Positions 1-64,000 of a DNA stretch of 64,000 nt are shown in pieces. The stretch's first letter is position 1. Every line of letters begins with the position of its first letter. The position numbers and the translations under genes were made by a program. The DNA is taken from positions 1 to 64,000 of the forward strand of contig JBHLMG010000011.1 in the NCBI GenBank assembly GCA_048938385.1, written 5' to 3'. Below the pieces are notes generated by a model. It made no database searches. It was given only the letters and a program-made list of their open reading frames with translations, and was not told the DNA's origin. The DNA is from Promethearchaeota archaeon. GTDB taxonomy: Archaea > Asgardarchaeota > Hermodarchaeia > Hermodarchaeales > Hermodarchaeaceae.

Positions 1-787
1 TCTCTATCTCACCTTAAACCGCCCCACTCGGGCTAACAGCCTTGATCCCCCAACTATCATTGCCCTCCGACAAGCCTTCTTAGATGCCCAATCAAACCCG
101 AATATTAGAGTAATTGTTCTCACAGGGTCGGGCAACCGAGACTTCACAACTGGAATAGACATATCTGCAGCAGCTCCCTTGGGAACTCAAGCTATCGGAA
201 ATATCGCCGATACTGCAGGTGATATCGCCACTCTCATCTATCATGGGAAACCAACGATCGTTGCTATTAATGGACGAGCGATGGGCATGGGTGGGCTTTT
301 CGCAGCAGCGGCTGATTATCGGTTAATACACGAAACAGCGTTTATCCGAATGCCAGAAATCAACATCCCTGTTTTTCCGGGAGGAACAGCAATAGCAATT
401 TTCACACGGATCTGTGGAATCTCATGGACAAAACGCATCTTCCTCCTTGGCGAGCCCCTTTCTCCAAAAGATGCCTTAAACGCTAATCTAGTTGATGAGA
501 TTGTACCCAACCAACAAGAGTTAGAACGGCGTACAAGTGAGGTCGCTCAGAACCTCGCAATGAAAAATTCCGCGGTAGTAAAGGGCATAAAATTAGCCGC
601 ACCCAATGCCCTTGATATCCCCTATTCCCAGGTTCTGGAACTCGAATCTCAGTTAACAAACTTCTTCGATTGGAAATCTGAAGATCAAACTCTTACTCAG
701 ATCGCAAAGCACTTCAACATTCAATTTCAACTGAAAGGCGATCCTGATCGGTTGCTTAAGGATTACCAACAATCTCGGGGAAAATAA
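1..787 (+). CDS. Enoyl-CoA hydratase/isomerase (crotonase) family protein, 5'-truncated by window edge
   Basis: Frame is open from position 2 (LYLTLNRPTRANSLD...VIVLTGSG..DFTTGID), then KPTIVAING, MPEINI.VFPG and ALNANLVDEIV. The ORF-track start at 179 is internal. Confidence 0.92.
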   Translation, partial: LYLTLNRPTRANSLDPPTIIALRQAFLDAQSNPNIRVIVLTGSGNRDFTTGIDISAAAPLGTQAIGNIADTAGDIATLIYHGKPTIVAINGRAMGMGGLFAAAADYRLIHETAFIRMPEINIPVFPGGTAIAIFTRICGISWTKRIFLLGEPLSPKDALNANLVDEIVPNQQELERRTSEVAQNLAMKNSAVVKGIKLAAPNALDIPYSQVLELESQLTNFFDWKSEDQTLTQIAKHFNIQFQLKGDPDRLLKDYQQSRGK

Positions 788-853
788 GGATTTTAGCTAC
801 CCTGCTAACAAATAAGCCTAATTTTCGGCCTTTCCAGGAAGCTACAAGGGGGT

Positions 854-1555
854 TCATTCAGGCATCTCCTTCTTTGCGCTTTCAATCCATTTTTGCACCA
901 GAGCCTTTGTGATCTTGTATCCCGCCGGTACTAGGACACGACCAAATTTTTCAGCTGTAGACACTTTGTTATAAAGGTCTTCGACATCTGCAACTGCAAG
1001 TTCTTCGATACTTGTCAGGTTTGCACCTAACACGATACATTCAGCGTCTTCTTCGGAAACATCATCCAACCAAGTTAACCGAGCCATGGCAATCCATTTC
1101 TTAGCCACGGTTTCACTTACATCAACTAGTCTCGTAATCTTATCAGGTGCTGTGAGCGCAAGGTCTTCGACATACTCGATGCCCCCTTCCTCAAGTCTTT
1201 GACCATAACCTTTCCCAATTCCTTCAATGGTACTAACGGGTAATTGCTTTTTTCCAGGAGAAGGTAATATGACCTCAGGAACAAATTCTTCAGGACCAGC
1301 TGGGGGTTCGGCGGTTCTAATTTCAACTGTTTCTGTTGGTTTAGCCCCTTTCACACTGGGTGTTTTCATAACCTGTTCCCGAGTCATATACCAGAGTAGG
1401 AAGATAATCAGGAAAGAAATACCTGTGATGATGAGGGCAATTCCAACGAGGGCCAAAGGTGCCAACATGAAGTGTACAACGGTTCCGGTAATGATCAACA
1501 CAATGCTAAGGATTATGAGGAGGTAGCTTAACCCTGAGAGTTTTTGTGACACCAT
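854..1555 (-). CDS. Membrane-anchored DUF4332-like helix-hairpin-helix protein
   Basis: Two N-terminal hydrophobic helices, Pro-rich linker, HhH motif VSTIEGIGKGYGQRLEEGGI, second repeat LANLTSIEELA-like, ending KWIESAK. Confidence 0.75.
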   Translation of the reverse strand: MVSQKLSGLSYLLIILSIVLIITGTVVHFMLAPLALVGIALIITGISFLIIFLLWYMTREQVMKTPSVKGAKPTETVEIRTAEPPAGPEEFVPEVILPSPGKKQLPVSTIEGIGKGYGQRLEEGGIEYVEDLALTAPDKITRLVDVSETVAKKWIAMARLTWLDDVSEEDAECIVLGANLTSIEELAVADVEDLYNKVSTAEKFGRVLVPAGYKITKALVQKWIESAKKEMPE

Positions 1556-1680
1556 TCATTTCTCCTTGAATGTGCGACGATATGGGGTTTCTTCCTATAA
1601 ATTACATTGCTTCTGCAATGACTTCTAGTAACATCGAAATCGCAGACCGCATCTTCCTGACTACCCCTAATTCCAGTTAG

Positions 1681-2391
1681 CTACCATTCTACAAGTTTAG
1701 ACAACGATTTTGCCTTCTCCACAGCATTAGCGACTTCTTTCGGTAAAGGTGGAATCCCCTTGAACCCTGTTTTAGTCACAAACTCTGTAGCTTTAAGACG
1801 CAGCTCTTCAGGATTCCATTGTGCCATCATGGGTATGGACTGAACACCCATATCCACATACAGTCGAGCTCGAATGCTCTTTATACCAGGGAGCCGGGAT
1901 AAGTCTGAAAGGCTTACCAGATCTTCTATTGCTTTTATTGGGATCGCAGTCTGTTTAGCGAGGGTTTGGCGTTGTTGAGGAGTACGCCCATGTTGAATCA
2001 TCTGCTTCACATCTCGTATCTTTAGTTCAGCCAGTTTCTCAATATAATCTGGATTTACTCCCATAAACTTCTTCAACAGGTATGGTTTTCGTTGCCTCGC
2101 TGTTCGTTGCTCTCGTAATTTCCTCGCTTTAACCACTAATTCATGATTCTTAGTATACTCAAAGTAAGAGCCAAGAGCCCATAATGGGGTCTTCGCTGAT
2201 TCTTTAAGATCTTGTTCAACCCAGATAACATAGGCTTCCAGGTCCTCACTTTCAGCTTGGTTTAGTAGTTTTTCTGGAACCTGATTTTTAAGATAGGATT
2301 GGAAGCCCTGGACTAATTTTACTACCCTATCTACGACCTGAGGGGTTTTGCTCTTTTGTTTCAGGAATTTCCGAAACCCTCTTTCGTCCAT
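1681..2391 (-). CDS. DUF4332 HhH protein with an N-terminal integrase core-binding (SAM-like) domain
   Basis: Likely start MDERGF at 2391 after GGGGAG (ORF track starts at 2436). C-terminal SDLSRLPGIKSIRARLY..GV is DUF4332-like. N-terminal FRKFLK...EDLEAYV...ALGSYFEY resembles the tyrosine recombinase CB domain. Confidence 0.72.
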   Translation of the reverse strand: MDERGFRKFLKQKSKTPQVVDRVVKLVQGFQSYLKNQVPEKLLNQAESEDLEAYVIWVEQDLKESAKTPLWALGSYFEYTKNHELVVKARKLREQRTARQRKPYLLKKFMGVNPDYIEKLAELKIRDVKQMIQHGRTPQQRQTLAKQTAIPIKAIEDLVSLSDLSRLPGIKSIRARLYVDMGVQSIPMMAQWNPEELRLKATEFVTKTGFKGIPPLPKEVANAVEKAKSLSKLVEW

Positions 2392-2497
2392 GATCAAATC
2401 TCCCCAAAACGGGTTGATACAAACACAAGTTGCCACAAAGGTTTTACCATTAATAATTTGAGAGCTGCGTATACATCAAGTCACCGGAAGGGTCAAA

Positions 2498-3664
2498 ATG
2501 TTTAACGAAGAAGGCATGGAACAATCTGTTGTCCTCGATGAGTTAGCAAAGCATCTTGAAGCCGATGTCAGCTATGTTAGTGGGTATCCCATTGCATCAA
2601 TGTCTAGCACTCCCCACTCCTTAGGAATCAAAGTATTTTGTCAAACGATGGAAAAAAACGCTGGGCGGTATTATACCTTTTCAGGGGCTAGGTCAGTTGA
2701 ACAGGAACTTATCGCCATGGTTGGTGACCTATTGCACCTCCAAAGCGGAGAGGGTATTACTACCTCTGGTGGAACTGAATCCAATATCTTAGCACTACTA
2801 GCTGCCAGAGAAACCAATCCGGCTCCTACCCGGCGCCCAATAGTCATCGCACCACAGACTATCCATTCTTCCATCGATAAGGCTGCCTGGTTGTTAGGGT
2901 TGAAACTAGTCAAAACCGAAGTGGACGATCAGTATCGAGCGATTCCTGACGCCATTAAGAAAAACATCACAGAAAACACTATTGGGATAGTGGCTACAGC
3001 TGGAACCACCTATCTTGGTCAAGTTGACCCTATCCCTGAAATCAGTGAAATAGCCGAAGCTCATCAATTGTCATTACATGTCGATGCAGCTTTTGGTGGT
3101 TTTGTACTTCCTTTCCTTGCAAACCTTGGATACTATGCCCCACCTTTTGATTTCTCTATCGAAGGCGTGACCAGTATTAGCATGGATCCGCACAAAATGG
3201 GGCTTGCTCCCATTCCCGCTAGCACTCTCACCTTTCGGAACGCTGCAGATCTTGAAAGGATAACCCACCGAATACCCTATCTTTTAGGATTCAGTGCGAC
3301 TCAAACCTCGCTCTTAGGTACTCGCCCTGCAGGTTCCATTCTTGCTAGCTGGGCAATCATGAAGCACTTAGGGCGGCGTGGCTATCAGGACTTAGTTAAA
3401 ATGTGTATGCATGCAACCATGCTCGCCAAGGAGAAAGTTGAACAAGCACCAAACCTGATGCTTGCCATTAATCCTGTCATGAATGTGCTGGGCATCCAAC
3501 TGACAAAGCATCAAGTCTTAAATGTCGTATCACAACTAGAAAAGAAAGGATGGCGCATTGCTATTTCGCCACTACCTCCTAGTATTCGCATGGTGTGTAT
3601 GCCTCACCTTACTCCTAGGGTTATTCACACCTTTTTTGATGACCTAGATAAGGTCCTAAAATAA
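2498..3664 (+). CDS. mfnA: PLP-dependent L-tyrosine/L-aspartate decarboxylase (MfnA type)
   Basis: TSGGTESNI, HSSIDKAA, AGTTYLGQVDPI, LHVDAAFGG, DPHKMG (PLP Lys), GTRPAG. Confidence 0.88.
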   Translation: MFNEEGMEQSVVLDELAKHLEADVSYVSGYPIASMSSTPHSLGIKVFCQTMEKNAGRYYTFSGARSVEQELIAMVGDLLHLQSGEGITTSGGTESNILALLAARETNPAPTRRPIVIAPQTIHSSIDKAAWLLGLKLVKTEVDDQYRAIPDAIKKNITENTIGIVATAGTTYLGQVDPIPEISEIAEAHQLSLHVDAAFGGFVLPFLANLGYYAPPFDFSIEGVTSISMDPHKMGLAPIPASTLTFRNAADLERITHRIPYLLGFSATQTSLLGTRPAGSILASWAIMKHLGRRGYQDLVKMCMHATMLAKEKVEQAPNLMLAINPVMNVLGIQLTKHQVLNVVSQLEKKGWRIAISPLPPSIRMVCMPHLTPRVIHTFFDDLDKVLK

Positions 3665-3772
3665 GAAAAGCTAATGAGCTTATCATATTCTATGAAGAAG
3701 CTAGATCTGCTTTTTTCCTTATACTTAGTTACTTAACGCAATAATTACATAGCATGGTCTATACGAATCTGT

Positions 3773-5998
3773 TCACCGTAGAGTCTTATACGGTCCAAGA
3801 TCAAAACCATGGCCAGTAGCCATTCTACGGTTGCCTTTACCAATGAGAACTAAGAGTCGGTGTAATTGAAGGGACGCCCGGATAGTTCCATTCAGGAGGA
3901 AGGGAGCCAATGTCATTAAGTAAATTGCATTCAAAGGGCAGAGAATCAGGATTAGGACAAAGGTGGGTAAGGAGAACTGTTCGTAGGGAAGGAAGAAGAA
4001 GGGCATTCCTGCTAACATGTAAGGATCAATAGGGGTTGTAATATCAGGAGTTGTGTTTTGGTGAATTCGCAAATCAAGAAGGTTGCATTCAGTGGCGATA
4101 GATTGGTTCACAGTAAAGGCTTGATAATCTCCTGACCGCCAGACACGGTATAATAAATCACTGACATGGACTTGAGGTCTTGCCAAGTTGGAGAAATGAT
4201 AGATATAGAATCCAGCCCAAGGCCGGTTCCGTGCCACAGGACCTGAAGTAAATTTACGGGGGGAGATGAAGACTTCGTACATACCATCATGATATCCATT
4301 TAAGGTGATGGTTGTATTCCAGGTTGAGGGTGAAACCTGGGTTAAGGTTCTATAGATTGCTTGGGAGTGATCATCGGTTTTTCGGATGTAACTGTATAAG
4401 TGGAGTGTTGGTGTATCAGTAATAATGGTCAGGTTTAGTTCGTTTTTAATGAGGTCAAAAGATCGCACAGATACAACACTCGCATAATCACTCTCAACGA
4501 GATTATGCGAGAATACTGACGGATAAGTTGTGATAACAAAATAGCTCTCTCTTCCCCTGACTTTAATATCATAAAACATCTTCTGCGCACAATAGACAGG
4601 CCAATCACTGTCGCCCCAATCTGGGAGGGTCTCGTATCCAGTACGGCTGGTGATGAAGTAATTCACACCGTGAGGAGCATAAAGCATTGCGTCCTCTGAA
4701 AACTGCCCTTCGAGCGAATCGATTCGGTAAAGCTCTTCGATGGATACATAAGGTTCAACTTTCTCTGTAGATGTCCAATAAAAATTCGGAAGGGAAATGA
4801 CTACCACAGCAATCATGAGTATAGTTATGACGCCAAGCTGGAAGGAACGCACATTGAATCGTCGGCGACCAAAATAGTTCGCAACTCCCTGTAAGCCATT
4901 CGTTATTTTATTGATGAAGGGAATGAGGCTCGCACCAATAATCAGGTATGCAGGGAGGAAGCACATGAGTTGGAACCGAAAACTCCAACCTCCCAACATG
5001 ACCCCCATCAAAAAATTGGTCAGAAAAAGTATGATGAGAATTCGATCGGATATACGATTTCGAGCTAATAGAAAAATGGCCCCAAAGAAGGCAAGAAATA
5101 AAATTAAGCCCATTGATAATTGTGCGGATAGCTCAATGAGCATTGGAGTATCCGTTAGCGTGCTGAGGGGAAGACCGAACATGTTGACCATTGCTTCAAG
5201 CGAATTCATTCCTGAAGAGTAATTTGCGGCCTTCCATAACGAACTAGAAGTATACCATGTATTCCCTGCAGGTATCACGATATCAAAGAATAGATACACT
5301 GAGACGAAACAAAGTCCGATGGCTCCCAACGGAATGACGATTCGTCGAAGTACTGTGAAGCCCTGGCGTGCCCGAAGCGCTTTAATGCTTTCATAACCGA
5401 GGATAGCAATTACCGTTGCGAAAAGCCACGCCACTGTCATGAGGTGGCTAAGTACAGTGAGGATCCCGGTTATGAGAAAGCCTAGAAGGTCACGAGTTTT
5501 ATGACCTGAGGCCATGTAGCGATAGAGAAAGGCTACGGCAAATGGTAAAAAGGCTAAGGCGGCTTCGTTCTTTACCAAGCTGGTGGAAAACTCTAACATA
5601 CTGACATCTAGAACTCCTAGAATCCCAGCGATTAAACCAGCACGCCAATCATTGCCTGTGAGAGTGTATCCTGCATAAAAGAGCCCTACAGTGAGTAATC
5701 CAGCGAAAACTGCAGAGGTGATTTTCACCGCTAAGATCACATTTCCGCCAAAAAGTAAAGTGAAGAAAGCAGCTACGGCAAATGAAAAAATTGGTGCGTC
5801 ATAGAAAAGAAGCCCTTCGGTGATAAGGGATAAAACATTAATTGTATAGTAGGCTCCGTCAATGCCGACCTCAATGGGGTATGCTAGTGTTGTGATGAGT
5901 CGGGTGATAAAGACAATTAGAAATAAACTCAGCATAATGCCTAGATTTAACCAACGACTCTTGAGAGGTGAATAGTCGTCTTCCGACAACAGCAGCAT
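3773..5998 (-). CDS. Polytopic membrane protein, GT-C-fold glycosyltransferase-like
   Basis: About 12 TM segments, first-loop GIDGAYY acidic motif, YDAP and KNE motifs, a large soluble domain and a C-terminal TM. Confidence 0.55.
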   Translation of the reverse strand: MLLLSEDDYSPLKSRWLNLGIMLSLFLIVFITRLITTLAYPIEVGIDGAYYTINVLSLITEGLLFYDAPIFSFAVAAFFTLLFGGNVILAVKITSAVFAGLLTVGLFYAGYTLTGNDWRAGLIAGILGVLDVSMLEFSTSLVKNEAALAFLPFAVAFLYRYMASGHKTRDLLGFLITGILTVLSHLMTVAWLFATVIAILGYESIKALRARQGFTVLRRIVIPLGAIGLCFVSVYLFFDIVIPAGNTWYTSSSLWKAANYSSGMNSLEAMVNMFGLPLSTLTDTPMLIELSAQLSMGLILFLAFFGAIFLLARNRISDRILIILFLTNFLMGVMLGGWSFRFQLMCFLPAYLIIGASLIPFINKITNGLQGVANYFGRRRFNVRSFQLGVITILMIAVVVISLPNFYWTSTEKVEPYVSIEELYRIDSLEGQFSEDAMLYAPHGVNYFITSRTGYETLPDWGDSDWPVYCAQKMFYDIKVRGRESYFVITTYPSVFSHNLVESDYASVVSVRSFDLIKNELNLTIITDTPTLHLYSYIRKTDDHSQAIYRTLTQVSPSTWNTTITLNGYHDGMYEVFISPRKFTSGPVARNRPWAGFYIYHFSNLARPQVHVSDLLYRVWRSGDYQAFTVNQSIATECNLLDLRIHQNTTPDITTPIDPYMLAGMPFFFLPYEQFSLPTFVLILILCPLNAIYLMTLAPFLLNGTIRASLQLHRLLVLIGKGNRRMATGHGFDLGPYKTLR

Positions 5999-6140
5999 CT
6001 CGTCTTTCTATTTACAGGTTGAACTAGTTTATATATGATGGTCCCTCCAGTGGGATATCCCCTGGAGGGTACTTCCTTCAAATTAGGTATCAGCCATAAA
6101 AAGTTTCGCTAAGGTTTTTAGCACACCAAGTGTTCAAACA

Positions 6141-6527
6141 ATGGCAATGAGTCTTCAAAAACGCTATCACTTGCTCATCGATGTCTCTGATTGCCAATCG
6201 GATTTGTTAAGCAATCCTGAACGCGTTTCCGAATTTATTCGGCAGCTTGCTCAACTGAGTAGTATGCAAGTAATATTTGGCCCCGAGATAATCGAAGGAT
6301 CACCAGAAAATCCTGGGCTCACTGGGCTAGCGGTGATAGACTATTCCCATATCGCAGTACACACCTTCCCGTTTTCTGGAGATTTATTCATCGATTTATT
6401 TTCCTGTAAACCCTTCCCCGTTACACAGATAATGAACTTCATTAAAGAAACTTTCATCTTAGATGATGCCCAGATTACGATGCAAGCGATCAACCTCAAC
6501 GCTCGGAATGCTCATTCTTTGAGCTAA
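6141..6527 (+). CDS. speD: Pyruvoyl-dependent S-adenosylmethionine decarboxylase family proenzyme
   Basis: HLLIDVSDC, GLTGLAVIDYSHIAVHTFP, IDLFSCK. Confidence 0.78.
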   Translation: MAMSLQKRYHLLIDVSDCQSDLLSNPERVSEFIRQLAQLSSMQVIFGPEIIEGSPENPGLTGLAVIDYSHIAVHTFPFSGDLFIDLFSCKPFPVTQIMNFIKETFILDDAQITMQAINLNARNAHSLS

Positions 6528-6573
6528 CGGTGTAAATGTTGGTGTTGGCTTTCGTTTTCCTTAACCAGAACTT

Positions 6574-6846
6574 ATGATGACCATACAAGATGATCGTGAT
6601 CATCAGGTCATATCAAAAGGTGCATACCGATGGATTCGCCATCCTGGTTACCTTAGACAAATCTTGTTCTATATCGGAACACCATTGCTGTTAACATCCT
6701 GGTGGGCTTTCCTACTCTGCGTCCTCATGGCACTAGTATTCGTATATCGGACAGCTAAAGAAGATAGAAACCGGCGAGACGAATTAGATGGCTACCAGGA
6801 ACACGCTAGTCAGGTTCGAAAACGATTAGTTCCTGGCATTTGGTGA
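6574..6846 (+). pseudogene. C-terminal fragment of an isoprenylcysteine carboxyl methyltransferase (ICMT/PEMT) family gene
   Basis: IQDDRDHQVISKGAYRWIRHPGY...KED...RLVPGIW is only the C-terminal part. Just 46 bp separate it from speD, leaving no room for the N-terminal TMs. Several consensus residues are altered. Confidence 0.65.
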
Positions 6847-6855
6847 AGAAACTAG

Positions 6856-8505
6856 TTACAGTTTGGCGATTTTCTGATCAAACACTTTTCGTAGGAGTGA
6901 TAGCCAGAGGTATCCGTTCGCCGTAATGGTATCATGGAAGAATTTCAAGGTAAACTTGTCGCCCATTTTCTTCTTGATCTCTTCTCGGAGCTGAAGAATC
7001 ATATGTTTCCCTAACAGGTATGAAAGTGGGTAACTCGGACTCTGGGTATACCGTCGGACTTCAGCTACTGCTCCCTCTTTTGAAATACCTACTTCTTGAA
7101 CTAACAGGTTCACAGCCTCATCCATCCTCATCCTTCCTTGCGAGAGCCGAACATCCACCATGATCCGAACGGCTCGCCACATGGCATCAGTCAATTGGAT
7201 TAGTTTCGCTTCAGAACTGGTAACAAAGCCTTCTTCCATCATCATTTGCTCACAATAGTGAGCCCACCCTTCAATGGTTTCCGTTCCAAGAGTGGAACCC
7301 ATTCCCGATCCGAGTAGGTGAACGAGGGAACTGCGATTAGAAATAGTCCCTTGAAGGAAATGTCCCGGGAATGCCTCGTGAACCGCCGTATTACGGAGTG
7401 TATGAAAATTAAGGTGTTTTCTCAGGTTCTTTGGATCCTTTGGTCGTGTGACTACATAGATTCCTTGCATAGGGTCATCAAACCGCGAAGGCATCATTAA
7501 CGCGGCAAAAGGAATCAGGGGAACAAGGAAACTTGGAGTCTCCTCCACGGTTAGCTGATCTTCTTCAAAAACTGTGGCTAAATTTTGTTTAATGAGAAAT
7601 CGTTTTGCATCGTTCATTGCAGAACGAGTGGCTTCCAAGGCTTCATCGAAGTTAGCGGGGGCTTGCTCTTCAATGGCGGCTATTACTTCCTTAATGTTCT
7701 TCTTTGGGTTAATTTCTGCTGCTACGCGTTTTCGCTCCTCCTTCAGCTCCTTGAAGTACTTCTCTCCGAGCTGATAGATCTCTTCTGATGTCATTCCAAG
7801 TTCACGGAGTTCGATGAGTCGCTCAAATCGTTCTTTGCCTAAAGCCCATTCATCACTGGTTTTTCCTTCTAGCGATTTTAGCCACTCCATCTGTTCATTC
7901 AGTGGTTCCATTATATCAGCGATTGCTTTTTCTAATCGTCCCTGCAATGCTTCGGGAACCTTCCCTTTTGCTAGAGTACCTATAAACTGAAACAGCATAG
8001 GAAATTGTTGACCCGTTTCTATGGCAATTTCAGTCCACAGCTTGACAGGTTTTGAAGCGTCAAAGCGAGTGCGGAATTCCTTAAGAAATCTTGGAACTTG
8101 TTCAAGTCGAGATACCAAGGCCTCAATGCGTTGTTCAAAGGGGGCATAATCTCGTGTGATCATCATGAAAAAGGTAGCCCCAAGTTGATCGTAAACATTC
8201 GGATTTTTTTCAAAGTCTCGGATTTCTTCTATCTCGAATCGAGATATTTCTAGTGCTTTTTCAATGACAAGCCAATCAATTTTGTTTTCATCATTAAGAT
8301 CCTTATATTTAACAGCTGATTTCATTTTTTCAGCAAATTTTTCAAGCATTTGTAGATTCTCGAAAATAGATTGAGTATCCCCTCGTGAGAGATGCCAATC
8401 GTAAGGATCATGCAACCCCAGAAAACTTGCTGCTTCGGGATTTTTTGTAAGGAATTCGTCGAACATTTCGTTTTTTAGCTCATCAAACTTAGTGTCTGCA
8501 CTCAA
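6856..8505 (-). CDS. DUF885 family protein (metallopeptidase-like)
   Basis: NPEAASFLGLHD, HEAFPGHFLQ, EGWAHYCE, RAVRIMVD, EVRRY, SYLLGK. Confidence 0.9.
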   Translation of the reverse strand: MSADTKFDELKNEMFDEFLTKNPEAASFLGLHDPYDWHLSRGDTQSIFENLQMLEKFAEKMKSAVKYKDLNDENKIDWLVIEKALEISRFEIEEIRDFEKNPNVYDQLGATFFMMITRDYAPFEQRIEALVSRLEQVPRFLKEFRTRFDASKPVKLWTEIAIETGQQFPMLFQFIGTLAKGKVPEALQGRLEKAIADIMEPLNEQMEWLKSLEGKTSDEWALGKERFERLIELRELGMTSEEIYQLGEKYFKELKEERKRVAAEINPKKNIKEVIAAIEEQAPANFDEALEATRSAMNDAKRFLIKQNLATVFEEDQLTVEETPSFLVPLIPFAALMMPSRFDDPMQGIYVVTRPKDPKNLRKHLNFHTLRNTAVHEAFPGHFLQGTISNRSSLVHLLGSGMGSTLGTETIEGWAHYCEQMMMEEGFVTSSEAKLIQLTDAMWRAVRIMVDVRLSQGRMRMDEAVNLLVQEVGISKEGAVAEVRRYTQSPSYPLSYLLGKHMILQLREEIKKKMGDKFTLKFFHDTITANGYLWLSLLRKVFDQKIAKL

Positions 8506-8745
8506 CGCGTTTTCACCATAAGGACTCCTATTCCGATAGGCGTGCGTTAAATGCCTTCCGCATCCGGCTGTTTCTCGGTAAGAAAAATCTAAATGTAAAA
8601 GTTAATTACATCTCCCTAGACTTAAAAAAGGGATAGTAAATTATATAAACATTTACTTAAACTAAAATTGGCTTTGACCTTAACCCTAATAGAATCCTAA
8701 AAAAGGTGAACAACAATCGAAGATCCAAAATATACCCTCCTTGAG

Positions 8746-9840
8746 GTGCCTTATCATCACCTTGTCATGGAAGGTTCTCACTATGAAGTAGGACAACAAC
8801 TCGCAGACTTTATCAGCCAAAATCCTAAAGCCAAACAGGTTTTCACATCAGGGACAACGGATCTGAAGAAACTTGGGTATCCCGATTTTCCTACATTATG
8901 GAATTATTGTGAAGCGTGCTGTAAGGGTATCACTGATGAAATTCAGGGCTTCGCTGACGGGCTCAATACCTCCCCGGAAACAGTGCCATTCTGGAATTGG
9001 ACCTTTGCTCCCTCGCTAGGCGGGGAATGTTCACAAGTTGCTGTGTTAGCCTCGGCGACCCAAGAGGAACAACCCTTGGTAGGACGCAGTTACGAATGGA
9101 ATCATACTGATGAGGATTTGAAACTCATCACGACGCGAGTCAAGGGCAAAGCCAGCCATCTCGGGTTCTCTTGTATCCTCTTTGGTAGACATGACGGCTT
9201 AAACGAGCATGGTTTAGTGGTATCCATGACAGGAGGCGGAATTTTCGGAGTACCCTTCAAACATCGAGGCCCGATGTTTTGGCTCGCTATCCGAGCACTC
9301 CTTGATTCCTGTGCTTCAGTGGAAAATGCTCTGCAAAAACTGAAAACCCTCCCGTTAACAGGGTATTGTTCTCTTCTCTTTGCAGATAAATACAACCATG
9401 CTGCTATCGTTGAAATCGCAGATGGAACGCAGAGTGTAATTCGCGTGCCAGAGGATGGCACTGAACCTTACTTGTTCTCTGTTAATCACTTCCGTCTCCC
9501 TGAAATGCAAATTTACAACAAACTAAATTGTGGCATCATCACCCACTCTCAACAACGTGAAGCTCTCATCACCAACTGGTACAAAACGCACACCCCCAAA
9601 ATCACAAAGGGGGATCTCCAAGACTTATTTGCCGCCCAGCACCCGAAAGGACTCTGTAACCACTTCTACAATGATGGATTTGGCACCCTCTGGTCCATGA
9701 TTTTCAGACCAACGCGATGTGAGGTAGACGCTTGTTTTGGCGCCCCAACTCATAATTCTTATTTTCGCTTTGGATTGGATGACCCATTAGGTATTACAGC
9801 GTACCCCACTCTCATACCCATAACCAAAGAACGCCTTTAA
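8746..9840 (+). CDS. Peptidase C45 / acyl-CoA:6-APA acyltransferase family Ntn hydrolase
   Basis: GSHYEVGQQ, EIQGFADG, GE-CSQ nucleophile Cys, GRSYEW, DGLNEHGL, NHF, GTLWSMIF. Confidence 0.88.
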   Translation: MPYHHLVMEGSHYEVGQQLADFISQNPKAKQVFTSGTTDLKKLGYPDFPTLWNYCEACCKGITDEIQGFADGLNTSPETVPFWNWTFAPSLGGECSQVAVLASATQEEQPLVGRSYEWNHTDEDLKLITTRVKGKASHLGFSCILFGRHDGLNEHGLVVSMTGGGIFGVPFKHRGPMFWLAIRALLDSCASVENALQKLKTLPLTGYCSLLFADKYNHAAIVEIADGTQSVIRVPEDGTEPYLFSVNHFRLPEMQIYNKLNCGIITHSQQREALITNWYKTHTPKITKGDLQDLFAAQHPKGLCNHFYNDGFGTLWSMIFRPTRCEVDACFGAPTHNSYFRFGLDDPLGITAYPTLIPITKERL

Positions 9841-9854
9841 ACCTCGATAATGAG

Positions 9855-10355
9855 ATGGTGTTTATCATGCCCTCTCCACGAAAAACTTGGCAAGAAAAAC
9901 TCAAAGATCCAAAAGGGATGCCCAAAATCGTTCCATTGAAGGCAAATTTTCCTTGCCGCCGACCCCTCGAGAAAATGGGGGCTAAAATCGGGGACAGCGT
10001 GGTCCTCGCGCCGCCTTCAGAAGTCTTAGCAATCATGAGCACTATTCCAAAAGGCAAGCTCATTACCCTAACCCAAATCTGTGAACGCCTTGCCATGAAA
10101 CACCATGCTCAGTATTGCTGTACACTAACTACTGGAATTTTTGTTACCATAGCAGCTAACGCCACCGAAGAAACGGGTAGTGCTGTTCCCTATTGGCGGA
10201 CCATTAAAAATTCCGGGGAACTCAACCCCAAATACCCTGGTGGTACCATGCGACAGAAGGCACTATTAGAGCAAGAGGGGCATACCATTGTACAGCGGGG
10301 GCGTAAACATATCCGTTACTTCGTTCAAAACTACGAACAATACCTCGTGAATTAA
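9855..10355 (+). CDS. MGMT-family / alkyltransferase-like (ATL) DNA-binding protein
   Basis: IPKGKLIT, PYWRT in place of PCHRV, GELNPKYPGG, QKALLEQEG. Confidence 0.8.
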   Translation: MVFIMPSPRKTWQEKLKDPKGMPKIVPLKANFPCRRPLEKMGAKIGDSVVLAPPSEVLAIMSTIPKGKLITLTQICERLAMKHHAQYCCTLTTGIFVTIAANATEETGSAVPYWRTIKNSGELNPKYPGGTMRQKALLEQEGHTIVQRGRKHIRYFVQNYEQYLVN

Positions 10356-10361
10356 CAGAAC

Positions 10362-10447
10362 TCTTTGTAGATCACTAGAAGCGAACTCTACAAGGGCTGT
10401 GGGTTAAACACGCTAGTCTAAAGCAGCTTAGAGATGCATTAGACTAG
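10362..10447. terminator. Two tandem stem-loops between convergent genes
   Basis: TTGTAGA/TCTACAA (about 10364-10393) and CTAGTCTAA/TTAGACTAG (10413-10447). Confidence 0.4.
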
Positions 10448-10458
10448 TTTCTAAACAA

Positions 10459-11184
10459 TTATTGATTCTGTTTCACTTCACGTGCAATCTTCAGTTCTCG
10501 TATGAAGCGGTATAACTCGCCAGTTTTTGCTTTGTATATTACCAGATAAAACAGGGCAAATAGGATGCTTATAATGAGTGGTGCCCAGATACCAGCTGAA
10601 TTCAAGAGCCGTGCGATTGGTATCAGTACAAATATGAAACTGAAGACCCATGGGATGGGAAACCCAAAAACCCATTTGCGACGGCTCTGCGTGGTTTTCA
10701 GGTAACTCGTGTATTCGATTTTCAACCCAAGCTCACCGGGGGAATACCGATAGAAACCTTCGAATCGTATTCGTGCAATTACCCCGCCAAGGTATCGACC
10801 CCAGGGATAGACACCATATGCGACGAAAATTGTGATGATGCCGAGAACAACATTGAGAGCGATGATGCTCATTCCTAAGGGAAGAACGATGAACGCTGTT
10901 AACGCAGATTCGAAAAACAAGAGAACCCAAGTAAAGGCAGCGAAAGCCAGAATTGCTAAAATCAAGAACACCAGTAAGCCTGTTTGCACGCTCAGGATGA
11001 CCGGTTTTCCGAATAATCGGTTACGAATTGCCGCAGCCTTTTCAATAGCATTTTCAGATAGGCTCGAAGGATGAAGGCGTTTCATTTTACCAACAATTCG
11101 CCAGAAGGCTTTACGAACTTCTGGTGTATCTCCTTCTTTGTCTAGTCGTTGTTCAATGATATTGAGGTTTGCAAAAATGCTCAA
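10459..11184 (-). CDS. Hypothetical integral membrane protein (weak M50/site-2-protease-like similarity, no HExxH)
   Basis: Helical N-terminus plus about 4 TMs. YPWGRYLGG...IRF and LKIEYTSYLKT motifs. TTG at 11184 avoids overlap with the MFS gene (ORF track gives 11238). Confidence 0.6.
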   Translation of the reverse strand: MSIFANLNIIEQRLDKEGDTPEVRKAFWRIVGKMKRLHPSSLSENAIEKAAAIRNRLFGKPVILSVQTGLLVFLILAILAFAAFTWVLLFFESALTAFIVLPLGMSIIALNVVLGIITIFVAYGVYPWGRYLGGVIARIRFEGFYRYSPGELGLKIEYTSYLKTTQSRRKWVFGFPIPWVFSFIFVLIPIARLLNSAGIWAPLIISILFALFYLVIYKAKTGELYRFIRELKIAREVKQNQ

Positions 11185-11191
11185 GGGTTTT

Positions 11192-12478
11192 TCATTCCTC
11201 CCTAGACTTTTCAACGATGTCCTCAAGGTCTTCTTCAAGTTGCTTTTCGACTTGGGGAAGGCTGGTGAGCGTCCAAGCCAAGATTAAGACTACGATTAAG
11301 ATTGAGCCAAAGGTCAGAAAAAGCAAGGGGATTGCGATAAATTCTGCTAATATTCCCCCAAGAAGAAACGCAAAGGGGGCTGTAAACTGAGCAATAGTAG
11401 TCCGCACGGAAAAGACGCGTCCAATTTTTTCAGGTGGAACTACACGTTGCCATATGGTCTGGCTCGAAACATTTGCTAAGGGGATCGTTAGGCCTAAGAG
11501 TAGAAATCCTGCCACGGCTATCCAATATATTCCAGGGGGTGTTAATCCAAGTACTACAATTCCTAGGGCACCAATGAAGATGCCTAAAAAAACACCAACT
11601 ATGTTGCGTTTGAAACCACCCCAGATGGTTATCACAGCTGACATAATCATCATGCTTAGACTAAATAATGACAGTAACCCGGCCAACATCAATACTGCGA
11701 GGGTTTCATCGCCTAGCGCGAGATGTATGGTACTGTAAAGCGGAAGTAGTACATTCACTGGTGGTAGAAGGAAATTCGTGATGGCAAACACTGCTAGAAG
11801 GGTAATGAGTCCATTTCGTTGTTTTAAGAATGTCAAGCCTTCGCTGAATTCCTGTCTGAAGGAGGTTTTCTCAGTTTTCTTCTTGATTTTCACTGCGGGG
11901 ATGAATATTAATAGTGCTGGAATAACAGCGATCAGGTAGGTGCCTATGTCAATCAGCAATATCTGTGCCATATTTCCAAAGAACAAGACAAACACCAACG
12001 CTCCGATGGGAGGACCTACGGTTTGAATTAAGCTGGTGGCAAAATACTGCACGCTGTTCATCCGCGTTAGGTGCTCATGGGGAACCATGATTGGAACAAT
12101 AGCTTGAACGGCAATTTGATGAAAGGCGTTGATCACACCTGAAATTAGTTGGATGACTAACACATGAATAATGTTAGCAATTCCGAACAGGAAAAGAATG
12201 ACAAGGATGAAGCTCAAAAACGCTAAGAAGCTGTCTGCCGTGACAATGACCTTTTTTCGCGACCACCGATCCACCAAAACTCCGGCTACAGGTGTTACTA
12301 AGATAAAACTACCAAAAGCAAAGAACGCTGATAACCCAAGTAGAAGTGCGCTCCCTGTTTGTACAGTGATCCACCAGGTCAAACTGAAGGTAACGATATT
12401 TGTACCTGCTAATGAAACGAGTTGACCTCCCCAAAAGAACAGATAACCACGAAAGGTCGATTTTTCGGGTTCAATCAT
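11192..12478 (-). CDS. MFS transporter (DHA3/MefA-like)
   Basis: About 12 TMs, GQLVSLAG, motif A AGVLVDRWSRKKVIVTAD, GRVFS. Confidence 0.92.
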   Translation of the reverse strand: MIEPEKSTFRGYLFFWGGQLVSLAGTNIVTFSLTWWITVQTGSALLLGLSAFFAFGSFILVTPVAGVLVDRWSRKKVIVTADSFLAFLSFILVILFLFGIANIIHVLVIQLISGVINAFHQIAVQAIVPIMVPHEHLTRMNSVQYFATSLIQTVGPPIGALVFVLFFGNMAQILLIDIGTYLIAVIPALLIFIPAVKIKKKTEKTSFRQEFSEGLTFLKQRNGLITLLAVFAITNFLLPPVNVLLPLYSTIHLALGDETLAVLMLAGLLSLFSLSMMIMSAVITIWGGFKRNIVGVFLGIFIGALGIVVLGLTPPGIYWIAVAGFLLLGLTIPLANVSSQTIWQRVVPPEKIGRVFSVRTTIAQFTAPFAFLLGGILAEFIAIPLLFLTFGSILIVVLILAWTLTSLPQVEKQLEEDLEDIVEKSREE

Positions 12479-12627
12479 CGAAACTCAACTCGGTCACTTG
12501 TTTTTCAAAAGTTGTGGCTGTTCGGCATCCACCCTTTGTCTACACTTAAGTTTCTTCTTATTACGGTAGTTTTCACTCTCGTCCAAAAGAAATTCTTCTC
12601 ATGTAATGCCGGTATGAGGAGGATTCG

Positions 12628-12669
12628 AAAAAAGAGAGAGGAGGGGGCAAATCTGTTGTTACCCCCTTC
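12628..12669 (-). terminator. Hairpin plus pyrimidine/T tract downstream of the surface protein gene
   Basis: Minus strand reads GAAGGGGGTAA-N8-TTGCCCCCTCC followed by TCTCTCTTTTTT. Confidence 0.55.
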
Positions 12670-12696
12670 TTTAGTAATGGGGTCTCATATATGAGG

Positions 12697-14967
12697 TCAG
12701 GGTGAGAAACGGCGTTTAGCTAGGAAGTAGCCAACCAGGATACCTACAGCTACCATGATGATTGCTGTTAAGACAATCACAGAGATCATAGCCATCGAAA
12801 AAACTGGGACAACAGCAAGGATGAAGAATTCCACCGGGCTCCTCATCAATGAATTCAGCGGTCCTCCTACCATAACGAAACTGACTCTACCTGTATATGT
12901 CGCAGTGAAAGTGCCAATGTATGTCATGCCAAATGGCATTGAGGTTGATACACCAATAAAAAGATCTACAAATGAGCCAGTTACGAATGGCGAGTAACCA
13001 TAGGGATCCAAGAAGTAGCCAAAGGCTTGTTCTCCATCGGCTTTCAGTGTTAATTCGAAGTAGTAGGTGATGCCCGCTTCAACATTGAAAGTGTAGGTGG
13101 CAAATTGTTTCTCAGCTACTATTGCTGTGGCGATAGTCCCTAGGGGATAGGGTATGGGTGCTGTGGTCGTAAGCGACACGCTCCCTTCGGTCATATCGCC
13201 TCCTACCATTCCAGGTCCTTGAATCCACAGATAATTCATGCCATCTTTGACAGAGATGTAACTTAGGGTTGCGGTGGCATTAGTATTCACAGAAACTCCT
13301 AGACCAGTAGCTGGTTCAGCATAGGCAATGGGAGATCCAAAAATCATCATCCACTGCCAGTTTTCGTACTCTTTAGACTGTGGCAGATCTTCAAGGTAGA
13401 TAGTACCTGCTGAGGTGTAATTAGTGGCAAGGGCTTTTACGGTATAGATTGCGCCACTCGCTTGGGGCACTTGAAAGATGTGGTAGAAGGGTCCAACGGT
13501 GCTGTTGAAGTCAAAGGTTAATCCAATGGGCGTCAATTGAGGGAATGGAGTGAGTTCGAAGTTGGCATTAATGCGAAATGTAGTAGTTGGAGTTCCGAGT
13601 GGAGTAGCGATTACGCGGAAGTAGAAGGTGTTGAATCGACTTGTTGCTCCCATTCCACCTAGTGGGATGGCAGTGACATTTGTTCCATTGACATAGATTG
13701 AATAGGTGGAATCTGTCACCCACGTTTCTGCATACCAATCACCAAGAAGGCCTGGGGCAGGTGTTCCCATACTCATCGCTGTAGCCCAACCATATTCAAG
13801 ATTGTCTTTGTTCCTAAAGTGGGTTGTTGGATCCGCATGAGTTTGGAACAGAGGACCTGAGTAGGCACCGGTCCATGCATCATATGCCATCACAGTCCAG
13901 TTTTGACCCACTGGATTGGAAAAGTCAAAACTGAAGTAGTTGCCTTCTGGAATAGTGACTGCTAGGTAGGTGTCATAGACATTGGGCGTGGTGTTAAATC
14001 CGAGTTGTAGAGGGACGCTGGGATAGAGAATTTGTGTAGGTACGGGGGAAACATTGATGGTGAAATCAACGAATGAGCCATTGAGGAACTCAAAGGCGTT
14101 GGTTTTACCAATTAGAAAGTACTCACCAGCCTCTAAGGGCTCTAAATCAATTCGTGGTCCCCAAGTAGTGCTATTTGTATCTGCACCTGCTGGGATATTG
14201 AAAGATGCGGAACCCCAAAAATCGTAGTATATATTTCTACCATGCTTTAGGTCGATTAGCATGAGATCATTGAATGGTGTAAAGGATGCATCGCCAGTCC
14301 AGCCAGCTGTGGTAGCCCAGTTCATCTCACCAAAGGCCGTTAAGTTGTATAAGTCATTCCCAGGCAGATGCATTCGAAGGCCCATCCAGGAATAATCTTC
14401 AGTAAATCTGATGGTCGAATTTTGACCTAATGCTTGTCCGAAAGATAATGTGGAAAAAACCAGTTGCTCGGTGACAGTGACATTTCCACTAATTTGGTCA
14501 TTGGGATCGGTATTAAACATTCCGACTTCGAGTCGGAAGGAGCCAGCCTGAACAGCGATTTCTTCCTGGTCATTCCATCGTGTGGTATTTTCACTCTGGG
14601 GCCACCAACTTGCGGATGAGAAGCTAAAATATTCTGGAATACCTCCAATATGAGGATACCACATTTCAGCGGATGCTCCATAACTGACAGATACTCCAGG
14701 ACCTGGAACTGGTAATCCGGAGTCCACATGAACGCTCACATTGAACTGGTACACACCAGCTTGCGAAACTGGAACATCAAAGTATTCCGTTGGATAAGAA
14801 GCATTGATGCGAAATGCTGTTATGCTATTCACCGGAGCCTGCATGGCTGACACAGTGGGTAAACTCTGATTCACCTGTAGAATGGGTGCAAACGGGCTTG
14901 GTAACCCTAACTGAAACACTAGAAGACAAATCACTAATAAGCCAACTTGTAAGGTTATTCTTTTCAT
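12697..14967 (-). CDS. Cell-surface glycoprotein with signal peptide, beta-rich domains and C-terminal TM anchor
   Basis: MKRITLQVGLLVICLLVFQ signal, Thr/Gly/aromatic-rich body, many N-x-S/T sequons, C-terminal TM followed by KRRFSP. Confidence 0.7.
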   Translation of the reverse strand: MKRITLQVGLLVICLLVFQLGLPSPFAPILQVNQSLPTVSAMQAPVNSITAFRINASYPTEYFDVPVSQAGVYQFNVSVHVDSGLPVPGPGVSVSYGASAEMWYPHIGGIPEYFSFSSASWWPQSENTTRWNDQEEIAVQAGSFRLEVGMFNTDPNDQISGNVTVTEQLVFSTLSFGQALGQNSTIRFTEDYSWMGLRMHLPGNDLYNLTAFGEMNWATTAGWTGDASFTPFNDLMLIDLKHGRNIYYDFWGSASFNIPAGADTNSTTWGPRIDLEPLEAGEYFLIGKTNAFEFLNGSFVDFTINVSPVPTQILYPSVPLQLGFNTTPNVYDTYLAVTIPEGNYFSFDFSNPVGQNWTVMAYDAWTGAYSGPLFQTHADPTTHFRNKDNLEYGWATAMSMGTPAPGLLGDWYAETWVTDSTYSIYVNGTNVTAIPLGGMGATSRFNTFYFRVIATPLGTPTTTFRINANFELTPFPQLTPIGLTFDFNSTVGPFYHIFQVPQASGAIYTVKALATNYTSAGTIYLEDLPQSKEYENWQWMMIFGSPIAYAEPATGLGVSVNTNATATLSYISVKDGMNYLWIQGPGMVGGDMTEGSVSLTTTAPIPYPLGTIATAIVAEKQFATYTFNVEAGITYYFELTLKADGEQAFGYFLDPYGYSPFVTGSFVDLFIGVSTSMPFGMTYIGTFTATYTGRVSFVMVGGPLNSLMRSPVEFFILAVVPVFSMAMISVIVLTAIIMVAVGILVGYFLAKRRFSP

Positions 14968-15124
14968 ATTCTTAAATCTCGCTTTGAATTCGTTTGTTGA
15001 GCAAGATAAACGATTCCCGCTGGATAAAAAGAATCGTACATTGCTTACTCCAAATCATGTAATCCGTTATAAAAAATTGTATCGGTTTTAAAATCGAAGT
15101 ATTGATGTTGAAAATCAACGCAAT

Positions 15125-15970
15125 CTATCCAATTTTGGCACCGCATTTAGGGCAGAAGTTTCCTTGATACATGAAGAGGGGATATTCGGCGTTGCACTTA
15201 GGACAATGAGCAATGAGCGTTCCCCCACATTGAGTACAGCGTTCACTAATTGCAACTGTGTTTTTACAATGCGGACATTGCACCTGTGGCATGGATGGCA
15301 TAACACCTGGCGTAGTTGGCATGGTAGCAGGAGTTACTGGTGAGGGTGTCGAAGCTGTACCACTTCGTACGGCAGCTGCACAATTGGGGCAATGCGTGGC
15401 ACCGTTGGGGATGTGGGCTGAGCAGTAGGGACACTTGTTTTTGGCTTTGGCGGTTTCAATTTGTGCTTCAACGATGGCAAACATCTTCTCCTTTTTACTG
15501 GTGAACTCGATATCGTCTCCGCCGTTTAAGGTAATAATGAGCTTGTCATTTGGGCTTGAGATGTTATCGATTGCGATGAGGGGAATTGCCAAGGATTCAG
15601 CGGATCCATCGGCTCCTCGCGTGACAAGTTGGTTTCCGCGGAGTGAGTCAAAGACAATAGCCTTAGCAGTGGCATCTGTAGCACTTTGGATGCCGTGTCC
15701 GACGGCTCGTCCAATTATTCCACCATGTCGGCGTGCAACGCCTGCAGCAGCGGAGCCGGCCACACCCACAGCAAAGGCTTTAGCGAAGCCACCGAGTAAA
15801 CCTCCACCTTTCTTCTTTTGTTGTTTATACCACACGACTCGAACATCTGATACGACCAGTCGACCGGTTTCTCCTTCAAACCGGACTTCATCAATTGTGG
15901 TGGCAACTTGTTCGTGCCCAAGGGGAACGAACTGACCATTCTGTATGGCAACATTGAGAAAATCAGTCAT
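15125..15970 (-). CDS. PH/GRAM-like domain protein with multiple zinc ribbons
   Basis: GRLVVSDVRVVWYK...SLAIPLIAIDNI...LIITLNGGDDIEF gives a PH-type pattern. Six CxxC motifs, with a Pro/Thr linker after the first two. Confidence 0.65.
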   Translation of the reverse strand: MTDFLNVAIQNGQFVPLGHEQVATTIDEVRFEGETGRLVVSDVRVVWYKQQKKKGGGLLGGFAKAFAVGVAGSAAAGVARRHGGIIGRAVGHGIQSATDATAKAIVFDSLRGNQLVTRGADGSAESLAIPLIAIDNISSPNDKLIITLNGGDDIEFTSKKEKMFAIVEAQIETAKAKNKCPYCSAHIPNGATHCPNCAAAVRSGTASTPSPVTPATMPTTPGVMPSMPQVQCPHCKNTVAISERCTQCGGTLIAHCPKCNAEYPLFMYQGNFCPKCGAKIG

Positions 15971-16204
15971 AGGTTCACTATTGCTAAGTTAGGTCTATAA
16001 TCTTTCTACATAGTACTGTTACAACTTCGGAGATTTCGGTATTCCCAAATCCATTACAAAATAGGATAAGGCCGGTCCTGTGAGAATAAGGCACAGCTCT
16101 ACGATCTAGTTAAGTTGGCTTTTTGCAATTGTGTGTGAATGGTGTTAACTTCTAGTAGGGAGACGGGTCTCGTTGCTTATGAGCGTAGAGGTTCTGAGAT
16201 AGGA

Positions 16205-16978
16205 TCAAATCGGTGGAAAGGCGAATGATTGCCAGTAAGCAAGGTCAATTATCTGGCAATTCGTCACCTGGGAATTGTAATCATCGATCCATTGGGTGTT
16301 GGTCTCTTCAGCGTAATGAATGGGAATGAAGTACCGTGGTTGAATTCGATCGAGTACATCCACGACTTCTTCGTTAGCCATAGTTTGACAACCTGGTCCG
16401 AGAGGCAGGAGTGCTACATTAATTTCTCCTGTAAGCTGGTAGTATTCCAGGATGTTCTTAGAATCACCGGCATGAAAGAAGGAAAATCCGTTAATGTTGA
16501 TGATATAGCTGGTCCAGTTGGCTTCTCGTGGGTGAGTTGCTGGGTTTTCTTCTACAGGAAAGGTATACATGTAAAACGCCGTGATGTGAACAATTCCCAT
16601 TTGGAGCTCATCCAGTGGATTGACACCCACTCCCTCATGAAGAGCAATTTCAGTAGTCATGTTGGCAGGGAACACATTCACAGTCCCTTCCTTTTGAAGC
16701 ATCGTGATTATGCTCGCTTGGTAGTGGTCACCATGGGGGTGAGTGACTAATATGAGATCTGCTGGTAATGACGAGTAACTTCCAGGTAGGTTAATGGGGT
16801 CAACATAGATACGCAATCCATAGGCTTCAATCATAACCCCGGCATTATCTAACAAGGTAAAGCGGATAGCGTTGGTATTCGCATTTAAGAAGTATATGCC
16901 TGCCACGGGAAGGCCAACTGCTAAGGAAGCAATGACCACGACACCGATAATGATCTTTGCTCGCCGTGATAGTGGCAT
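16205..16978 (-). CDS. Metallo-beta-lactamase-fold hydrolase with N-terminal TM/signal
   Basis: THPHGDH, HAGDS, PIHY, and an N-terminal hydrophobic helix after RRAK. Confidence 0.88.
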   Translation of the reverse strand: MPLSRRAKIIIGVVVIASLAVGLPVAGIYFLNANTNAIRFTLLDNAGVMIEAYGLRIYVDPINLPGSYSSLPADLILVTHPHGDHYQASIITMLQKEGTVNVFPANMTTEIALHEGVGVNPLDELQMGIVHITAFYMYTFPVEENPATHPREANWTSYIININGFSFFHAGDSKNILEYYQLTGEINVALLPLGPGCQTMANEEVVDVLDRIQPRYFIPIHYAEETNTQWIDDYNSQVTNCQIIDLAYWQSFAFPPI

Positions 16979-17083
16979 GTTAATGCGTGTGAGAAGTTCA
17001 AGTATATATTTACACAGGTGCCGGCAAACTAATCGAATAATATTCGTTGTGAATCCTTGGGGGCTCCTTTCGGTTCATCCACT

Positions 17084-17698
17084 TCACATTTTCTTAAGGG
17101 GTTGTCTAATCACCGTTCGTAGTTTCCCAGGTGCTGTTCGTCTTGGATCGCTTAGATAGACTTCATGGTGCTTTCCTCGAAGTTCGTAACCTTGGTCAAA
17201 GGCGTATTGGTGCATCCGTTCAATGACAGGACCCTCTTCTGAGAATGGACCAATATGCATTATCTGGACAGAAACACCTTCGCGGTAGGGTTCAAGTCGC
17301 ATCTTGGGTAGTGCCACAGGGTTTTTCTTTTGTTTCACTTGTTCAACGGCTTCTCGGTACCGTTCTTCGGTAACTTCCACAGGTTGCAAAATCATCGAAG
17401 TCCAACACCATTCGTCTTTACGGGTTTCGATGCGAAAGACCTCCATGTCTTTTGCCCACCAAAGTCCCTCAAGGGGCATAACCGTGTAATCCAGGATTCC
17501 CGCTTTCTTAATTGTGAATTTCAGAGTGTAGGCAACTGGATAGAGGGCTTCCATGGCGTCTTGGTATTCTTTTGATGTGCCTGGATAACCCTGTCCATCT
17601 ATCATGAGATACTGAATTTCTGGGACATCAACGATGACTGGTGTTCGTGGAGGATTGTAAAATTCTTTTAGGGTTTTTTTGTGGTCAATCTTTTTCAT
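17084..17698 (-). CDS. GyrI-like small-molecule-binding protein (Lin2189-like)
   Basis: YLMIDGQG, ALYPVAYTLKF, YTVMPLEGLWW, HIGPFSEEG, HHEVYLSDPRR. Confidence 0.9.
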   Translation of the reverse strand: MKKIDHKKTLKEFYNPPRTPVIVDVPEIQYLMIDGQGYPGTSKEYQDAMEALYPVAYTLKFTIKKAGILDYTVMPLEGLWWAKDMEVFRIETRKDEWCWTSMILQPVEVTEERYREAVEQVKQKKNPVALPKMRLEPYREGVSVQIMHIGPFSEEGPVIERMHQYAFDQGYELRGKHHEVYLSDPRRTAPGKLRTVIRQPLKKM

Positions 17699-17705
17699 TT
17701 TATTT

Positions 17706-18863
17706 TCACTCCCTCTTGAGTGTTTGTTGGAGTGATCGAATGGCTTCTTTTTCTACTTCATAGAGTCGGATAATCCATTTCTGTGCAAGTGGTAGGAATT
17801 CTGCAGCTTGCGCTACTTCCCCCATGATTGTGTCTTTATTAGCGTCTATGGCATGATTGATTTCAAGCATCCGTTTTAGGGCACCAGGTTTCTGTTCTTC
17901 ACCTACCTGGTTTTGCTCCAAGATCCATTTACGCACTTGGTGCAACATGGGGTATTCGTCAGGGAGTAAACGAGTAGCAATTTTGCTCCAAATCTTCCCT
18001 GCCTCTTGGTATTTTGAAATGACTGCATCTAATCCTGACATAGGAAATCGTTCCTCCACCTCTTGGAGATATCGAACGAACATCGGTCGAAAAGCGCTTC
18101 CACCCGATCCCCCCGTCTCGATGTAGATGAATCCTTGGTAGAGGGCTTGCCATAACCTTTCATCTGGAAAGATCTCTGGCCATTGCAGGATGAGCTCTGC
18201 CCACTTTTGGATACCTTTCAATCCGATGTTTCGAATCGGAGGATTGAGCATTTTATCCACAGTAGTGGTTAGCGCGTCCACAACCTTTTCTTTCGAAATT
18301 TCAAGAGCTTTGGGAAGACTAAATTCAAAAATGGCATGTTGGGGTGGCCAAGGAGGATACTTCGAAGCCCGTGCTCGTTTCAATTCATCAACAGTCACAG
18401 TAACCCCTCGTTGCCCACGATCAGAGATGTAGACGGTGTTGGCCCCCTCATCGACGCCATAGACCACCAAGGCATGTTGACCAAAGTGAGCATCTTCGGG
18501 GACGCCTGTGTAGGGAAGGCAAGCAATATCTGCGTAAATGACTACAGGTTGTTGGGCTTCGAGTTTTTCCAGCAACCAGGCATGACCCTTTTTACTGCTC
18601 ATTGTGCGATGTACCGTAATTGATGCTCCAGCGCGGTAGGCTGCATTCTCGATGAAGTAACGGCCACCGCCTCTACCACCTACCATTGGTGCCGGCATTT
18701 GTTTTACATACCAATAGATGAAACCAATACCACCTCCCAGTCCGAAAAGGAACTCTTCAGATATGGGCAAGTTGTTATATAGAAAGATCTTGCGAACGGC
18801 ACTGGTTTCACAATGCAGTCCGCCAAACAAATTAAAATCTGTAATGATGTAGCGGCTTCTCAT
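17706..18863 (-). CDS. BtrH N-terminal / DUF4872 family protein (papain-like fold)
   Basis: HCETSA, SEEFLFGLGGGIGFIY, HFGQHALVVYG, YISD, GSGGSAFRPMF. The ATG at 18863 overlaps the padR stop (ATGA). Confidence 0.85.
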   Translation of the reverse strand: MRSRYIITDFNLFGGLHCETSAVRKIFLYNNLPISEEFLFGLGGGIGFIYWYVKQMPAPMVGGRGGGRYFIENAAYRAGASITVHRTMSSKKGHAWLLEKLEAQQPVVIYADIACLPYTGVPEDAHFGQHALVVYGVDEGANTVYISDRGQRGVTVTVDELKRARASKYPPWPPQHAIFEFSLPKALEISKEKVVDALTTTVDKMLNPPIRNIGLKGIQKWAELILQWPEIFPDERLWQALYQGFIYIETGGSGGSAFRPMFVRYLQEVEERFPMSGLDAVISKYQEAGKIWSKIATRLLPDEYPMLHQVRKWILEQNQVGEEQKPGALKRMLEINHAIDANKDTIMGEVAQAAEFLPLAQKWIIRLYEVEKEAIRSLQQTLKRE

Positions 18864-19429
18864 TGGCCCGTATTCTCCTGGCGTTCCTTTAAACGGCGTA
18901 ATACATCCTCCACCCACTCCAACTCGGCTTTGCCTTTGATGTAGCCATGATCAAAAATAATCTCGGCACCAAACGGAAGTGGTTCTTGTTCTTGGCGAAT
19001 TTTTAAAATTTGGTTGATGCGTTCTCGCATTAAAAGGCGGTATTGCTCAAGACACTGGATGCTTTCATCCGGTGAAAGTAGTTCGATGTAAGCTGCTCCC
19101 AGATCAATACGAGTTCTGGGCGGTTCAGGCTCAGATAGTGATCGTTTGATAGAGCGAAGGAGGGCTGTCTGACCGGCTTTGGTGAGGCGATAGAGCTTAC
19201 GAGCAGGTCCTTTCGACGAGGGATCAATGCGACTACTAATAAGCTCAGTTTTTTCCAGGCGGTTAAGGATCCAGTAGATGGAGGAAAAACCAATGTTCGT
19301 CCAGTTACGAAAACCACGGTCTTCGATGGTTTCGTTCAACGCGTAGCCGTGTTGTTCGCCTTCGCTCAGGAGGCTCAGAATGGCAATCTCCGCTTGGGTC
19401 GGCTCGGTGGGAGGTTTCATCTCTATCAC
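18860..19429 (-). CDS. PadR family transcriptional regulator
   Basis: ILSLLSEGEQHGYAL, SIYWILNRLEK, RKLYRLTKAG, C-terminal ELEWVE. Confidence 0.92.
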   Translation of the reverse strand: MIEMKPPTEPTQAEIAILSLLSEGEQHGYALNETIEDRGFRNWTNIGFSSIYWILNRLEKTELISSRIDPSSKGPARKLYRLTKAGQTALLRSIKRSLSEPEPPRTRIDLGAAYIELLSPDESIQCLEQYRLLMRERINQILKIRQEQEPLPFGAEIIFDHGYIKGKAELEWVEDVLRRLKERQENTGQ

Positions 19430-19480
19430 TATTCTAACTATAGAATACTACTATTCTAACATTAGTATAGTTATATATTA
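19429..19480 (-). promoter_or_regulatory. TATA box plus two tandem palindromic operators upstream of padR
   Basis: CTATTCTAACTATAGAATAC (19429-19448) and CTATTCTAACATTAGTATAG (19451-19470) start 22 bp apart. Minus-strand TAATATATAA at 19471-19480. Confidence 0.7.
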
Positions 19481-19736
19481 GTCTTTTGCACCCTACATAA
19501 AAAACGGATACACCCTCCCTTTGCGCGCGACAAAAAGCCCGCTTTGGGTGGTAAATTTAAGGATGTGGAAACGCAACACGATGAGTTTTTAAGGGTTAAG
19601 CTCTTTTTTGTCGGGTTTAAAAAGCTATGGCTACAAGCTGCTTGATTTTTAAGGAGGTTCTGTGTTTAGAGGGGTTAACTTACTCCTGAAACGGGAGTGA
19701 GGAACAACCAATAAAACCAATAAATGGTGTATAAAA

Positions 19737-20105
19737 TTGGCTGAACGACCAATTGGCGTAATCATCATCGCTATTCTACAGCTTCTTGGCTCGATTGTGA
19801 TGCTTGCTGCCGGTGGTTTGATGCTGATGCTCGGTCTCGCCATACCCTTCTTTGGATTCATCCTGATGGCAATTGGTGCCTTCATGATCATCTGGGGTAT
19901 TATCGGCCTCATACTCTTCTGGGGTCTTTGGGGTATGAAGAGCTGGGCCTGGCTAATTACCATCATCTTCAACATCATCTCTCTTATACTTAGTATCTAC
20001 AACTTCTGGAACTCTGGATTCACGGACTACACTACACTAGTCAACGTCATCATTCCTCTCATCATTATCATCTATCTCTTCTTCGTCCGCGAACACTTCA
20101 AGTAA
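19737..20105 (+). CDS. Small 4-TM membrane protein
   Basis: ERPIGVIIIAIL start, GLWGMKSWAW, IIIIYLF..VREHF: a common archaeal small membrane protein pattern. Confidence 0.8.
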   Translation: MAERPIGVIIIAILQLLGSIVMLAAGGLMLMLGLAIPFFGFILMAIGAFMIIWGIIGLILFWGLWGMKSWAWLITIIFNIISLILSIYNFWNSGFTDYTTLVNVIIPLIIIIYLFFVREHFK

Positions 20106-20138
20106 ACTGGCTCTCACAAAGCACAATCCAAGTTTAAC

Positions 20139-20177
20139 GGTGCCCCCCTCCCGGGGCACCCATTCTTGTTTTTTTCT
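20139..20177 (+). terminator. GC hairpin plus T tract terminator
   Basis: GGTGCCCC-cctccc-GGGGCACC followed by CATTCTTGTTTTTTTC. Confidence 0.7.
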
Positions 20178-20354
20178 ACTATGAGTATCAGCCTATCTAA
20201 TACCATTTGTGCGGAAATAGAACAGTCAAATTTCCTCTTCAAAGATTACTAAAGGGAGGAGATATTACACAGAATCTCAAAGAAAACGCCAGTGAGATCT
20301 CTGAACCCGTTTCTTTGATTGCAAATCAACCTACTTCAAAATGGTGAAAAAACT

Positions 20355-21164
20355 GTGATATCAGTAAAGAGTATTGTCCCTAAAGTAAAACACGCGCTTT
20401 TAGAACTTAGTAAAACGGAGCACCGCTATCCTGATGTGATTGCTCAGGCCCAAAAAGTGGATTGGCATGAAGACTTTTCGTCAGGCTATAAAGGGCTCTA
20501 CTATTTTCTTCCTCTCTCCCTTTCTCCTAATTACAAACGACGAGTACGGGTATTCGCAGTCGATACTCCGATGGTTCGAAGAGTAAGCTCAACCCTTTTT
20601 CAGGAACTTAAAGCGGAAGGGATTCGTGATGTTGAAACAATGCTTTCATTATGTGATACATTGTTAGAACAGTGGAGCTGGGAATATCGCACCATCGCCT
20701 TCGATTGGTCCTTTCGCGTTCGAAGCCAATTTGAACCACGCCATTTTCCAGTTTTTCATAGATGGGCAAAACTCTACCTATCAACCTGGGGTAGCGTCGA
20801 TGATTTTTGCACCCATACCATGGGCTACTTTTTCTTTACTTACCCCGAGTTTACACATCATGTGAAAAACTGGGCTACCTCGGAAAATCCGTGGATTGTA
20901 CGAGCTGCGGCCGTTTCGCTAATCTATGGTTTGCGACGCGGTGTGCATCTTAAGTACATTTTTGATGTTGCGGATGCCATGTTGTTAGATCCCCGTAAGT
21001 ATATTCAAACCGGCTATGGTTGGATGCTCAAGGAAGCCACAAAGCATTTTCAAGCTCAAGTCTTTGAGTATGTGATGCAAAGGAAGGATGAGATGCCGCG
21101 GCGGGCTCTTCGTTATGCAATTGAAAAAATGCCTAAATCCCTGAAAGCCCGCGCAATGACTTAA
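20355..21164 (+). CDS. alkD: DNA alkylation repair glycosylase, AlkD/HEAT-repeat family
   Basis: VDTPMVRRVS, TWGSVDDF, WATSENPWIVRAAAV, YIQTGYGWMLKE, RRALRYAIEK. GTG at 20355 follows GGTGA (ORF track gives 20319). Confidence 0.85.
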   Translation: MISVKSIVPKVKHALLELSKTEHRYPDVIAQAQKVDWHEDFSSGYKGLYYFLPLSLSPNYKRRVRVFAVDTPMVRRVSSTLFQELKAEGIRDVETMLSLCDTLLEQWSWEYRTIAFDWSFRVRSQFEPRHFPVFHRWAKLYLSTWGSVDDFCTHTMGYFFFTYPEFTHHVKNWATSENPWIVRAAAVSLIYGLRRGVHLKYIFDVADAMLLDPRKYIQTGYGWMLKEATKHFQAQVFEYVMQRKDEMPRRALRYAIEKMPKSLKARAMT

Positions 21165-21259
21165 ATTGGGGGCATATACGCAGCAGTTGGACTCTTATCT
21201 CAGGTTAAAGTTACTCTGTTTTAGTGGTTAAAACCGCTTCAAAGCTTTGAAGAGTGAAT

Positions 21260-22486
21260 TTAGCCTTCGAATTGGCTTTTCAATCTAGACGGTGTTGCAT
21301 GTTCGATTTTTACTGTGGTAAGATCGTGAAAAGTCTGGAATCGGTGAAGTTCTTCTCGAATAGGCTCAACTACCTTTGGGATTTCTTTTGATGGTAAAAA
21401 GACCTCGAAGTTACGGAGAATGAGGGTGCTCGTTTCCCGATTAGCTTTAGGATCAAGTCGTCCGATAACACGATGCTGCCAAAGGATGGGTGTCACATAG
21501 TAACCGAACTGGCGCTGTGATGGAGGTGTATAGGCCTCTAATTTTAATTCTATTCCGAATAATTCTTTTACACGGGGTCGATTCCACAAGATGTTATCAA
21601 AGGGATTTAGGAACCATGCAGTTGAAGATGAATTGGATCGATCCTGCACTCGTTCGAGGAAGGGTAATTGTCGAGTGAGCATGTAATATTGATTTTTGAC
21701 GGAAGGAACTGTGATTTTGGTCACGATATCTTCTTGTATTAAAATTTCAAGCTGCTTCTCCATTGTTTTTGTACGGTTCTTAGAAATATTCAAAGCAAAA
21801 TTACTACAGCTGATGTATTCACACAAGCCTTTCGCAGTGCATGCAACTAGAGAATCTAAGTTGCGTTCTATGAAATATCGCCATACCATCTCTGGGTCAA
21901 TGTGCTGGTCTAGGTATTTACTTGGGATGACGCGTTCGGATATGTCATAATATCTTTGGAAGCCTCGTCGTTCAGTGACTGCTAACCGACCAGTCTCCCA
22001 CAGTAAGTCGAGTGCGTGTTTTGCTGGTTTCCAGTCCCAGAATCCTCCACGCCTTGTTGCGGTTGGGTCTTCGAAGTCCTTGCTACTGAGCGGGCCTTCA
22101 TCTCGGACTCGTTGTTCGACGGCATCCATGAGCTTCTTGTATTTGATGAGCCGGCTCTTTTGCCAGCCATTACAATGAATGGAAAATCGTTCCATGCGAT
22201 GGCGGTAATATGGATATTCTTCAATGGGTACAAAACAGCAACCATGAGCAAAATGCTCAAACACTTCATTATTTCGAAGTGCGGTCCAAACTTGATCAGG
22301 ATGGTAATTTCGAACACGGTGACGGAGAGTAAGGTGATGACTTCGCGCAACTACAGATATTGAATCAATCTGCACAGCTGCTATCTGTTGTATTGTTTCA
22401 CGAACAGATTTCCAAGAAGGTTTTTCATCTAATCCTTGTCGGATGATGAAGGCGGCTCTTATGAGTGGAATGTTAATTCCTTCCAC
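21260..22486 (-). CDS. ycaQ: YcaQ/AlkZ (HTH_42) crosslink-repair DNA glycosylase
   Basis: VQIDSISVVARSHHL (QxD motif), FEHFAH, WDWKPAK, GFQRYYD, LNPFDN, EAYTP..RQFGYY, GRLDPK. Confidence 0.92.
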   Translation of the reverse strand: MEGINIPLIRAAFIIRQGLDEKPSWKSVRETIQQIAAVQIDSISVVARSHHLTLRHRVRNYHPDQVWTALRNNEVFEHFAHGCCFVPIEEYPYYRHRMERFSIHCNGWQKSRLIKYKKLMDAVEQRVRDEGPLSSKDFEDPTATRRGGFWDWKPAKHALDLLWETGRLAVTERRGFQRYYDISERVIPSKYLDQHIDPEMVWRYFIERNLDSLVACTAKGLCEYISCSNFALNISKNRTKTMEKQLEILIQEDIVTKITVPSVKNQYYMLTRQLPFLERVQDRSNSSSTAWFLNPFDNILWNRPRVKELFGIELKLEAYTPPSQRQFGYYVTPILWQHRVIGRLDPKANRETSTLILRNFEVFLPSKEIPKVVEPIREELHRFQTFHDLTTVKIEHATPSRLKSQFEG

Positions 22487-22770
22487 AGCATCACTTCAAA
22501 TGCTTCGGGTAAGCAATCACTAAGAACTTAGGTTATTAATAATCGACCTTTTGAGAAAACCTTCAAACTTTAGGTTTAGGCAAGAAAATGACAACCTTCG
22601 ATAATGTACACAAAGGAGTCGATCAATTCTAGCAGAAATATTTTGCATCCTTTTGCCTTTTATCTAAGATTTTTATAGATGACTTTAGTATGCCTTCATA
22701 TAATGCTTGGGACTAGAGGATGGTTTTCTCTGTAATGGTTTCACAAGTATTGGATTTTGGTGGGTAGCAA

Positions 22771-25700
22771 ATGAGTAAATTATGGCTAAGGCAGCTCATG
22801 TGTTTGGTTGCAATCAATCTATTAGTTGTCCCTTCTTTAGTGGCAACAGCAATTCCATCATCGAAAAGCGAACCAAATGATGCGTTCACGACCTTCAAAA
22901 TCCCTGATTCTGAGCCGAAATCGACGAATGATATCGCAAATGGTTTGTCTAATTTTGTTGAAGAAATACCTGAAGCAGAAAGGGATTGGTATTGGCAGAA
23001 AAACGATGGTGCATGGCAAGATTATCGCGGTTGGCTTGAATCCTACCGGCAAATGGCTGAAGGTATACGACATTACGAAACAAGTTATTTTAATAGTGCA
23101 GAGCCCGGTTTCTCGCTCAATGAACAATTAATCGGAAACCGGTTGCATATTACAGTCCAGGTGGGGGAGTATAGCATCATTACCTACGCCTTCGAAACAG
23201 ATTCGTATCAGGCTTTGCTCATCGAAGACACTGAAGTGACCACCACCTATGGGCAACCTACTATTCCCTTCAAGAACCTCTTGTATTCACTTCCTGAGGG
23301 AGTTCATCCCCTCTCTGTCCAAATTCAGAAACAAGAGACCGAACTAATTTCGGGGTTATCTCTCATTCCTGGAGCAGCTCCGATGCATCTGGCAAGTAGT
23401 CATAGAACCCAGGACGAGTTGTATTTCAGTGAACAAGGTTATTCTGATTCGACCTTTACTCCCGTTGAATTCCTAGACTATCAGACGGTTGGAATGAAGG
23501 GCCAACCTGGAGTATTAGTCAATCTACACCTCTTACAGTATAATCCCGTGCAAAAACAAGCCCACCTCATAACTTGTCTCGAGTTTGATCTAGTCTTCAG
23601 CGCATCCGTTGCATGGTCCGAGTTGACTTCAAATCCCTATGATTCTCAGTACAATGGAGCAGGGCAAGGGTATGTAATCGTCGCTCCTACAGCGTTTCTA
23701 TCCGCCTTGAATACCTTTGTCCAATGGAAAAGCGATCTTGGATTTGATGTTTCCATTACTACGATAGAAAATGTCTATGCCACCTATTCTGGACGTGACC
23801 GGGCAGAACAACTCCGGAACTTCGTCATAGCGTCATTCACTGAAAATGCTACCCAGTACTTCCTCCTTGTTGGGGATTGTGATGTCGTCCCAACACGGGA
23901 AGTTTGGGATCCTTATCTGGCTGGAGGTCTTGATAACGGAACTGAACCAAGTGATATGTATTTTGAGTGCTTGGATGGCGATTGGGATGCTAACGCAAAC
24001 AACCTTTTTGGAGAGGCAGATGATGCTGTTGACTTTTTCCCTGAAGTATCAGTAGGTCGGCTTCCCGTTCAAACTCTCACCGAAGCTGAAGATGTGCTTT
24101 CAGGTATTATTCAGCTAGAAAGCAATCCTTCTCCTGGAAATTGGATGGATGATTTTCTCCTAATCGGCCCCGACTGTTTTGGAATGGGGGATGGGGCGAA
24201 TATGCTCGAAGAGGAACTCAACCAGTGGTTTCTTTACGACTCTTTCTTTGATGTTCATCGTCTATATCCCACGGATGGCTCGTTATCTAATACGAATGTA
24301 ATTAGCCGACTAAATACAGGCGTGGGTATCGTTGACTTCTTTGACCATGGCTGGTATGGTGGGTGGGTTGGTGCCCTAAACGAGGAAGATTACGGTGAGG
24401 TTTCTGGATTGGTAAATGGAGCTAGACGGCCATTTGCCTTTGCAATGGCTTGTGAAACCGCTGCCTTTGACGCAGAATTCGTCGAACCTACAATTGGCGA
24501 AGCGTTCTTCCGCAATCCAAATGGTGGTGCCGTTGCCTACATCGGAGCAACCCGTATTGCTTGGGCAGGTTACCACGCCTTTGATGGACTCCACCATCGG
24601 TTCTGGCGTTCGTTTTTCGAAACTGCACTTCAAGATCAACTGGTCTCTCCTAAACAAGCGCTTCAATCTGCACTTTATGAAATGGTAACGACCTACTCGA
24701 TGTCTGATCCGATCAGTCTCGAAACCGTCTACCAAGCCATCTATTTTGGCGATCCCTCCATGCAATTGTATTGGAAATACAAGGTAACCAACACAGCCAC
24801 TCCTGTGGAGGTCAATGAACAAGTACAACTCAATGGCACCTGCTCCATGTTCTTTAATAAGACACCAATTGTAGATGCCGTTAATGTCGTAGTTCGCGAT
24901 CCCATCGGGCGAATAGTCTACATCAACAACCACCTCACTGACAGTCAGGGTAACTACACCGCCACCTTTTCAGTCAATGAACTTGCAGGTAACTACACCG
25001 TATCTACAACGATATCCCAGGCTTTTCTTCACACGACTATCAACACCTTCTATGTAGGAAACTTATCAGTCGCTGTTCAGTTAGATTCTACTCCGACCTA
25101 CCACAGTTTACTTGCTTTTTCAGGGAGCGCCAACAAAGATGGCGCAGCCAATGCCTCTCTAGTTGACACTAGTGGGAATATCCAAGCCAGCAAGTTATTC
25201 ACCATCACGGGAGGAACCTATTCAGAAACATTGAATGTTACAGAATTTGGGTGGCTTCAACTTTTCATTTTTCTCACGAATGAAACTGAACATGGCGGTG
25301 TAAGTGAACCCTTCCAAGTGACACGAGGTGAGATACTCGTGATTGCGGATTCTAGTGGTGGGTGGGGACCAGATTATCCTGGAGGATGGGCAGACAATAA
25401 CTACGGCGATTCAACCAACACAGGTGACTTTGTTATCGCACTTAAGGACGAATATCATGTTTTCGTTTACCGTCCACGATACAATCTGACACCTAGTCTA
25501 TTATTCCTCGAATCCTTCGATGCGGTAATAGTTTCCGTTGGAGATAACTACGGATATCCCCTCATTGCTCCGGATAGTTTTCTGTTAGATGTCTTACATT
25601 CGTATCACAATTCAGGTGGCAACCTCTTGCTTGAGGGCTGCCAGATTTCAACAACTCTAGCCTCCACTCAATATAATCAGACCTTTGAAAGCTTCACGCA

Positions 25701-28700
25701 CACAGATTATTCAGGTAGCTTGATTAATTCTCCCTCAATCACGCTTGTTAATCAGTTGCACACAATTACCTCAGGATTGCCTAGTACGATCTCCCTGCTT
25801 GGTGGCCTAGGAACTCCATACGCTGATATCATTATTCCAATCAATGGTTCAGAACGAGTGAGTGGTTATCTTGGGGAACCTTCCCCTGGTTCCGCGATTA
25901 CAGCACTTACACCTACCCAATCTTATGGGGGTGTTGTCTATTTTGCCTTCTCAATTGATGCCATTGGTAATCAGAATCATCGTAACCTCATAATCCAAAA
26001 TGCAGTCGCTTATCTCCTTCAACCTCGACTTGAGGCTACTCTCTCCGATGATGCCTTACAGACGGGAACATCTGAGGTAATTTTCGTTGAAGTACTGGAA
26101 GCCGCTACAAGTCAACCTGTTTTTAATGCGAATGTAACCTTCTTGGGGTGTGGAGTTATGGCTACTAATCAAACCCTCACAGATGGTACTTGCTCAATTT
26201 TTATCACACCCACCACTGAAGGCCTCATCCTCGTATCAATAAACAAATTAGGATATCTCAATTTCACAGCTGTAATCATCGTCTATGATATCCCAACAAT
26301 TGCTGTCGAAACGAATCCTAGCTACCTTGAAAAGTATGAAAGCCAGTTGCTCACTATTCGGACGACGGACTATTACGAGCACTTCCCTCTCGATACCTGC
26401 TTTGTTAATGTTATAGGTTGTGGAGTTAGTGATTCTGGGTATACCAACTCCTCGGGGTTGGTTGAGTTCACCGTAACACCGACCGCTTCAGGGTTGATTG
26501 CGATTGGTGCTAATCTCACGGGATACATTAATGTCACAAGCTCAATTGGTGTCCGATATATCGCAGTAGTTCTTCCCAGTGCAGGGACTATGTATCCAAG
26601 CGATTTCTGTTGGGACGAGATCAACCTCAACTGGCAGGACTATGGAAGCATTCCAATTTTTATAAACTATACGGCATTTCCAGTAACAAATACCAGCTTT
26701 TCTTTAGCGGACCTTGAAGCCATTAACGCAGATGCACTAATTATCCCTTATGTCTTTGAAGCGTTTTCACCTGAAGAAATAGACGCTGTTACAACCTATG
26801 TTCGCGCTGGTCATGGTCTTTTTACTAGTGGATATGCCTTATACCTCAACCCAGAAACGCTGGGACCCTTTTTTGGGCTCATCGATAACATCACCTTTTC
26901 CGCAAATTTTGTACCGTCCTTTGATATTCTCCAGCCACTGCACCCAGTTTTCGAGAACCTTCCTGACCCGTTTTCTACCTATTATGGGCTGTCATTTCAC
27001 CCTCTAGCGACGGGTTGGGATAGCTCAGTCCTTGATGGGGCTATTTATCTTGCCAAAGATACATCTGGCTATAATTATGGAACCGTGTTAACTCATCGAG
27101 GAATGATTTTTACCTCGCACCATCCCGAGCTGCTATCAAATCGTGATGATACCCAGTTAGTATATAACGCCCTAGCCTGGTCGAAATTTGCGATTCCTGA
27201 CCATGACCTCCGAGTTACACTCGATGTGCCGGACTACTGTGAACCAGGTGATACAACCAAAATTAACGCAACCGTGTTTAATGAAGGGAAAAATAACGAG
27301 ACAAACTTACTTCTCCAACTATTCATCAATGATCTCGAAGTAGCTACTCTTCCAATAGCAGAACTAGCAAACTTTACGAGCCAGACCCTCACATACCTTT
27401 GGAATCCATCTATAGAAGCTATCTACAATATCACTGCATATGTCGCTCCTGTTCCGGATGAATATTCTAATACTAATAATGTTGCTACTCACTTCGTTCA
27501 TGTTCGTTATATCCAAGGATGGATCCTCTGGGATGACATTCACAGTACTGATTCCATGATGTCTTATTCGACTTGGCTGACGGATCTCGTCGCGTTGGGT
27601 TATGTCATCGAAGCGGTTTCATTTGGATCAATCACCTCAACCCTCTTGGATGATTATCACATCCTCATCTGTGCTCAACCCCATGTAAGCTATTCTTCCT
27701 CTGAACAAACCGCAATTCACTCATTTGTAACGAATGGAGGAGGATTACTGGTTATTGGGGATGATACACCCTCCATCTTCGATTCTCTGACGCAATTTGC
27801 AGGGATTGACTGGGAAAGTGGAGGAGTAAGTGGCACCACCACGGACATCACATTGCACCCCGTAACCGAGAATGTGTCTTCTGCATATTTCGGAGCTCCT
27901 ATAAGCCGACTCATAGTATCAGGTCAGGCCATCAGTCTCATCCGAAATGGTGGTGAAACTTTACTAGCTGCTGCGGAAGTAGGACCGGGTCGGGTAATTG
28001 GAATTGGCGATGAAGATTGCATTAACGAATATGCCATCAATCAAGCCGATAATCGTCAGTTGGCCCTCAACATGATTGCATGGCTCACCGTACAGTACCC
28101 CCACGAAGTCCTTGTTGAACTTGAAACACCTAGCTACGCCAATCCGGGCGAACAGCTTTCTCTCAACATGACGGTCTGGAACAGAGGTACGGAAAACGAA
28201 ACGAATCTCACACTCCAATTATTTATCAACGAGTCCCTCATCGACACATACTTAATTCCTAAACTTAACGCTAGCCACTCAACTAGATTTACTAAACAAT
28301 GGACGCCGTCCGGCCTTGGATACTACAACATCACAGCCTATGTACTCCCCGTTCCCTTGGAGAATATCACTTGGAATAACCGAGATACCAATTGGGTGCT
28401 AATCCGGAACATTTACGCTCACCTTCTCTACGATTTTACACATGGCAACCAGTTACCCCAGAACTTTTCTATCTGGTTCGAAGAAGTCCTGGCTCTTGGC
28501 ATTGCTATCGATGTGTTATACGCTGGACCAATCAGTGCCGCTACTCTCATCGGCTATGATGGCTTGATAAGCGTAACGCCGTTTTACAACTACTCAACCC
28601 CTGAGCTAACGACAATCCAAAGCTTCGTAGATAGTGGTGGGGCGTTACTAGTAGTGGGCGAATGGGCACCAGAGGTTTGTACTTCCCTCACATCATTTGC

Positions 28701-29685
28701 AGGTATCACCTTCATCGAAGATTGGAATGTCAGTACAGTTACTGATATTACTCCTCACACAATCACACAAGGTGTCGATTCCTTGGACATCGGCTATTTA
28801 GGGGCACGCCTTGATGTTTCTCCGGTAGCGATGAACCTTGCCCGAACAGTGGAAGGCAAATGCGTATTGGCAGCCTTCGAAGATATTGGTCGGGTTATCG
28901 GCTTTACTTCCTCCTTAGCATTAACTGATTACAGGATTGGAAACATGGATAACCTCCTTCTTGCCATCAATATGGTCGCCTGGATGGTAGATGACAATCT
29001 CCGCCCCTCTGTGCCTGTTCTACAAGCTATTAGCGATATCATCACAACTTCGGAGTTTCCTGCTTCGTGGTCTGAGGCAAGCGATCCTGATGGCTATATT
29101 GTTACCTATCAGTTACAAGTAGCCCTAGATGACCTCTTCTCAACGATCTATCAAACCGTTGTTACCACCATCACCACAAGTAATGTGACGGTGTCAAGCG
29201 ATGGTGTATATTATCTTCGGGTCCGTTCTCAAGACAATGAGTATCGCTACAGCCTATGGAGCAATGTCATTTCTGTAACTGTTGAACTCGCAAATCTTGC
29301 TCCCACCGCACCCACACTGAGCCTAGTACGAAACGATGATGGCTCAATCACATGCACTTGGACAACCTCTACTGATCCTGATGGTCAAGTTGTCTCCTAT
29401 CTCCTTCAATGTTCCAACTTTCCAACATTCCTCCTCGTCTATCACTCGTGGACGGTGAATCATACCTCAATCATTATTGCTAGCCTCGAACCAGGTATGC
29501 ACTACTTCCGAGTTGCGGCAATTGATGATGAAGGGGCATACAGCCTCTGGAGCAACAGTTGTGACATGTTAATCCCTGGAATTCCAAATTCCCTCCTCAT
29601 TGGGATAGCTGCATTACTTGTCACTACCGTTGGGGTAGTGCTAGTTGTGTATTGGATTCGTATACGCCGAAAGGAAAGTGCATAA
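22771..29685 (+). CDS. Giant membrane-anchored gingipain-like C25 cysteine protease with Ig/CARDB, GATase-like (DUF4350-like) and FN3 domains
   Basis: Signal peptide, propeptide region (GQPTIP, LQYNP), YFLLVGD, SDMYF, VGRLPV, catalytic DHG and MAC, YFGDP. Two CARDB-like repeats, GGGLLVIG domains, YYLRVRSQD and HYFRVAAID FN3-like units, C-terminal TM plus RIRRK. Confidence 0.88.
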   Translation: MSKLWLRQLMCLVAINLLVVPSLVATAIPSSKSEPNDAFTTFKIPDSEPKSTNDIANGLSNFVEEIPEAERDWYWQKNDGAWQDYRGWLESYRQMAEGIRHYETSYFNSAEPGFSLNEQLIGNRLHITVQVGEYSIITYAFETDSYQALLIEDTEVTTTYGQPTIPFKNLLYSLPEGVHPLSVQIQKQETELISGLSLIPGAAPMHLASSHRTQDELYFSEQGYSDSTFTPVEFLDYQTVGMKGQPGVLVNLHLLQYNPVQKQAHLITCLEFDLVFSASVAWSELTSNPYDSQYNGAGQGYVIVAPTAFLSALNTFVQWKSDLGFDVSITTIENVYATYSGRDRAEQLRNFVIASFTENATQYFLLVGDCDVVPTREVWDPYLAGGLDNGTEPSDMYFECLDGDWDANANNLFGEADDAVDFFPEVSVGRLPVQTLTEAEDVLSGIIQLESNPSPGNWMDDFLLIGPDCFGMGDGANMLEEELNQWFLYDSFFDVHRLYPTDGSLSNTNVISRLNTGVGIVDFFDHGWYGGWVGALNEEDYGEVSGLVNGARRPFAFAMACETAAFDAEFVEPTIGEAFFRNPNGGAVAYIGATRIAWAGYHAFDGLHHRFWRSFFETALQDQLVSPKQALQSALYEMVTTYSMSDPISLETVYQAIYFGDPSMQLYWKYKVTNTATPVEVNEQVQLNGTCSMFFNKTPIVDAVNVVVRDPIGRIVYINNHLTDSQGNYTATFSVNELAGNYTVSTTISQAFLHTTINTFYVGNLSVAVQLDSTPTYHSLLAFSGSANKDGAANASLVDTSGNIQASKLFTITGGTYSETLNVTEFGWLQLFIFLTNETEHGGVSEPFQVTRGEILVIADSSGGWGPDYPGGWADNNYGDSTNTGDFVIALKDEYHVFVYRPRYNLTPSLLFLESFDAVIVSVGDNYGYPLIAPDSFLLDVLHSYHNSGGNLLLEGCQISTTLASTQYNQTFESFTHTDYSGSLINSPSITLVNQLHTITSGLPSTISLLGGLGTPYADIIIPINGSERVSGYLGEPSPGSAITALTPTQSYGGVVYFAFSIDAIGNQNHRNLIIQNAVAYLLQPRLEATLSDDALQTGTSEVIFVEVLEAATSQPVFNANVTFLGCGVMATNQTLTDGTCSIFITPTTEGLILVSINKLGYLNFTAVIIVYDIPTIAVETNPSYLEKYESQLLTIRTTDYYEHFPLDTCFVNVIGCGVSDSGYTNSSGLVEFTVTPTASGLIAIGANLTGYINVTSSIGVRYIAVVLPSAGTMYPSDFCWDEINLNWQDYGSIPIFINYTAFPVTNTSFSLADLEAINADALIIPYVFEAFSPEEIDAVTTYVRAGHGLFTSGYALYLNPETLGPFFGLIDNITFSANFVPSFDILQPLHPVFENLPDPFSTYYGLSFHPLATGWDSSVLDGAIYLAKDTSGYNYGTVLTHRGMIFTSHHPELLSNRDDTQLVYNALAWSKFAIPDHDLRVTLDVPDYCEPGDTTKINATVFNEGKNNETNLLLQLFINDLEVATLPIAELANFTSQTLTYLWNPSIEAIYNITAYVAPVPDEYSNTNNVATHFVHVRYIQGWILWDDIHSTDSMMSYSTWLTDLVALGYVIEAVSFGSITSTLLDDYHILICAQPHVSYSSSEQTAIHSFVTNGGGLLVIGDDTPSIFDSLTQFAGIDWESGGVSGTTTDITLHPVTENVSSAYFGAPISRLIVSGQAISLIRNGGETLLAAAEVGPGRVIGIGDEDCINEYAINQADNRQLALNMIAWLTVQYPHEVLVELETPSYANPGEQLSLNMTVWNRGTENETNLTLQLFINESLIDTYLIPKLNASHSTRFTKQWTPSGLGYYNITAYVLPVPLENITWNNRDTNWVLIRNIYAHLLYDFTHGNQLPQNFSIWFEEVLALGIAIDVLYAGPISAATLIGYDGLISVTPFYNYSTPELTTIQSFVDSGGALLVVGEWAPEVCTSLTSFAGITFIEDWNVSTVTDITPHTITQGVDSLDIGYLGARLDVSPVAMNLARTVEGKCVLAAFEDIGRVIGFTSSLALTDYRIGNMDNLLLAINMVAWMVDDNLRPSVPVLQAISDIITTSEFPASWSEASDPDGYIVTYQLQVALDDLFSTIYQTVVTTITTSNVTVSSDGVYYLRVRSQDNEYRYSLWSNVISVTVELANLAPTAPTLSLVRNDDGSITCTWTTSTDPDGQVVSYLLQCSNFPTFLLVYHSWTVNHTSIIIASLEPGMHYFRVAAIDDEGAYSLWSNSCDMLIPGIPNSLLIGIAALLVTTVGVVLVVYWIRIRRKESA
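27200..28995 (+). repeat. Internal duplication of a CARDB + GATase-like module (about 300 aa each) within the C25 protease
   Basis: HDLRVTLDVPDY..NATVFNEGKNNETNLLLQLFIN..YNITAYVAPVP vs HEVLVELETPSY..NMTVWNRGTENETNLTLQLFIN..YNITAYVLPVP. Boundaries are approximate. Confidence 0.75.
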
Positions 29686-29730
29686 ACCTCAACCAAACTT
29701 TTTTGGTATGTGCTCAGAGTAGTGAGATTC

Positions 29731-30519
29731 CTATTCAGAGGTAGTTGAAAATCCCAGCATTCGTGGTATTAGTTCTTCTAACGCCGCAGAGAGTGTTGGT
29801 CCCTTTGGATTTCGAGTTTCATAATACGAAATCCCTAACTTTTGGGCTAGTAATTTACCCTGTTTACGGGTGACTTTTCGGCGACCAGCATGTTGGTTTT
29901 TGTGACCAATGAGGATGGAGGGGATATTACCACTGGTTTGTTGTATGATCTCATGAAGTGTTGGTAGGTGAGCTAATCCTTCTTTGTTGAGAACATCAAA
30001 GATGTATAGGGCACCATGAGCCCCCTGATAATATGTACGGCGGTCAGGATCTTGTGGTGGGAGTACATTCCAAGCTAGGACACGAATGCGATTGTCAGCG
30101 TTCTTGAAGTCACGCACTGCTAGTGTAAATCCAAGGGTTAATCGATAGTCTCGAGGGCTGAGTTCAAAGCCCGATCGTTTTAACAGTGGTAACACATCGA
30201 AGGCTCGGTCACTAACCACGAGAAGTTTCAATCCGAATTTTCGTTGGGTGAGTTCACCAGCGAGGCGCTGTCCCGATTCAATGATAATGCCCCCGGGGAG
30301 AATTTGTTTGTCCGCCAGCCAAGTGTGAAACTTAACAGCCATTTTTGCTTCTTGCTGTTTAATTGGGTCAAGGTGAGCACGAGATTTTAATGTCTGTGCC
30401 GTGGCTTCGTCGTTGACGACAGTTAATCGCATATCGAAACGTTGCAATAGAGTGTGGCAACTAGGGCATTGCCCGTGTTCATCGGGCTTTACTGTTTTTC
30501 CACAAGACCAGCACTGCAA
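29731..30519 (-). CDS. Zinc-ribbon plus degenerate Rab-like small GTPase domain (pseudoGTPase)
   Basis: CWSC/CPSC N-terminus. LKLLVV, DYRLTLG, RVLAW, YYQGAHGALYIFDV, IPSILIGHK, RKVT, LGISYYET match the Rab scaffold, but the G-motifs are degenerate. Confidence 0.8.
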   Translation of the reverse strand: MQCWSCGKTVKPDEHGQCPSCHTLLQRFDMRLTVVNDEATAQTLKSRAHLDPIKQQEAKMAVKFHTWLADKQILPGGIIIESGQRLAGELTQRKFGLKLLVVSDRAFDVLPLLKRSGFELSPRDYRLTLGFTLAVRDFKNADNRIRVLAWNVLPPQDPDRRTYYQGAHGALYIFDVLNKEGLAHLPTLHEIIQQTSGNIPSILIGHKNQHAGRRKVTRKQGKLLAQKLGISYYETRNPKGPTLSAALEELIPRMLGFSTTSE

Positions 30520-30620
30520 GGTGATATGCTCCCATCTGGAAGAAAATCAAAATAAAACGAATTCGAGTACCAGATATACTTTGTGTTAATTGTGGAATCC
30601 GTGATGAATCAAGATAGTCA

Positions 30621-31361
30621 TCAGCGTTCTTGTTTGATTAGCACGACATGGTGATAACCATCATTGTTGAGGTCTTTGCTGATGGTCCATTGGGCCTTTT
30701 CGATGGTGTCAAAGAATTCTTGGAATGTGGGTAGCCAGAGTGGGAACCAACTCGAAGCATACGCGAGATATCGCCAGCGTAACCGGATTTGACCAATAGG
30801 GAGGCCCTCGGCACGGTTGCGTTGATGAAGGGCGAGGTGATAAGGTTTCTTAGTTCCTGATGGATCTGCAAAAGAGAGTAAGATTTTAGCTTGGCGGGAA
30901 CCGAGTTGATGAATACGGTTGAGCATCTTTACAGTATCCGTTGGGGTTCCACAGATTCCAAAATTGTTGAAAAGTAACAGGAAGGTATTGAAGGATTGCT
31001 GAAAGGATGGAAGGTTGGTTGCAGAGCCGTGAACGGTCTTTTTCAGGCCTCGTTGCCTACAGACAGAGATGGCACCTTCAGAGATATCAAACCCTGTCAC
31101 ATCCATGCCTTGCTCCTGAAGATAAAGCGCATGACGGCCCGCACCACAACCGATATCGAGTATTGGGGATTCGGCGTGTTGAAGGATTTCTCGTTCATGA
31201 GCTGGCCACTCCTCAACAGTGGTAAAATACTTCTGCGCGGTGGGGCAATCGATGTACCCATCGTCTCGTTCAAGCCCATGGTAGATTGGTTCCGTGGAAT
31301 CAAGCTGAGCTTTGAGAATTCGTCCAAAGACATCAGGGGTTTCCTGAAGTTCTAAGAGCAT
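30621..31361 (-). CDS. Class I SAM-dependent methyltransferase
   Basis: ERDDG, ILDIGCGAGRHALYLQ, GFDIS, NNFGICG. Confidence 0.9.
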   Translation of the reverse strand: MLLELQETPDVFGRILKAQLDSTEPIYHGLERDDGYIDCPTAQKYFTTVEEWPAHEREILQHAESPILDIGCGAGRHALYLQEQGMDVTGFDISEGAISVCRQRGLKKTVHGSATNLPSFQQSFNTFLLLFNNFGICGTPTDTVKMLNRIHQLGSRQAKILLSFADPSGTKKPYHLALHQRNRAEGLPIGQIRLRWRYLAYASSWFPLWLPTFQEFFDTIEKAQWTISKDLNNDGYHHVVLIKQER

Positions 31362-31536
31362 ACTCTCACTTCAAAGTGACTAAGGACATCCAGTTAAATA
31401 AGCGCTAGGTCTGTAGACCTTACTTTAGCTAGCTTCTTGTTCTAAAAGCCTTATTTCCTTCATACAACCATGGGAACTTGAACGCATAGATTTTTGGACT
31501 ATTCTGTCCAATACTACATGAACGGGAGGGTTTCAT

Positions 31537-34416
31537 TTGCAAGCACGGCGCTTGACGCTTATTTTCGTGGTGATCACCAGTATTTTCATTAGTGCCATCA
31601 TTTACCTGGTCATTGTTCAAGGCCCTCTTCTGTACAACCTCATCTTTGGTATCGGTGGCATCGTGGGACTCATCTTAAGTGTCCTTTCGCTTTTTATCGT
31701 GCCCAAAGAACGAGCCGAAGCTCCCCCTATGTACAAGCTAGAATCCATTTTGCGTAAAGGCGAATACATTAACCCTCAATTTCTTCGAGAGGATCCCGCC
31801 TGGGTGGATTTTGAATACAACCACTTTTACCCTCATCCTAAGGTTCCTGAACTTATCAGTCTCCTTGAAACCCCCTGGCCGTTCAAAGGGTCTAGTGCCA
31901 CCCAATTAGGAAAGAAAGAACGAAGTGCTAAAGCGCCGCACCTCTATGTCACTGGACCTCCCAGTACAGGGAAAACCATTCTGATGAAACAGCTCGGATT
32001 TCAACTAGCGCAAAAACAACGAGGACTCTTTCGTCAATCCCGACCCGTCTACCTGGTGGAATTCAAAACTCTCCCACCTGAAGCGGACATCATCGCTGGA
32101 GGTATCGATCGGCTCCTCGCCGCTATCAAGGAAGACGACAGTCGCTTCCAATACCTATTCCTTGATGATGTGCACCTCAACCCACGGTTAGCCAATTCAA
32201 TCACTAAACAGCTCTCTGGCAGCCAAACCGCCCTCATCTATTCAGGACGGTTAGGTTTTCAAGACCATTATCCTGCTAATGAAACCGAATTCTTACGGAG
32301 AGATCGCTTATCCCATGTAATAATCGAACTGGATCGAATACAAATACAAAACTTCGTGGACTGGTTTTCTCGCCAAACAAATCTCAATCCAGAATTACAG
32401 CCCCGACTCGATGAGCTTCAAAGGGAATGTGGCAACGATCTCTGGCTCCTTGGTCAACTCCTCTTATACTGGCTGGCTCATCCTGAGCACACTCCTACAG
32501 TAGATGACTTGTATCATACCATTGCGAACCATATTCGTGTTACTTACCGGGCCAACCCAGCATCCTGGACCGCTCTCATTTGTGTGGCTGGCTATTTTCA
32601 GTACGAATGGGGTGTACCTCAGGACTACCTGACAGCACAAGCAGGTATGGGACTTGCAGTGGAAACCATTGAAGGATTAAAGCAAACCCGTGACCTCACT
32701 GTCATTGAAGATATCGAAGCACGAGATCGTTCGAGGCAATCCATTGAACTAGGTTATCACCATTCCTCTAAAGCCCGGCACTGGTTTGGCGCTGGTCTAA
32801 TCGCACCAGACTTGTGTCAGCACCTTCGGGATATCATCGACAACCGACTCTCTGAATTAAAATCTGAAAACCTCATCGCAGATCTAGTCCAAACTTACAT
32901 CCTCTTTTGTACTCGTACACCTACCATTCAGAATGCTGAAAAGGTTACTCATTTACTTCTTGATATTGGACAAAATGATGTAGAACTTCTAGCAACAATA
33001 ATTGAGCTTCGCTCAACAGAACTAAAGCGAATTCAAGAAGCGTGTACTCCCGAGGCCTTGGTCTTTGGCTGGGCTCAAATATACCGATTTCTCAATCAAA
33101 GGGATAAAGCCCTTGAAATATGTTCTAAAGCGTTGAAACTAAAAGAGTTTCCTGAAGCATATGACATGCAAGGAACACTTTACTATGAAACAGGGCATGC
33201 GAAGAGCTGCTTAGAGGCCAATGAAAAAGCGTTTTCTCTCGCAGTCGAACAAGATAATAAGAAAATGCAGATTTCTGCTTTAGATGGAATAGGATGGATT
33301 CTGGCTGTTTTAGGCCAAATTGAAGAAGCGATAAAAAAACACAAAGCCGCAAGTGAAATCCTCCAAGGGCTCTCGGATCCGATGATAGAAGCTCAGCACC
33401 TTAATGCTTTTGCAACAACACTGGCAAATGCTGAACAACATGAAGAGAGCTTAGAGAAATACCAGCGGGCCCTAGAAATCATGGAAGAGATAGGCGATCG
33501 ACGCGGATATGCGTCATACTTGGCGAACACAGCGATAACCATGATCAAAGTTGGTAGACTCGACAAAGCCACCGATGCGGCTTATCGAGCCTTTTATGAA
33601 CTTAAAGAAAGAGGACACATCCACAACGCCGCCTTGGCTCTTGGAAACATTGCGATGGTTCATTTTTTGAAGGGTGAACTAGAAGAAGGAGTAGATGTGG
33701 AACAAAAAGTTCATCAACTCCTTCTAGAGGCGAAAAGCAAAACCTTTGCGAGCATTAGGATGTTGATACGGACTAGAGCCCTCATAGAGTTGGGACGATT
33801 TGACGAAGCCCATGAAATCCTTGAAGCTGAAATCAAAGAAAATGAAGAACTCGATGAGCCCTGGATGGTTGCCTGGGCTCTCTCATTGATTAGCTATCTA
33901 GAGCTTTTACAAGGGAAATCTAAGGTTGCATTAAAAACTATCAAGAAAGCCTATGCCAAGGCTGAACATGAACCACTTCTTAAGGCTTCTCAGCACCTTA
34001 ATGTTCTGTGGATTTGGGGAAAAGTCCTGATCGACCTTGAACAACATGAAGCGGCATTAGCAAAGCTTTACCAAGGTCAAAAGGAATTCAAGGCATTTTC
34101 ACCAGGGATCTTAATATCTGATTATTTAACAGACATTGGGTTTGCTTTGCTTGGCCTGTCACGATTCGACGAAGCAGAACAACAATTTCTTAAAGCCCAA
34201 GAAACTGCAGAAAGACTCAAAGCACCCTATATTCTTGTCCGTGTGTATTACGGATTAGCGTTAATGCATCTTCGCCTTAATCAGTATACACAAGCGTTAA
34301 GTCTTGTTGCCCAATCCCTGCAACTAAGCGAGAAGATGAAACTCGTTCCATTCCATACCGAATCCAAGGCATTGCAAACGGAAATTCAACGAGCCATGAA
34401 TTCAACAAAGGATTAG
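31537..34416 (+). CDS. Membrane-anchored STAND-like P-loop NTPase with C-terminal TPR repeats
   Basis: Two N-terminal TMs, Walker A GPPSTGKT, Walker B YLFLDD, IYSGR, and about 400 aa of TPR-like repeats (ALDGIGWILAVLGQIEEA, LGNIAMVHFLKGELEE). Confidence 0.8.
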   Translation: MQARRLTLIFVVITSIFISAIIYLVIVQGPLLYNLIFGIGGIVGLILSVLSLFIVPKERAEAPPMYKLESILRKGEYINPQFLREDPAWVDFEYNHFYPHPKVPELISLLETPWPFKGSSATQLGKKERSAKAPHLYVTGPPSTGKTILMKQLGFQLAQKQRGLFRQSRPVYLVEFKTLPPEADIIAGGIDRLLAAIKEDDSRFQYLFLDDVHLNPRLANSITKQLSGSQTALIYSGRLGFQDHYPANETEFLRRDRLSHVIIELDRIQIQNFVDWFSRQTNLNPELQPRLDELQRECGNDLWLLGQLLLYWLAHPEHTPTVDDLYHTIANHIRVTYRANPASWTALICVAGYFQYEWGVPQDYLTAQAGMGLAVETIEGLKQTRDLTVIEDIEARDRSRQSIELGYHHSSKARHWFGAGLIAPDLCQHLRDIIDNRLSELKSENLIADLVQTYILFCTRTPTIQNAEKVTHLLLDIGQNDVELLATIIELRSTELKRIQEACTPEALVFGWAQIYRFLNQRDKALEICSKALKLKEFPEAYDMQGTLYYETGHAKSCLEANEKAFSLAVEQDNKKMQISALDGIGWILAVLGQIEEAIKKHKAASEILQGLSDPMIEAQHLNAFATTLANAEQHEESLEKYQRALEIMEEIGDRRGYASYLANTAITMIKVGRLDKATDAAYRAFYELKERGHIHNAALALGNIAMVHFLKGELEEGVDVEQKVHQLLLEAKSKTFASIRMLIRTRALIELGRFDEAHEILEAEIKENEELDEPWMVAWALSLISYLELLQGKSKVALKTIKKAYAKAEHEPLLKASQHLNVLWIWGKVLIDLEQHEAALAKLYQGQKEFKAFSPGILISDYLTDIGFALLGLSRFDEAEQQFLKAQETAERLKAPYILVRVYYGLALMHLRLNQYTQALSLVAQSLQLSEKMKLVPFHTESKALQTEIQRAMNSTKD

Positions 34417-34592
34417 AGAGAACGGGACGAAAACTAATTTTCTATATCCCTTTTGATGTTTCCTGCCACTAGCGCAATGATTGTCCAAATGTCAGACCCT
34501 TAGCTATGTGAACACTCGCGAATTCTTTGAAGCATTGGAAGCTTGTGTGATTCCTATCCAACTTAAATCCACGAAGTAATCCAAACTCAGAA

Positions 34593-35846
34593 TCATCGAG
34601 GACTAAAAGTGGCTGAGTTATCAATGTGGGTTATAGTGCTTGTCAAGCCATTAAAGGTATTAGTGTCTAAAATGGCTTCCAAGTCAGCTACTATTGCTGC
34701 AGAGATACCTAATGTTTTACCTAGCAGTCCTTGCTGCCGAAGGGTCGCCAAGTCTGGAACCCCTTTCTCAATTTTCACTGCAAGCTCATAATAACGCTCC
34801 CATGAGGGTTTTGGATTCCCTAGGGTCACTGATTGATAAAATACAAAGTCTAGCAATCGATTTAACACCTGAACATTCGCTTTTGGTTCTTCCGATGGCA
34901 TGTGGCGAATCGACCGGTCTGGGATTCCGACTTGTTGGCAGATTTTCCGACCTTGAATCATCACATTCACGGGCAGGCGATCGACGATTGGATGGCCATA
35001 CATGTGATTGTTCGCATAGATGCTTTGAAGCTGATCGTAATGTTCTGGCACTTGGTGGCGAACTACATTGAAGAAGTAATCTTTTTGTCGTCCTGGTTTA
35101 AGGGTCATGCCGGCAAACAGGATGAATTCAGCATTCGCCTTCTTCGCCTCGATAGCAAGTCCTCGCATATTATCGTAGGTATCGCCAATGGTGGGGATCG
35201 TCGGATAGGCCATCACTCCACCATATAGGCCTGCGTTACGAATTTGTTTTAACGCATCAAATCGTTCCTGGGTCGAAGAGGATTTGGGTTCAAAAACGAT
35301 TCTCACCTCTTCGTCATGAAGGGTGATGCTAAAACATACGCTGGCAAAAGCCTGCCTGTGGATCTCCTTCAAGAGGTCAAGATCTCGGAGAACGAGATTT
35401 GATTTGGTTAATATGAAGACAGGTAGACGAAAATCGTGTACAGTTTCAAGAACCTGTCTTGTCACTTTGTACTTTTCTTCGGCTGGTTGGTATGCATCGG
35501 ATACGCCACCCGAAACGCCGATGATGATTTTTCGTGGTCCCTGGTCCATCAATTTTTCTGCGTCTTGGTCCTTTAGGAACCGAACTAAAGTATCTGATTG
35601 CATTGTGCTCTGGGATTGAAACTTTTGCCGTTCTAGTTCTCGCCGTAGTACCTGTGGAGCGTTTTCTTTGATGCGAATGTGTGTATAGAAGTTATCAATG
35701 CGGTAATACTGGCAGTGACCGTCACAGTAGACGCAGCCATGTTCGCAGCCTCGATAAGAGTTCATGGAGCGATTGCTGTGAAACCAAGCGTCACCATAAA
35801 TTGGCTTGGAGAGCAGAGTTTTGGCTTGAATGGTTTCGTAACGCAT
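34593..35846 (-). CDS. Radical SAM protein, SplB/Rv2578c-like family
   Basis: NSYRGCEHGCVYCD, SDAYQPAE, ILTKSNLVLRDLDLL, FEPKSSSTQERF. Likely start MRYETIQAK at 35846 (ORF track gives 35999). Confidence 0.88.
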   Translation of the reverse strand: MRYETIQAKTLLSKPIYGDAWFHSNRSMNSYRGCEHGCVYCDGHCQYYRIDNFYTHIRIKENAPQVLRRELERQKFQSQSTMQSDTLVRFLKDQDAEKLMDQGPRKIIIGVSGGVSDAYQPAEEKYKVTRQVLETVHDFRLPVFILTKSNLVLRDLDLLKEIHRQAFASVCFSITLHDEEVRIVFEPKSSSTQERFDALKQIRNAGLYGGVMAYPTIPTIGDTYDNMRGLAIEAKKANAEFILFAGMTLKPGRQKDYFFNVVRHQVPEHYDQLQSIYANNHMYGHPIVDRLPVNVMIQGRKICQQVGIPDRSIRHMPSEEPKANVQVLNRLLDFVFYQSVTLGNPKPSWERYYELAVKIEKGVPDLATLRQQGLLGKTLGISAAIVADLEAILDTNTFNGLTSTITHIDNSATFSPR

Positions 35847-36102
35847 GAGTGTCTCCACAGTTTTTGCTGTATATTGCAGCGTGTATGGTAACATTAACCT
35901 TGTGTATTTCTGGAGAATTGAAATCAGGAACTGATCACGATTAGTCAGGGCTAGGGGTGGAAGGTTATCAGGTATTAGACATGAAAACACATTGAGCATG
36001 TAATCTAATTGTTCATCGCCTTTTCAGGAGGGCGTAATACCACTAGGCTTTTCCTTAGCTTTTTTGGTGCTTGATACGCTGACTTTGAATGGCTAAGAGG
36101 TG

Positions 36103-36471
36103 CTAGGTGTTATGGCACCCATTAATCTGTTCAATGACTTGGTAGATGAATTCACCAAACTGGCCAGTATCTTTGATTTTCGTTTTGATTTCACCACGGA
36201 GGATGGATTCATCCACACCCACATCGAGTTGGCTTAAAACCACAATTTCAGTGAGTAAGTCTAAGAGGAGGCGTTGTTCTCGACGCGATAGGTTCGGTCC
36301 GAGCTTATCTAAGAGGTAAAACGCGTCAGTGAACTGAAGACTTTCTACGGAGGCTAGTTGGGCAATAGCAGTATTGGTGTCACCAGCAAGAAAGTCCTTC
36401 CCAATACGAAGAAGGCGTTCACAAGCCTTAGCGTGGTTTACTACTGTGTTTTTTTGTTTGCTTACTGACAT
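36103..36471 (-). CDS. Hypothetical helical protein coupled to the upstream regulator
   Basis: 122-aa ORF whose ATG directly follows the regulator stop (TAAATG). Confidence 0.65.
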   Translation of the reverse strand: MSVSKQKNTVVNHAKACERLLRIGKDFLAGDTNTAIAQLASVESLQFTDAFYLLDKLGPNLSRREQRLLLDLLTEIVVLSQLDVGVDESILRGEIKTKIKDTGQFGEFIYQVIEQINGCHNT

Positions 36472-37140
36472 TTATTCCCGCTCCCTTCTCGGCGTAATGC
36501 GAATCCGTTGAATATGATCTCCAAAATCGATGTGACCCACCCATTGCACCCGAACATCCCCAGCTATCCGTTTAAGCTGTCGCAAGAATTCTCTTTTGAA
36601 AAAACCACCAATGCCTGGCGGCGCAGTATTCACTACTTCACGAAACATGAAGTTTCGGATCACGATAACGAAGAATTCTTGATCCTGGTTTAGACTAGCG
36701 TAGCAACCATAGGCGTTAAGGGCTTGAACAATTTGATCCAGACGGTCCTGAAGGCTTCCGCTTGGTTTATCGGGAAAAATTTGTTTCCACAGGATGCGTA
36801 AGCTTTGTCGGATCAGGTCGTTGATGGTTTTAGTATCGAAAGATTGGTTCAGTGTTTGTAAGAGTGCAGCGGTGACTTGAGCGGTTTTTTGAGGGAATAA
36901 AGTGAGGGCGAGGGGTGTGAGTGAGTAAAGACGCTTTGGACGGCCACGCTCAGCGGGTTCGCGGCGAGAAGATACTAGTCCAGCAAGTTCCATGGCATCG
37001 AGGTGGTTGCGTATGGCGCTGATATTGATGTCTAGACGGTTTGCTAGGGTAACTGCATTAGCATCGGCATCCAGTAGGTGCTCTAAAATGGCTCGGCGAG
37101 TCCCTGTAATCATTGGGGAGAGTTGGTTGTCCGATGTCAC
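36472..37140 (-). CDS. Winged-HTH transcriptional regulator (ArsR/SufR-like, COG2345 type)
   Basis: TRRAILEHL, LANRLDINISAIRNHLDAMELAGLV, GRPKRLYSLT, LFPQK. Confidence 0.85.
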   Translation of the reverse strand: MTSDNQLSPMITGTRRAILEHLLDADANAVTLANRLDINISAIRNHLDAMELAGLVSSRREPAERGRPKRLYSLTPLALTLFPQKTAQVTAALLQTLNQSFDTKTINDLIRQSLRILWKQIFPDKPSGSLQDRLDQIVQALNAYGCYASLNQDQEFFVIVIRNFMFREVVNTAPPGIGGFFKREFLRQLKRIAGDVRVQWVGHIDFGDHIQRIRITPRRERE

Positions 37141-37186
37141 GGTGCTGAACCTTGTTCAATCCCGTGCCGTTCTTATATTTAAATCA

Positions 37187-37212
37187 TTATAAACACTATA
37201 AAGTGACTATAA
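37187..37212. promoter_or_regulatory. Candidate palindromic operator upstream of the HTH regulator
   Basis: TTATA-aa-CACT-ataa-AGTG-ac-TATAA, next to a TATA-like TTTAAATATAA on the minus strand. Confidence 0.5.
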
Positions 37213-37302
37213 TATAGCTCATGAACGATTTTAGAATGAAAAGCAAATCACACTGCCGCGCAATCAACGCAACATTGCACAAACAGTCTTGCTCAAATTT
37301 GC

Positions 37303-38571
37303 CTATTCGTAGCGCAGTGCTTTGACCGGATCGAGCTTTGCGGCCTTGCGCGCAGGGTAGTAAGCAAAGATGACGCTCACCAGCATAGCAAAACCAATTG
37401 CGATTAAGATCGTGTCCAATGGGAGTACAGGAACTAATGTGATGGAGCCACCGCTGAAACCTCCGAATCCTCCAAATTCGCCTCCAAAACCACTTGACAT
37501 CCCGCTAAAGAGCAAGGGCAACATTAAACCCATTGCGTAAGCGAGAACCCAACCCACAAGAATTCCAACTAGTCCTCCGATGATACCAAGAAGAACAGCT
37601 TCAGTGAGGAATTGACTTAGAATATTTCGGTCTTTAGCCCCTATGGCTTTCATTATGCCAATTTCACGAGTTCGTTCCATTACCGAGACTAACATGATGT
37701 TGAGAATCGATATTCCTGCAACGAGCAAGGCAATAGAGGCAATAGCTAACAAAAAGACCTCCATGATATCAAAGACGCCTGAGACCGTGTTAATAATGAA
37801 GGTAGGTACGATCACAAGAACCTGATCTTCAAAAGCGCTCTCGATTTCGTCTGCAATTTCATCGGCTTGAGATGCATCTTCGATTCGGACAAGGATCATA
37901 TCTACAGCTTCCGAGTCGAAAAGGGTTTGATAGGTTTCCAGAGGAATGAATACGGATCGATCAAAAGGAAGCATTCCTGAAGATCCGACCTCTTCCAGAA
38001 CACCACCTACAATGAATGACACATTCACTGGAGCAAAACCAAAAGGTGGAATTCGTACAAGGATTTCAGCTGTGATGTTGTCACCAACGGACGCAATCGG
38101 ATCTTGAAGATAGCCTATCATACACGAATCATTAGATCCAAGATCTAGGAATCCACCTTCGGCGAATTCTAAACGGTGTCCATACACCACTTCAAGGTTA
38201 GTGAAATTCACACCCACCAATCGTGTTTCAAGTGTTCCGCCTGTTTCATTGTAGACGGTCGTTCCCGTCTGTGAAAAGCCTAAAGTTCCAACAACTCCAG
38301 TGATGTTCTCGATTAGCTGAGTGTCGTTCAAATTGAGTGAGAATGCTCCTCCTCCACCAAGGAATCCACCACCTGGCATTACTGTCAGAATGTCCATGTC
38401 AAGCCCTTCAGTGAGTTGTGTGGTTATTTGCGCTTCGAAACCTCCGCTAAGAGCAGAGATGGAGACGACGGCCATAATGCCCACTACGATACCCAAGGTT
38501 GTGAGCGCTGTACGTGTTTTCCGCCGTCGCATGTTTGTGAAGGCTAATCCGAGGATGTTGCGTATGTTCAT
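37303..38571 (-). CDS. ABC transporter permease, MacB/FtsX family
   Basis: RRKTRTALTTLGIVVGI, ILNIMLVSVMERTREIGIMKAIGA, YPARKAAKLDPVKALRYE. Confidence 0.95.
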   Translation of the reverse strand: MNIRNILGLAFTNMRRRKTRTALTTLGIVVGIMAVVSISALSGGFEAQITTQLTEGLDMDILTVMPGGGFLGGGGAFSLNLNDTQLIENITGVVGTLGFSQTGTTVYNETGGTLETRLVGVNFTNLEVVYGHRLEFAEGGFLDLGSNDSCMIGYLQDPIASVGDNITAEILVRIPPFGFAPVNVSFIVGGVLEEVGSSGMLPFDRSVFIPLETYQTLFDSEAVDMILVRIEDASQADEIADEIESAFEDQVLVIVPTFIINTVSGVFDIMEVFLLAIASIALLVAGISILNIMLVSVMERTREIGIMKAIGAKDRNILSQFLTEAVLLGIIGGLVGILVGWVLAYAMGLMLPLLFSGMSSGFGGEFGGFGGFSGGSITLVPVLPLDTILIAIGFAMLVSVIFAYYPARKAAKLDPVKALRYE

Positions 38572-39356
38572 TGAAGCGTCACCTCTGCACCACCAACGCG
38601 TTCATTAACGAATTTTCCATCACTCATCTCTATGACCCGGTCAGCTACCGATGTCAGCCGTTGGTCATGGCCAACTACAATAAGGGTCAGTCCCTGTGTT
38701 TTGGTAAGGTTTCGTAGGAGGGTGATGATTTCAGCACCTGTTTTTGAATCAAGGTTGCCAGTAGGTTCATCGGCTAGAATGATGCGGGGATTATTTGCCA
38801 ATGCACGGGCGATGGCTACTCGTTGCTGTTCGCCTCCACTAAGTTCAGATGGAATGTGGTGGCGTCTTTCACCCAGACCGATCATTGTCAAGAGTTCTTC
38901 TGCTCGTTTTCGTGCTGTGGCTGTTGGGACATCTGCGAACTTGAGAGGGAGTTCAACATTGGTTTGTGCTGTGAGTTGAGGCATGAGGTTGAAAAATTGG
39001 AAGACGAATCCAATGCGATGAAGCCGGACTTCAGCGAGCTTTTTGTTGTCCAAAGTGGACAAGTCGAGGCCTTCGATGAAGACTTTGCCTTCTGTCGGTT
39101 GATCAAGAGCTCCAATCAGGTGGAGCAAGGTGGATTTTCCACTACCAGAAACGCCTAAAATTGTAACAAATTCTCCTCGACGCACTTGTAGGTCAATCCC
39201 GCGGAGAGCGTGGACTTCAACGGTACCCATTTGGTAGGTTCTATGCAAGTTAATGGTTTCAATGGTATACGCTGATGTGCGAGATTGGTAATCATACAAG
39301 GCGGCAGTGAATTCCGCGCTCTCAGATTCTGGGTATTCTGTCAAATTCTTCACCAT
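38568..39356 (-). CDS. ABC transporter ATP-binding protein, LolD/MacB type
   Basis: GVSGSGKST, LSGGEQQRVAIARAL, ILADEPTGNLD. Confidence 0.95.
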   Translation of the reverse strand: MVKNLTEYPESESAEFTAALYDYQSRTSAYTIETINLHRTYQMGTVEVHALRGIDLQVRRGEFVTILGVSGSGKSTLLHLIGALDQPTEGKVFIEGLDLSTLDNKKLAEVRLHRIGFVFQFFNLMPQLTAQTNVELPLKFADVPTATARKRAEELLTMIGLGERRHHIPSELSGGEQQRVAIARALANNPRIILADEPTGNLDSKTGAEIITLLRNLTKTQGLTLIVVGHDQRLTSVADRVIEMSDGKFVNERVGGAEVTLQ

Positions 39357-39449
39357 TTGTTAGAAGGTCCTTCGGTGATGGGAAATTTATGATTCTAAAA
39401 AACATGAAATTAAACAACACATATAAGCTTTTGCGATTAATTATATGCT

Positions 39450-39941
39450 ATGTCGTTTCCTCCCTTCTTTCAACGACCCAAGGGCGTCTTGCTTCGAATC
39501 ACAATTCTGCGGTTGCTGACTGATGGGCCCATGCATGGATATGAGATCATGAAACGCATTGAACAAGATACTGATGGGCGTTGGGTTCCATCGCATTCGC
39601 TCCTCTATAACACTTTAGGTCGCCTTAGAGATCAGGGACTCTTATCAGATCAGCCGGATCTCAAAGGGAAGGTAGAAAGAACCGTTTACAAGATTACAGA
39701 CCGAGGGAGGAATCATTTAGATGAAGCACTGACCCAAATGGCTCAAATGATTTCCAATATGTTAAGTTCCATTCATGACAAACCTATACCTCGTTTACCT
39801 AGACTTCTCATGGACCAGTTACCACCGGAGGAAGTTCACGATCTCCTAATCAAAATGCGAAATAAATTCGAGGAGGTTATCGAATCCATTGATGAGGAGC
39901 TTCAGGCTGTCGAGGGGCGATTAAAGAAATCAGGTGGCTAG
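39450..39941 (+). CDS. PadR family transcriptional regulator, divergent from the ABC operon
   Basis: ILRLLTDGPMHGYEIMKRI, LLYNTLGRL, RTVYKITDRG. Confidence 0.92.
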   Translation: MSFPPFFQRPKGVLLRITILRLLTDGPMHGYEIMKRIEQDTDGRWVPSHSLLYNTLGRLRDQGLLSDQPDLKGKVERTVYKITDRGRNHLDEALTQMAQMISNMLSSIHDKPIPRLPRLLMDQLPPEEVHDLLIKMRNKFEEVIESIDEELQAVEGRLKKSGG

Positions 39942-40654
39942 CTCTTCTTCGCGTCGAGGTACATCTTGTTCATCGCATTAAGGTATTCTTTCTCAGGAAC
40001 TAGAGGTTGACTGATAACCCGCAAGATCTCGCCCGTTATTCGTCCCTTCTCAATCAATTGCGAGCCAGCGATTTTCAAGGCATCAAATACTTCTTTGGTT
40101 TTCTCGTTGCCATTTCTGAGTTCAGATGCGTGAGGGCGCAGTACAGCACCAGTAAATTCAGTGTTTGCGTCTAATGCGAGTTCTTTGGCAATTCGAAGTA
40201 CAGTGTCGCAGTTTTCGATTTCCCACCAGCCACTTGTGCAAATCAAGACTATCTTCGATATCTTCGTTGATGAGGGAAAGCGTGCCCGGGTTCGACCATC
40301 GATGATTTCAAGGTAGGGCTCAACGATGGGACAAAGGCGGTTTAGGAAGTTCTGCATAGCACCAGGTAAAGGAATGTAAACAGGTGTAGCTAAAACAAGA
40401 ATATCTGTTTCACGAAGTTTTGGGTATAGTGTTAACATGTCATCCTTATGAATGCATTCACCGACTTTTTTAAACCAGCATTGGAAATCACCGATACATG
40501 GATTAATTTTCAGGCGTGTGGCGTAGAAGAGCTCAACTTTTGCACCCGCTTTCTTCATACCTTCAATAAAGGGTGTTAGGACCATGGCAGTATTACCCTT
40601 TTCTAACCGGGGGCTACCGTTCATAACAAAAACGCGCGTCATAGAACTCACCAA
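39938..40654 (-). CDS. Flavodoxin-fold NADPH-dependent FMN reductase / iron-sulfur flavoprotein family
   Basis: NGSPRLEKGNT, CIGDFQCW..GECIHKDD, LATPVY. Confidence 0.9.
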   Translation of the reverse strand: MVSSMTRVFVMNGSPRLEKGNTAMVLTPFIEGMKKAGAKVELFYATRLKINPCIGDFQCWFKKVGECIHKDDMLTLYPKLRETDILVLATPVYIPLPGAMQNFLNRLCPIVEPYLEIIDGRTRARFPSSTKISKIVLICTSGWWEIENCDTVLRIAKELALDANTEFTGAVLRPHASELRNGNEKTKEVFDALKIAGSQLIEKGRITGEILRVISQPLVPEKEYLNAMNKMYLDAKKS

Positions 40655-40731
40655 TAGCTAGACGGTTCAGTATCAAGGAGGGGTGTCCCTCCTTAAAGAA
40701 CTAAGCTTCAGAATGGTGGATGAGCCAAAGG

Positions 40732-41298
40732 CTAGAATTTGATTTCTACAGATTCTAAACTACAAGTTGTGAAAAATTCTTTTCCAGTATGTTGCACTGG
40801 TCGATATTTTGTTATGTCCCAGACCTTTGTGAAGTATCCATCCATGACGGTAGCAGCCACGATTTCTCCTACGATGAGATCGTGGTCGCCTGCCTCAAAT
40901 GTTTTCCAGACCTTACATTCAAGGTGCGCGATGCATTCTTCAATAAGGGGTGCATGGACTATCTTCGCTTTTCGGGGAGTGAGTGGGAGTTCAGCAAATT
41001 TATCAATATTTTTACCGCTTATGCGCCCAGCTTTCAAGACTTTTTCAGCCATATCAAATGTGGGAATGTTAACGACGAACTCGCCCGTTTTTTCGATGGC
41101 TTTGTAAGTAAATCGGCTTTTTCGAAGACTCATGGTAACTAGGGGCGGCTTAACACTGGTAGGAGTTATCCATGCCACAGCTGCTACATTATTTTGCCCA
41201 TCAGGGGTTTTCGTACTGATTAAGGTGGCATTCAACGGATGAAGGAGATACAAGGAATTATCAAGAGGAACTGCAGATTTGTGGGGGCCTTCTGTCAT
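40732..41298 (-). CDS. Flavin reductase-like (DIM6/NTAB) protein
   Basis: NVAAVAW, PPLV, GEFVVNIP, SGKNIDKF, HLECKV, GDHDLIVGEI. Confidence 0.92.
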   Translation of the reverse strand: MTEGPHKSAVPLDNSLYLLHPLNATLISTKTPDGQNNVAAVAWITPTSVKPPLVTMSLRKSRFTYKAIEKTGEFVVNIPTFDMAEKVLKAGRISGKNIDKFAELPLTPRKAKIVHAPLIEECIAHLECKVWKTFEAGDHDLIVGEIVAATVMDGYFTKVWDITKYRPVQHTGKEFFTTCSLESVEIKF

Positions 41299-41543
41299 AC
41301 AAAATAACTTCCTTTCGAGTTTGTTGGCTCAAGCCCACAAGGGTAAAAGCTTGAGGAAATTAAGTCATTCGCTATTACCTATAAAGGCATACCAGTTACT
41401 AGATGTTTTTGTTGTGTTATTATTCAGGTTTTTCCAGACGGGCTTCTGTGCGAGCAGGTTAAACTGATTATTCACCCTGCCTTGAACACTTCTCTTAAGA
41501 GTCCTGAGGATTTTAATACCTCCAACACCTTCCTACTCACTGA

Positions 41544-42212
41544 GTGATGCAATTGACTGTCACAATCAAATGGTTAGATCATGCAGGTTTCCAAATACGA
41601 TCAGAATCTAAGGTCATCTACATAGATCTGGCGGAAGAAGCCACTCCTCTTGAAAAGGCTGATATCATCCTCATCACACATTCGCATGGCGATCACTGCG
41701 ATTCAAAACTAATCCAGAAAGCACGAACTGATAAGACTGTAGTCATCGCCCCAGCGGATTGTCAAACGCAAATAAGCGGGACAGTCTTGTCCTTAAAACC
41801 TGGCGAAGAGAAGATTGTAAACGAGGTAAAGATTCATGCCGTTCATGCCTATAACGAAACACGCTTCCGCTCTCCTGGCAATCCATTCCATCCCAAGGGT
41901 TTCGGAGTAGGTTACATCATCAACCTTGAAGGAAAAACTATCTACCATTCAGGTGACACCGACTTTATCTCAGAGATGAAAACCCTCGGTCCTATCGATG
42001 TGGCCATGTTACCTATTGGTGGAAAATACACCATGGAAGTTAGCGACGGAGCGGACGCCGCATTCGCCATTAAAGCTAAGTATGTCATCCCACATCACCA
42101 TTGGGCTGGCCGATTTGGTCAAACTCCAGAAGCCTTCAAGCAAAAGGTGGAAGCAAGCTCTGACATTCAAGTTATCGTCTTAAAAGCAAATGAAGAATTC
42201 CAACTCACCTAA
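41544..42212 (+). CDS. Metallo-beta-lactamase-fold hydrolase
   Basis: WLDHAGF, THSHGDH, YHSGDTD, PIGGKYTM, IPHH. Confidence 0.92.
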   Translation: MMQLTVTIKWLDHAGFQIRSESKVIYIDLAEEATPLEKADIILITHSHGDHCDSKLIQKARTDKTVVIAPADCQTQISGTVLSLKPGEEKIVNEVKIHAVHAYNETRFRSPGNPFHPKGFGVGYIINLEGKTIYHSGDTDFISEMKTLGPIDVAMLPIGGKYTMEVSDGADAAFAIKAKYVIPHHHWAGRFGQTPEAFKQKVEASSDIQVIVLKANEEFQLT

Positions 42213-42276
42213 TTCGGATACTGTATGGTCAAAAGCTACACGATTCCAGCAGAGAGCAATGGATTGAGGTTGAACC

Positions 42277-43053
42277 ATGTCTTTGACGATCCGGCGTTTG
42301 TTCCGACCATCCGAGGACATTGAAGAGTATCTACGCCAAGACATTCCGTTAAACGGGTTACCCCTCTACGATCTTTTTTTGGGATGGAGATACTGTGATT
42401 GGTACATCGCCTGGGATCTTAATGAGATACGCGGGTGTTTAATTGTCTATAGGGGTGGACGGGGAATACCCACCCTCTTAACTCGGGGGACGCCTGAATC
42501 CGTTGAGCAACTAGCTGCACACATTACCTACGAGGTGTTATTTGCCATTGTTCCTGAATATCACTTGCCCTTCATTGAGAGAAGCTATGAGGTTCAATCT
42601 CTTGGTGATCTCTTCCTTATGGTCTTGGACCGAAATCGATATCATCCGCCTGACACGCTTCCAACAGAGCAGTTAACTACTGCACACCTTGAGGAAGTGG
42701 AACAATTCTATGCCCAGGTGCCTGCAGGTGCGTATAATCCACGACAACTAGAATTTGGGCCGTTTTATGGTGTTAGAGTCAAGAAAAAGCTTGTTTCGGT
42801 TTGTGGTACGATTGCTTATTATCCCCGAAGCCCTGGTATAGGAGTTATTGGAAATCTTGTCACGCTTCCTAAGTTTCAGCACCGTGGATATGGAACAAGC
42901 GTGGTATGCGCTGTTATCCAGGATCTCTTTGAAGTGTGCCAGTATGTTTCGCTACTTGTGGAGACGACAAACGAGGAGGCAATCGACATCTACCAACGCT
43001 TAGGCTTCACTGAATATGCGACTTTTAGCATGGGATACTGTCAACGGGAGTAG
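42277..43053 (+). CDS. GNAT acetyltransferase (FR47-like)
   Basis: IGNLVTLPKFQHRGYGT, NEEAIDIYQRLGF. Confidence 0.9.
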   Translation: MSLTIRRLFRPSEDIEEYLRQDIPLNGLPLYDLFLGWRYCDWYIAWDLNEIRGCLIVYRGGRGIPTLLTRGTPESVEQLAAHITYEVLFAIVPEYHLPFIERSYEVQSLGDLFLMVLDRNRYHPPDTLPTEQLTTAHLEEVEQFYAQVPAGAYNPRQLEFGPFYGVRVKKKLVSVCGTIAYYPRSPGIGVIGNLVTLPKFQHRGYGTSVVCAVIQDLFEVCQYVSLLVETTNEEAIDIYQRLGFTEYATFSMGYCQRE

Positions 43054-43311
43054 GGGATTAAAACAGAAAAATATTTAACGGGGAGACTGTTACCTCGGTT
43101 TAAGGCGATCTCGGATGATGGTGATTTTTCGGGATAGATAGGCCTTTCTGCCATGTGGATAGTGAGATTGGCGGATTTGTATTGGTGTTGTCTAATGTAT
43201 TTGATTACAACAGGACAAAAGGAAGAGGTTTGCCAGGTCTGGGCATGATTGGGGCAGTTTGATTTATATTAATTAATCATTGAATAGTTCAGATAAGCTT
43301 TTATAGTAAAG

Positions 43312-44427
43312 GTGGCAAGCCCATATCAAACTATCGGAGGCTTAGCCTTGCCACCAGAAATTGAACCCGTTGCAGCAATCGAAAACGCAGTGAAGATCTT
43401 CACTAAACCTTTAGTGAAACCACGCAAAGGTATTGCACGACGGTTCGCAGGCTTCCTAAAACGCGAGCAACGCATTGTCCGTGCCTTAGATGGCGTCAGC
43501 TTCCAGATTCACCCCGGAGAATGTGTGGCCCTTCTAGGTCCCAACGGTGCTGGGAAATCAACCACCGTTAAGCTACTTAGTGGAATCCTTCATCCTACAG
43601 CAGGTAAGGTTAGCCTTTTCGGAATGAATCCATACCATAACCGAATCGCTTGTGCAATGCGATACGGTGTAGTTTTTGGTCAGCGAAGCCTCTTATGGAC
43701 GCATGTTCCAGTTCTAGAAAGTTTCAAGCTCTATCAGAAAATGTACAATATCCCCAAATCAGTTTTCGAAGATCGTCTAGAAGAATTCTCAGAAATCCTC
43801 GATGTCAAACAGCATCTCCCCACAGCTCCACGACGATTATCATTAGGCGAACGAATGCGCTGCGAAGTAGCCGCAGCATTACTCCATCGCCCTGAAGTTA
43901 TATTCTTAGATGAACCTACCGTCGGACTTGATGTCGTGGCTAAAAAGCGAATCCGTGACTTCATCCGTCGTATAAATCAAGAAGAAAACATTACAGTCCT
44001 GCTGTGTAGTCATAGTATGAGAGATGTCGAAGAACTCACTGATCGAATCATCCTTATCTCTCATGGAAAGATCAAATACAATGGTCCCAAACACGAACTT
44101 AAAGCACGCTGGAGTAACGAACGTAATATTCGAGTCGTCTATAAAAAAACAGAAGAAATTAATTGGAACAATTACTTTGGCGACTTGTTAGGGGTCCTAA
44201 GATACGAATCAACGAATGGAGAACTTCGCGTCCGCTATAACCAAGAGGTTATCAATGCGTCCGATGTGCTCAAAATCATTTTAGATCTGGTGAAGATACG
44301 CGACATCGAAGTGACAGAACCAAATCTCGAAGATATCATCCGTGAAATCTTCGGTGAAGAAGAACGCAACAACCAACGACTCAATTCGACAACACTCACT
44401 AACATACCATACCTGGAGGTCATGTGA
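43312..44427 (+). CDS. ABC-2 type transporter ATP-binding protein
   Basis: GPNGAGKST, VFGQRSLLW, LSLGERMRCE, FLDEPTVGLD. The start may be TTG at 43348. Confidence 0.93.
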   Translation: MASPYQTIGGLALPPEIEPVAAIENAVKIFTKPLVKPRKGIARRFAGFLKREQRIVRALDGVSFQIHPGECVALLGPNGAGKSTTVKLLSGILHPTAGKVSLFGMNPYHNRIACAMRYGVVFGQRSLLWTHVPVLESFKLYQKMYNIPKSVFEDRLEEFSEILDVKQHLPTAPRRLSLGERMRCEVAAALLHRPEVIFLDEPTVGLDVVAKKRIRDFIRRINQEENITVLLCSHSMRDVEELTDRIILISHGKIKYNGPKHELKARWSNERNIRVVYKKTEEINWNNYFGDLLGVLRYESTNGELRVRYNQEVINASDVLKIILDLVKIRDIEVTEPNLEDIIREIFGEEERNNQRLNSTTLTNIPYLEVM

Positions 44428-45258
44428 ATGACACGAAAAGACATCTTACGCCAACTACGCATTATTCCAAGCTACCTTCGCCTATCCCTACTCAGGCTAG
44501 GTGAAAATAAAATCCAACTATGGGGCGCCTTCATCACTAGCGCTGTCGGTTTTGCATTCTACGCCATATTCTGGAATGTTGTTACACTCCAAGTTCCAAT
44601 CCTAACAGGTGTAGGATGGGTTGTCTGGGGAGCTGGAGAACTCACCTTCCTCGTTGGCATGACAAACCTAGCTTGGAGCTTTGGCGCGTTCTTCTGGATG
44701 GGGATCTGGGAAATTCACTGGTATATCACAGAAATCGGCATTGAAGAATACCAAATCCGTCCAGTCAGCTCTATCCTGCAAATTATTGCGCAAAACTTCT
44801 GGGCCGGAGGCATCGTCCAACTTAGTGTGGGGATTGTAATGCTGGTTATATCAACGGTCTCTTTTGGGTTAGTAATCACACCAATTGGAATTCTCCTCGG
44901 AATACTAGCTCTCCTGTTTGGACAAGCAGCCCTCTATATTCTCTGGGCAACACTGGCCTGTCTAGCTTTCTGGATTGGTCGAAACGCAGGACTCTTAGAG
45001 ATCTCAGATGCCATCGAAATGAATTTCGGGCAAATGCCCATCGATGTCATGCCTCATATCGTCCAACACTTTCTAACTTTCATTCTCCCTGTCATCTTCA
45101 TATCCACAGTTCCTACCATGATAATGCTTGGGCAACTACCCCTGAACCTGATCTTACTCTATCTCGGAATCGCAGGGCTCTTGATTCTCATTTGGATTCT
45201 CGCATTCAATATCACCTGGAATGCTGGACTGAAACGCTACCAACCAGTAGGGGGTTAG
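44428..45258 (+). CDS. ABC-2 family permease (DUF990-like)
   Basis: About 6 TMs, YQIRPVS, LTFILPVIF, GLKRYQPVGG. Coupled to the ATPase by TGAATG. Confidence 0.88.
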   Translation: MTRKDILRQLRIIPSYLRLSLLRLGENKIQLWGAFITSAVGFAFYAIFWNVVTLQVPILTGVGWVVWGAGELTFLVGMTNLAWSFGAFFWMGIWEIHWYITEIGIEEYQIRPVSSILQIIAQNFWAGGIVQLSVGIVMLVISTVSFGLVITPIGILLGILALLFGQAALYILWATLACLAFWIGRNAGLLEISDAIEMNFGQMPIDVMPHIVQHFLTFILPVIFISTVPTMIMLGQLPLNLILLYLGIAGLLILIWILAFNITWNAGLKRYQPVGG

Positions 45259-45264
45259 AAAAAA

Positions 45265-46089
45265 ATGAGCAAAAAGGTCAAATTCAGCAGCTATCTAGCA
45301 GTTTCGAAGATTTCCTTCCGCAATGTCAAAAAGTATACGGTTGATTTCCTCACAAGCTTTGCTTACTTTCCTGCACAAATCATCGCCTTATACTTTGTCT
45401 ACTCTATTGTATATGCTCAAACCTTCTTAATCGATGGAGCCACTGTTATAGGAGGATTCACTTTTGCTCAGCTCATTAACTATCTTTTCATCGCCATCAT
45501 CATGCAACGCGCTCTTCCTCGCTGGAGACTCAGCACTGAAATCGAAAAAGACATCGATCGGGGGCCCCTTGTGTCTTATCTCGCTCGACCAATTGATTAT
45601 GCTGGATTCAAGCTCTTTGGTGAATTCCCTCGTTCTTTCCTTTATCTCCTGTTTGGTTTGATCACTTACTTAATCACTCTGTTATTCATTCCACTACCAG
45701 TTCCAGCTTTAGTGAATCTCTTGCTCTTCGTTCCCTTTTTCCTTGTCGCATATATTCTTGCCTTCCTACTCGTTTTTGCTACATCTCTTGCTGCTTTCAA
45801 AATGAGTCAGATTTGGTGGATTCGAAATCTCCTTGGTCTCACAATGACGATTGCGGGAGGAGGATTGATTCCCATGAGCTTCTTCCCTCCACTCTTACAA
45901 GGCATCCTCCTCTTCCTTCCCTTTCAATACTGCTATTATACCCCTGCCATTATTTTACAGGGTTACTACACTGTGGAAGGCCTTATTGTCATCGCCCTGA
46001 TCAGCGTAGGCTGGCTTGTTATCCTATGGTTATTAACTCGCGGTCTTTGGAACCTGGGACGCCGTGGGTACTCAGGTGCCGGGGGCTAG
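45265..46089 (+). CDS. ABC-2 family permease (DUF990-like)
   Basis: About 6 TMs, YLARPIDY, GGLIPMSFFP, LPFQYCYYTP, GYSGAGG. Confidence 0.88.
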   Translation: MSKKVKFSSYLAVSKISFRNVKKYTVDFLTSFAYFPAQIIALYFVYSIVYAQTFLIDGATVIGGFTFAQLINYLFIAIIMQRALPRWRLSTEIEKDIDRGPLVSYLARPIDYAGFKLFGEFPRSFLYLLFGLITYLITLLFIPLPVPALVNLLLFVPFFLVAYILAFLLVFATSLAAFKMSQIWWIRNLLGLTMTIAGGGLIPMSFFPPLLQGILLFLPFQYCYYTPAIILQGYYTVEGLIVIALISVGWLVILWLLTRGLWNLGRRGYSGAGG

Positions 46090-46291
46090 CTTTTTGCTTA
46101 CATCCTGATCAATCAAGAATTTACTTCAGGAGCATTGAGAATACGCTAGTCAACAAGCCTGTGGATGGGGTTGCACCTAAAATCCTACTATTGAAGGCCC
46201 CCTCTTCGTAAACAAAAACACGGTAATCACTGTTTTGATCACCATTGATGTTAAATTAAATAACTTACTTGTATAATCCTTAGGACTCGAT

Positions 46292-47071
46292 ATGCCATTC
46301 CACATTTTTGATCTCACTGATAACCGTCAACTCTACTTCAAAGTACAAGGAGAGAAAGGTCCACGGCTCATTTTGATCCATAGTTCTTTGAGTAGCCATA
46401 TCGAATGGAAGTATCAAGGTCCGATAGCTGATCACGCTGTGTTGACCTTCTTAGACTTACCAGGACATGGGGAGTCAGATCCTTTACCCGTTCCTGTCAC
46501 AATTGTAGATTTTGTGGCAGTATTGTCACTTTTTCTTCGAAGTAACAATCTCGTCCCTGCGATTATCGTTGGTCATTCAATCGGGGGAGCTATCGCTCTG
46601 CAACTCGCCTTGGACTATCATCAACTCGTAAACGGTTTAATCCTTATAGGCACAGGAGCTAAACTAGGAGTGTTTCCTGCCATCTTAGAAGGCTTGAAGA
46701 CCCATTATGAAAAAGCTATTGAACTTACCTTAGGGCAATTAATGTTTGGAAAGAATGCTGACCCCAATCTTGTTAAACATGCTAAGGAGGAAGCACTCAG
46801 ATGCCCTAAGTCGGTAGGGCTTGCTGATTTTCTAGCCTGTAATACCTTCGATGTCCGCACACGATTACACGAAATCAAGGTGCCTACTCTGATCATCGTG
46901 GGTGATGAAGATAAACTCACACCTCCCAAATGGTCCCATTACCTGAAGGATCAAATCTCCGGTTCTCGGCTTGAGGTCATCCCTGGTAGTGGCCATTTCG
47001 TGATGCAAGAACAACCAGAAGCCGTGAATCATGCAATTCTAATGTTCCTAAATGCTCATGAATGGGTATAA
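46292..47071 (+). CDS. Alpha/beta hydrolase
   Basis: DLPGHGES, GHSIGG, GDEDKLTP, GHFV. Confidence 0.93.
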   Translation: MPFHIFDLTDNRQLYFKVQGEKGPRLILIHSSLSSHIEWKYQGPIADHAVLTFLDLPGHGESDPLPVPVTIVDFVAVLSLFLRSNNLVPAIIVGHSIGGAIALQLALDYHQLVNGLILIGTGAKLGVFPAILEGLKTHYEKAIELTLGQLMFGKNADPNLVKHAKEEALRCPKSVGLADFLACNTFDVRTRLHEIKVPTLIIVGDEDKLTPPKWSHYLKDQISGSRLEVIPGSGHFVMQEQPEAVNHAILMFLNAHEWV

Positions 47072-47144
47072 AAAGCATCTTGATGCTGCCGCATTGGGAA
47101 CCCATATAATATAGGGCAAAGAACCTAATGTGCTTCTCTTCTTC

Positions 47145-47233
47145 GGGCGGAGACGCCGAGAAGCTGGAAGGATGGTCGCATTGGCGGGACCACATGCCAC
47201 CCAAAATCATGGTATTTCTTCTGGTCTCCGCCC
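47145..47233 (+). ncRNA. Candidate structured non-coding RNA (terminal 10-bp stem, three-way junction)
   Basis: GGGCGGAGAC/GTCTCCGCCC closing stem, two internal hairpins, about 60% GC, upstream ATATAATA and downstream TCCTTTTCTCT. Family not recognised and strand is inferred. Confidence 0.5.
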
Positions 47234-47348
47234 TCCTTTTCTCTAACTAGATGTAGTATCTTTCTCCCCATATTACTCGAAGTAGAATATTGAATTAGTA
47301 TGAGTATGGTAATTAGGGTGTTACCCCTCATCAGGACGGTGGTTAATT

Positions 47349-48173
47349 CTGCCTGAGCTTCCCGACATCATACTCCTTACTAGAAGTCTAAACGATGGTT
47401 TAGCCGGGCGAACTATTCACTCTACGAAAGTGAATCAACCAAAAGTGTTGAATCGCTCACCAACATCATTTAAGCGAAAAGTAGAAGGGCGTCAATTCAT
47501 TGGTTTCTGTTACTCCGGTAAGTGGATTGCTGGGAATTTGGACAATCATTGGACTATCGCATTGAATTTAGGCATGGGTGGTGAAGTACGGCTACACTGG
47601 CCAGTAGAGGTTCCTGATCCAACCCGGGAACGGGTTATTTTTGTATTCAACGATGCCGCACAGCTTTGGCTACATTTTTGGTGGTTTGGTCATGTGCATC
47701 TCATACCACCAGGGAAATTGGAAGAACATCCGCAATTAAGCACCATGGGGGTAAACCCCCTTTCAAGCGAATTCACTACGGATCGACTTCTTGAATTATT
47801 AGCGAATAAACGCGGACGAATCAAAAGCTACTTACTCGATCAACGATTCATTGCCGGAATTGGTAATGTCTATGTACAGGACATTCTTTGGCATGCCAAA
47901 CTTCATCCAATGCGAAACGCAAATACTCTCAGTGAGACAGATATTCACAAATTACATAAAGCAATCCAACATGTCCTCCATGAGGGAATTCGGTTTGGGC
48001 CTGGACCAGGGGAGCAAGATCTTTGGGGAAATCGAGGACAATGGGGCAAACTTCCTGGATGGCCAAAGATCGCTTATAAAACGGGAAAACCCTGCCCTAC
48101 CTGCAACGCATTAATCGAAGAATTACGAGTAGGAAGCACAACTAGTTACCTGTGTCCGAAATGTCAAATCTAA
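47349..48173 (+). CDS. mutM: Fpg/Nei family DNA glycosylase/AP lyase with a probable CTG start
   Basis: CTG-CCT-GAG-CTT-CCC-GAC gives (M)PELPD. Also GKW, LGMGG, LLDQRFIAGIGNVY (H2TH) and CPTC...CPKCQ zinc finger. Confidence 0.88.
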   Translation: MPELPDIILLTRSLNDGLAGRTIHSTKVNQPKVLNRSPTSFKRKVEGRQFIGFCYSGKWIAGNLDNHWTIALNLGMGGEVRLHWPVEVPDPTRERVIFVFNDAAQLWLHFWWFGHVHLIPPGKLEEHPQLSTMGVNPLSSEFTTDRLLELLANKRGRIKSYLLDQRFIAGIGNVYVQDILWHAKLHPMRNANTLSETDIHKLHKAIQHVLHEGIRFGPGPGEQDLWGNRGQWGKLPGWPKIAYKTGKPCPTCNALIEELRVGSTTSYLCPKCQI

Positions 48174-48256
48174 AGATTTAACATTGGTTAAAAAAACCGG
48201 AACGGGAAGTACTCTTATCCTCATCCTCCATGTAAGCGTTCTGAAATGGTGATTCA

Positions 48257-48709
48257 ATGAATAAGCGAGCAATCCAAGATCAATGGCCTGAACCTGATTC
48301 AATGTGTTATGGTTGTGGACGCAATAACGAACAAGGATTGCAGCTTAAAAGTTACTGGGCAGGTAATGAGACTGTCGCAACCTGGCAAGCAAAACCCTAC
48401 CATCTTGCCTTTCCTGGTGCGCTCTGTGGTGGAGTTATTGCCACGCTAATTGATTGCCATGCAACGAATACAGCTAACGCTGCAGCCTACAAAGCTGAGG
48501 GTGATGAAATCGGCTCTAAACCCTTGAAAGGATATGTCACAGGCTCGCTCTCTGTGAAGTATCTGCGTCCTACACCAGTAGATCAGCCTGTCACCTTACG
48601 AGCGCGTGTTAAAGAAATTAAAGGTCGAAAAATCACAGTGACTTGTTCTTTATATTCCAATGAAATCGAATGTGCAACTGGCGAAGTAGTAGCTATCCAG
48701 GTGCAATAG
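48257..48709 (+). CDS. PaaI/hotdog-fold thioesterase
   Basis: CYGCG..N..GL, GGVIATLIDCH, VTGSLSVKYLRPTP. Confidence 0.9.
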   Translation: MNKRAIQDQWPEPDSMCYGCGRNNEQGLQLKSYWAGNETVATWQAKPYHLAFPGALCGGVIATLIDCHATNTANAAAYKAEGDEIGSKPLKGYVTGSLSVKYLRPTPVDQPVTLRARVKEIKGRKITVTCSLYSNEIECATGEVVAIQVQ

Positions 48710-48799
48710 AAATCCTACGATCTGAGATAAGATAGACACAAAAGTAGGCTATATGTGAAAGATGAAAGATAAGATCACCTCAAGGTTGGTGATGGGTCA

Positions 48800-49561
48800 T
48801 TGAAGAAACGGATTCAACCTCATATCCGCTTGGGCGAAGGAGATGTCGCTGATATCGTTTTTATTGCAGGCAACCCGGACCGTGTTCCAAAGATTGCGGC
48901 GAAAATGAATGAGCCCACTGAGATCGGAAATTATCGAGGGCTGGTCTCTTATCAGGCCTTCACTCCTAAAGGGGTAGAAGTCACTATTGCCACTTCGGGA
49001 ATGGGTACTCCATCAACGCACATTGTTGTGGAGGAACTCGCCAAACTTGGTGCGAAAGTGTTTATCCGTATCGGAACCTGTGGTGGTGTCAATCCAATTA
49101 TCAAAACAGGTGATGTCATAGTAGCAACTGGAGCTGTTCGGGATGAATTGACTAGCTCAAATTATGCTCCTTTGGAATATCCCGCTTTAGCAACTCCAGA
49201 GCTCTATTTAGCGCTACTTAACGCTATCCAAGACCTCTTGCCTCCGGAACGAGTACATGTTGGGATTGTGTGGTCTACCGACATCTACTATGATCAGCGT
49301 GAAGAAGATATTCTCAGACGGTGGACTCGCGCTCAAGTTCAGAGCGTCGAAATGGAATCTTCCCTTCTATTCGTGTTCGCCCAGACTCGTGGTCTACAGG
49401 CTGGATCAATTTTAGCCTGTGATGGAAATCTGCATGGAAATCAAAAAAGTGAGCAAGCTGACGAAATGGAACTGTCTGGAGAGCAGAATCCTCTTTTAGT
49501 GGAGGCTGTACAAAAAGAAATTGAAGCAGCCATCAAGGCTGTCGACATATTGTATGTGTAA
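48800..49561 (+). CDS. Nucleoside phosphorylase (uridine/purine, PNP_UDP_1 family)
   Basis: QPHI, GNPDRV, SGMGTPS, EEL, IRIGTCG, VEMES. Confidence 0.92.
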   Translation: MKKRIQPHIRLGEGDVADIVFIAGNPDRVPKIAAKMNEPTEIGNYRGLVSYQAFTPKGVEVTIATSGMGTPSTHIVVEELAKLGAKVFIRIGTCGGVNPIIKTGDVIVATGAVRDELTSSNYAPLEYPALATPELYLALLNAIQDLLPPERVHVGIVWSTDIYYDQREEDILRRWTRAQVQSVEMESSLLFVFAQTRGLQAGSILACDGNLHGNQKSEQADEMELSGEQNPLLVEAVQKEIEAAIKAVDILYV

Positions 49562-49736
49562 AAGTGTTTTAGAGCAGTTCATGAATGGATAGGAATAAGA
49601 GATTAATCAATGAAGGTTATACATTGTTAAGGAAAGATATCCTTATCATAGGAGCGTCTCTCGTACGCACCCTCTCCGGTAGTTTCATTAGCTATTACAG
49701 TAACTGCACGCCATTCAAACCTAGGTGGACTAATCC

Positions 49737-49943
49737 ATGAGTTGCATAATTCGTGGTCATGATTATGTGTCTCTAACAGCACGCCTTAAAGATGACCCTG
49801 AAGGTCCCATTGAGGGAGTCATGAATGTCTGCCGTCGTTGCGGACACCAAAAACCTCTACAAGGGCTGCTCAGGAAAGGTGCGAAGCTCTTCAACGAAAA
49901 AGGGCAATGGTTAGTCACCGTTGAAAAAGCTGTCGTGATATAG
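49737..49943 (+). CDS. Small zinc-finger-like protein (C-x4-H...CxxC)
   Basis: MSCIIRGHDY...CRRCG, with SD-like AGGTGG 8 nt upstream of the ATG. Confidence 0.65.
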   Translation: MSCIIRGHDYVSLTARLKDDPEGPIEGVMNVCRRCGHQKPLQGLLRKGAKLFNEKGQWLVTVEKAVVI

Positions 49944-50145
49944 GTATTTAATATATAGGGGGAGAGCAAGTCAACTAGGTTGATCAATATCCACCCCGCC
50001 ATAGGTCCATTTTTCACCTCTTACGGGCTGTGGTATGTTTCACATCAAAGGAACTACCACTCCTAATCAAGCATTGGAAGTCGTAAAGATTTATGTAGTC
50101 ACAAATTATGAAAACCTCACACCAAACTATCTCGATGTGAACTAA

Positions 50146-50322
50146 ATGGGTATTCATTGTCACGATATGAAGAAAGGCCAAATTTTCATGTGTAAGGACT
50201 GTGGACTCGAACTCCAGGTTATTACCGAATGCACTGAATGCGAAACAGAAGAGGGTACCTGTGGATGCGAGGCTCCCTGCACCTTCGAATGCTGTGGAGA
50301 AGCCCTTCAACTGAAAAAGTAA
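50146..50322 (+). CDS. 58-aa Cys-rich desulforedoxin-like metal-binding miniprotein (not in the ORF track)
   Basis: Translated by hand: MGIHCHDMKKGQIFMCKDCGLELQVITECTECETEEGTCGCEAPCTFECCGEALQLKK*. 10 Cys, CxxC...CCG pattern. Confidence 0.8.
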   Translation: MGIHCHDMKKGQIFMCKDCGLELQVITECTECETEEGTCGCEAPCTFECCGEALQLKK

Positions 50323-50343
50323 CCTAACCTTTAAGGGTTGGTT

Positions 50344-50691
50344 CTAGGGTTGGATGTAGGACCAACCCCTCGATTGTTTTCGTACCAGCTCACCTACACC
50401 TGATACTGCAAATGTTAAGGCTTTAATAGAAGCCGTCTCATCCAATTGGAAATACTCCAAGGAATTCCAGTAAATTACTACCCAAACCCCCAGCTTAAGA
50501 AGACTTTCAACTTGATCTTTGATTGGCGATGAAGCTTGGAGAAACAATTTGACTCCAGAACTATTTACTACGAGTTTTATTTCCACATCTTCACCTGGGT
50601 CATCAAGAAGGTTCTTGATGTCGCTCATTAAGAGTTTATCTCGGAAGGTATTTCCCTCTTCGAGGTGAAACAAGACATCATGAGATGCCAT
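50344..50691 (-). CDS. DsrE/F-like family protein lacking the conserved Cys
   Basis: VLFHLEE, IKNLL, IKLVVN, SGVGELVRKQ..GWSYIQP. IYWNSL stands where xCxNSL is expected. Confidence 0.7.
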   Translation of the reverse strand: MASHDVLFHLEEGNTFRDKLLMSDIKNLLDDPGEDVEIKLVVNSSGVKLFLQASSPIKDQVESLLKLGVWVVIYWNSLEYFQLDETASIKALTFAVSGVGELVRKQSRGWSYIQP

Positions 50692-50778
50692 AAGTTGTCA
50701 CCCGGGCATACTCAGTAACTAGAAGATTTTAGCTATTCGTATCAAAACACCTAATTACAACAACTCTCAAACCTTCAG

Positions 50779-51273
50779 ATGGGATCTAAAATGGCTGTTG
50801 GTCGATTCCAAGTTATGGCAGTCTTACAAGCGGCCCGGGCTCATATCCTTGGATTAGAACTGGCTTCAGCGAAAAGTTGGGGATTAAACCGTGCGATATT
50901 CTATGCCGCAGCGAAACGCGGCTTTAAAGGAAAACGACCAGTTAAACGCACACGAAGCGAGATCAAAGCGACACCTATTGAGGAGACGCGAGAGGCATTC
51001 TATCTCGGAAGCGAGATGGCCTTCAAAGCTCCTACAAGTGGAGCCCCAATGCTTTTCGTGATGGGAGATCAAATCCAAACAGAGGCTGACTTCCAGCGCC
51101 AAATCGAGAGGAGATTCAATGATCACTTTATAGAAGCATGGAGAGACGCTTTAGAATATGTTCGTGGATTTGACCAAGAAGTACTACTTTCACAGAATGG
51201 GTTCTTTTCAGAGGTGTATAAACCTCAACGGGATATACTCGCAAAAAAATGGTCTGAACAAGTTACAAAGTAA
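50779..51273 (+). CDS. Conserved hypothetical protein
   Basis: 164-aa ORF with GRFQVMA.LQAARA and AKSWGLNRAIFYAAAKRGF. No function assigned. Confidence 0.7.
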   Translation: MGSKMAVGRFQVMAVLQAARAHILGLELASAKSWGLNRAIFYAAAKRGFKGKRPVKRTRSEIKATPIEETREAFYLGSEMAFKAPTSGAPMLFVMGDQIQTEADFQRQIERRFNDHFIEAWRDALEYVRGFDQEVLLSQNGFFSEVYKPQRDILAKKWSEQVTK

Positions 51274-51408
51274 CTGCTTCTTGTAGTGTTTTTCACAAGA
51301 TATATCTCAGGGTTGCGTCCAATTATTTCACCCTAAATGCTTGAGGCTTCTTATACGCAAGCTTCCCCCTAGTACGCATTAAATAGTCCCCAGTTAGGTG
51401 TTAGAACA

Positions 51409-52602
51409 TTGCAGCGCCGTTGGCTTGTGGTTATCCTAGTTATTACCGTGTTAAGCCTTGGGCTAGTCGTAATAGTTATTTTCCGCCCATTTTTGCCTTT
51501 CAATCAATTACCCCATGAAATGGTTTGTCAACTCACTGGTGAGGATGCTACAAATGACACAACACTTGTCAATGTGTATGGCACTGACATAGGCATCATG
51601 GTCCGACACCAAGATCGTATGCACTTCATCTTCGGCGATACCTTTGGACCAGACAAATGGGATTGGCGTTCCAATACCATGGCTTACACACTTGATGACG
51701 ATCCTTCTGATGGAATTATCCTTACGGGTTGGATTACCGATTCTTCAACACACCTTGCAAAGGAACTGATTTCTAGCCTCAAAGTGGATGATGTCGAAAA
51801 AACCGTGATTCCGACGACCGCTTATAGTTCGGGTGACTGTTTGTATGTGTTTTTTATGTCCGTGCAGAGTTGGGGAGACGCTGGAGATTGGAATTGCAAT
51901 AATGCTAGTGTTGCTTATTCCTTGGATGGTCACAACTTCAGCAAAGCCATGAATATGAGCTGGCCTGGAACTTCTCACTTCATTGAATGGGGGGTGGTCA
52001 AGGGAAGTGCTACGGCTCCTTCGACTGGCGGATACATCTACTTCCTCACAACAGGAAGCGGTCGCTATCAACATTGCTACCTTGCTCGAGTATTAGAATC
52101 CCAGATTCTTAACCAGAGTAGTTACCAATACTATATTGGCTTGGGATCAGATGACCTTCCTCTTTGGTCTAATAATCATACCGACGCAACAGCCATCATT
52201 CAAGCACCAACGGGGGAAATTTCTGTGATGTGGAATGATTATTTAGAATTGTACATGATGATGAACCTCGATGATGTTGCCAAACATATCGTAGTTCGAA
52301 CAGCTCAATCCCCGTGGGGCCCTTGGAGTCTTCCAGCTGTGGTTATCAGCCCTCCTGAATACATCGGCTTCTACGCTCCTAACATTGATCCAACGCTAGT
52401 GGAAGACAATGGTCGTATTATCTACTTCACCATGAGTCTTTGGAATGAATACAATGTCTACATAATGAAAGTGGACTTAACTCGTTTATCAGGAGTCTAT
52501 CTACAAAATATCAGCGTTTCTGATGGTTTTGTAACGCTATGGCCTTTGATAACACTCGTACAAGTGTTCCTTAAACATCGGAGAGGGAATGTTCTCCAGT
52601 GA
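51409..52602 (+). CDS. DUF4185 beta-propeller protein (GH183-like), N-terminal membrane anchor
   Basis: GTDIG, FIFGDTF, WRSNTMA, VIPT, GEISVMWN, SPWGPWS, FYAP, FTMSLW..YNV. Confidence 0.82.
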   Translation: MQRRWLVVILVITVLSLGLVVIVIFRPFLPFNQLPHEMVCQLTGEDATNDTTLVNVYGTDIGIMVRHQDRMHFIFGDTFGPDKWDWRSNTMAYTLDDDPSDGIILTGWITDSSTHLAKELISSLKVDDVEKTVIPTTAYSSGDCLYVFFMSVQSWGDAGDWNCNNASVAYSLDGHNFSKAMNMSWPGTSHFIEWGVVKGSATAPSTGGYIYFLTTGSGRYQHCYLARVLESQILNQSSYQYYIGLGSDDLPLWSNNHTDATAIIQAPTGEISVMWNDYLELYMMMNLDDVAKHIVVRTAQSPWGPWSLPAVVISPPEYIGFYAPNIDPTLVEDNGRIIYFTMSLWNEYNVYIMKVDLTRLSGVYLQNISVSDGFVTLWPLITLVQVFLKHRRGNVLQ

Positions 52603-52617
52603 ATGTTATGCCGTAGG

Positions 52618-53970
52618 CTAGTTGGAAGGGAGTGCTAACCGTGTCCAATCGATGAAATCTTCGCGTTTACGGTCGATTCGAGTACTGAGCCATGAGATGA
52701 GATCGTGTACGGTTTTGATGGCAGCAGGATGCATCATCATGAACACATCAACTCCCGCTAATAGGAACATCAAAGCCGTAGTACTCTCCCAGATAGGTCC
52801 ACGCAATTCCCGGGGTCCAAGTTCAGGGTTTTTCATCCAAGCTTCACGTGCTGCCCAGGCGTTAGTTGTTCCACTACTTAGAGGAAATTGAAGTTCGGAA
52901 TCACCCAAAATTCCAGCAAGACGCATCCGTTCCATGATGGTGAAACTGTACTCAGCGCCATACCCGAGAGCCGCAGTCGTTGGATCGATGATAATTTGGT
53001 CTGATGTGATGTAATCGAGAAGACGTCTGTTAAGCTCTTTTTGCTGATTAATGTCGATGCTTGTCCACGACAAGACCAGTTGGTCGTGTGTCTTCGCTGC
53101 TTTTGCGACAGGTTCCCACATATCTACTGTTGCGGACGCTAGAAGAACCCGTTCACCTTCTGCCACCTCCGCAGCGAGTGCAAGAAGTTCAGCATCCTTA
53201 ACGGGATCACCTGAGCCGCCAACGATGATAGGGACTTTCACATTCTGGAGAACATTCTCAAACCCCTTCATTGCATCCTTAGCACTCGTATCGTTCAAAA
53301 GCGGATCTGTACTAATCATGTGGTAGGTGATAAGGTCTGCACCAAACTTATCAATCACTAATCGAGCCCAATCAACGGGATCATCCATTACCTCATCGTA
53401 ATGTGTTCGTACGGCTTTAGCAAGTTTAATACGCATATCGAAGACATCTGCAGCGACCACGGGAAAGTGTTTCGCTGGAGTTTGAAAGAGGTTCCAAGCA
53501 GGTGCTTTATGACCTCCTACTGTAATGGTTTTACTCCGTGAACCTCCCTGTCCTTTCGTAGCTCCTAAGGTGATTTCACGAATTTCTCCTGTATATTCAG
53601 CGAGTGGGGCTTTGAATCGGAGCTTTAGCAGTTGAGTTGGACGCACTGGTGAAGGTATACCCGGTGTGGGCATCGTAGCTTGTCCCGTTGGAAGCTGCAT
53701 CTGTATCCCTAAAGCAGCAAGTATTTGCTGGGCAAACTGCTGAACTGCAAAAGCGTTTTGGGCAAGGAATTGTCGGGCTTGGTTAGACATGCCAGCTCCA
53801 CCCCCCGGAGGAACGGTAACCTCGAGCTCATCGACATCAATTGTCATTTTCTCGAGTTCAAGTTCTTCGAACTTCCCAAATAGCGCCTCAAGTGGACCAA
53901 GAATACCTAATTCGGGATCGTCTGTCGAGAATGTGAGTTCGGTTTTTTCTTTTTTCTTATCCGGTGGCAT
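52618..53970 (-). CDS. cdhD: CO dehydrogenase/acetyl-CoA synthase subunit delta (CFeSP small subunit)
   Basis: EITLGAT..GGSR, DVFDM, GGSGDP.KD, DINQQKELN, DPTTAALGYG, NAWAAREAW, MMMHP. Confidence 0.96.
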   Translation of the reverse strand: MPPDKKKEKTELTFSTDDPELGILGPLEALFGKFEELELEKMTIDVDELEVTVPPGGGAGMSNQARQFLAQNAFAVQQFAQQILAALGIQMQLPTGQATMPTPGIPSPVRPTQLLKLRFKAPLAEYTGEIREITLGATKGQGGSRSKTITVGGHKAPAWNLFQTPAKHFPVVAADVFDMRIKLAKAVRTHYDEVMDDPVDWARLVIDKFGADLITYHMISTDPLLNDTSAKDAMKGFENVLQNVKVPIIVGGSGDPVKDAELLALAAEVAEGERVLLASATVDMWEPVAKAAKTHDQLVLSWTSIDINQQKELNRRLLDYITSDQIIIDPTTAALGYGAEYSFTIMERMRLAGILGDSELQFPLSSGTTNAWAAREAWMKNPELGPRELRGPIWESTTALMFLLAGVDVFMMMHPAAIKTVHDLISWLSTRIDRKREDFIDWTRLALPSN

Positions 53971-53985
53971 TCTTGATAGCCTCGT

Positions 53986-55416
53986 CTATTTCTTGCCCTT
54001 TTCGTCAAGGCGTTTGATGATCACTTTTTCAGCATAGATTTTTGCATTCTTGAAGATGATCTGGAACCCGGGACTACCGCTAGCTCCTGGTACTGTCGTC
54101 ATTAACTGACCAGGCATCATGAAAGGTTGTACTTGTTGAGCTGCAGGAGAGATTTCTTCACGACGCTCCTCTTCTTCTAATCGTGCTGCTGCACCTGTCT
54201 CCACCCAACGTTCAACGATTGGGTGGTTGTGGTCTTTAAGGTAGGTTTTCAGTTCATCTATGCTAGTCACATCGTTTTCTGTTGGAATGATGTCTCGAAT
54301 ATTCGTTGGCATGAAATCATAGACTCGATCCTTGATAGCCTTTGGTAGCCAGACAATTCGTTCCCAGCTCCCATCCACTGTCAAAAACTTTGGTGACCGT
54401 AGGTACTCAATGGATAACCCATGGAAGCCAGGAATCTGACGACCACCTGCTGTTGAGTCTGCCATTGTGGAAAATGGCAACCCGTTTACAGCTGGTCCCT
54501 TATAGTCACGATGCACAATTCCCAGTCCATCAACCTCTGGAATAATGAAGGCGATGGCTTCAAAACAGCCACAACTCGTGTGTGGGTTCTCGAAGGCACT
54601 GTACAGGGCTACATCGGTCACCGCGCCGAGGGTCTTCTCCTTATAGGACTGATTTACTCCTGTATAGATGCCTTTCACAGCGTCAACAGTATCGCCTTTT
54701 TCGATAGCAAAGAGCGGTCCTTTCGGATCTATCCGGGCTGCTGCACGGCCATCAAACCAACTGATTGCTCCGCAGTTTGCATAGCGTTGTGGTGTAATGA
54801 CACACATGTGTGTTGGGCTAAAGGATTGACAGAGGGTACAGCCATAGAACACATCGACTTCATCGTCTTTAAGACCGCGGGTGCGTTCATCACGCGCGTT
54901 GTAGGTGACCATGGCTGTATCGTAGATTTCGTCCATTTTAGTGGGATCAGTGTAGAAGGTGACTTGGATTTTTTCGATGATGGGTAGTTCGGATTTGTAG
55001 AGGCGTTGGTATACTTGACCCAGAACCTTAAAGGTGTTAAAGCCTTTCTGGAAGGATTTCTTACCAATGCGAATCCAGATATCATAGCGCTGATTAAGGT
55101 GCATAGTGCCTTCCACAAAATTGGTATATTCGTGGATGTGCCGTTCGATGACCCCTTCGAGGTCTTCTTCGACTTCCTTGCCTGCCACTTCGATGAGGAT
55201 ACCGAATGGATGGCTGGCGCCTTCTTCGAGGTCTTTTAGATCGGGTCCAATGATGTTGATTTTGCCGTCTTCGATTTCGTTCATTTTTCGGGTTAGGACC
55301 AACTCGAATTTCTTTTGAATTTTAGGTCCACCGAGTTCGACTTGCATATCGGCTTTGCGAATGCGTTCACCTTCGAATACCACTCCAACCTGGATAGGTA
55401 AGTCTTCAAATGACAT
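53986..55416 (-). CDS. cdhC: Acetyl-CoA synthase subunit beta
   Basis: FEGERIR, CTLCQSFSPTHMCVITPQRYANCG, HTSCGCFE (A-cluster ligands), IIFKNAKIYAEKVII tail. Confidence 0.97.
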   Translation of the reverse strand: MSFEDLPIQVGVVFEGERIRKADMQVELGGPKIQKKFELVLTRKMNEIEDGKINIIGPDLKDLEEGASHPFGILIEVAGKEVEEDLEGVIERHIHEYTNFVEGTMHLNQRYDIWIRIGKKSFQKGFNTFKVLGQVYQRLYKSELPIIEKIQVTFYTDPTKMDEIYDTAMVTYNARDERTRGLKDDEVDVFYGCTLCQSFSPTHMCVITPQRYANCGAISWFDGRAAARIDPKGPLFAIEKGDTVDAVKGIYTGVNQSYKEKTLGAVTDVALYSAFENPHTSCGCFEAIAFIIPEVDGLGIVHRDYKGPAVNGLPFSTMADSTAGGRQIPGFHGLSIEYLRSPKFLTVDGSWERIVWLPKAIKDRVYDFMPTNIRDIIPTENDVTSIDELKTYLKDHNHPIVERWVETGAAARLEEEERREEISPAAQQVQPFMMPGQLMTTVPGASGSPGFQIIFKNAKIYAEKVIIKRLDEKGKK

Positions 55417-55962
55417 TTACTTGGTACCTCCTGCTGCAGTGAGGATTTCTTTCAGTGCTTCATTCCATTTTTGTTTCTTGAGGTTTGGAAAACTCCATGA
55501 TGCGTGAGGTTGATAATAGCGGCCAAGGGTGATGGTCTTGATGTGGGGAGAGAAGTTAATGAGCGCAGATAGCATGAGCCATTCCATATAGTAGGGGAAC
55601 CCGAAGGTCATTACAAGGTCGTGGGGTCCTTTCTTTGGAGCGACCATCCATTCATGGTCTTGGAGTCGTCCAGTAATTTCCATAGCACCATAGGCATAGG
55701 CGTTGTTGAAGCCTTTCTCTTTGAAGGCTTTAATAGTGTTACCAGTGGCGACGATGGGGATGTTTGTGGCAGTCGAGAGTTCGATGAAGTACTCAATCAT
55801 GGATTTCTTTTGCGTCTTCTCTGTAAGGGCTTGAGCACCTACAATAATGAGTGGGTGTTTCGCCTTCTTCATGAGGGCTCCCACCACGGCGGTTTTTTTG
55901 AGTTCTTGAGCCTTAGTGGGTCCACAGACCTCTGCGGTTTGCCAAGGTTCAGCTCGCATCAT
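55417..55962 (-). CDS. cdhB: CODH/ACS subunit epsilon
   Basis: EPWQTAE, KAKHPLIIVG, LQDHEW, HDLV..G.PYY, YYQPHASWSFPNL. Lies between cdhA and cdhC. Confidence 0.95.
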   Translation of the reverse strand: MMRAEPWQTAEVCGPTKAQELKKTAVVGALMKKAKHPLIIVGAQALTEKTQKKSMIEYFIELSTATNIPIVATGNTIKAFKEKGFNNAYAYGAMEITGRLQDHEWMVAPKKGPHDLVMTFGFPYYMEWLMLSALINFSPHIKTITLGRYYQPHASWSFPNLKKQKWNEALKEILTAAGGTK

Positions 55963-58320
55963 TTATTTGCCACCTCCGTTACCACCATAGACGAGTCGTC
56001 TAATGAGAGTTGGGTCGGGGATAGGTTTCTCCTTCCATTTATTCTCTTTCATCTGGGCTTTGATTTTGTCCTTAAGAGTGATGGGGATATCCGTTTCGCG
56101 TCGAATAAATCGGTGGATGTCATCAGGGAAGTAGCCGTAGTATTTTTCGTGTAAATCGATATAGTGGCTTAACTTGATGGCCCGACCCTTACTGGTGTCG
56201 TTGGGTCGGATGCAAAGTCTTGCGGTCAAAACCATGAGCTCTTCAAAGTTTTCCACAGCGTAGAAGAGATGTTCTGGTCCTGGGGCAATTTGGACACGGT
56301 TTCCTGTTCGAGCATCCCATACCATCCAGTCTTCATCTCTATCTGCTCGACCAAGGAGCATCCGTCGATACTTAGTACCATGGGGACCGACGATGACAGG
56401 AACTCCGAGTCGCCAGAACCCAGCTGCAATAGATGCCGCCTTCTGAGACATAGCCCCCCAAGAAATTCCTACTGCACCGACCCGGTTGTGTATATAGTCA
56501 GCAATTTCTTCATAGTTCCCTCGGAGGTTGCGTTTCGCAAAGATGCTGGCAATCTTGATTGCCGCGCCTGCTATGTGGGAGTTAGCAACACAAGAACCCA
56601 CATTGAGTACGCTTCCGGCATCGAAAGTGCCAGGTCGGCGTTCGTAGATCGATTTCCCTTCCTCATCTTTGATGGCACCGACTGTCATGGCGGCACATCC
56701 CGAGAAGACTACGATAAACCGGCGCTTCGCGAATTCCTCAGCATGGTCATGGATTGCACGCCCTCCATCAGGGTAGTTCGCGCAGCCAACATGAGCGATC
56801 ACCCCTGGAATTTCTCCGAAAACAATGGGCTGTCCAACAGTTCGAATTTCGGTGTCTTTGATCGCACCGCGTCCGGATCGAACCATGAAGGCTTCTTGTT
56901 TCCATTGTCCTTCTGCGGCTTTGACCATCCAGCTGTGAAGGTCATATTCGTTGGGGCATGCGGATTCACACCGAGCACAACCGATGCACTCGTTGTATAC
57001 ATCAGCAAGCGGGCCAAGGTTGCCCTCCGCAGCGGCCAGTACCGCATCCATTACGGGTTGATCATTCGGACAAGCACGAACGCATTCGGAACATTGTCGA
57101 CAAGCCTGGGCAAGTTCCTTTATCTTTGCCGCACTAGGTAGGGATCCTTTCTTCTTCCGTTTTGGATACATCTTGATGGCTGTCTTGACTACAACTTCAC
57201 CAATCTTCTCGTGATCCCGAATATAGACACCGGGCATTTTGCCAGAAACAAGATCCGCAACGATATCGTCAGGATCATCTTCAGTACGATCTGGTAAACC
57301 CATCGTTGACTTATCACAGGTCGCAATGACTGGTGAGTTGACTTTCTTCGCGTGTTCGAGGATGTCGGTGCGAATACACTGCTCATCTACAACAATGACA
57401 TCAGCAAATCCGCTACGAACGAATCGTAATTGCCAGGAAATTGGACCAACAATTTTCGCTTTCTTCTCATAACGTGTTATGTCCCAAGCAGTACAACAAA
57501 TTCCAGCGATATCGATGTTTTCAAAAACGCCTGTTTCAGTAGCATAGTCCATGATGTAAGTCGCCGGTACTACATTGTGCCCAATAGCCAGAATCATCGC
57601 TTTCTTGGGATCCATACTTGCTATCCCTGCTTCAACTAGGGGGGCCTCAGGATCAGACTGCGGAAATCCAAGGGTGGAAATCTGAGCGAGGTCAGCGATT
57701 TCCATACCCACTTGGTCAATCATACCTACATGGAAGGCCTTCGATTCAAAATCAATCCAACTTCCCTCTTGACCAGTGTGAACCGCTGAGAGTGTATGCG
57801 TTAACTGGGTTTCGCAGTAATCTAAAATTGCTGCCGCATCTTCTAGGGTGCGTGGGCGAATCCCCGTCACCAGACGGGAAACAGGGGCTTCGATTTCCAC
57901 ACCCTCTCCTTGGGTTAATTCAAAGCGTGGACCAAATTCGTGAATCATGTGGTCGACCATATGTCGTGAGTGCGCAAGGTGCGCCGCACACCCGATGTTC
58001 GCAGCAGCCAACACAATCCGCGCTGACTGACCTTCGATATCGAGTCCACAAGCCCCCCGCTTACCTCCCGTCAAGTCACATTTCCCGAATGTGCATAAGC
58101 AGCATAGTTGGCATGCTGGCATGTATGCAGGTCGATAGCGTGTCAGGAGCTTATGGTCCCAACTCCTAAGTGTAGTGACATCGGGCATGGGGGTTGGACC
58201 CATGGGTTCGTCCCAATCATCATCAATGACTCGACCAATAGTAACTTCGACATTACGGAAGGACCCGAATCCGGTGTCAAGTTTATCGGCTTTGAGTCTT
58301 GCTCGTTTTTGTTCTGTCAA
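55963..58320 (-). CDS. cdhA: Archaeal-type CO dehydrogenase subunit alpha
   Basis: CCLCTFGKCDL, GHNV, GICCTA, DEQC, two CxxCxxCxxxCP ferredoxin motifs, GCANYP, GSCVAN, SQKA. Confidence 0.97.
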   Translation of the reverse strand: MTEQKRARLKADKLDTGFGSFRNVEVTIGRVIDDDWDEPMGPTPMPDVTTLRSWDHKLLTRYRPAYMPACQLCCLCTFGKCDLTGGKRGACGLDIEGQSARIVLAAANIGCAAHLAHSRHMVDHMIHEFGPRFELTQGEGVEIEAPVSRLVTGIRPRTLEDAAAILDYCETQLTHTLSAVHTGQEGSWIDFESKAFHVGMIDQVGMEIADLAQISTLGFPQSDPEAPLVEAGIASMDPKKAMILAIGHNVVPATYIMDYATETGVFENIDIAGICCTAWDITRYEKKAKIVGPISWQLRFVRSGFADVIVVDEQCIRTDILEHAKKVNSPVIATCDKSTMGLPDRTEDDPDDIVADLVSGKMPGVYIRDHEKIGEVVVKTAIKMYPKRKKKGSLPSAAKIKELAQACRQCSECVRACPNDQPVMDAVLAAAEGNLGPLADVYNECIGCARCESACPNEYDLHSWMVKAAEGQWKQEAFMVRSGRGAIKDTEIRTVGQPIVFGEIPGVIAHVGCANYPDGGRAIHDHAEEFAKRRFIVVFSGCAAMTVGAIKDEEGKSIYERRPGTFDAGSVLNVGSCVANSHIAGAAIKIASIFAKRNLRGNYEEIADYIHNRVGAVGISWGAMSQKAASIAAGFWRLGVPVIVGPHGTKYRRMLLGRADRDEDWMVWDARTGNRVQIAPGPEHLFYAVENFEELMVLTARLCIRPNDTSKGRAIKLSHYIDLHEKYYGYFPDDIHRFIRRETDIPITLKDKIKAQMKENKWKEKPIPDPTLIRRLVYGGNGGGK

Positions 58321-58486
58321 TGCAAAATCAACCTTTTTTTGCGCGCATTAATAGTATGAAGTAGTGTTCAAATAGTACCGGTATATCTTTTAAGATTTGA
58401 TGCTTCTGCAAGGTTTCTAATTGGATGTATATCTCCTAGATGAAAAATGGAGACCATGTATTACTTAATAAGAGACGATTACAAGG

Positions 58487-59692
58487 TCAATCGATGGGAA
58501 TTTTCTTACCATTGATGTAGGCTTCTGTCACTTCGCTATAAAATTCGAAGGGATGCCCTGACCACACAATGATATCAGCATCTTTACCAGGTTCAAAGCT
58601 TCCAATTCGTTCATGCAGGTTGAGGATCTCCGCTGGGTTAATAGTGACGCATCTCAAGGCATCGTCGCCGCTCATGCCCTCCTTAATGCAATGCATTGCA
58701 AGTAGGGGAAAATAAAGCATGGGTGTAATTGAATCGGTTTGCAGGGCAACTTTGACACCCGCATCATTAAGGGTAACCGCGGTTTTGAATCCTTTTTCTC
58801 TGACTTCGGGTTTGCTTGCCCAAAGCATCGTTGGTCCAACAACCGCTGGATATTGTTTTTTGGCAAGAAATTTCGCAATCTTATGCCCTTCAGTACAGTG
58901 GATTAGAACCAAGTGAAGATTAAATTCCTCAGCGATTCGGATGATGGTGGCAATATCATCTGCACGGTGACAATGGGCGTGAATCGGAATTTCCCGTTTA
59001 ATGACCATCGCAATGGTTTCGAACCCCAAGTCTCGTTTAGGAGGCGTTGGAATAGCCTCACCTTTTGCTTTGGCTTCCTTCGCCTTTGCTCCAAAAGCCT
59101 TCCACTCATCCAGATAGTTTTGACCATCTGTGAAAGTCTTACGAAGCAGTGCTGCTATACCCATGCGGGTCATGGGCATTCTTTTGTTATCCTGTCCATG
59201 AACTCGTTTTGGATTCTCACCTAATGCAATCTTTAGTGCAGAAGGAGACATGACGATCATATCCTCGACGACGGTTTGGGGTATTGGTTTGAAAATAAAA
59301 GCTTCACCGGAAATCACATTACCTGATCCTGGACCTGTGTTCACAGTGGTTACCCCGCCCTTGATGATTTCTTTTAATGAAGGTTCGAATGGGTAGAAAC
59401 CGTCCTTTCCTCGCATTTCGGGTGTGATAGGAGTAGTCATTTCGTTCCCATCCTGACCCATCGGTCCGATTGTGCCATCGAAGAGTCCATGGTGAGCATG
59501 GGCTTCCACGAATCCAGGTACAACAAATTGTCCTTCAACATCTGTGATTTTCGCATTACTGGGAATCGGAACTGATGGGCCAACATCGACAATTTTTCCA
59601 CGGTCAAAAAGCAGCGTACCGTTTTTAATAAGTCCCTGCACAGGACACAAAATCGTTGCATTTGTAAGGGCCCGCAAATTGGTCACCACCAT
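58487..59692 (-). CDS. Metal-dependent amidohydrolase (imidazolonepropionase-like family)
   Basis: PGFVEAHAH, GGVTT, KIALGENPK, HCHRADDI, IHCTEG, TINPA, GKDAD. Confidence 0.92.
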   Translation of the reverse strand: MVVTNLRALTNATILCPVQGLIKNGTLLFDRGKIVDVGPSVPIPSNAKITDVEGQFVVPGFVEAHAHHGLFDGTIGPMGQDGNEMTTPITPEMRGKDGFYPFEPSLKEIIKGGVTTVNTGPGSGNVISGEAFIFKPIPQTVVEDMIVMSPSALKIALGENPKRVHGQDNKRMPMTRMGIAALLRKTFTDGQNYLDEWKAFGAKAKEAKAKGEAIPTPPKRDLGFETIAMVIKREIPIHAHCHRADDIATIIRIAEEFNLHLVLIHCTEGHKIAKFLAKKQYPAVVGPTMLWASKPEVREKGFKTAVTLNDAGVKVALQTDSITPMLYFPLLAMHCIKEGMSGDDALRCVTINPAEILNLHERIGSFEPGKDADIIVWSGHPFEFYSEVTEAYINGKKIPID

Positions 59693-59805
59693 ACCATTGC
59701 TTCAAGAATTACGAAAAGCTTTGGGTGACGCGTAAAACAGATTTTTTATCAAAGGTTAGACGAAGGTGTAACTATTTCCCTCTGCTAATAACTAATGAAG
59801 CATCT

Positions 59806-60444
59806 TTAATGGCTCTGAGATCTGTTACTTTCCCGATTTGGTTCCGTTTCTGCTTTTCGGAACTTTGGAAATAGAGCGCCAGTCTGTTCTTTATATTCCC
59901 TGTAGGCATCACCAAATCGTCGGATGAGGTCCCGCTCTTCAACATATAGCATAGTGGGTGTATAGAAGAGGAGAAAGATAGTAGTCACTATGAGGAGAAA
60001 GAACGAGTTGACTAAGAGGGGTAAGGCAATAAACCAACTGATTTCCCCAAGAGTTTGAGGGTGTCGAATGTACTGATAGATTCCCCTGAACATCTTGGTG
60101 TTCGGGGACGGTGTAATAGATTCTGGTCCTGAGTCTTTGAGGCCCTTCAGCCAAATGGGAAAAGTGATGATGAAGATGATAACGGCCAGGATGCTGCCGA
60201 TCCAGGGGTCTGAATGAATTGACCAAGCGAGTTCAGGGATCGGAAGCCAAATCCAGAGAAAAATGGTGATTAGAGCGACTACCATGAAGATTGTACCAAT
60301 TGTGCGGAGGGTTTTACATTGTTTCCAGGCTTTATTACCAGCAGTTTCTGCTCGACGAGCTGGCTGTAAACTTGGAATGTAAAAGCCTGCAAAAAAAGCT
60401 AGACTGAAGAATAAGAGGAGAAGGTTAATCCAGGATACTAGCAC
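59806..60444 (-). CDS. Isoprenylcysteine carboxyl methyltransferase / PEMT family membrane protein
   Basis: TM helices, GIYQYIRHPQTLGE, EERDLIRRFGDAYREY. Confidence 0.88.
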   Translation of the reverse strand: MLVSWINLLLLFFSLAFFAGFYIPSLQPARRAETAGNKAWKQCKTLRTIGTIFMVVALITIFLWIWLPIPELAWSIHSDPWIGSILAVIIFIITFPIWLKGLKDSGPESITPSPNTKMFRGIYQYIRHPQTLGEISWFIALPLLVNSFFLLIVTTIFLLFYTPTMLYVEERDLIRRFGDAYREYKEQTGALFPKFRKAETEPNRESNRSQSH

Positions 60445-60492
60445 ATCGAACCCTTGAATCTCATATGTCCCGTTTTTTATTAGTCTGATTGT

Positions 60493-61302
60493 TTAAACTC
60501 GGTTGACGAGCTGTGACCTTAATTTCGGGATGATGGATTGGATTGCTTGAATTGCAGGAGATTGAGGGGCAAAGTCAAGGGGAGCTACGCCTTTGATATT
60601 GGCTTGACGTATTTCTTTGTCGAAAGGAATGCTGGCAAGTAAAGGAATATGGAGTGCTTTAAGGGTGGATTCGATGGACTCGTTTTCTCCTTGATCCATG
60701 ACTTTGTTGGCAACAGCGAAGACCGTATTAACGCCGATGTCTTGTGCGAGTTTCTTGATGCGCTCGACTGTATTAATTGAGGTTTGTCCAGGTTCAACCA
60801 CAATAATGAGGGCGTCCATCCCACGGGAGGTTCCTCTCCCAAGGTTTTCGATACCGGCTTCTAAATCCATCACGAAGGCTTCCTCACTTCCCACGATGAG
60901 ATAGCGAATTAACGCTTTGAGTAGAGCGCCAGCCGGGCACATACATCCTGACCCGCCAATTGTGACGGTTCCAGCAACGAGGAGTGTGACATTATCGGGT
61001 GCAGGAACGCCAAACTTCTCTGCTAGATCCGAAACATGAGGATTCAGTTTGAACATACCTCCGTATGTCTCTTTATCCATTCCCGTGCGTTCCTCAACTA
61101 ATTCGTCATTGTCTGTGAGTGGTACAATTGTTCTAGCGACATCTGAAGGAATACCCAATGCTGATGCCAGTGTGGGTGTGGGATCGGCATCTACGGCTAA
61201 GACTTGGATGCCTTCTCGACCTAGCAATCGAGCAAGAGTTCCAGCCAAGAGGGTTTTTCCGACTCCCCCTTTGCCAGCAACTGCGACTTTCACTATGGTC
61301 AC
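60493..61302 (-). CDS. cooC: CO dehydrogenase nickel-insertion ATPase CooC/AcsF
   Basis: GKGGVGKT, VDADP, GSGCMCP (Ni-binding CxC), DLEAGIE.LGRG, VVEP. Confidence 0.93.
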   Translation of the reverse strand: MTIVKVAVAGKGGVGKTLLAGTLARLLGREGIQVLAVDADPTPTLASALGIPSDVARTIVPLTDNDELVEERTGMDKETYGGMFKLNPHVSDLAEKFGVPAPDNVTLLVAGTVTIGGSGCMCPAGALLKALIRYLIVGSEEAFVMDLEAGIENLGRGTSRGMDALIIVVEPGQTSINTVERIKKLAQDIGVNTVFAVANKVMDQGENESIESTLKALHIPLLASIPFDKEIRQANIKGVAPLDFAPQSPAIQAIQSIIPKLRSQLVNRV

Positions 61303-61366
61303 CTGGTGAGTGTAGGTACTAATATACGGGGCTTAAAGCCTTCGTATTTAGCCAGGAAGTCCCCTG

Positions 61367-62647
61367 TTAAAATTGTTGGATGAACTGCTCAAGAATGGAT
61401 TCTTCGCTTTGAATATCGGGAGGCGGGCTAGTGAAGGGCTTGAGGGAGACAGGAGTCCCATCCATCCGATTGACAGTTCCTCCTACTTCCACACCAGTAA
61501 GTGCAGTGGGAATAACGAGTTGGGCTTCGCGGGTTGTCAAGGTAGGATGAGTTGATAAAGCAACGATTGGAAGATCACAAAGAGCCTTGGCAACGGGCCC
61601 TGGGAGGAGGCTTAAGGCATCCCATCCGACTATGAGGGCTGAGTCGAATTCTCTTTTGAGAAGCCCTTGAAGGGGAGAGACATGAGCTGCAGGTTTCGAT
61701 GAAGTGAAATCTATGGCATAGGGGAGTTTAGTTGCCTGTAAACTTGATTTCACGGCTCCGATTGTATTGCAATAAGTGACCATGGGAAGTGTGACACATT
61801 TACGGCCATTATTATTCAGCAATGAAGAAACCTTGGCAAGAAGAGGTAGTGACTTGGAACTATGGGAAGCGTGAAGTAATCCGCTGCCGTAGAAGAGGGC
61901 TATGAAATCAGCTGATCCGAGTTGTTTGACAAAACTTAGAAACTCGATCGCTGGGACCCCCCCAACTTGGGCGGGTGGAGTTCGTGCGTTACCTTCCAGT
62001 TCTGGAATTAATGTCTGGAGAAATTCGATATCACCATCTCCTGGAGAGAGTATTAGTTGGTGATTAGCTAATCGCATGGATTCGGAATCCCGTATGTCGA
62101 TAACTGACACAATTCGGCTCTCTCGTCCCTCTGGGATTTTTTCACCTTTCGGAAAGACTGTGTAGCGACTCGCATGTCGATGATGGCTTTCTGCAGGGTT
62201 AACTCCCCAATAGATAATGTGATCTGCCTGGTTACGCACTTCATCCAATAGTTGCTGGTGCTGGTCACCCCCTTGAAGGTTTGATTCTAACAACTGTCCA
62301 TATTCAAAACTCGCCGTACTATCAAAAACGCCCTTCAATTTCTTTGTGAGAGTCAGTCCTAACCGTATTGCTTCAGTTGGACTATTTGACCAACCAATTA
62401 GGAGGGGTTTAGAACTTTCTTTCAGGAGTTTCACTGCCAAATCTATTGTTTTTTGCAATGCATTGCGCTTCTGCCTTCCTGTGCTAGTTTTGATTAAGGA
62501 AGTTTTAAGACGAGATCGACTAGAAAAAGAGCTGCAGTATTCGTGTCCTAGCCTGCAAAGTCCCAAGGATTGTAATCCTGATTTCGTTAAAGTGACTGCA
62601 ACATCATCGCAGACTACTGAGCAACCACAACACACTGTATCCTGCAT
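61367..62647 (-). CDS. fwdB: Formylmethanofuran dehydrogenase subunit B homolog, apparently catalytically degenerate
   Basis: CCGCSVVCDD...C, EVRNQADHIIYWGVNPAESH.RH.SRY, GVEVGGTVNRMDGTPV. The VCHG and RGH motifs are absent. Confidence 0.85.
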   Translation of the reverse strand: MQDTVCCGCSVVCDDVAVTLTKSGLQSLGLCRLGHEYCSSFSSRSRLKTSLIKTSTGRQKRNALQKTIDLAVKLLKESSKPLLIGWSNSPTEAIRLGLTLTKKLKGVFDSTASFEYGQLLESNLQGGDQHQQLLDEVRNQADHIIYWGVNPAESHHRHASRYTVFPKGEKIPEGRESRIVSVIDIRDSESMRLANHQLILSPGDGDIEFLQTLIPELEGNARTPPAQVGGVPAIEFLSFVKQLGSADFIALFYGSGLLHASHSSKSLPLLAKVSSLLNNNGRKCVTLPMVTYCNTIGAVKSSLQATKLPYAIDFTSSKPAAHVSPLQGLLKREFDSALIVGWDALSLLPGPVAKALCDLPIVALSTHPTLTTREAQLVIPTALTGVEVGGTVNRMDGTPVSLKPFTSPPPDIQSEESILEQFIQQF

Positions 62648-62674
62648 GCTTCATCCCGGTTAGGCTAAGGTTGG

Positions 62675-63142
62675 TTACCAAATTTCAATGGCTTTCACAT
62701 AGCAGCCCTGCTCGCAAACTCGGCAATTCATCCTCTCAGGGGGAAATCGTCTGCACTTGTCTAGATTGATAATATGAGCTATCCCATTTTCTACTTGAAA
62801 CACTGTAGATCCTGACCTCGCTGCATGACCAGTTGCGGTATTCGGTTCTACTGTTGCATCCACAGGACAAACAACAACACAATTGCCACATCCCGTGCAT
62901 TTTGTGTCATCTAATGATAGGCCGGTTTCCTCAGCAGTTAGAAGGGGTGCAATGAGATCTGTAAGCTCTTTTAATTGGTCTGCATATTGATTCTCTTCGT
63001 ATAATGGTGTACACTCTTTGAGTTCAACTTCACGCAGAGCGAGCCGTGTTGCAAAGGCCATACAAATCATGCCACACTTCTTACAATTCGTTTGAGGAAG
63101 AAGTTTGTAAACAAGCATGGGATTCAATTTTTGGCCCGCCAT
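62675..63142 (-). CDS. Fe-S domain plus FwdG-like 2x[4Fe-4S] ferredoxin fusion
   Basis: YKLLPQTNCKKCG..CMAFA...ECTPL, then CTGCGNCVVVCPV and CR....NCRVCEQGC. Confidence 0.82.
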   Translation of the reverse strand: MAGQKLNPMLVYKLLPQTNCKKCGMICMAFATRLALREVELKECTPLYEENQYADQLKELTDLIAPLLTAEETGLSLDDTKCTGCGNCVVVCPVDATVEPNTATGHAARSGSTVFQVENGIAHIINLDKCRRFPPERMNCRVCEQGCYVKAIEIW

Positions 63143-63317
63143 ACTATCACATTTTAATTTCTGATATTTTGGTGCAGCTGCGCCTTTAGCTCTTCGGCAA
63201 TAACGAAGTAGTGTTTATAATAGCATTTGCCTTCACAATTAAATGAAAAGATTGTAAGGTAAGAAGTGTTAAAGCACTCGTAAGGGTATCGAAATAAGGT
63301 AAAACCATGCGGTGACC

Positions 63318-64000
63318 ATGGTGGCGAAACCAAAAAGGACCCCATCCCCCTCAAAAACTTCACAAAAACGCCATAAATCGAAGACCAAGAAGCCCCCTCG
63401 TATTGCACTTTTTCTTTGCCATTGTGGAAGTAATATCAAGAGTATCATCAACATTGACCAATTGAAACATTATTACGAAAAACAACCAAACCTCATCGTC
63501 ATTGATGACGCCCACTTTTGCGTCGAGCAAGGTCTCAACTTGATTCGTGAAACGATCCAAAAAGAAAAAATTGACCGAGTTGTCGTCGCCGCATGCTCAC
63601 CTCACCTCCATGGCGAGCTTATGAGTCAAACAGTCGAAGAAGCTGGACTAAACCGAGGCCATCTCGCAATTGCGAATATACGAGAACAGTGTAGCTGGGT
63701 TCATTGGGACAGCCCTGAAGCAGCTACCGCCAAGGCTCGGTTAATGATCGATGTTGCTATAAAGCGCGCTGAACACAGCCTTCCTGCCCATTCGATTGAA
63801 ATTCCGGTTACAAAACGGGTACTAGTGATTGGCGGTGGTATTGCAGGAATCACAGCAGCACTCCAATTGGCTAACTCAGGACACGAAATCATTTTAGTCG
63901 AACGCAGTGGGTTCCTAGGCGGTCATATGGCTAAATGGGATAAGCTATTTCCCAGCCTTGATTGTAGCCTATGTATCCTTGGACCCAAAATGACCGAAGT
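63318..64000 (+). CDS. hdrA: Heterodisulfide reductase subunit A, 3'-truncated by window edge (not in the ORF track)
   Basis: Translated by hand: RIALFLCHCGSNI, VVVAACSP, ANIREQCSWVH, VLVIGGGIAG, GGHMAKWDKLFPSLDCSLCILGPKM. GGTGA lies upstream of the start. Confidence 0.95.
   Translation, partial: MVAKPKRTPSPSKTSQKRHKSKTKKPPRIALFLCHCGSNIKSIINIDQLKHYYEKQPNLIVIDDAHFCVEQGLNLIRETIQKEKIDRVVVAACSPHLHGELMSQTVEEAGLNRGHLAIANIREQCSWVHWDSPEAATAKARLMIDVAIKRAEHSLPAHSIEIPVTKRVLVIGGGIAGITAALQLANSGHEIILVERSGFLGGHMAKWDKLFPSLDCSLCILGPKMTE

Follow-up and report, generated by a model that had tools for sequence, protein, structure and literature searches.

A putative structured small RNA upstream of fpg in a genus-level clade of Hermodarchaeota

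We know of no non-coding RNA in Asgard archaea beyond the rRNA, tRNA, SRP, and RNase P RNAs, and a literature search found no Asgard non-coding RNA outside these classes. The known 8-oxoguanine riboswitches are variants of the guanine riboswitch that occur in Paenibacillaceae, before deaminase genes (PMC10556655). They are unrelated to the element described here and have the theme alone in common with it. The element lies in a genome of Hermodarchaeota (Promethearchaeota, Asgard) of 2.48 Mb that is 90% complete. It is flanked on its 5' side by an alpha/beta-hydrolase gene (46292-47071) and on its 3' side by a Fpg/Nei glycosylase gene, fpg (from 47349), which is followed by a thioesterase gene and then by a PNP_UDP_1 phosphorylase (purine/nucleoside phosphorylase) gene. 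All coordinates without a contig name refer to the window, that is, the whole stretch of 64,000 nucleotides that was analysed. A sequence-only reading of the window had described the element as an unrecognised structured RNA. This description is upheld by strong conservation among relatives and by the lack of any match in Rfam. In this study, the distribution, transcript ends, fold, and possible function of the element were analysed.

Occurrence and conservation of the element

The core at 47145-47233 contains 53 G or C residues in 89 nucleotides (60%); the two flanks have 42% and 37% and the window as a whole 45%. This composition, the AT-richer flanks, and the perfect 10-bp closing stem had been noted earlier and were confirmed letter by letter. 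By themselves, the letters of the element are not beyond chance. Inverted repeats of 10 nt or longer within 100 nt occur 53 times in the window, a 10-bp repeat like that of the element is not rare, and the folding z-score is -2.5 for the plus strand and -3.1 for the minus strand. The element is regarded as real because it is conserved in relatives, and not because of its composition or fold alone.

The GTDB class comprises only 19 species genomes in two genera. Of the 14 other genomes of the genus, 10 carry the element according to BLAST and a covariance model (R1). The four genomes of the genus without it also have no orthologous fpg locus; their best Fpg match is only 27-37% identical, and their completeness is 72-83%. 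Eight more metagenome contigs carry the element, five of them recovered via a pattern search and three via Fpg orthologues. Thus, every relative that holds the syntenic locus (10 genomes of the genus and eight metagenome contigs) has the element. The order of hydrolase gene, element, and fpg is constant in all 18 loci, with the element on the fpg strand and directly 5' of fpg. Dispersed copies had been named beforehand as a ground against an RNA, and a MITE or other dispersed repeat was rejected: the element is present once in the 2.48-Mb genome by both BLAST and the covariance model, and all relatives have it at the same syntenic position.

A covariance model search of the family, order, and class (the same 19 genomes) gave no further homologues. 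The fpg orthologue of the sister genus (G017; 60% identity) is not accompanied by the element, and the 3' end of the upstream coding region lies approximately 45 nt before fpg. A further contig (L079; Fpg 61% identical) retains the hydrolase-fpg synteny with a gap of 4 nt and no RNA gene between the two (L079:1100-1230). By comparison with this contig, an old hydrolase-fpg pair appears either to have gained the RNA gene by insertion or to have lost it. In a Hodarchaeota contig (L076) and two other contigs, the fpg orthologues have other neighbours and no element. Across 150 genomes of the phylum, matches to the model were weak (17.8-23.7 bits) and were treated as chance because the best and the third-best sit antisense inside long ORFs. 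Pattern-scan matches in bacterial genomes and in other metagenome contigs were also treated as chance; they are GC-rich, have unlike flanks, and lie mostly in long open frames. Judged by these searches, the element appears to be restricted to one genus-level clade of Hermodarchaeota.

Across 11 genomes, the mean pairwise nucleotide identity of the element is 0.87. The same measure is 0.67 for the fpg coding sequence, 0.60 for the hydrolase coding sequence, 0.54 for the 50 nt upstream (the promoter region), and 0.35 for the spacer to fpg. The neighbouring proteins are only 50-65% identical across these genomes; set against this, the near-total fixation of the element points to strong selection and to some specific role. 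Indels of 1, 2, and 3 nt occur in the element among relatives, and the bases downstream of them stay identical. Since these indels are not multiples of three and every frame is shifted, the element is judged to be non-coding. No reading frame of a small-protein gene is conserved in it among relatives; an ORF conserved at the protein level, which had also been named as a ground against an RNA, was therefore not found.

The substitutions in the stems have a strand. In the closing stem P1 (Table 1), three of the 10 pairs vary, through at least four events, and all of these change G-C or A-U to G-U on the plus strand. Read on the minus strand, the same changes give A-C mismatches. The pattern recurs in the terminal pair of the helix P0 and in the variable pairs of the interior models described below. 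As the stem changes pair only on the plus strand, a plus-strand RNA is indicated; the preference for this strand that had been drawn from the G-U pairs of the present genome holds in the relatives. Alternatively, the element could act as DNA, as an inverted repeat bound by a protein or as a regulatory region. The minus strand does fold as well as the plus strand, and inverted repeats of such size are common. However, all stem substitutions yield G-U on the plus strand, a pattern that in DNA would amount to A-C mismatches or asymmetry, and conservation extends over approximately 100 contiguous nt, non-symmetric parts included. We therefore consider a DNA-level element very unlikely. The comparison of relatives shows selection on a plus-strand RNA at nearly every position, and the element is best described as a putative plus-strand, non-coding structured RNA.

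Transcript ends and secondary structure

The features of the element and of its flanks are listed in Table 1.

Table 1. Positions of the predicted promoter, helices, loops, and terminator of the element (window coordinates).
Feature	Position	Strand	Observation
Conserved block just 5' of the TATA box: putative BRE region, possibly with a regulator site	47087-47103	+	10 invariant or near-invariant positions in 11 genomes
Putative TATA box of the RNA gene	47104-47113	+	AT-rich; spacing kept in all relatives
P0, 5' strand; likely transcript start	47132-47138	+	Invariant in 15 distinct sequences
Closing stem P1, 5' strand	47145-47154	+	100% paired in 15 distinct sequences
Purine tract R1 (P0, 3' strand); alternative partner 47219-23	47158-47164	+	6 invariant bases
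Purine tract R2 (P2, 5' strand); partner 47216-23	47165-47172	+	Inner 4 bp invariant, outer part labile
Central segment (hairpin 1 of the sequence-only reading); 47186-92 is the 5' strand of the alternative helix P3	47173-47192	+	19 of 20 positions invariant
11-nt loop segment	47193-47203	+	Invariant in all sequences; unpaired or partly paired in every model
Hypervariable loop segment	47204-47209	+	At least 5 versions of 5-6 nt among relatives
3' strand region: possible partner of 47186-92 (P3) or of 47196-99 (hairpin 2), then pyrimidine tract Y1	47210-47223	+	
Closing stem P1, 3' strand	47224-47233	+	100% paired in 15 distinct sequences
C/U-rich tail with T4 run at 47237-40; likely archaeal oligo-T terminator	47234-47243	+	

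Overall identity in the 50 nt upstream is only 54%, and yet the block in the BRE region is conserved. A second genomic copy of this block was dismissed; it sits within a transporter gene and not before another gene. The AT-rich box that follows lies at a constant distance in all relatives. From this box to 47132, the distance is 21-31 nt, equal to the spacing at the 5S rRNA and tRNA genes of the same genome, and the TATA-like run recognised earlier is accordingly at the position of an archaeal promoter. At the other end, a run of 4-6 T is found within approximately 35 nt after P1 in all relatives except one (G007), and directly 3' of P1 in several genomes. The T-rich tract reported after the element is represented here by the T4 run. 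The 5S rRNA gene of this genome also ends in a T-run. A scan for bacterial-type promoters and terminators found nothing, a type of scan that is not applicable to an archaeon.

Because of the TATA spacing, the invariant heptamer from 47132, and the T-run after the stem, the RNA is placed at 47132 to approximately 47240 of the plus strand, with predicted ends that give a transcript of about 105-110 nt. The conserved unit would thus start at 47132, ahead of the core at 47145-47233. The sequence-only reading had missed this invariant 5' segment (47132-38) and its pairing with 47158-64.

P1, P0, and the inner part of P2 are firm in the alignment. P1 is perfectly complementary over 10 bp (47145-54/47224-33). 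P0 joins 47132-38 to 47158-64 over 7 bp and, like P1, is paired in 100% of the 15 distinct sequences; its terminal pair is G-U in eight of them and G-C in seven. The linker between P0 and P1 varies in length (4-6 nt) and in sequence, and the linkers on both sides of P0 are variable. Since P0 crosses the 5' strand of P1, the predicted topology is that of a pseudoknot. In the single-sequence minimum free energy (MFE) fold, 47158-64 pairs with the downstream pyrimidine tract instead of with 47132-38.

The arrangement of P0 and P1 was likened to what we take to be the nested P1/P2 pseudoknot of HDV-like ribozymes, and by this analogy the RNA could be self-cleaving or processed. The pseudoknot topology and the first pair, G-U or G-C, would suit such a function. 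HDV-like ribozymes also comprise P1.1, P3/L3, and P4, with a catalytic C in J4/2. Nevertheless, only 3-4 variable nt are available where P3 and L3, the active-site loop, must be, and no Rfam ribozyme family matches at E ≤ 10. Self-cleavage is thus given very little weight.

The purine tract 47166-72 is able to pair with the pyrimidine tract 47216-22 (P2). The second stem proposed from the sequence alone is sound in that these tracts can pair, but invariance is limited to the inner 4 bp (47169-72/47216-19). The outer pairs are labile: in G007, three substitutions restore a perfect 5-bp helix shifted by one register, and in the G006 clade outer pairs are lost.

Three models compete for the interior fold, and mutually exclusive pairings are possible. 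Model B consists of the two hairpins of the sequence-only reading (47173-92 and 47194-215). It fits most genomes well, with constrained folding energies of about -29 to -33 kcal/mol. Model C, the rod-like fold given by MFE and RNAalifold, is the most stable in most genomes (-34 to -41 kcal/mol). Its middle part was rejected; invariant bases are paired there with the hypervariable segment 47204-09, and 3-5 of the 15 sequences are unpaired at three pairs. Model A contains a helix, P3, in which 47186-92 is paired with 47210-19 around a 3-nt bulge. In the G013/G011 lineage, a 3-nt insertion exactly fills this bulge, a G-to-A change turns U-G into U-A, and a G-to-U change weakens the competing P2. 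In that lineage, Model A becomes a perfect 10-bp helix (-32.9 kcal/mol), and Model B falls to -17.6 kcal/mol. The only variable base of 47173-92 is 47190, which is C here and U in most sequences and faces G in both models; the pair 47190/47212 is U-G in 10 sequences, C-G in four, and U-A in one.

The three-way junction of two hairpins can therefore be drawn for the present genome, but the insertion and the G-to-A change of G013/G011 break both hairpins and no covariation accompanies them. Similarly, the kissing loops proposed with it are present as a 4-bp complementarity in this genome only; in relatives, only 3 bp (UGG:CCA) are constant, and these do not covary. The homologue search suggested at the time was successful, but covariation was no higher than in the shuffle control: none of the counts for the three interior models exceeded it, and no statistically supported compensatory change was obtained, because the sequences are too alike. 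In these models, the segment 47193-203 is a candidate contact surface.

Function of the RNA

We favour the reading of the element as an independently transcribed, stand-alone, non-coding structured small RNA, with a probability of about 0.55. Transcription would start at or near 47132. The invariant 5' heptamer would pair back to 47158-64 across the 5' strand of P1 to form the pseudoknot, P1 would stack on the purine/pyrimidine helix, and the apical part would expose the invariant 11-nt loop (47193-203) beside the hypervariable loop. Since conservation covers almost every nucleotide and is not confined to a short seed, the most likely role of the RNA would be that of a trans-acting folded scaffold for a protein or a small ligand, and an antisense RNA is thought less likely.

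Several observations argue for a stand-alone RNA. The element has its own putative promoter and T-run. Fpg orthologues exist elsewhere without it, and the spacer to fpg is unconserved and variable in length (76-190 nt). An AT-rich motif before the fpg start could serve as the promoter of fpg itself. A search of the whole genome for 12-mer complementarity gave, as a raw count, only scattered short antisense matches. On the other side, neither a target nor a protein partner was identified. Moreover, the element is always directly upstream of fpg on the same strand, and co-transcription with fpg is possible.

This position and strand are also the starting point for a cis-acting leader of fpg, either a riboswitch or an attenuator, perhaps serving the thioesterase and nucleoside-phosphorylase genes as well. 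The promoter at 47104-13 would then drive the whole unit, and termination by RNA polymerase at the T-run after P1 would depend on the folded domain. The switch would lie in 47186-92, which can pair with either 47173-77 or 47210-19 but not with both. A leader would explain the location immediately upstream of fpg and on its strand in 18 of 18 loci, the T-run directly after P1 in several genomes, and a near-total nucleotide conservation that is typical of aptamers. It would also suit the alternative pairings, of which one is favoured by all the changes in G013/G011 and the other by thermodynamics in the remaining genomes. However, in the sister genus and in other Asgard lineages, fpg orthologues occur without the element. 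The spacer, with 35% identity and a length of 76-190 nt, offers no expression platform touching the ribosome-binding site. In addition, there is no match to an Rfam riboswitch, and the 8-oxoguanine riboswitches are unrelated (PMC10556655). A leader is thus possible but doubtful.

A more specific form of the leader is a ligand-sensing riboswitch that switches the pairings of 47186-92 and controls fpg, the thioesterase gene, and the nucleoside phosphorylase gene through oligo-T termination, possibly in response to a damaged purine. With fpg and the phosphorylase downstream, such a ligand would make biological sense. We consider this form unlikely, more so than a leader in general. If true, the RNA would represent a new class of riboswitch, of which archaea have very few. 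Of the two roles offered at the outset, a novel small RNA or an fpg leader, the small RNA is thus favoured and the leader is weakened by the element-free fpg orthologues and the unconserved spacer.

Some features of fpg were observed alongside. In several relatives, the AT-rich spacer contains a semi-conserved AT-rich motif (AGAATAY-like) approximately 30 nt before the fpg start. In the present genome, this motif is at 47284-47290, approximately 60 nt before the start, and it may be the TATA box or promoter of fpg. At the fpg start itself (47349-47351), a CTG stands directly before the N-terminal Pro codon, where relatives have ATG (three), GTG (four), or TTG (four); either the CTG would be used as a start here, or the gene would be weakened. 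The nearest homologues of Fpg (47352-48170) outside Hermodarchaeota are 55-60% identical and include Chloroflexi proteins, which hints that the archaeon acquired fpg from bacteria.

Comparison with known RNA classes

The Rfam search suggested by the sequence-only reading was carried out with Rfam 15 (4227 models). There were no matches in the window at the gathering threshold. At E ≤ 10, a search of 46900-47500 gave no match overlapping the element, and none was obtained in the loci of five relatives.

ARAGORN found no tRNA in the window, and none on 47001-47400 when introns were allowed and the threshold was lowered. The earlier statement that the element is not a tRNA therefore stands. By eye, neither a T-loop motif nor an anticodon arm is present, and the 10 bp of the terminal stem do not fit a 7-bp acceptor. 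For the genome as a whole, the tRNA count from ARAGORN with introns allowed was only 36, and several of these are doubtful ('Pyl', 'Stop', or introns of 1.6-2 kb); Met, Trp, His, Phe, Lys, and Gln are not represented. Non-canonical introns that ARAGORN misses are probably present in many tRNA genes of this genome.

The genome has its own SRP RNA on contig C23 (RF01857, 117.7 bits, 340 nt, with a canonical domain IV; G000:C23, approximately 172.5-172.9 kb), and the element has no SRP match. This SRP RNA (G000:C23, approximately 172540-172880; L020:1346-1685, minus strand) has a 33-nt insertion in helix 3 of its Alu domain. In none of the 19 class genomes did the bacterial small-SRP model give a hit at E ≤ 0.001, and in this genome all hits of both bacterial models were below threshold. 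The 5S rRNA gene is likewise located elsewhere (G000:C23:185485-185603; RF00001, 79.8 bits), and the element does not match it.

Other classes were also rejected. For an H/ACA guide, the three nucleotides after P1 are CCC, CCU, or CCA-like and thus variable, no ACA is conserved, and no K-turn signature was seen by eye. For a C/D box sRNA, neither a C box (RUGAUGA) nor a D box (CUGA) occurs in the element; matches to sR39 and GlsR13 are outside it and at chance level. For a Y RNA, a search of the genome, which is 90% complete, gave no TROVE protein (PF05731), and P1 has no bulge. A very divergent member of one of these classes (an intron-containing tRNA or tRNA-like RNA, an SRP Alu-like RNA, an H/ACA or C/D guide, or a Y RNA) would have the paired ends, the branched or rod-like core, and the size of the element, and ARAGORN does miss many tRNAs of the genome. 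Against this stand the lack of a T-loop, anticodon arm, ACA box, C/D boxes, and U-turn motif in the element, the SRP RNA and 5S rRNA that the genome has of its own, and the missing TROVE protein. Such an origin is highly improbable.

Taken together, the element appears to represent a real RNA family that has not been described before and has a narrow range within Asgard archaea. The RNA is short enough for synthesis and in vitro probing although the organisms are uncultured, and it is a good candidate for such probing and for inclusion in a family database. Proof of a ligand, a protein partner, or catalysis would make it far more interesting. If binding of a ligand or protein proves true, an RNA-based function would be added to the lineage closest to eukaryotes. 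A merely local small RNA would still be a clean new entry for RNA family databases.

Among known structured RNAs, the purine riboswitch aptamer resembles the element in having a closing stem and two possible hairpins with pairable loops, and the element lies upstream of purine-related genes (fpg and nucleoside phosphorylase). In contrast to the conserved purine core, the junction strands of the element are 20, 1, and 7 nt, and the hairpins are contradicted in one lineage. A purine riboswitch was rejected on the lack of a match to RF00167 and on a constant loop-loop pairing of only 3 bp that does not covary. The SRP Alu domain has in common with the element two adjacent hairpins with G-rich and C-rich loops that are closed by a stem, but the U-turn motif between its hairpins is absent from the element, where 1 nt separates them. 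The absence of both core sequences had been stated in the sequence-only reading. With the HDV-like ribozymes, the element shares a 5'-terminal 7-bp helix that starts with G-U and a next strand that pairs with the 3' end, whereas it has no room for P3/L3. Lastly, the lineage-specific orphan 'motif RNA' candidates of Rfam differ from the element in that it is archaeal (Asgard), has a putative BRE/TATA promoter, and matches no Rfam model. Like them, it has a narrow taxonomic range and no assigned function, and it is short, intergenic, and more conserved than its neighbours, with conserved helices and invariant loops.
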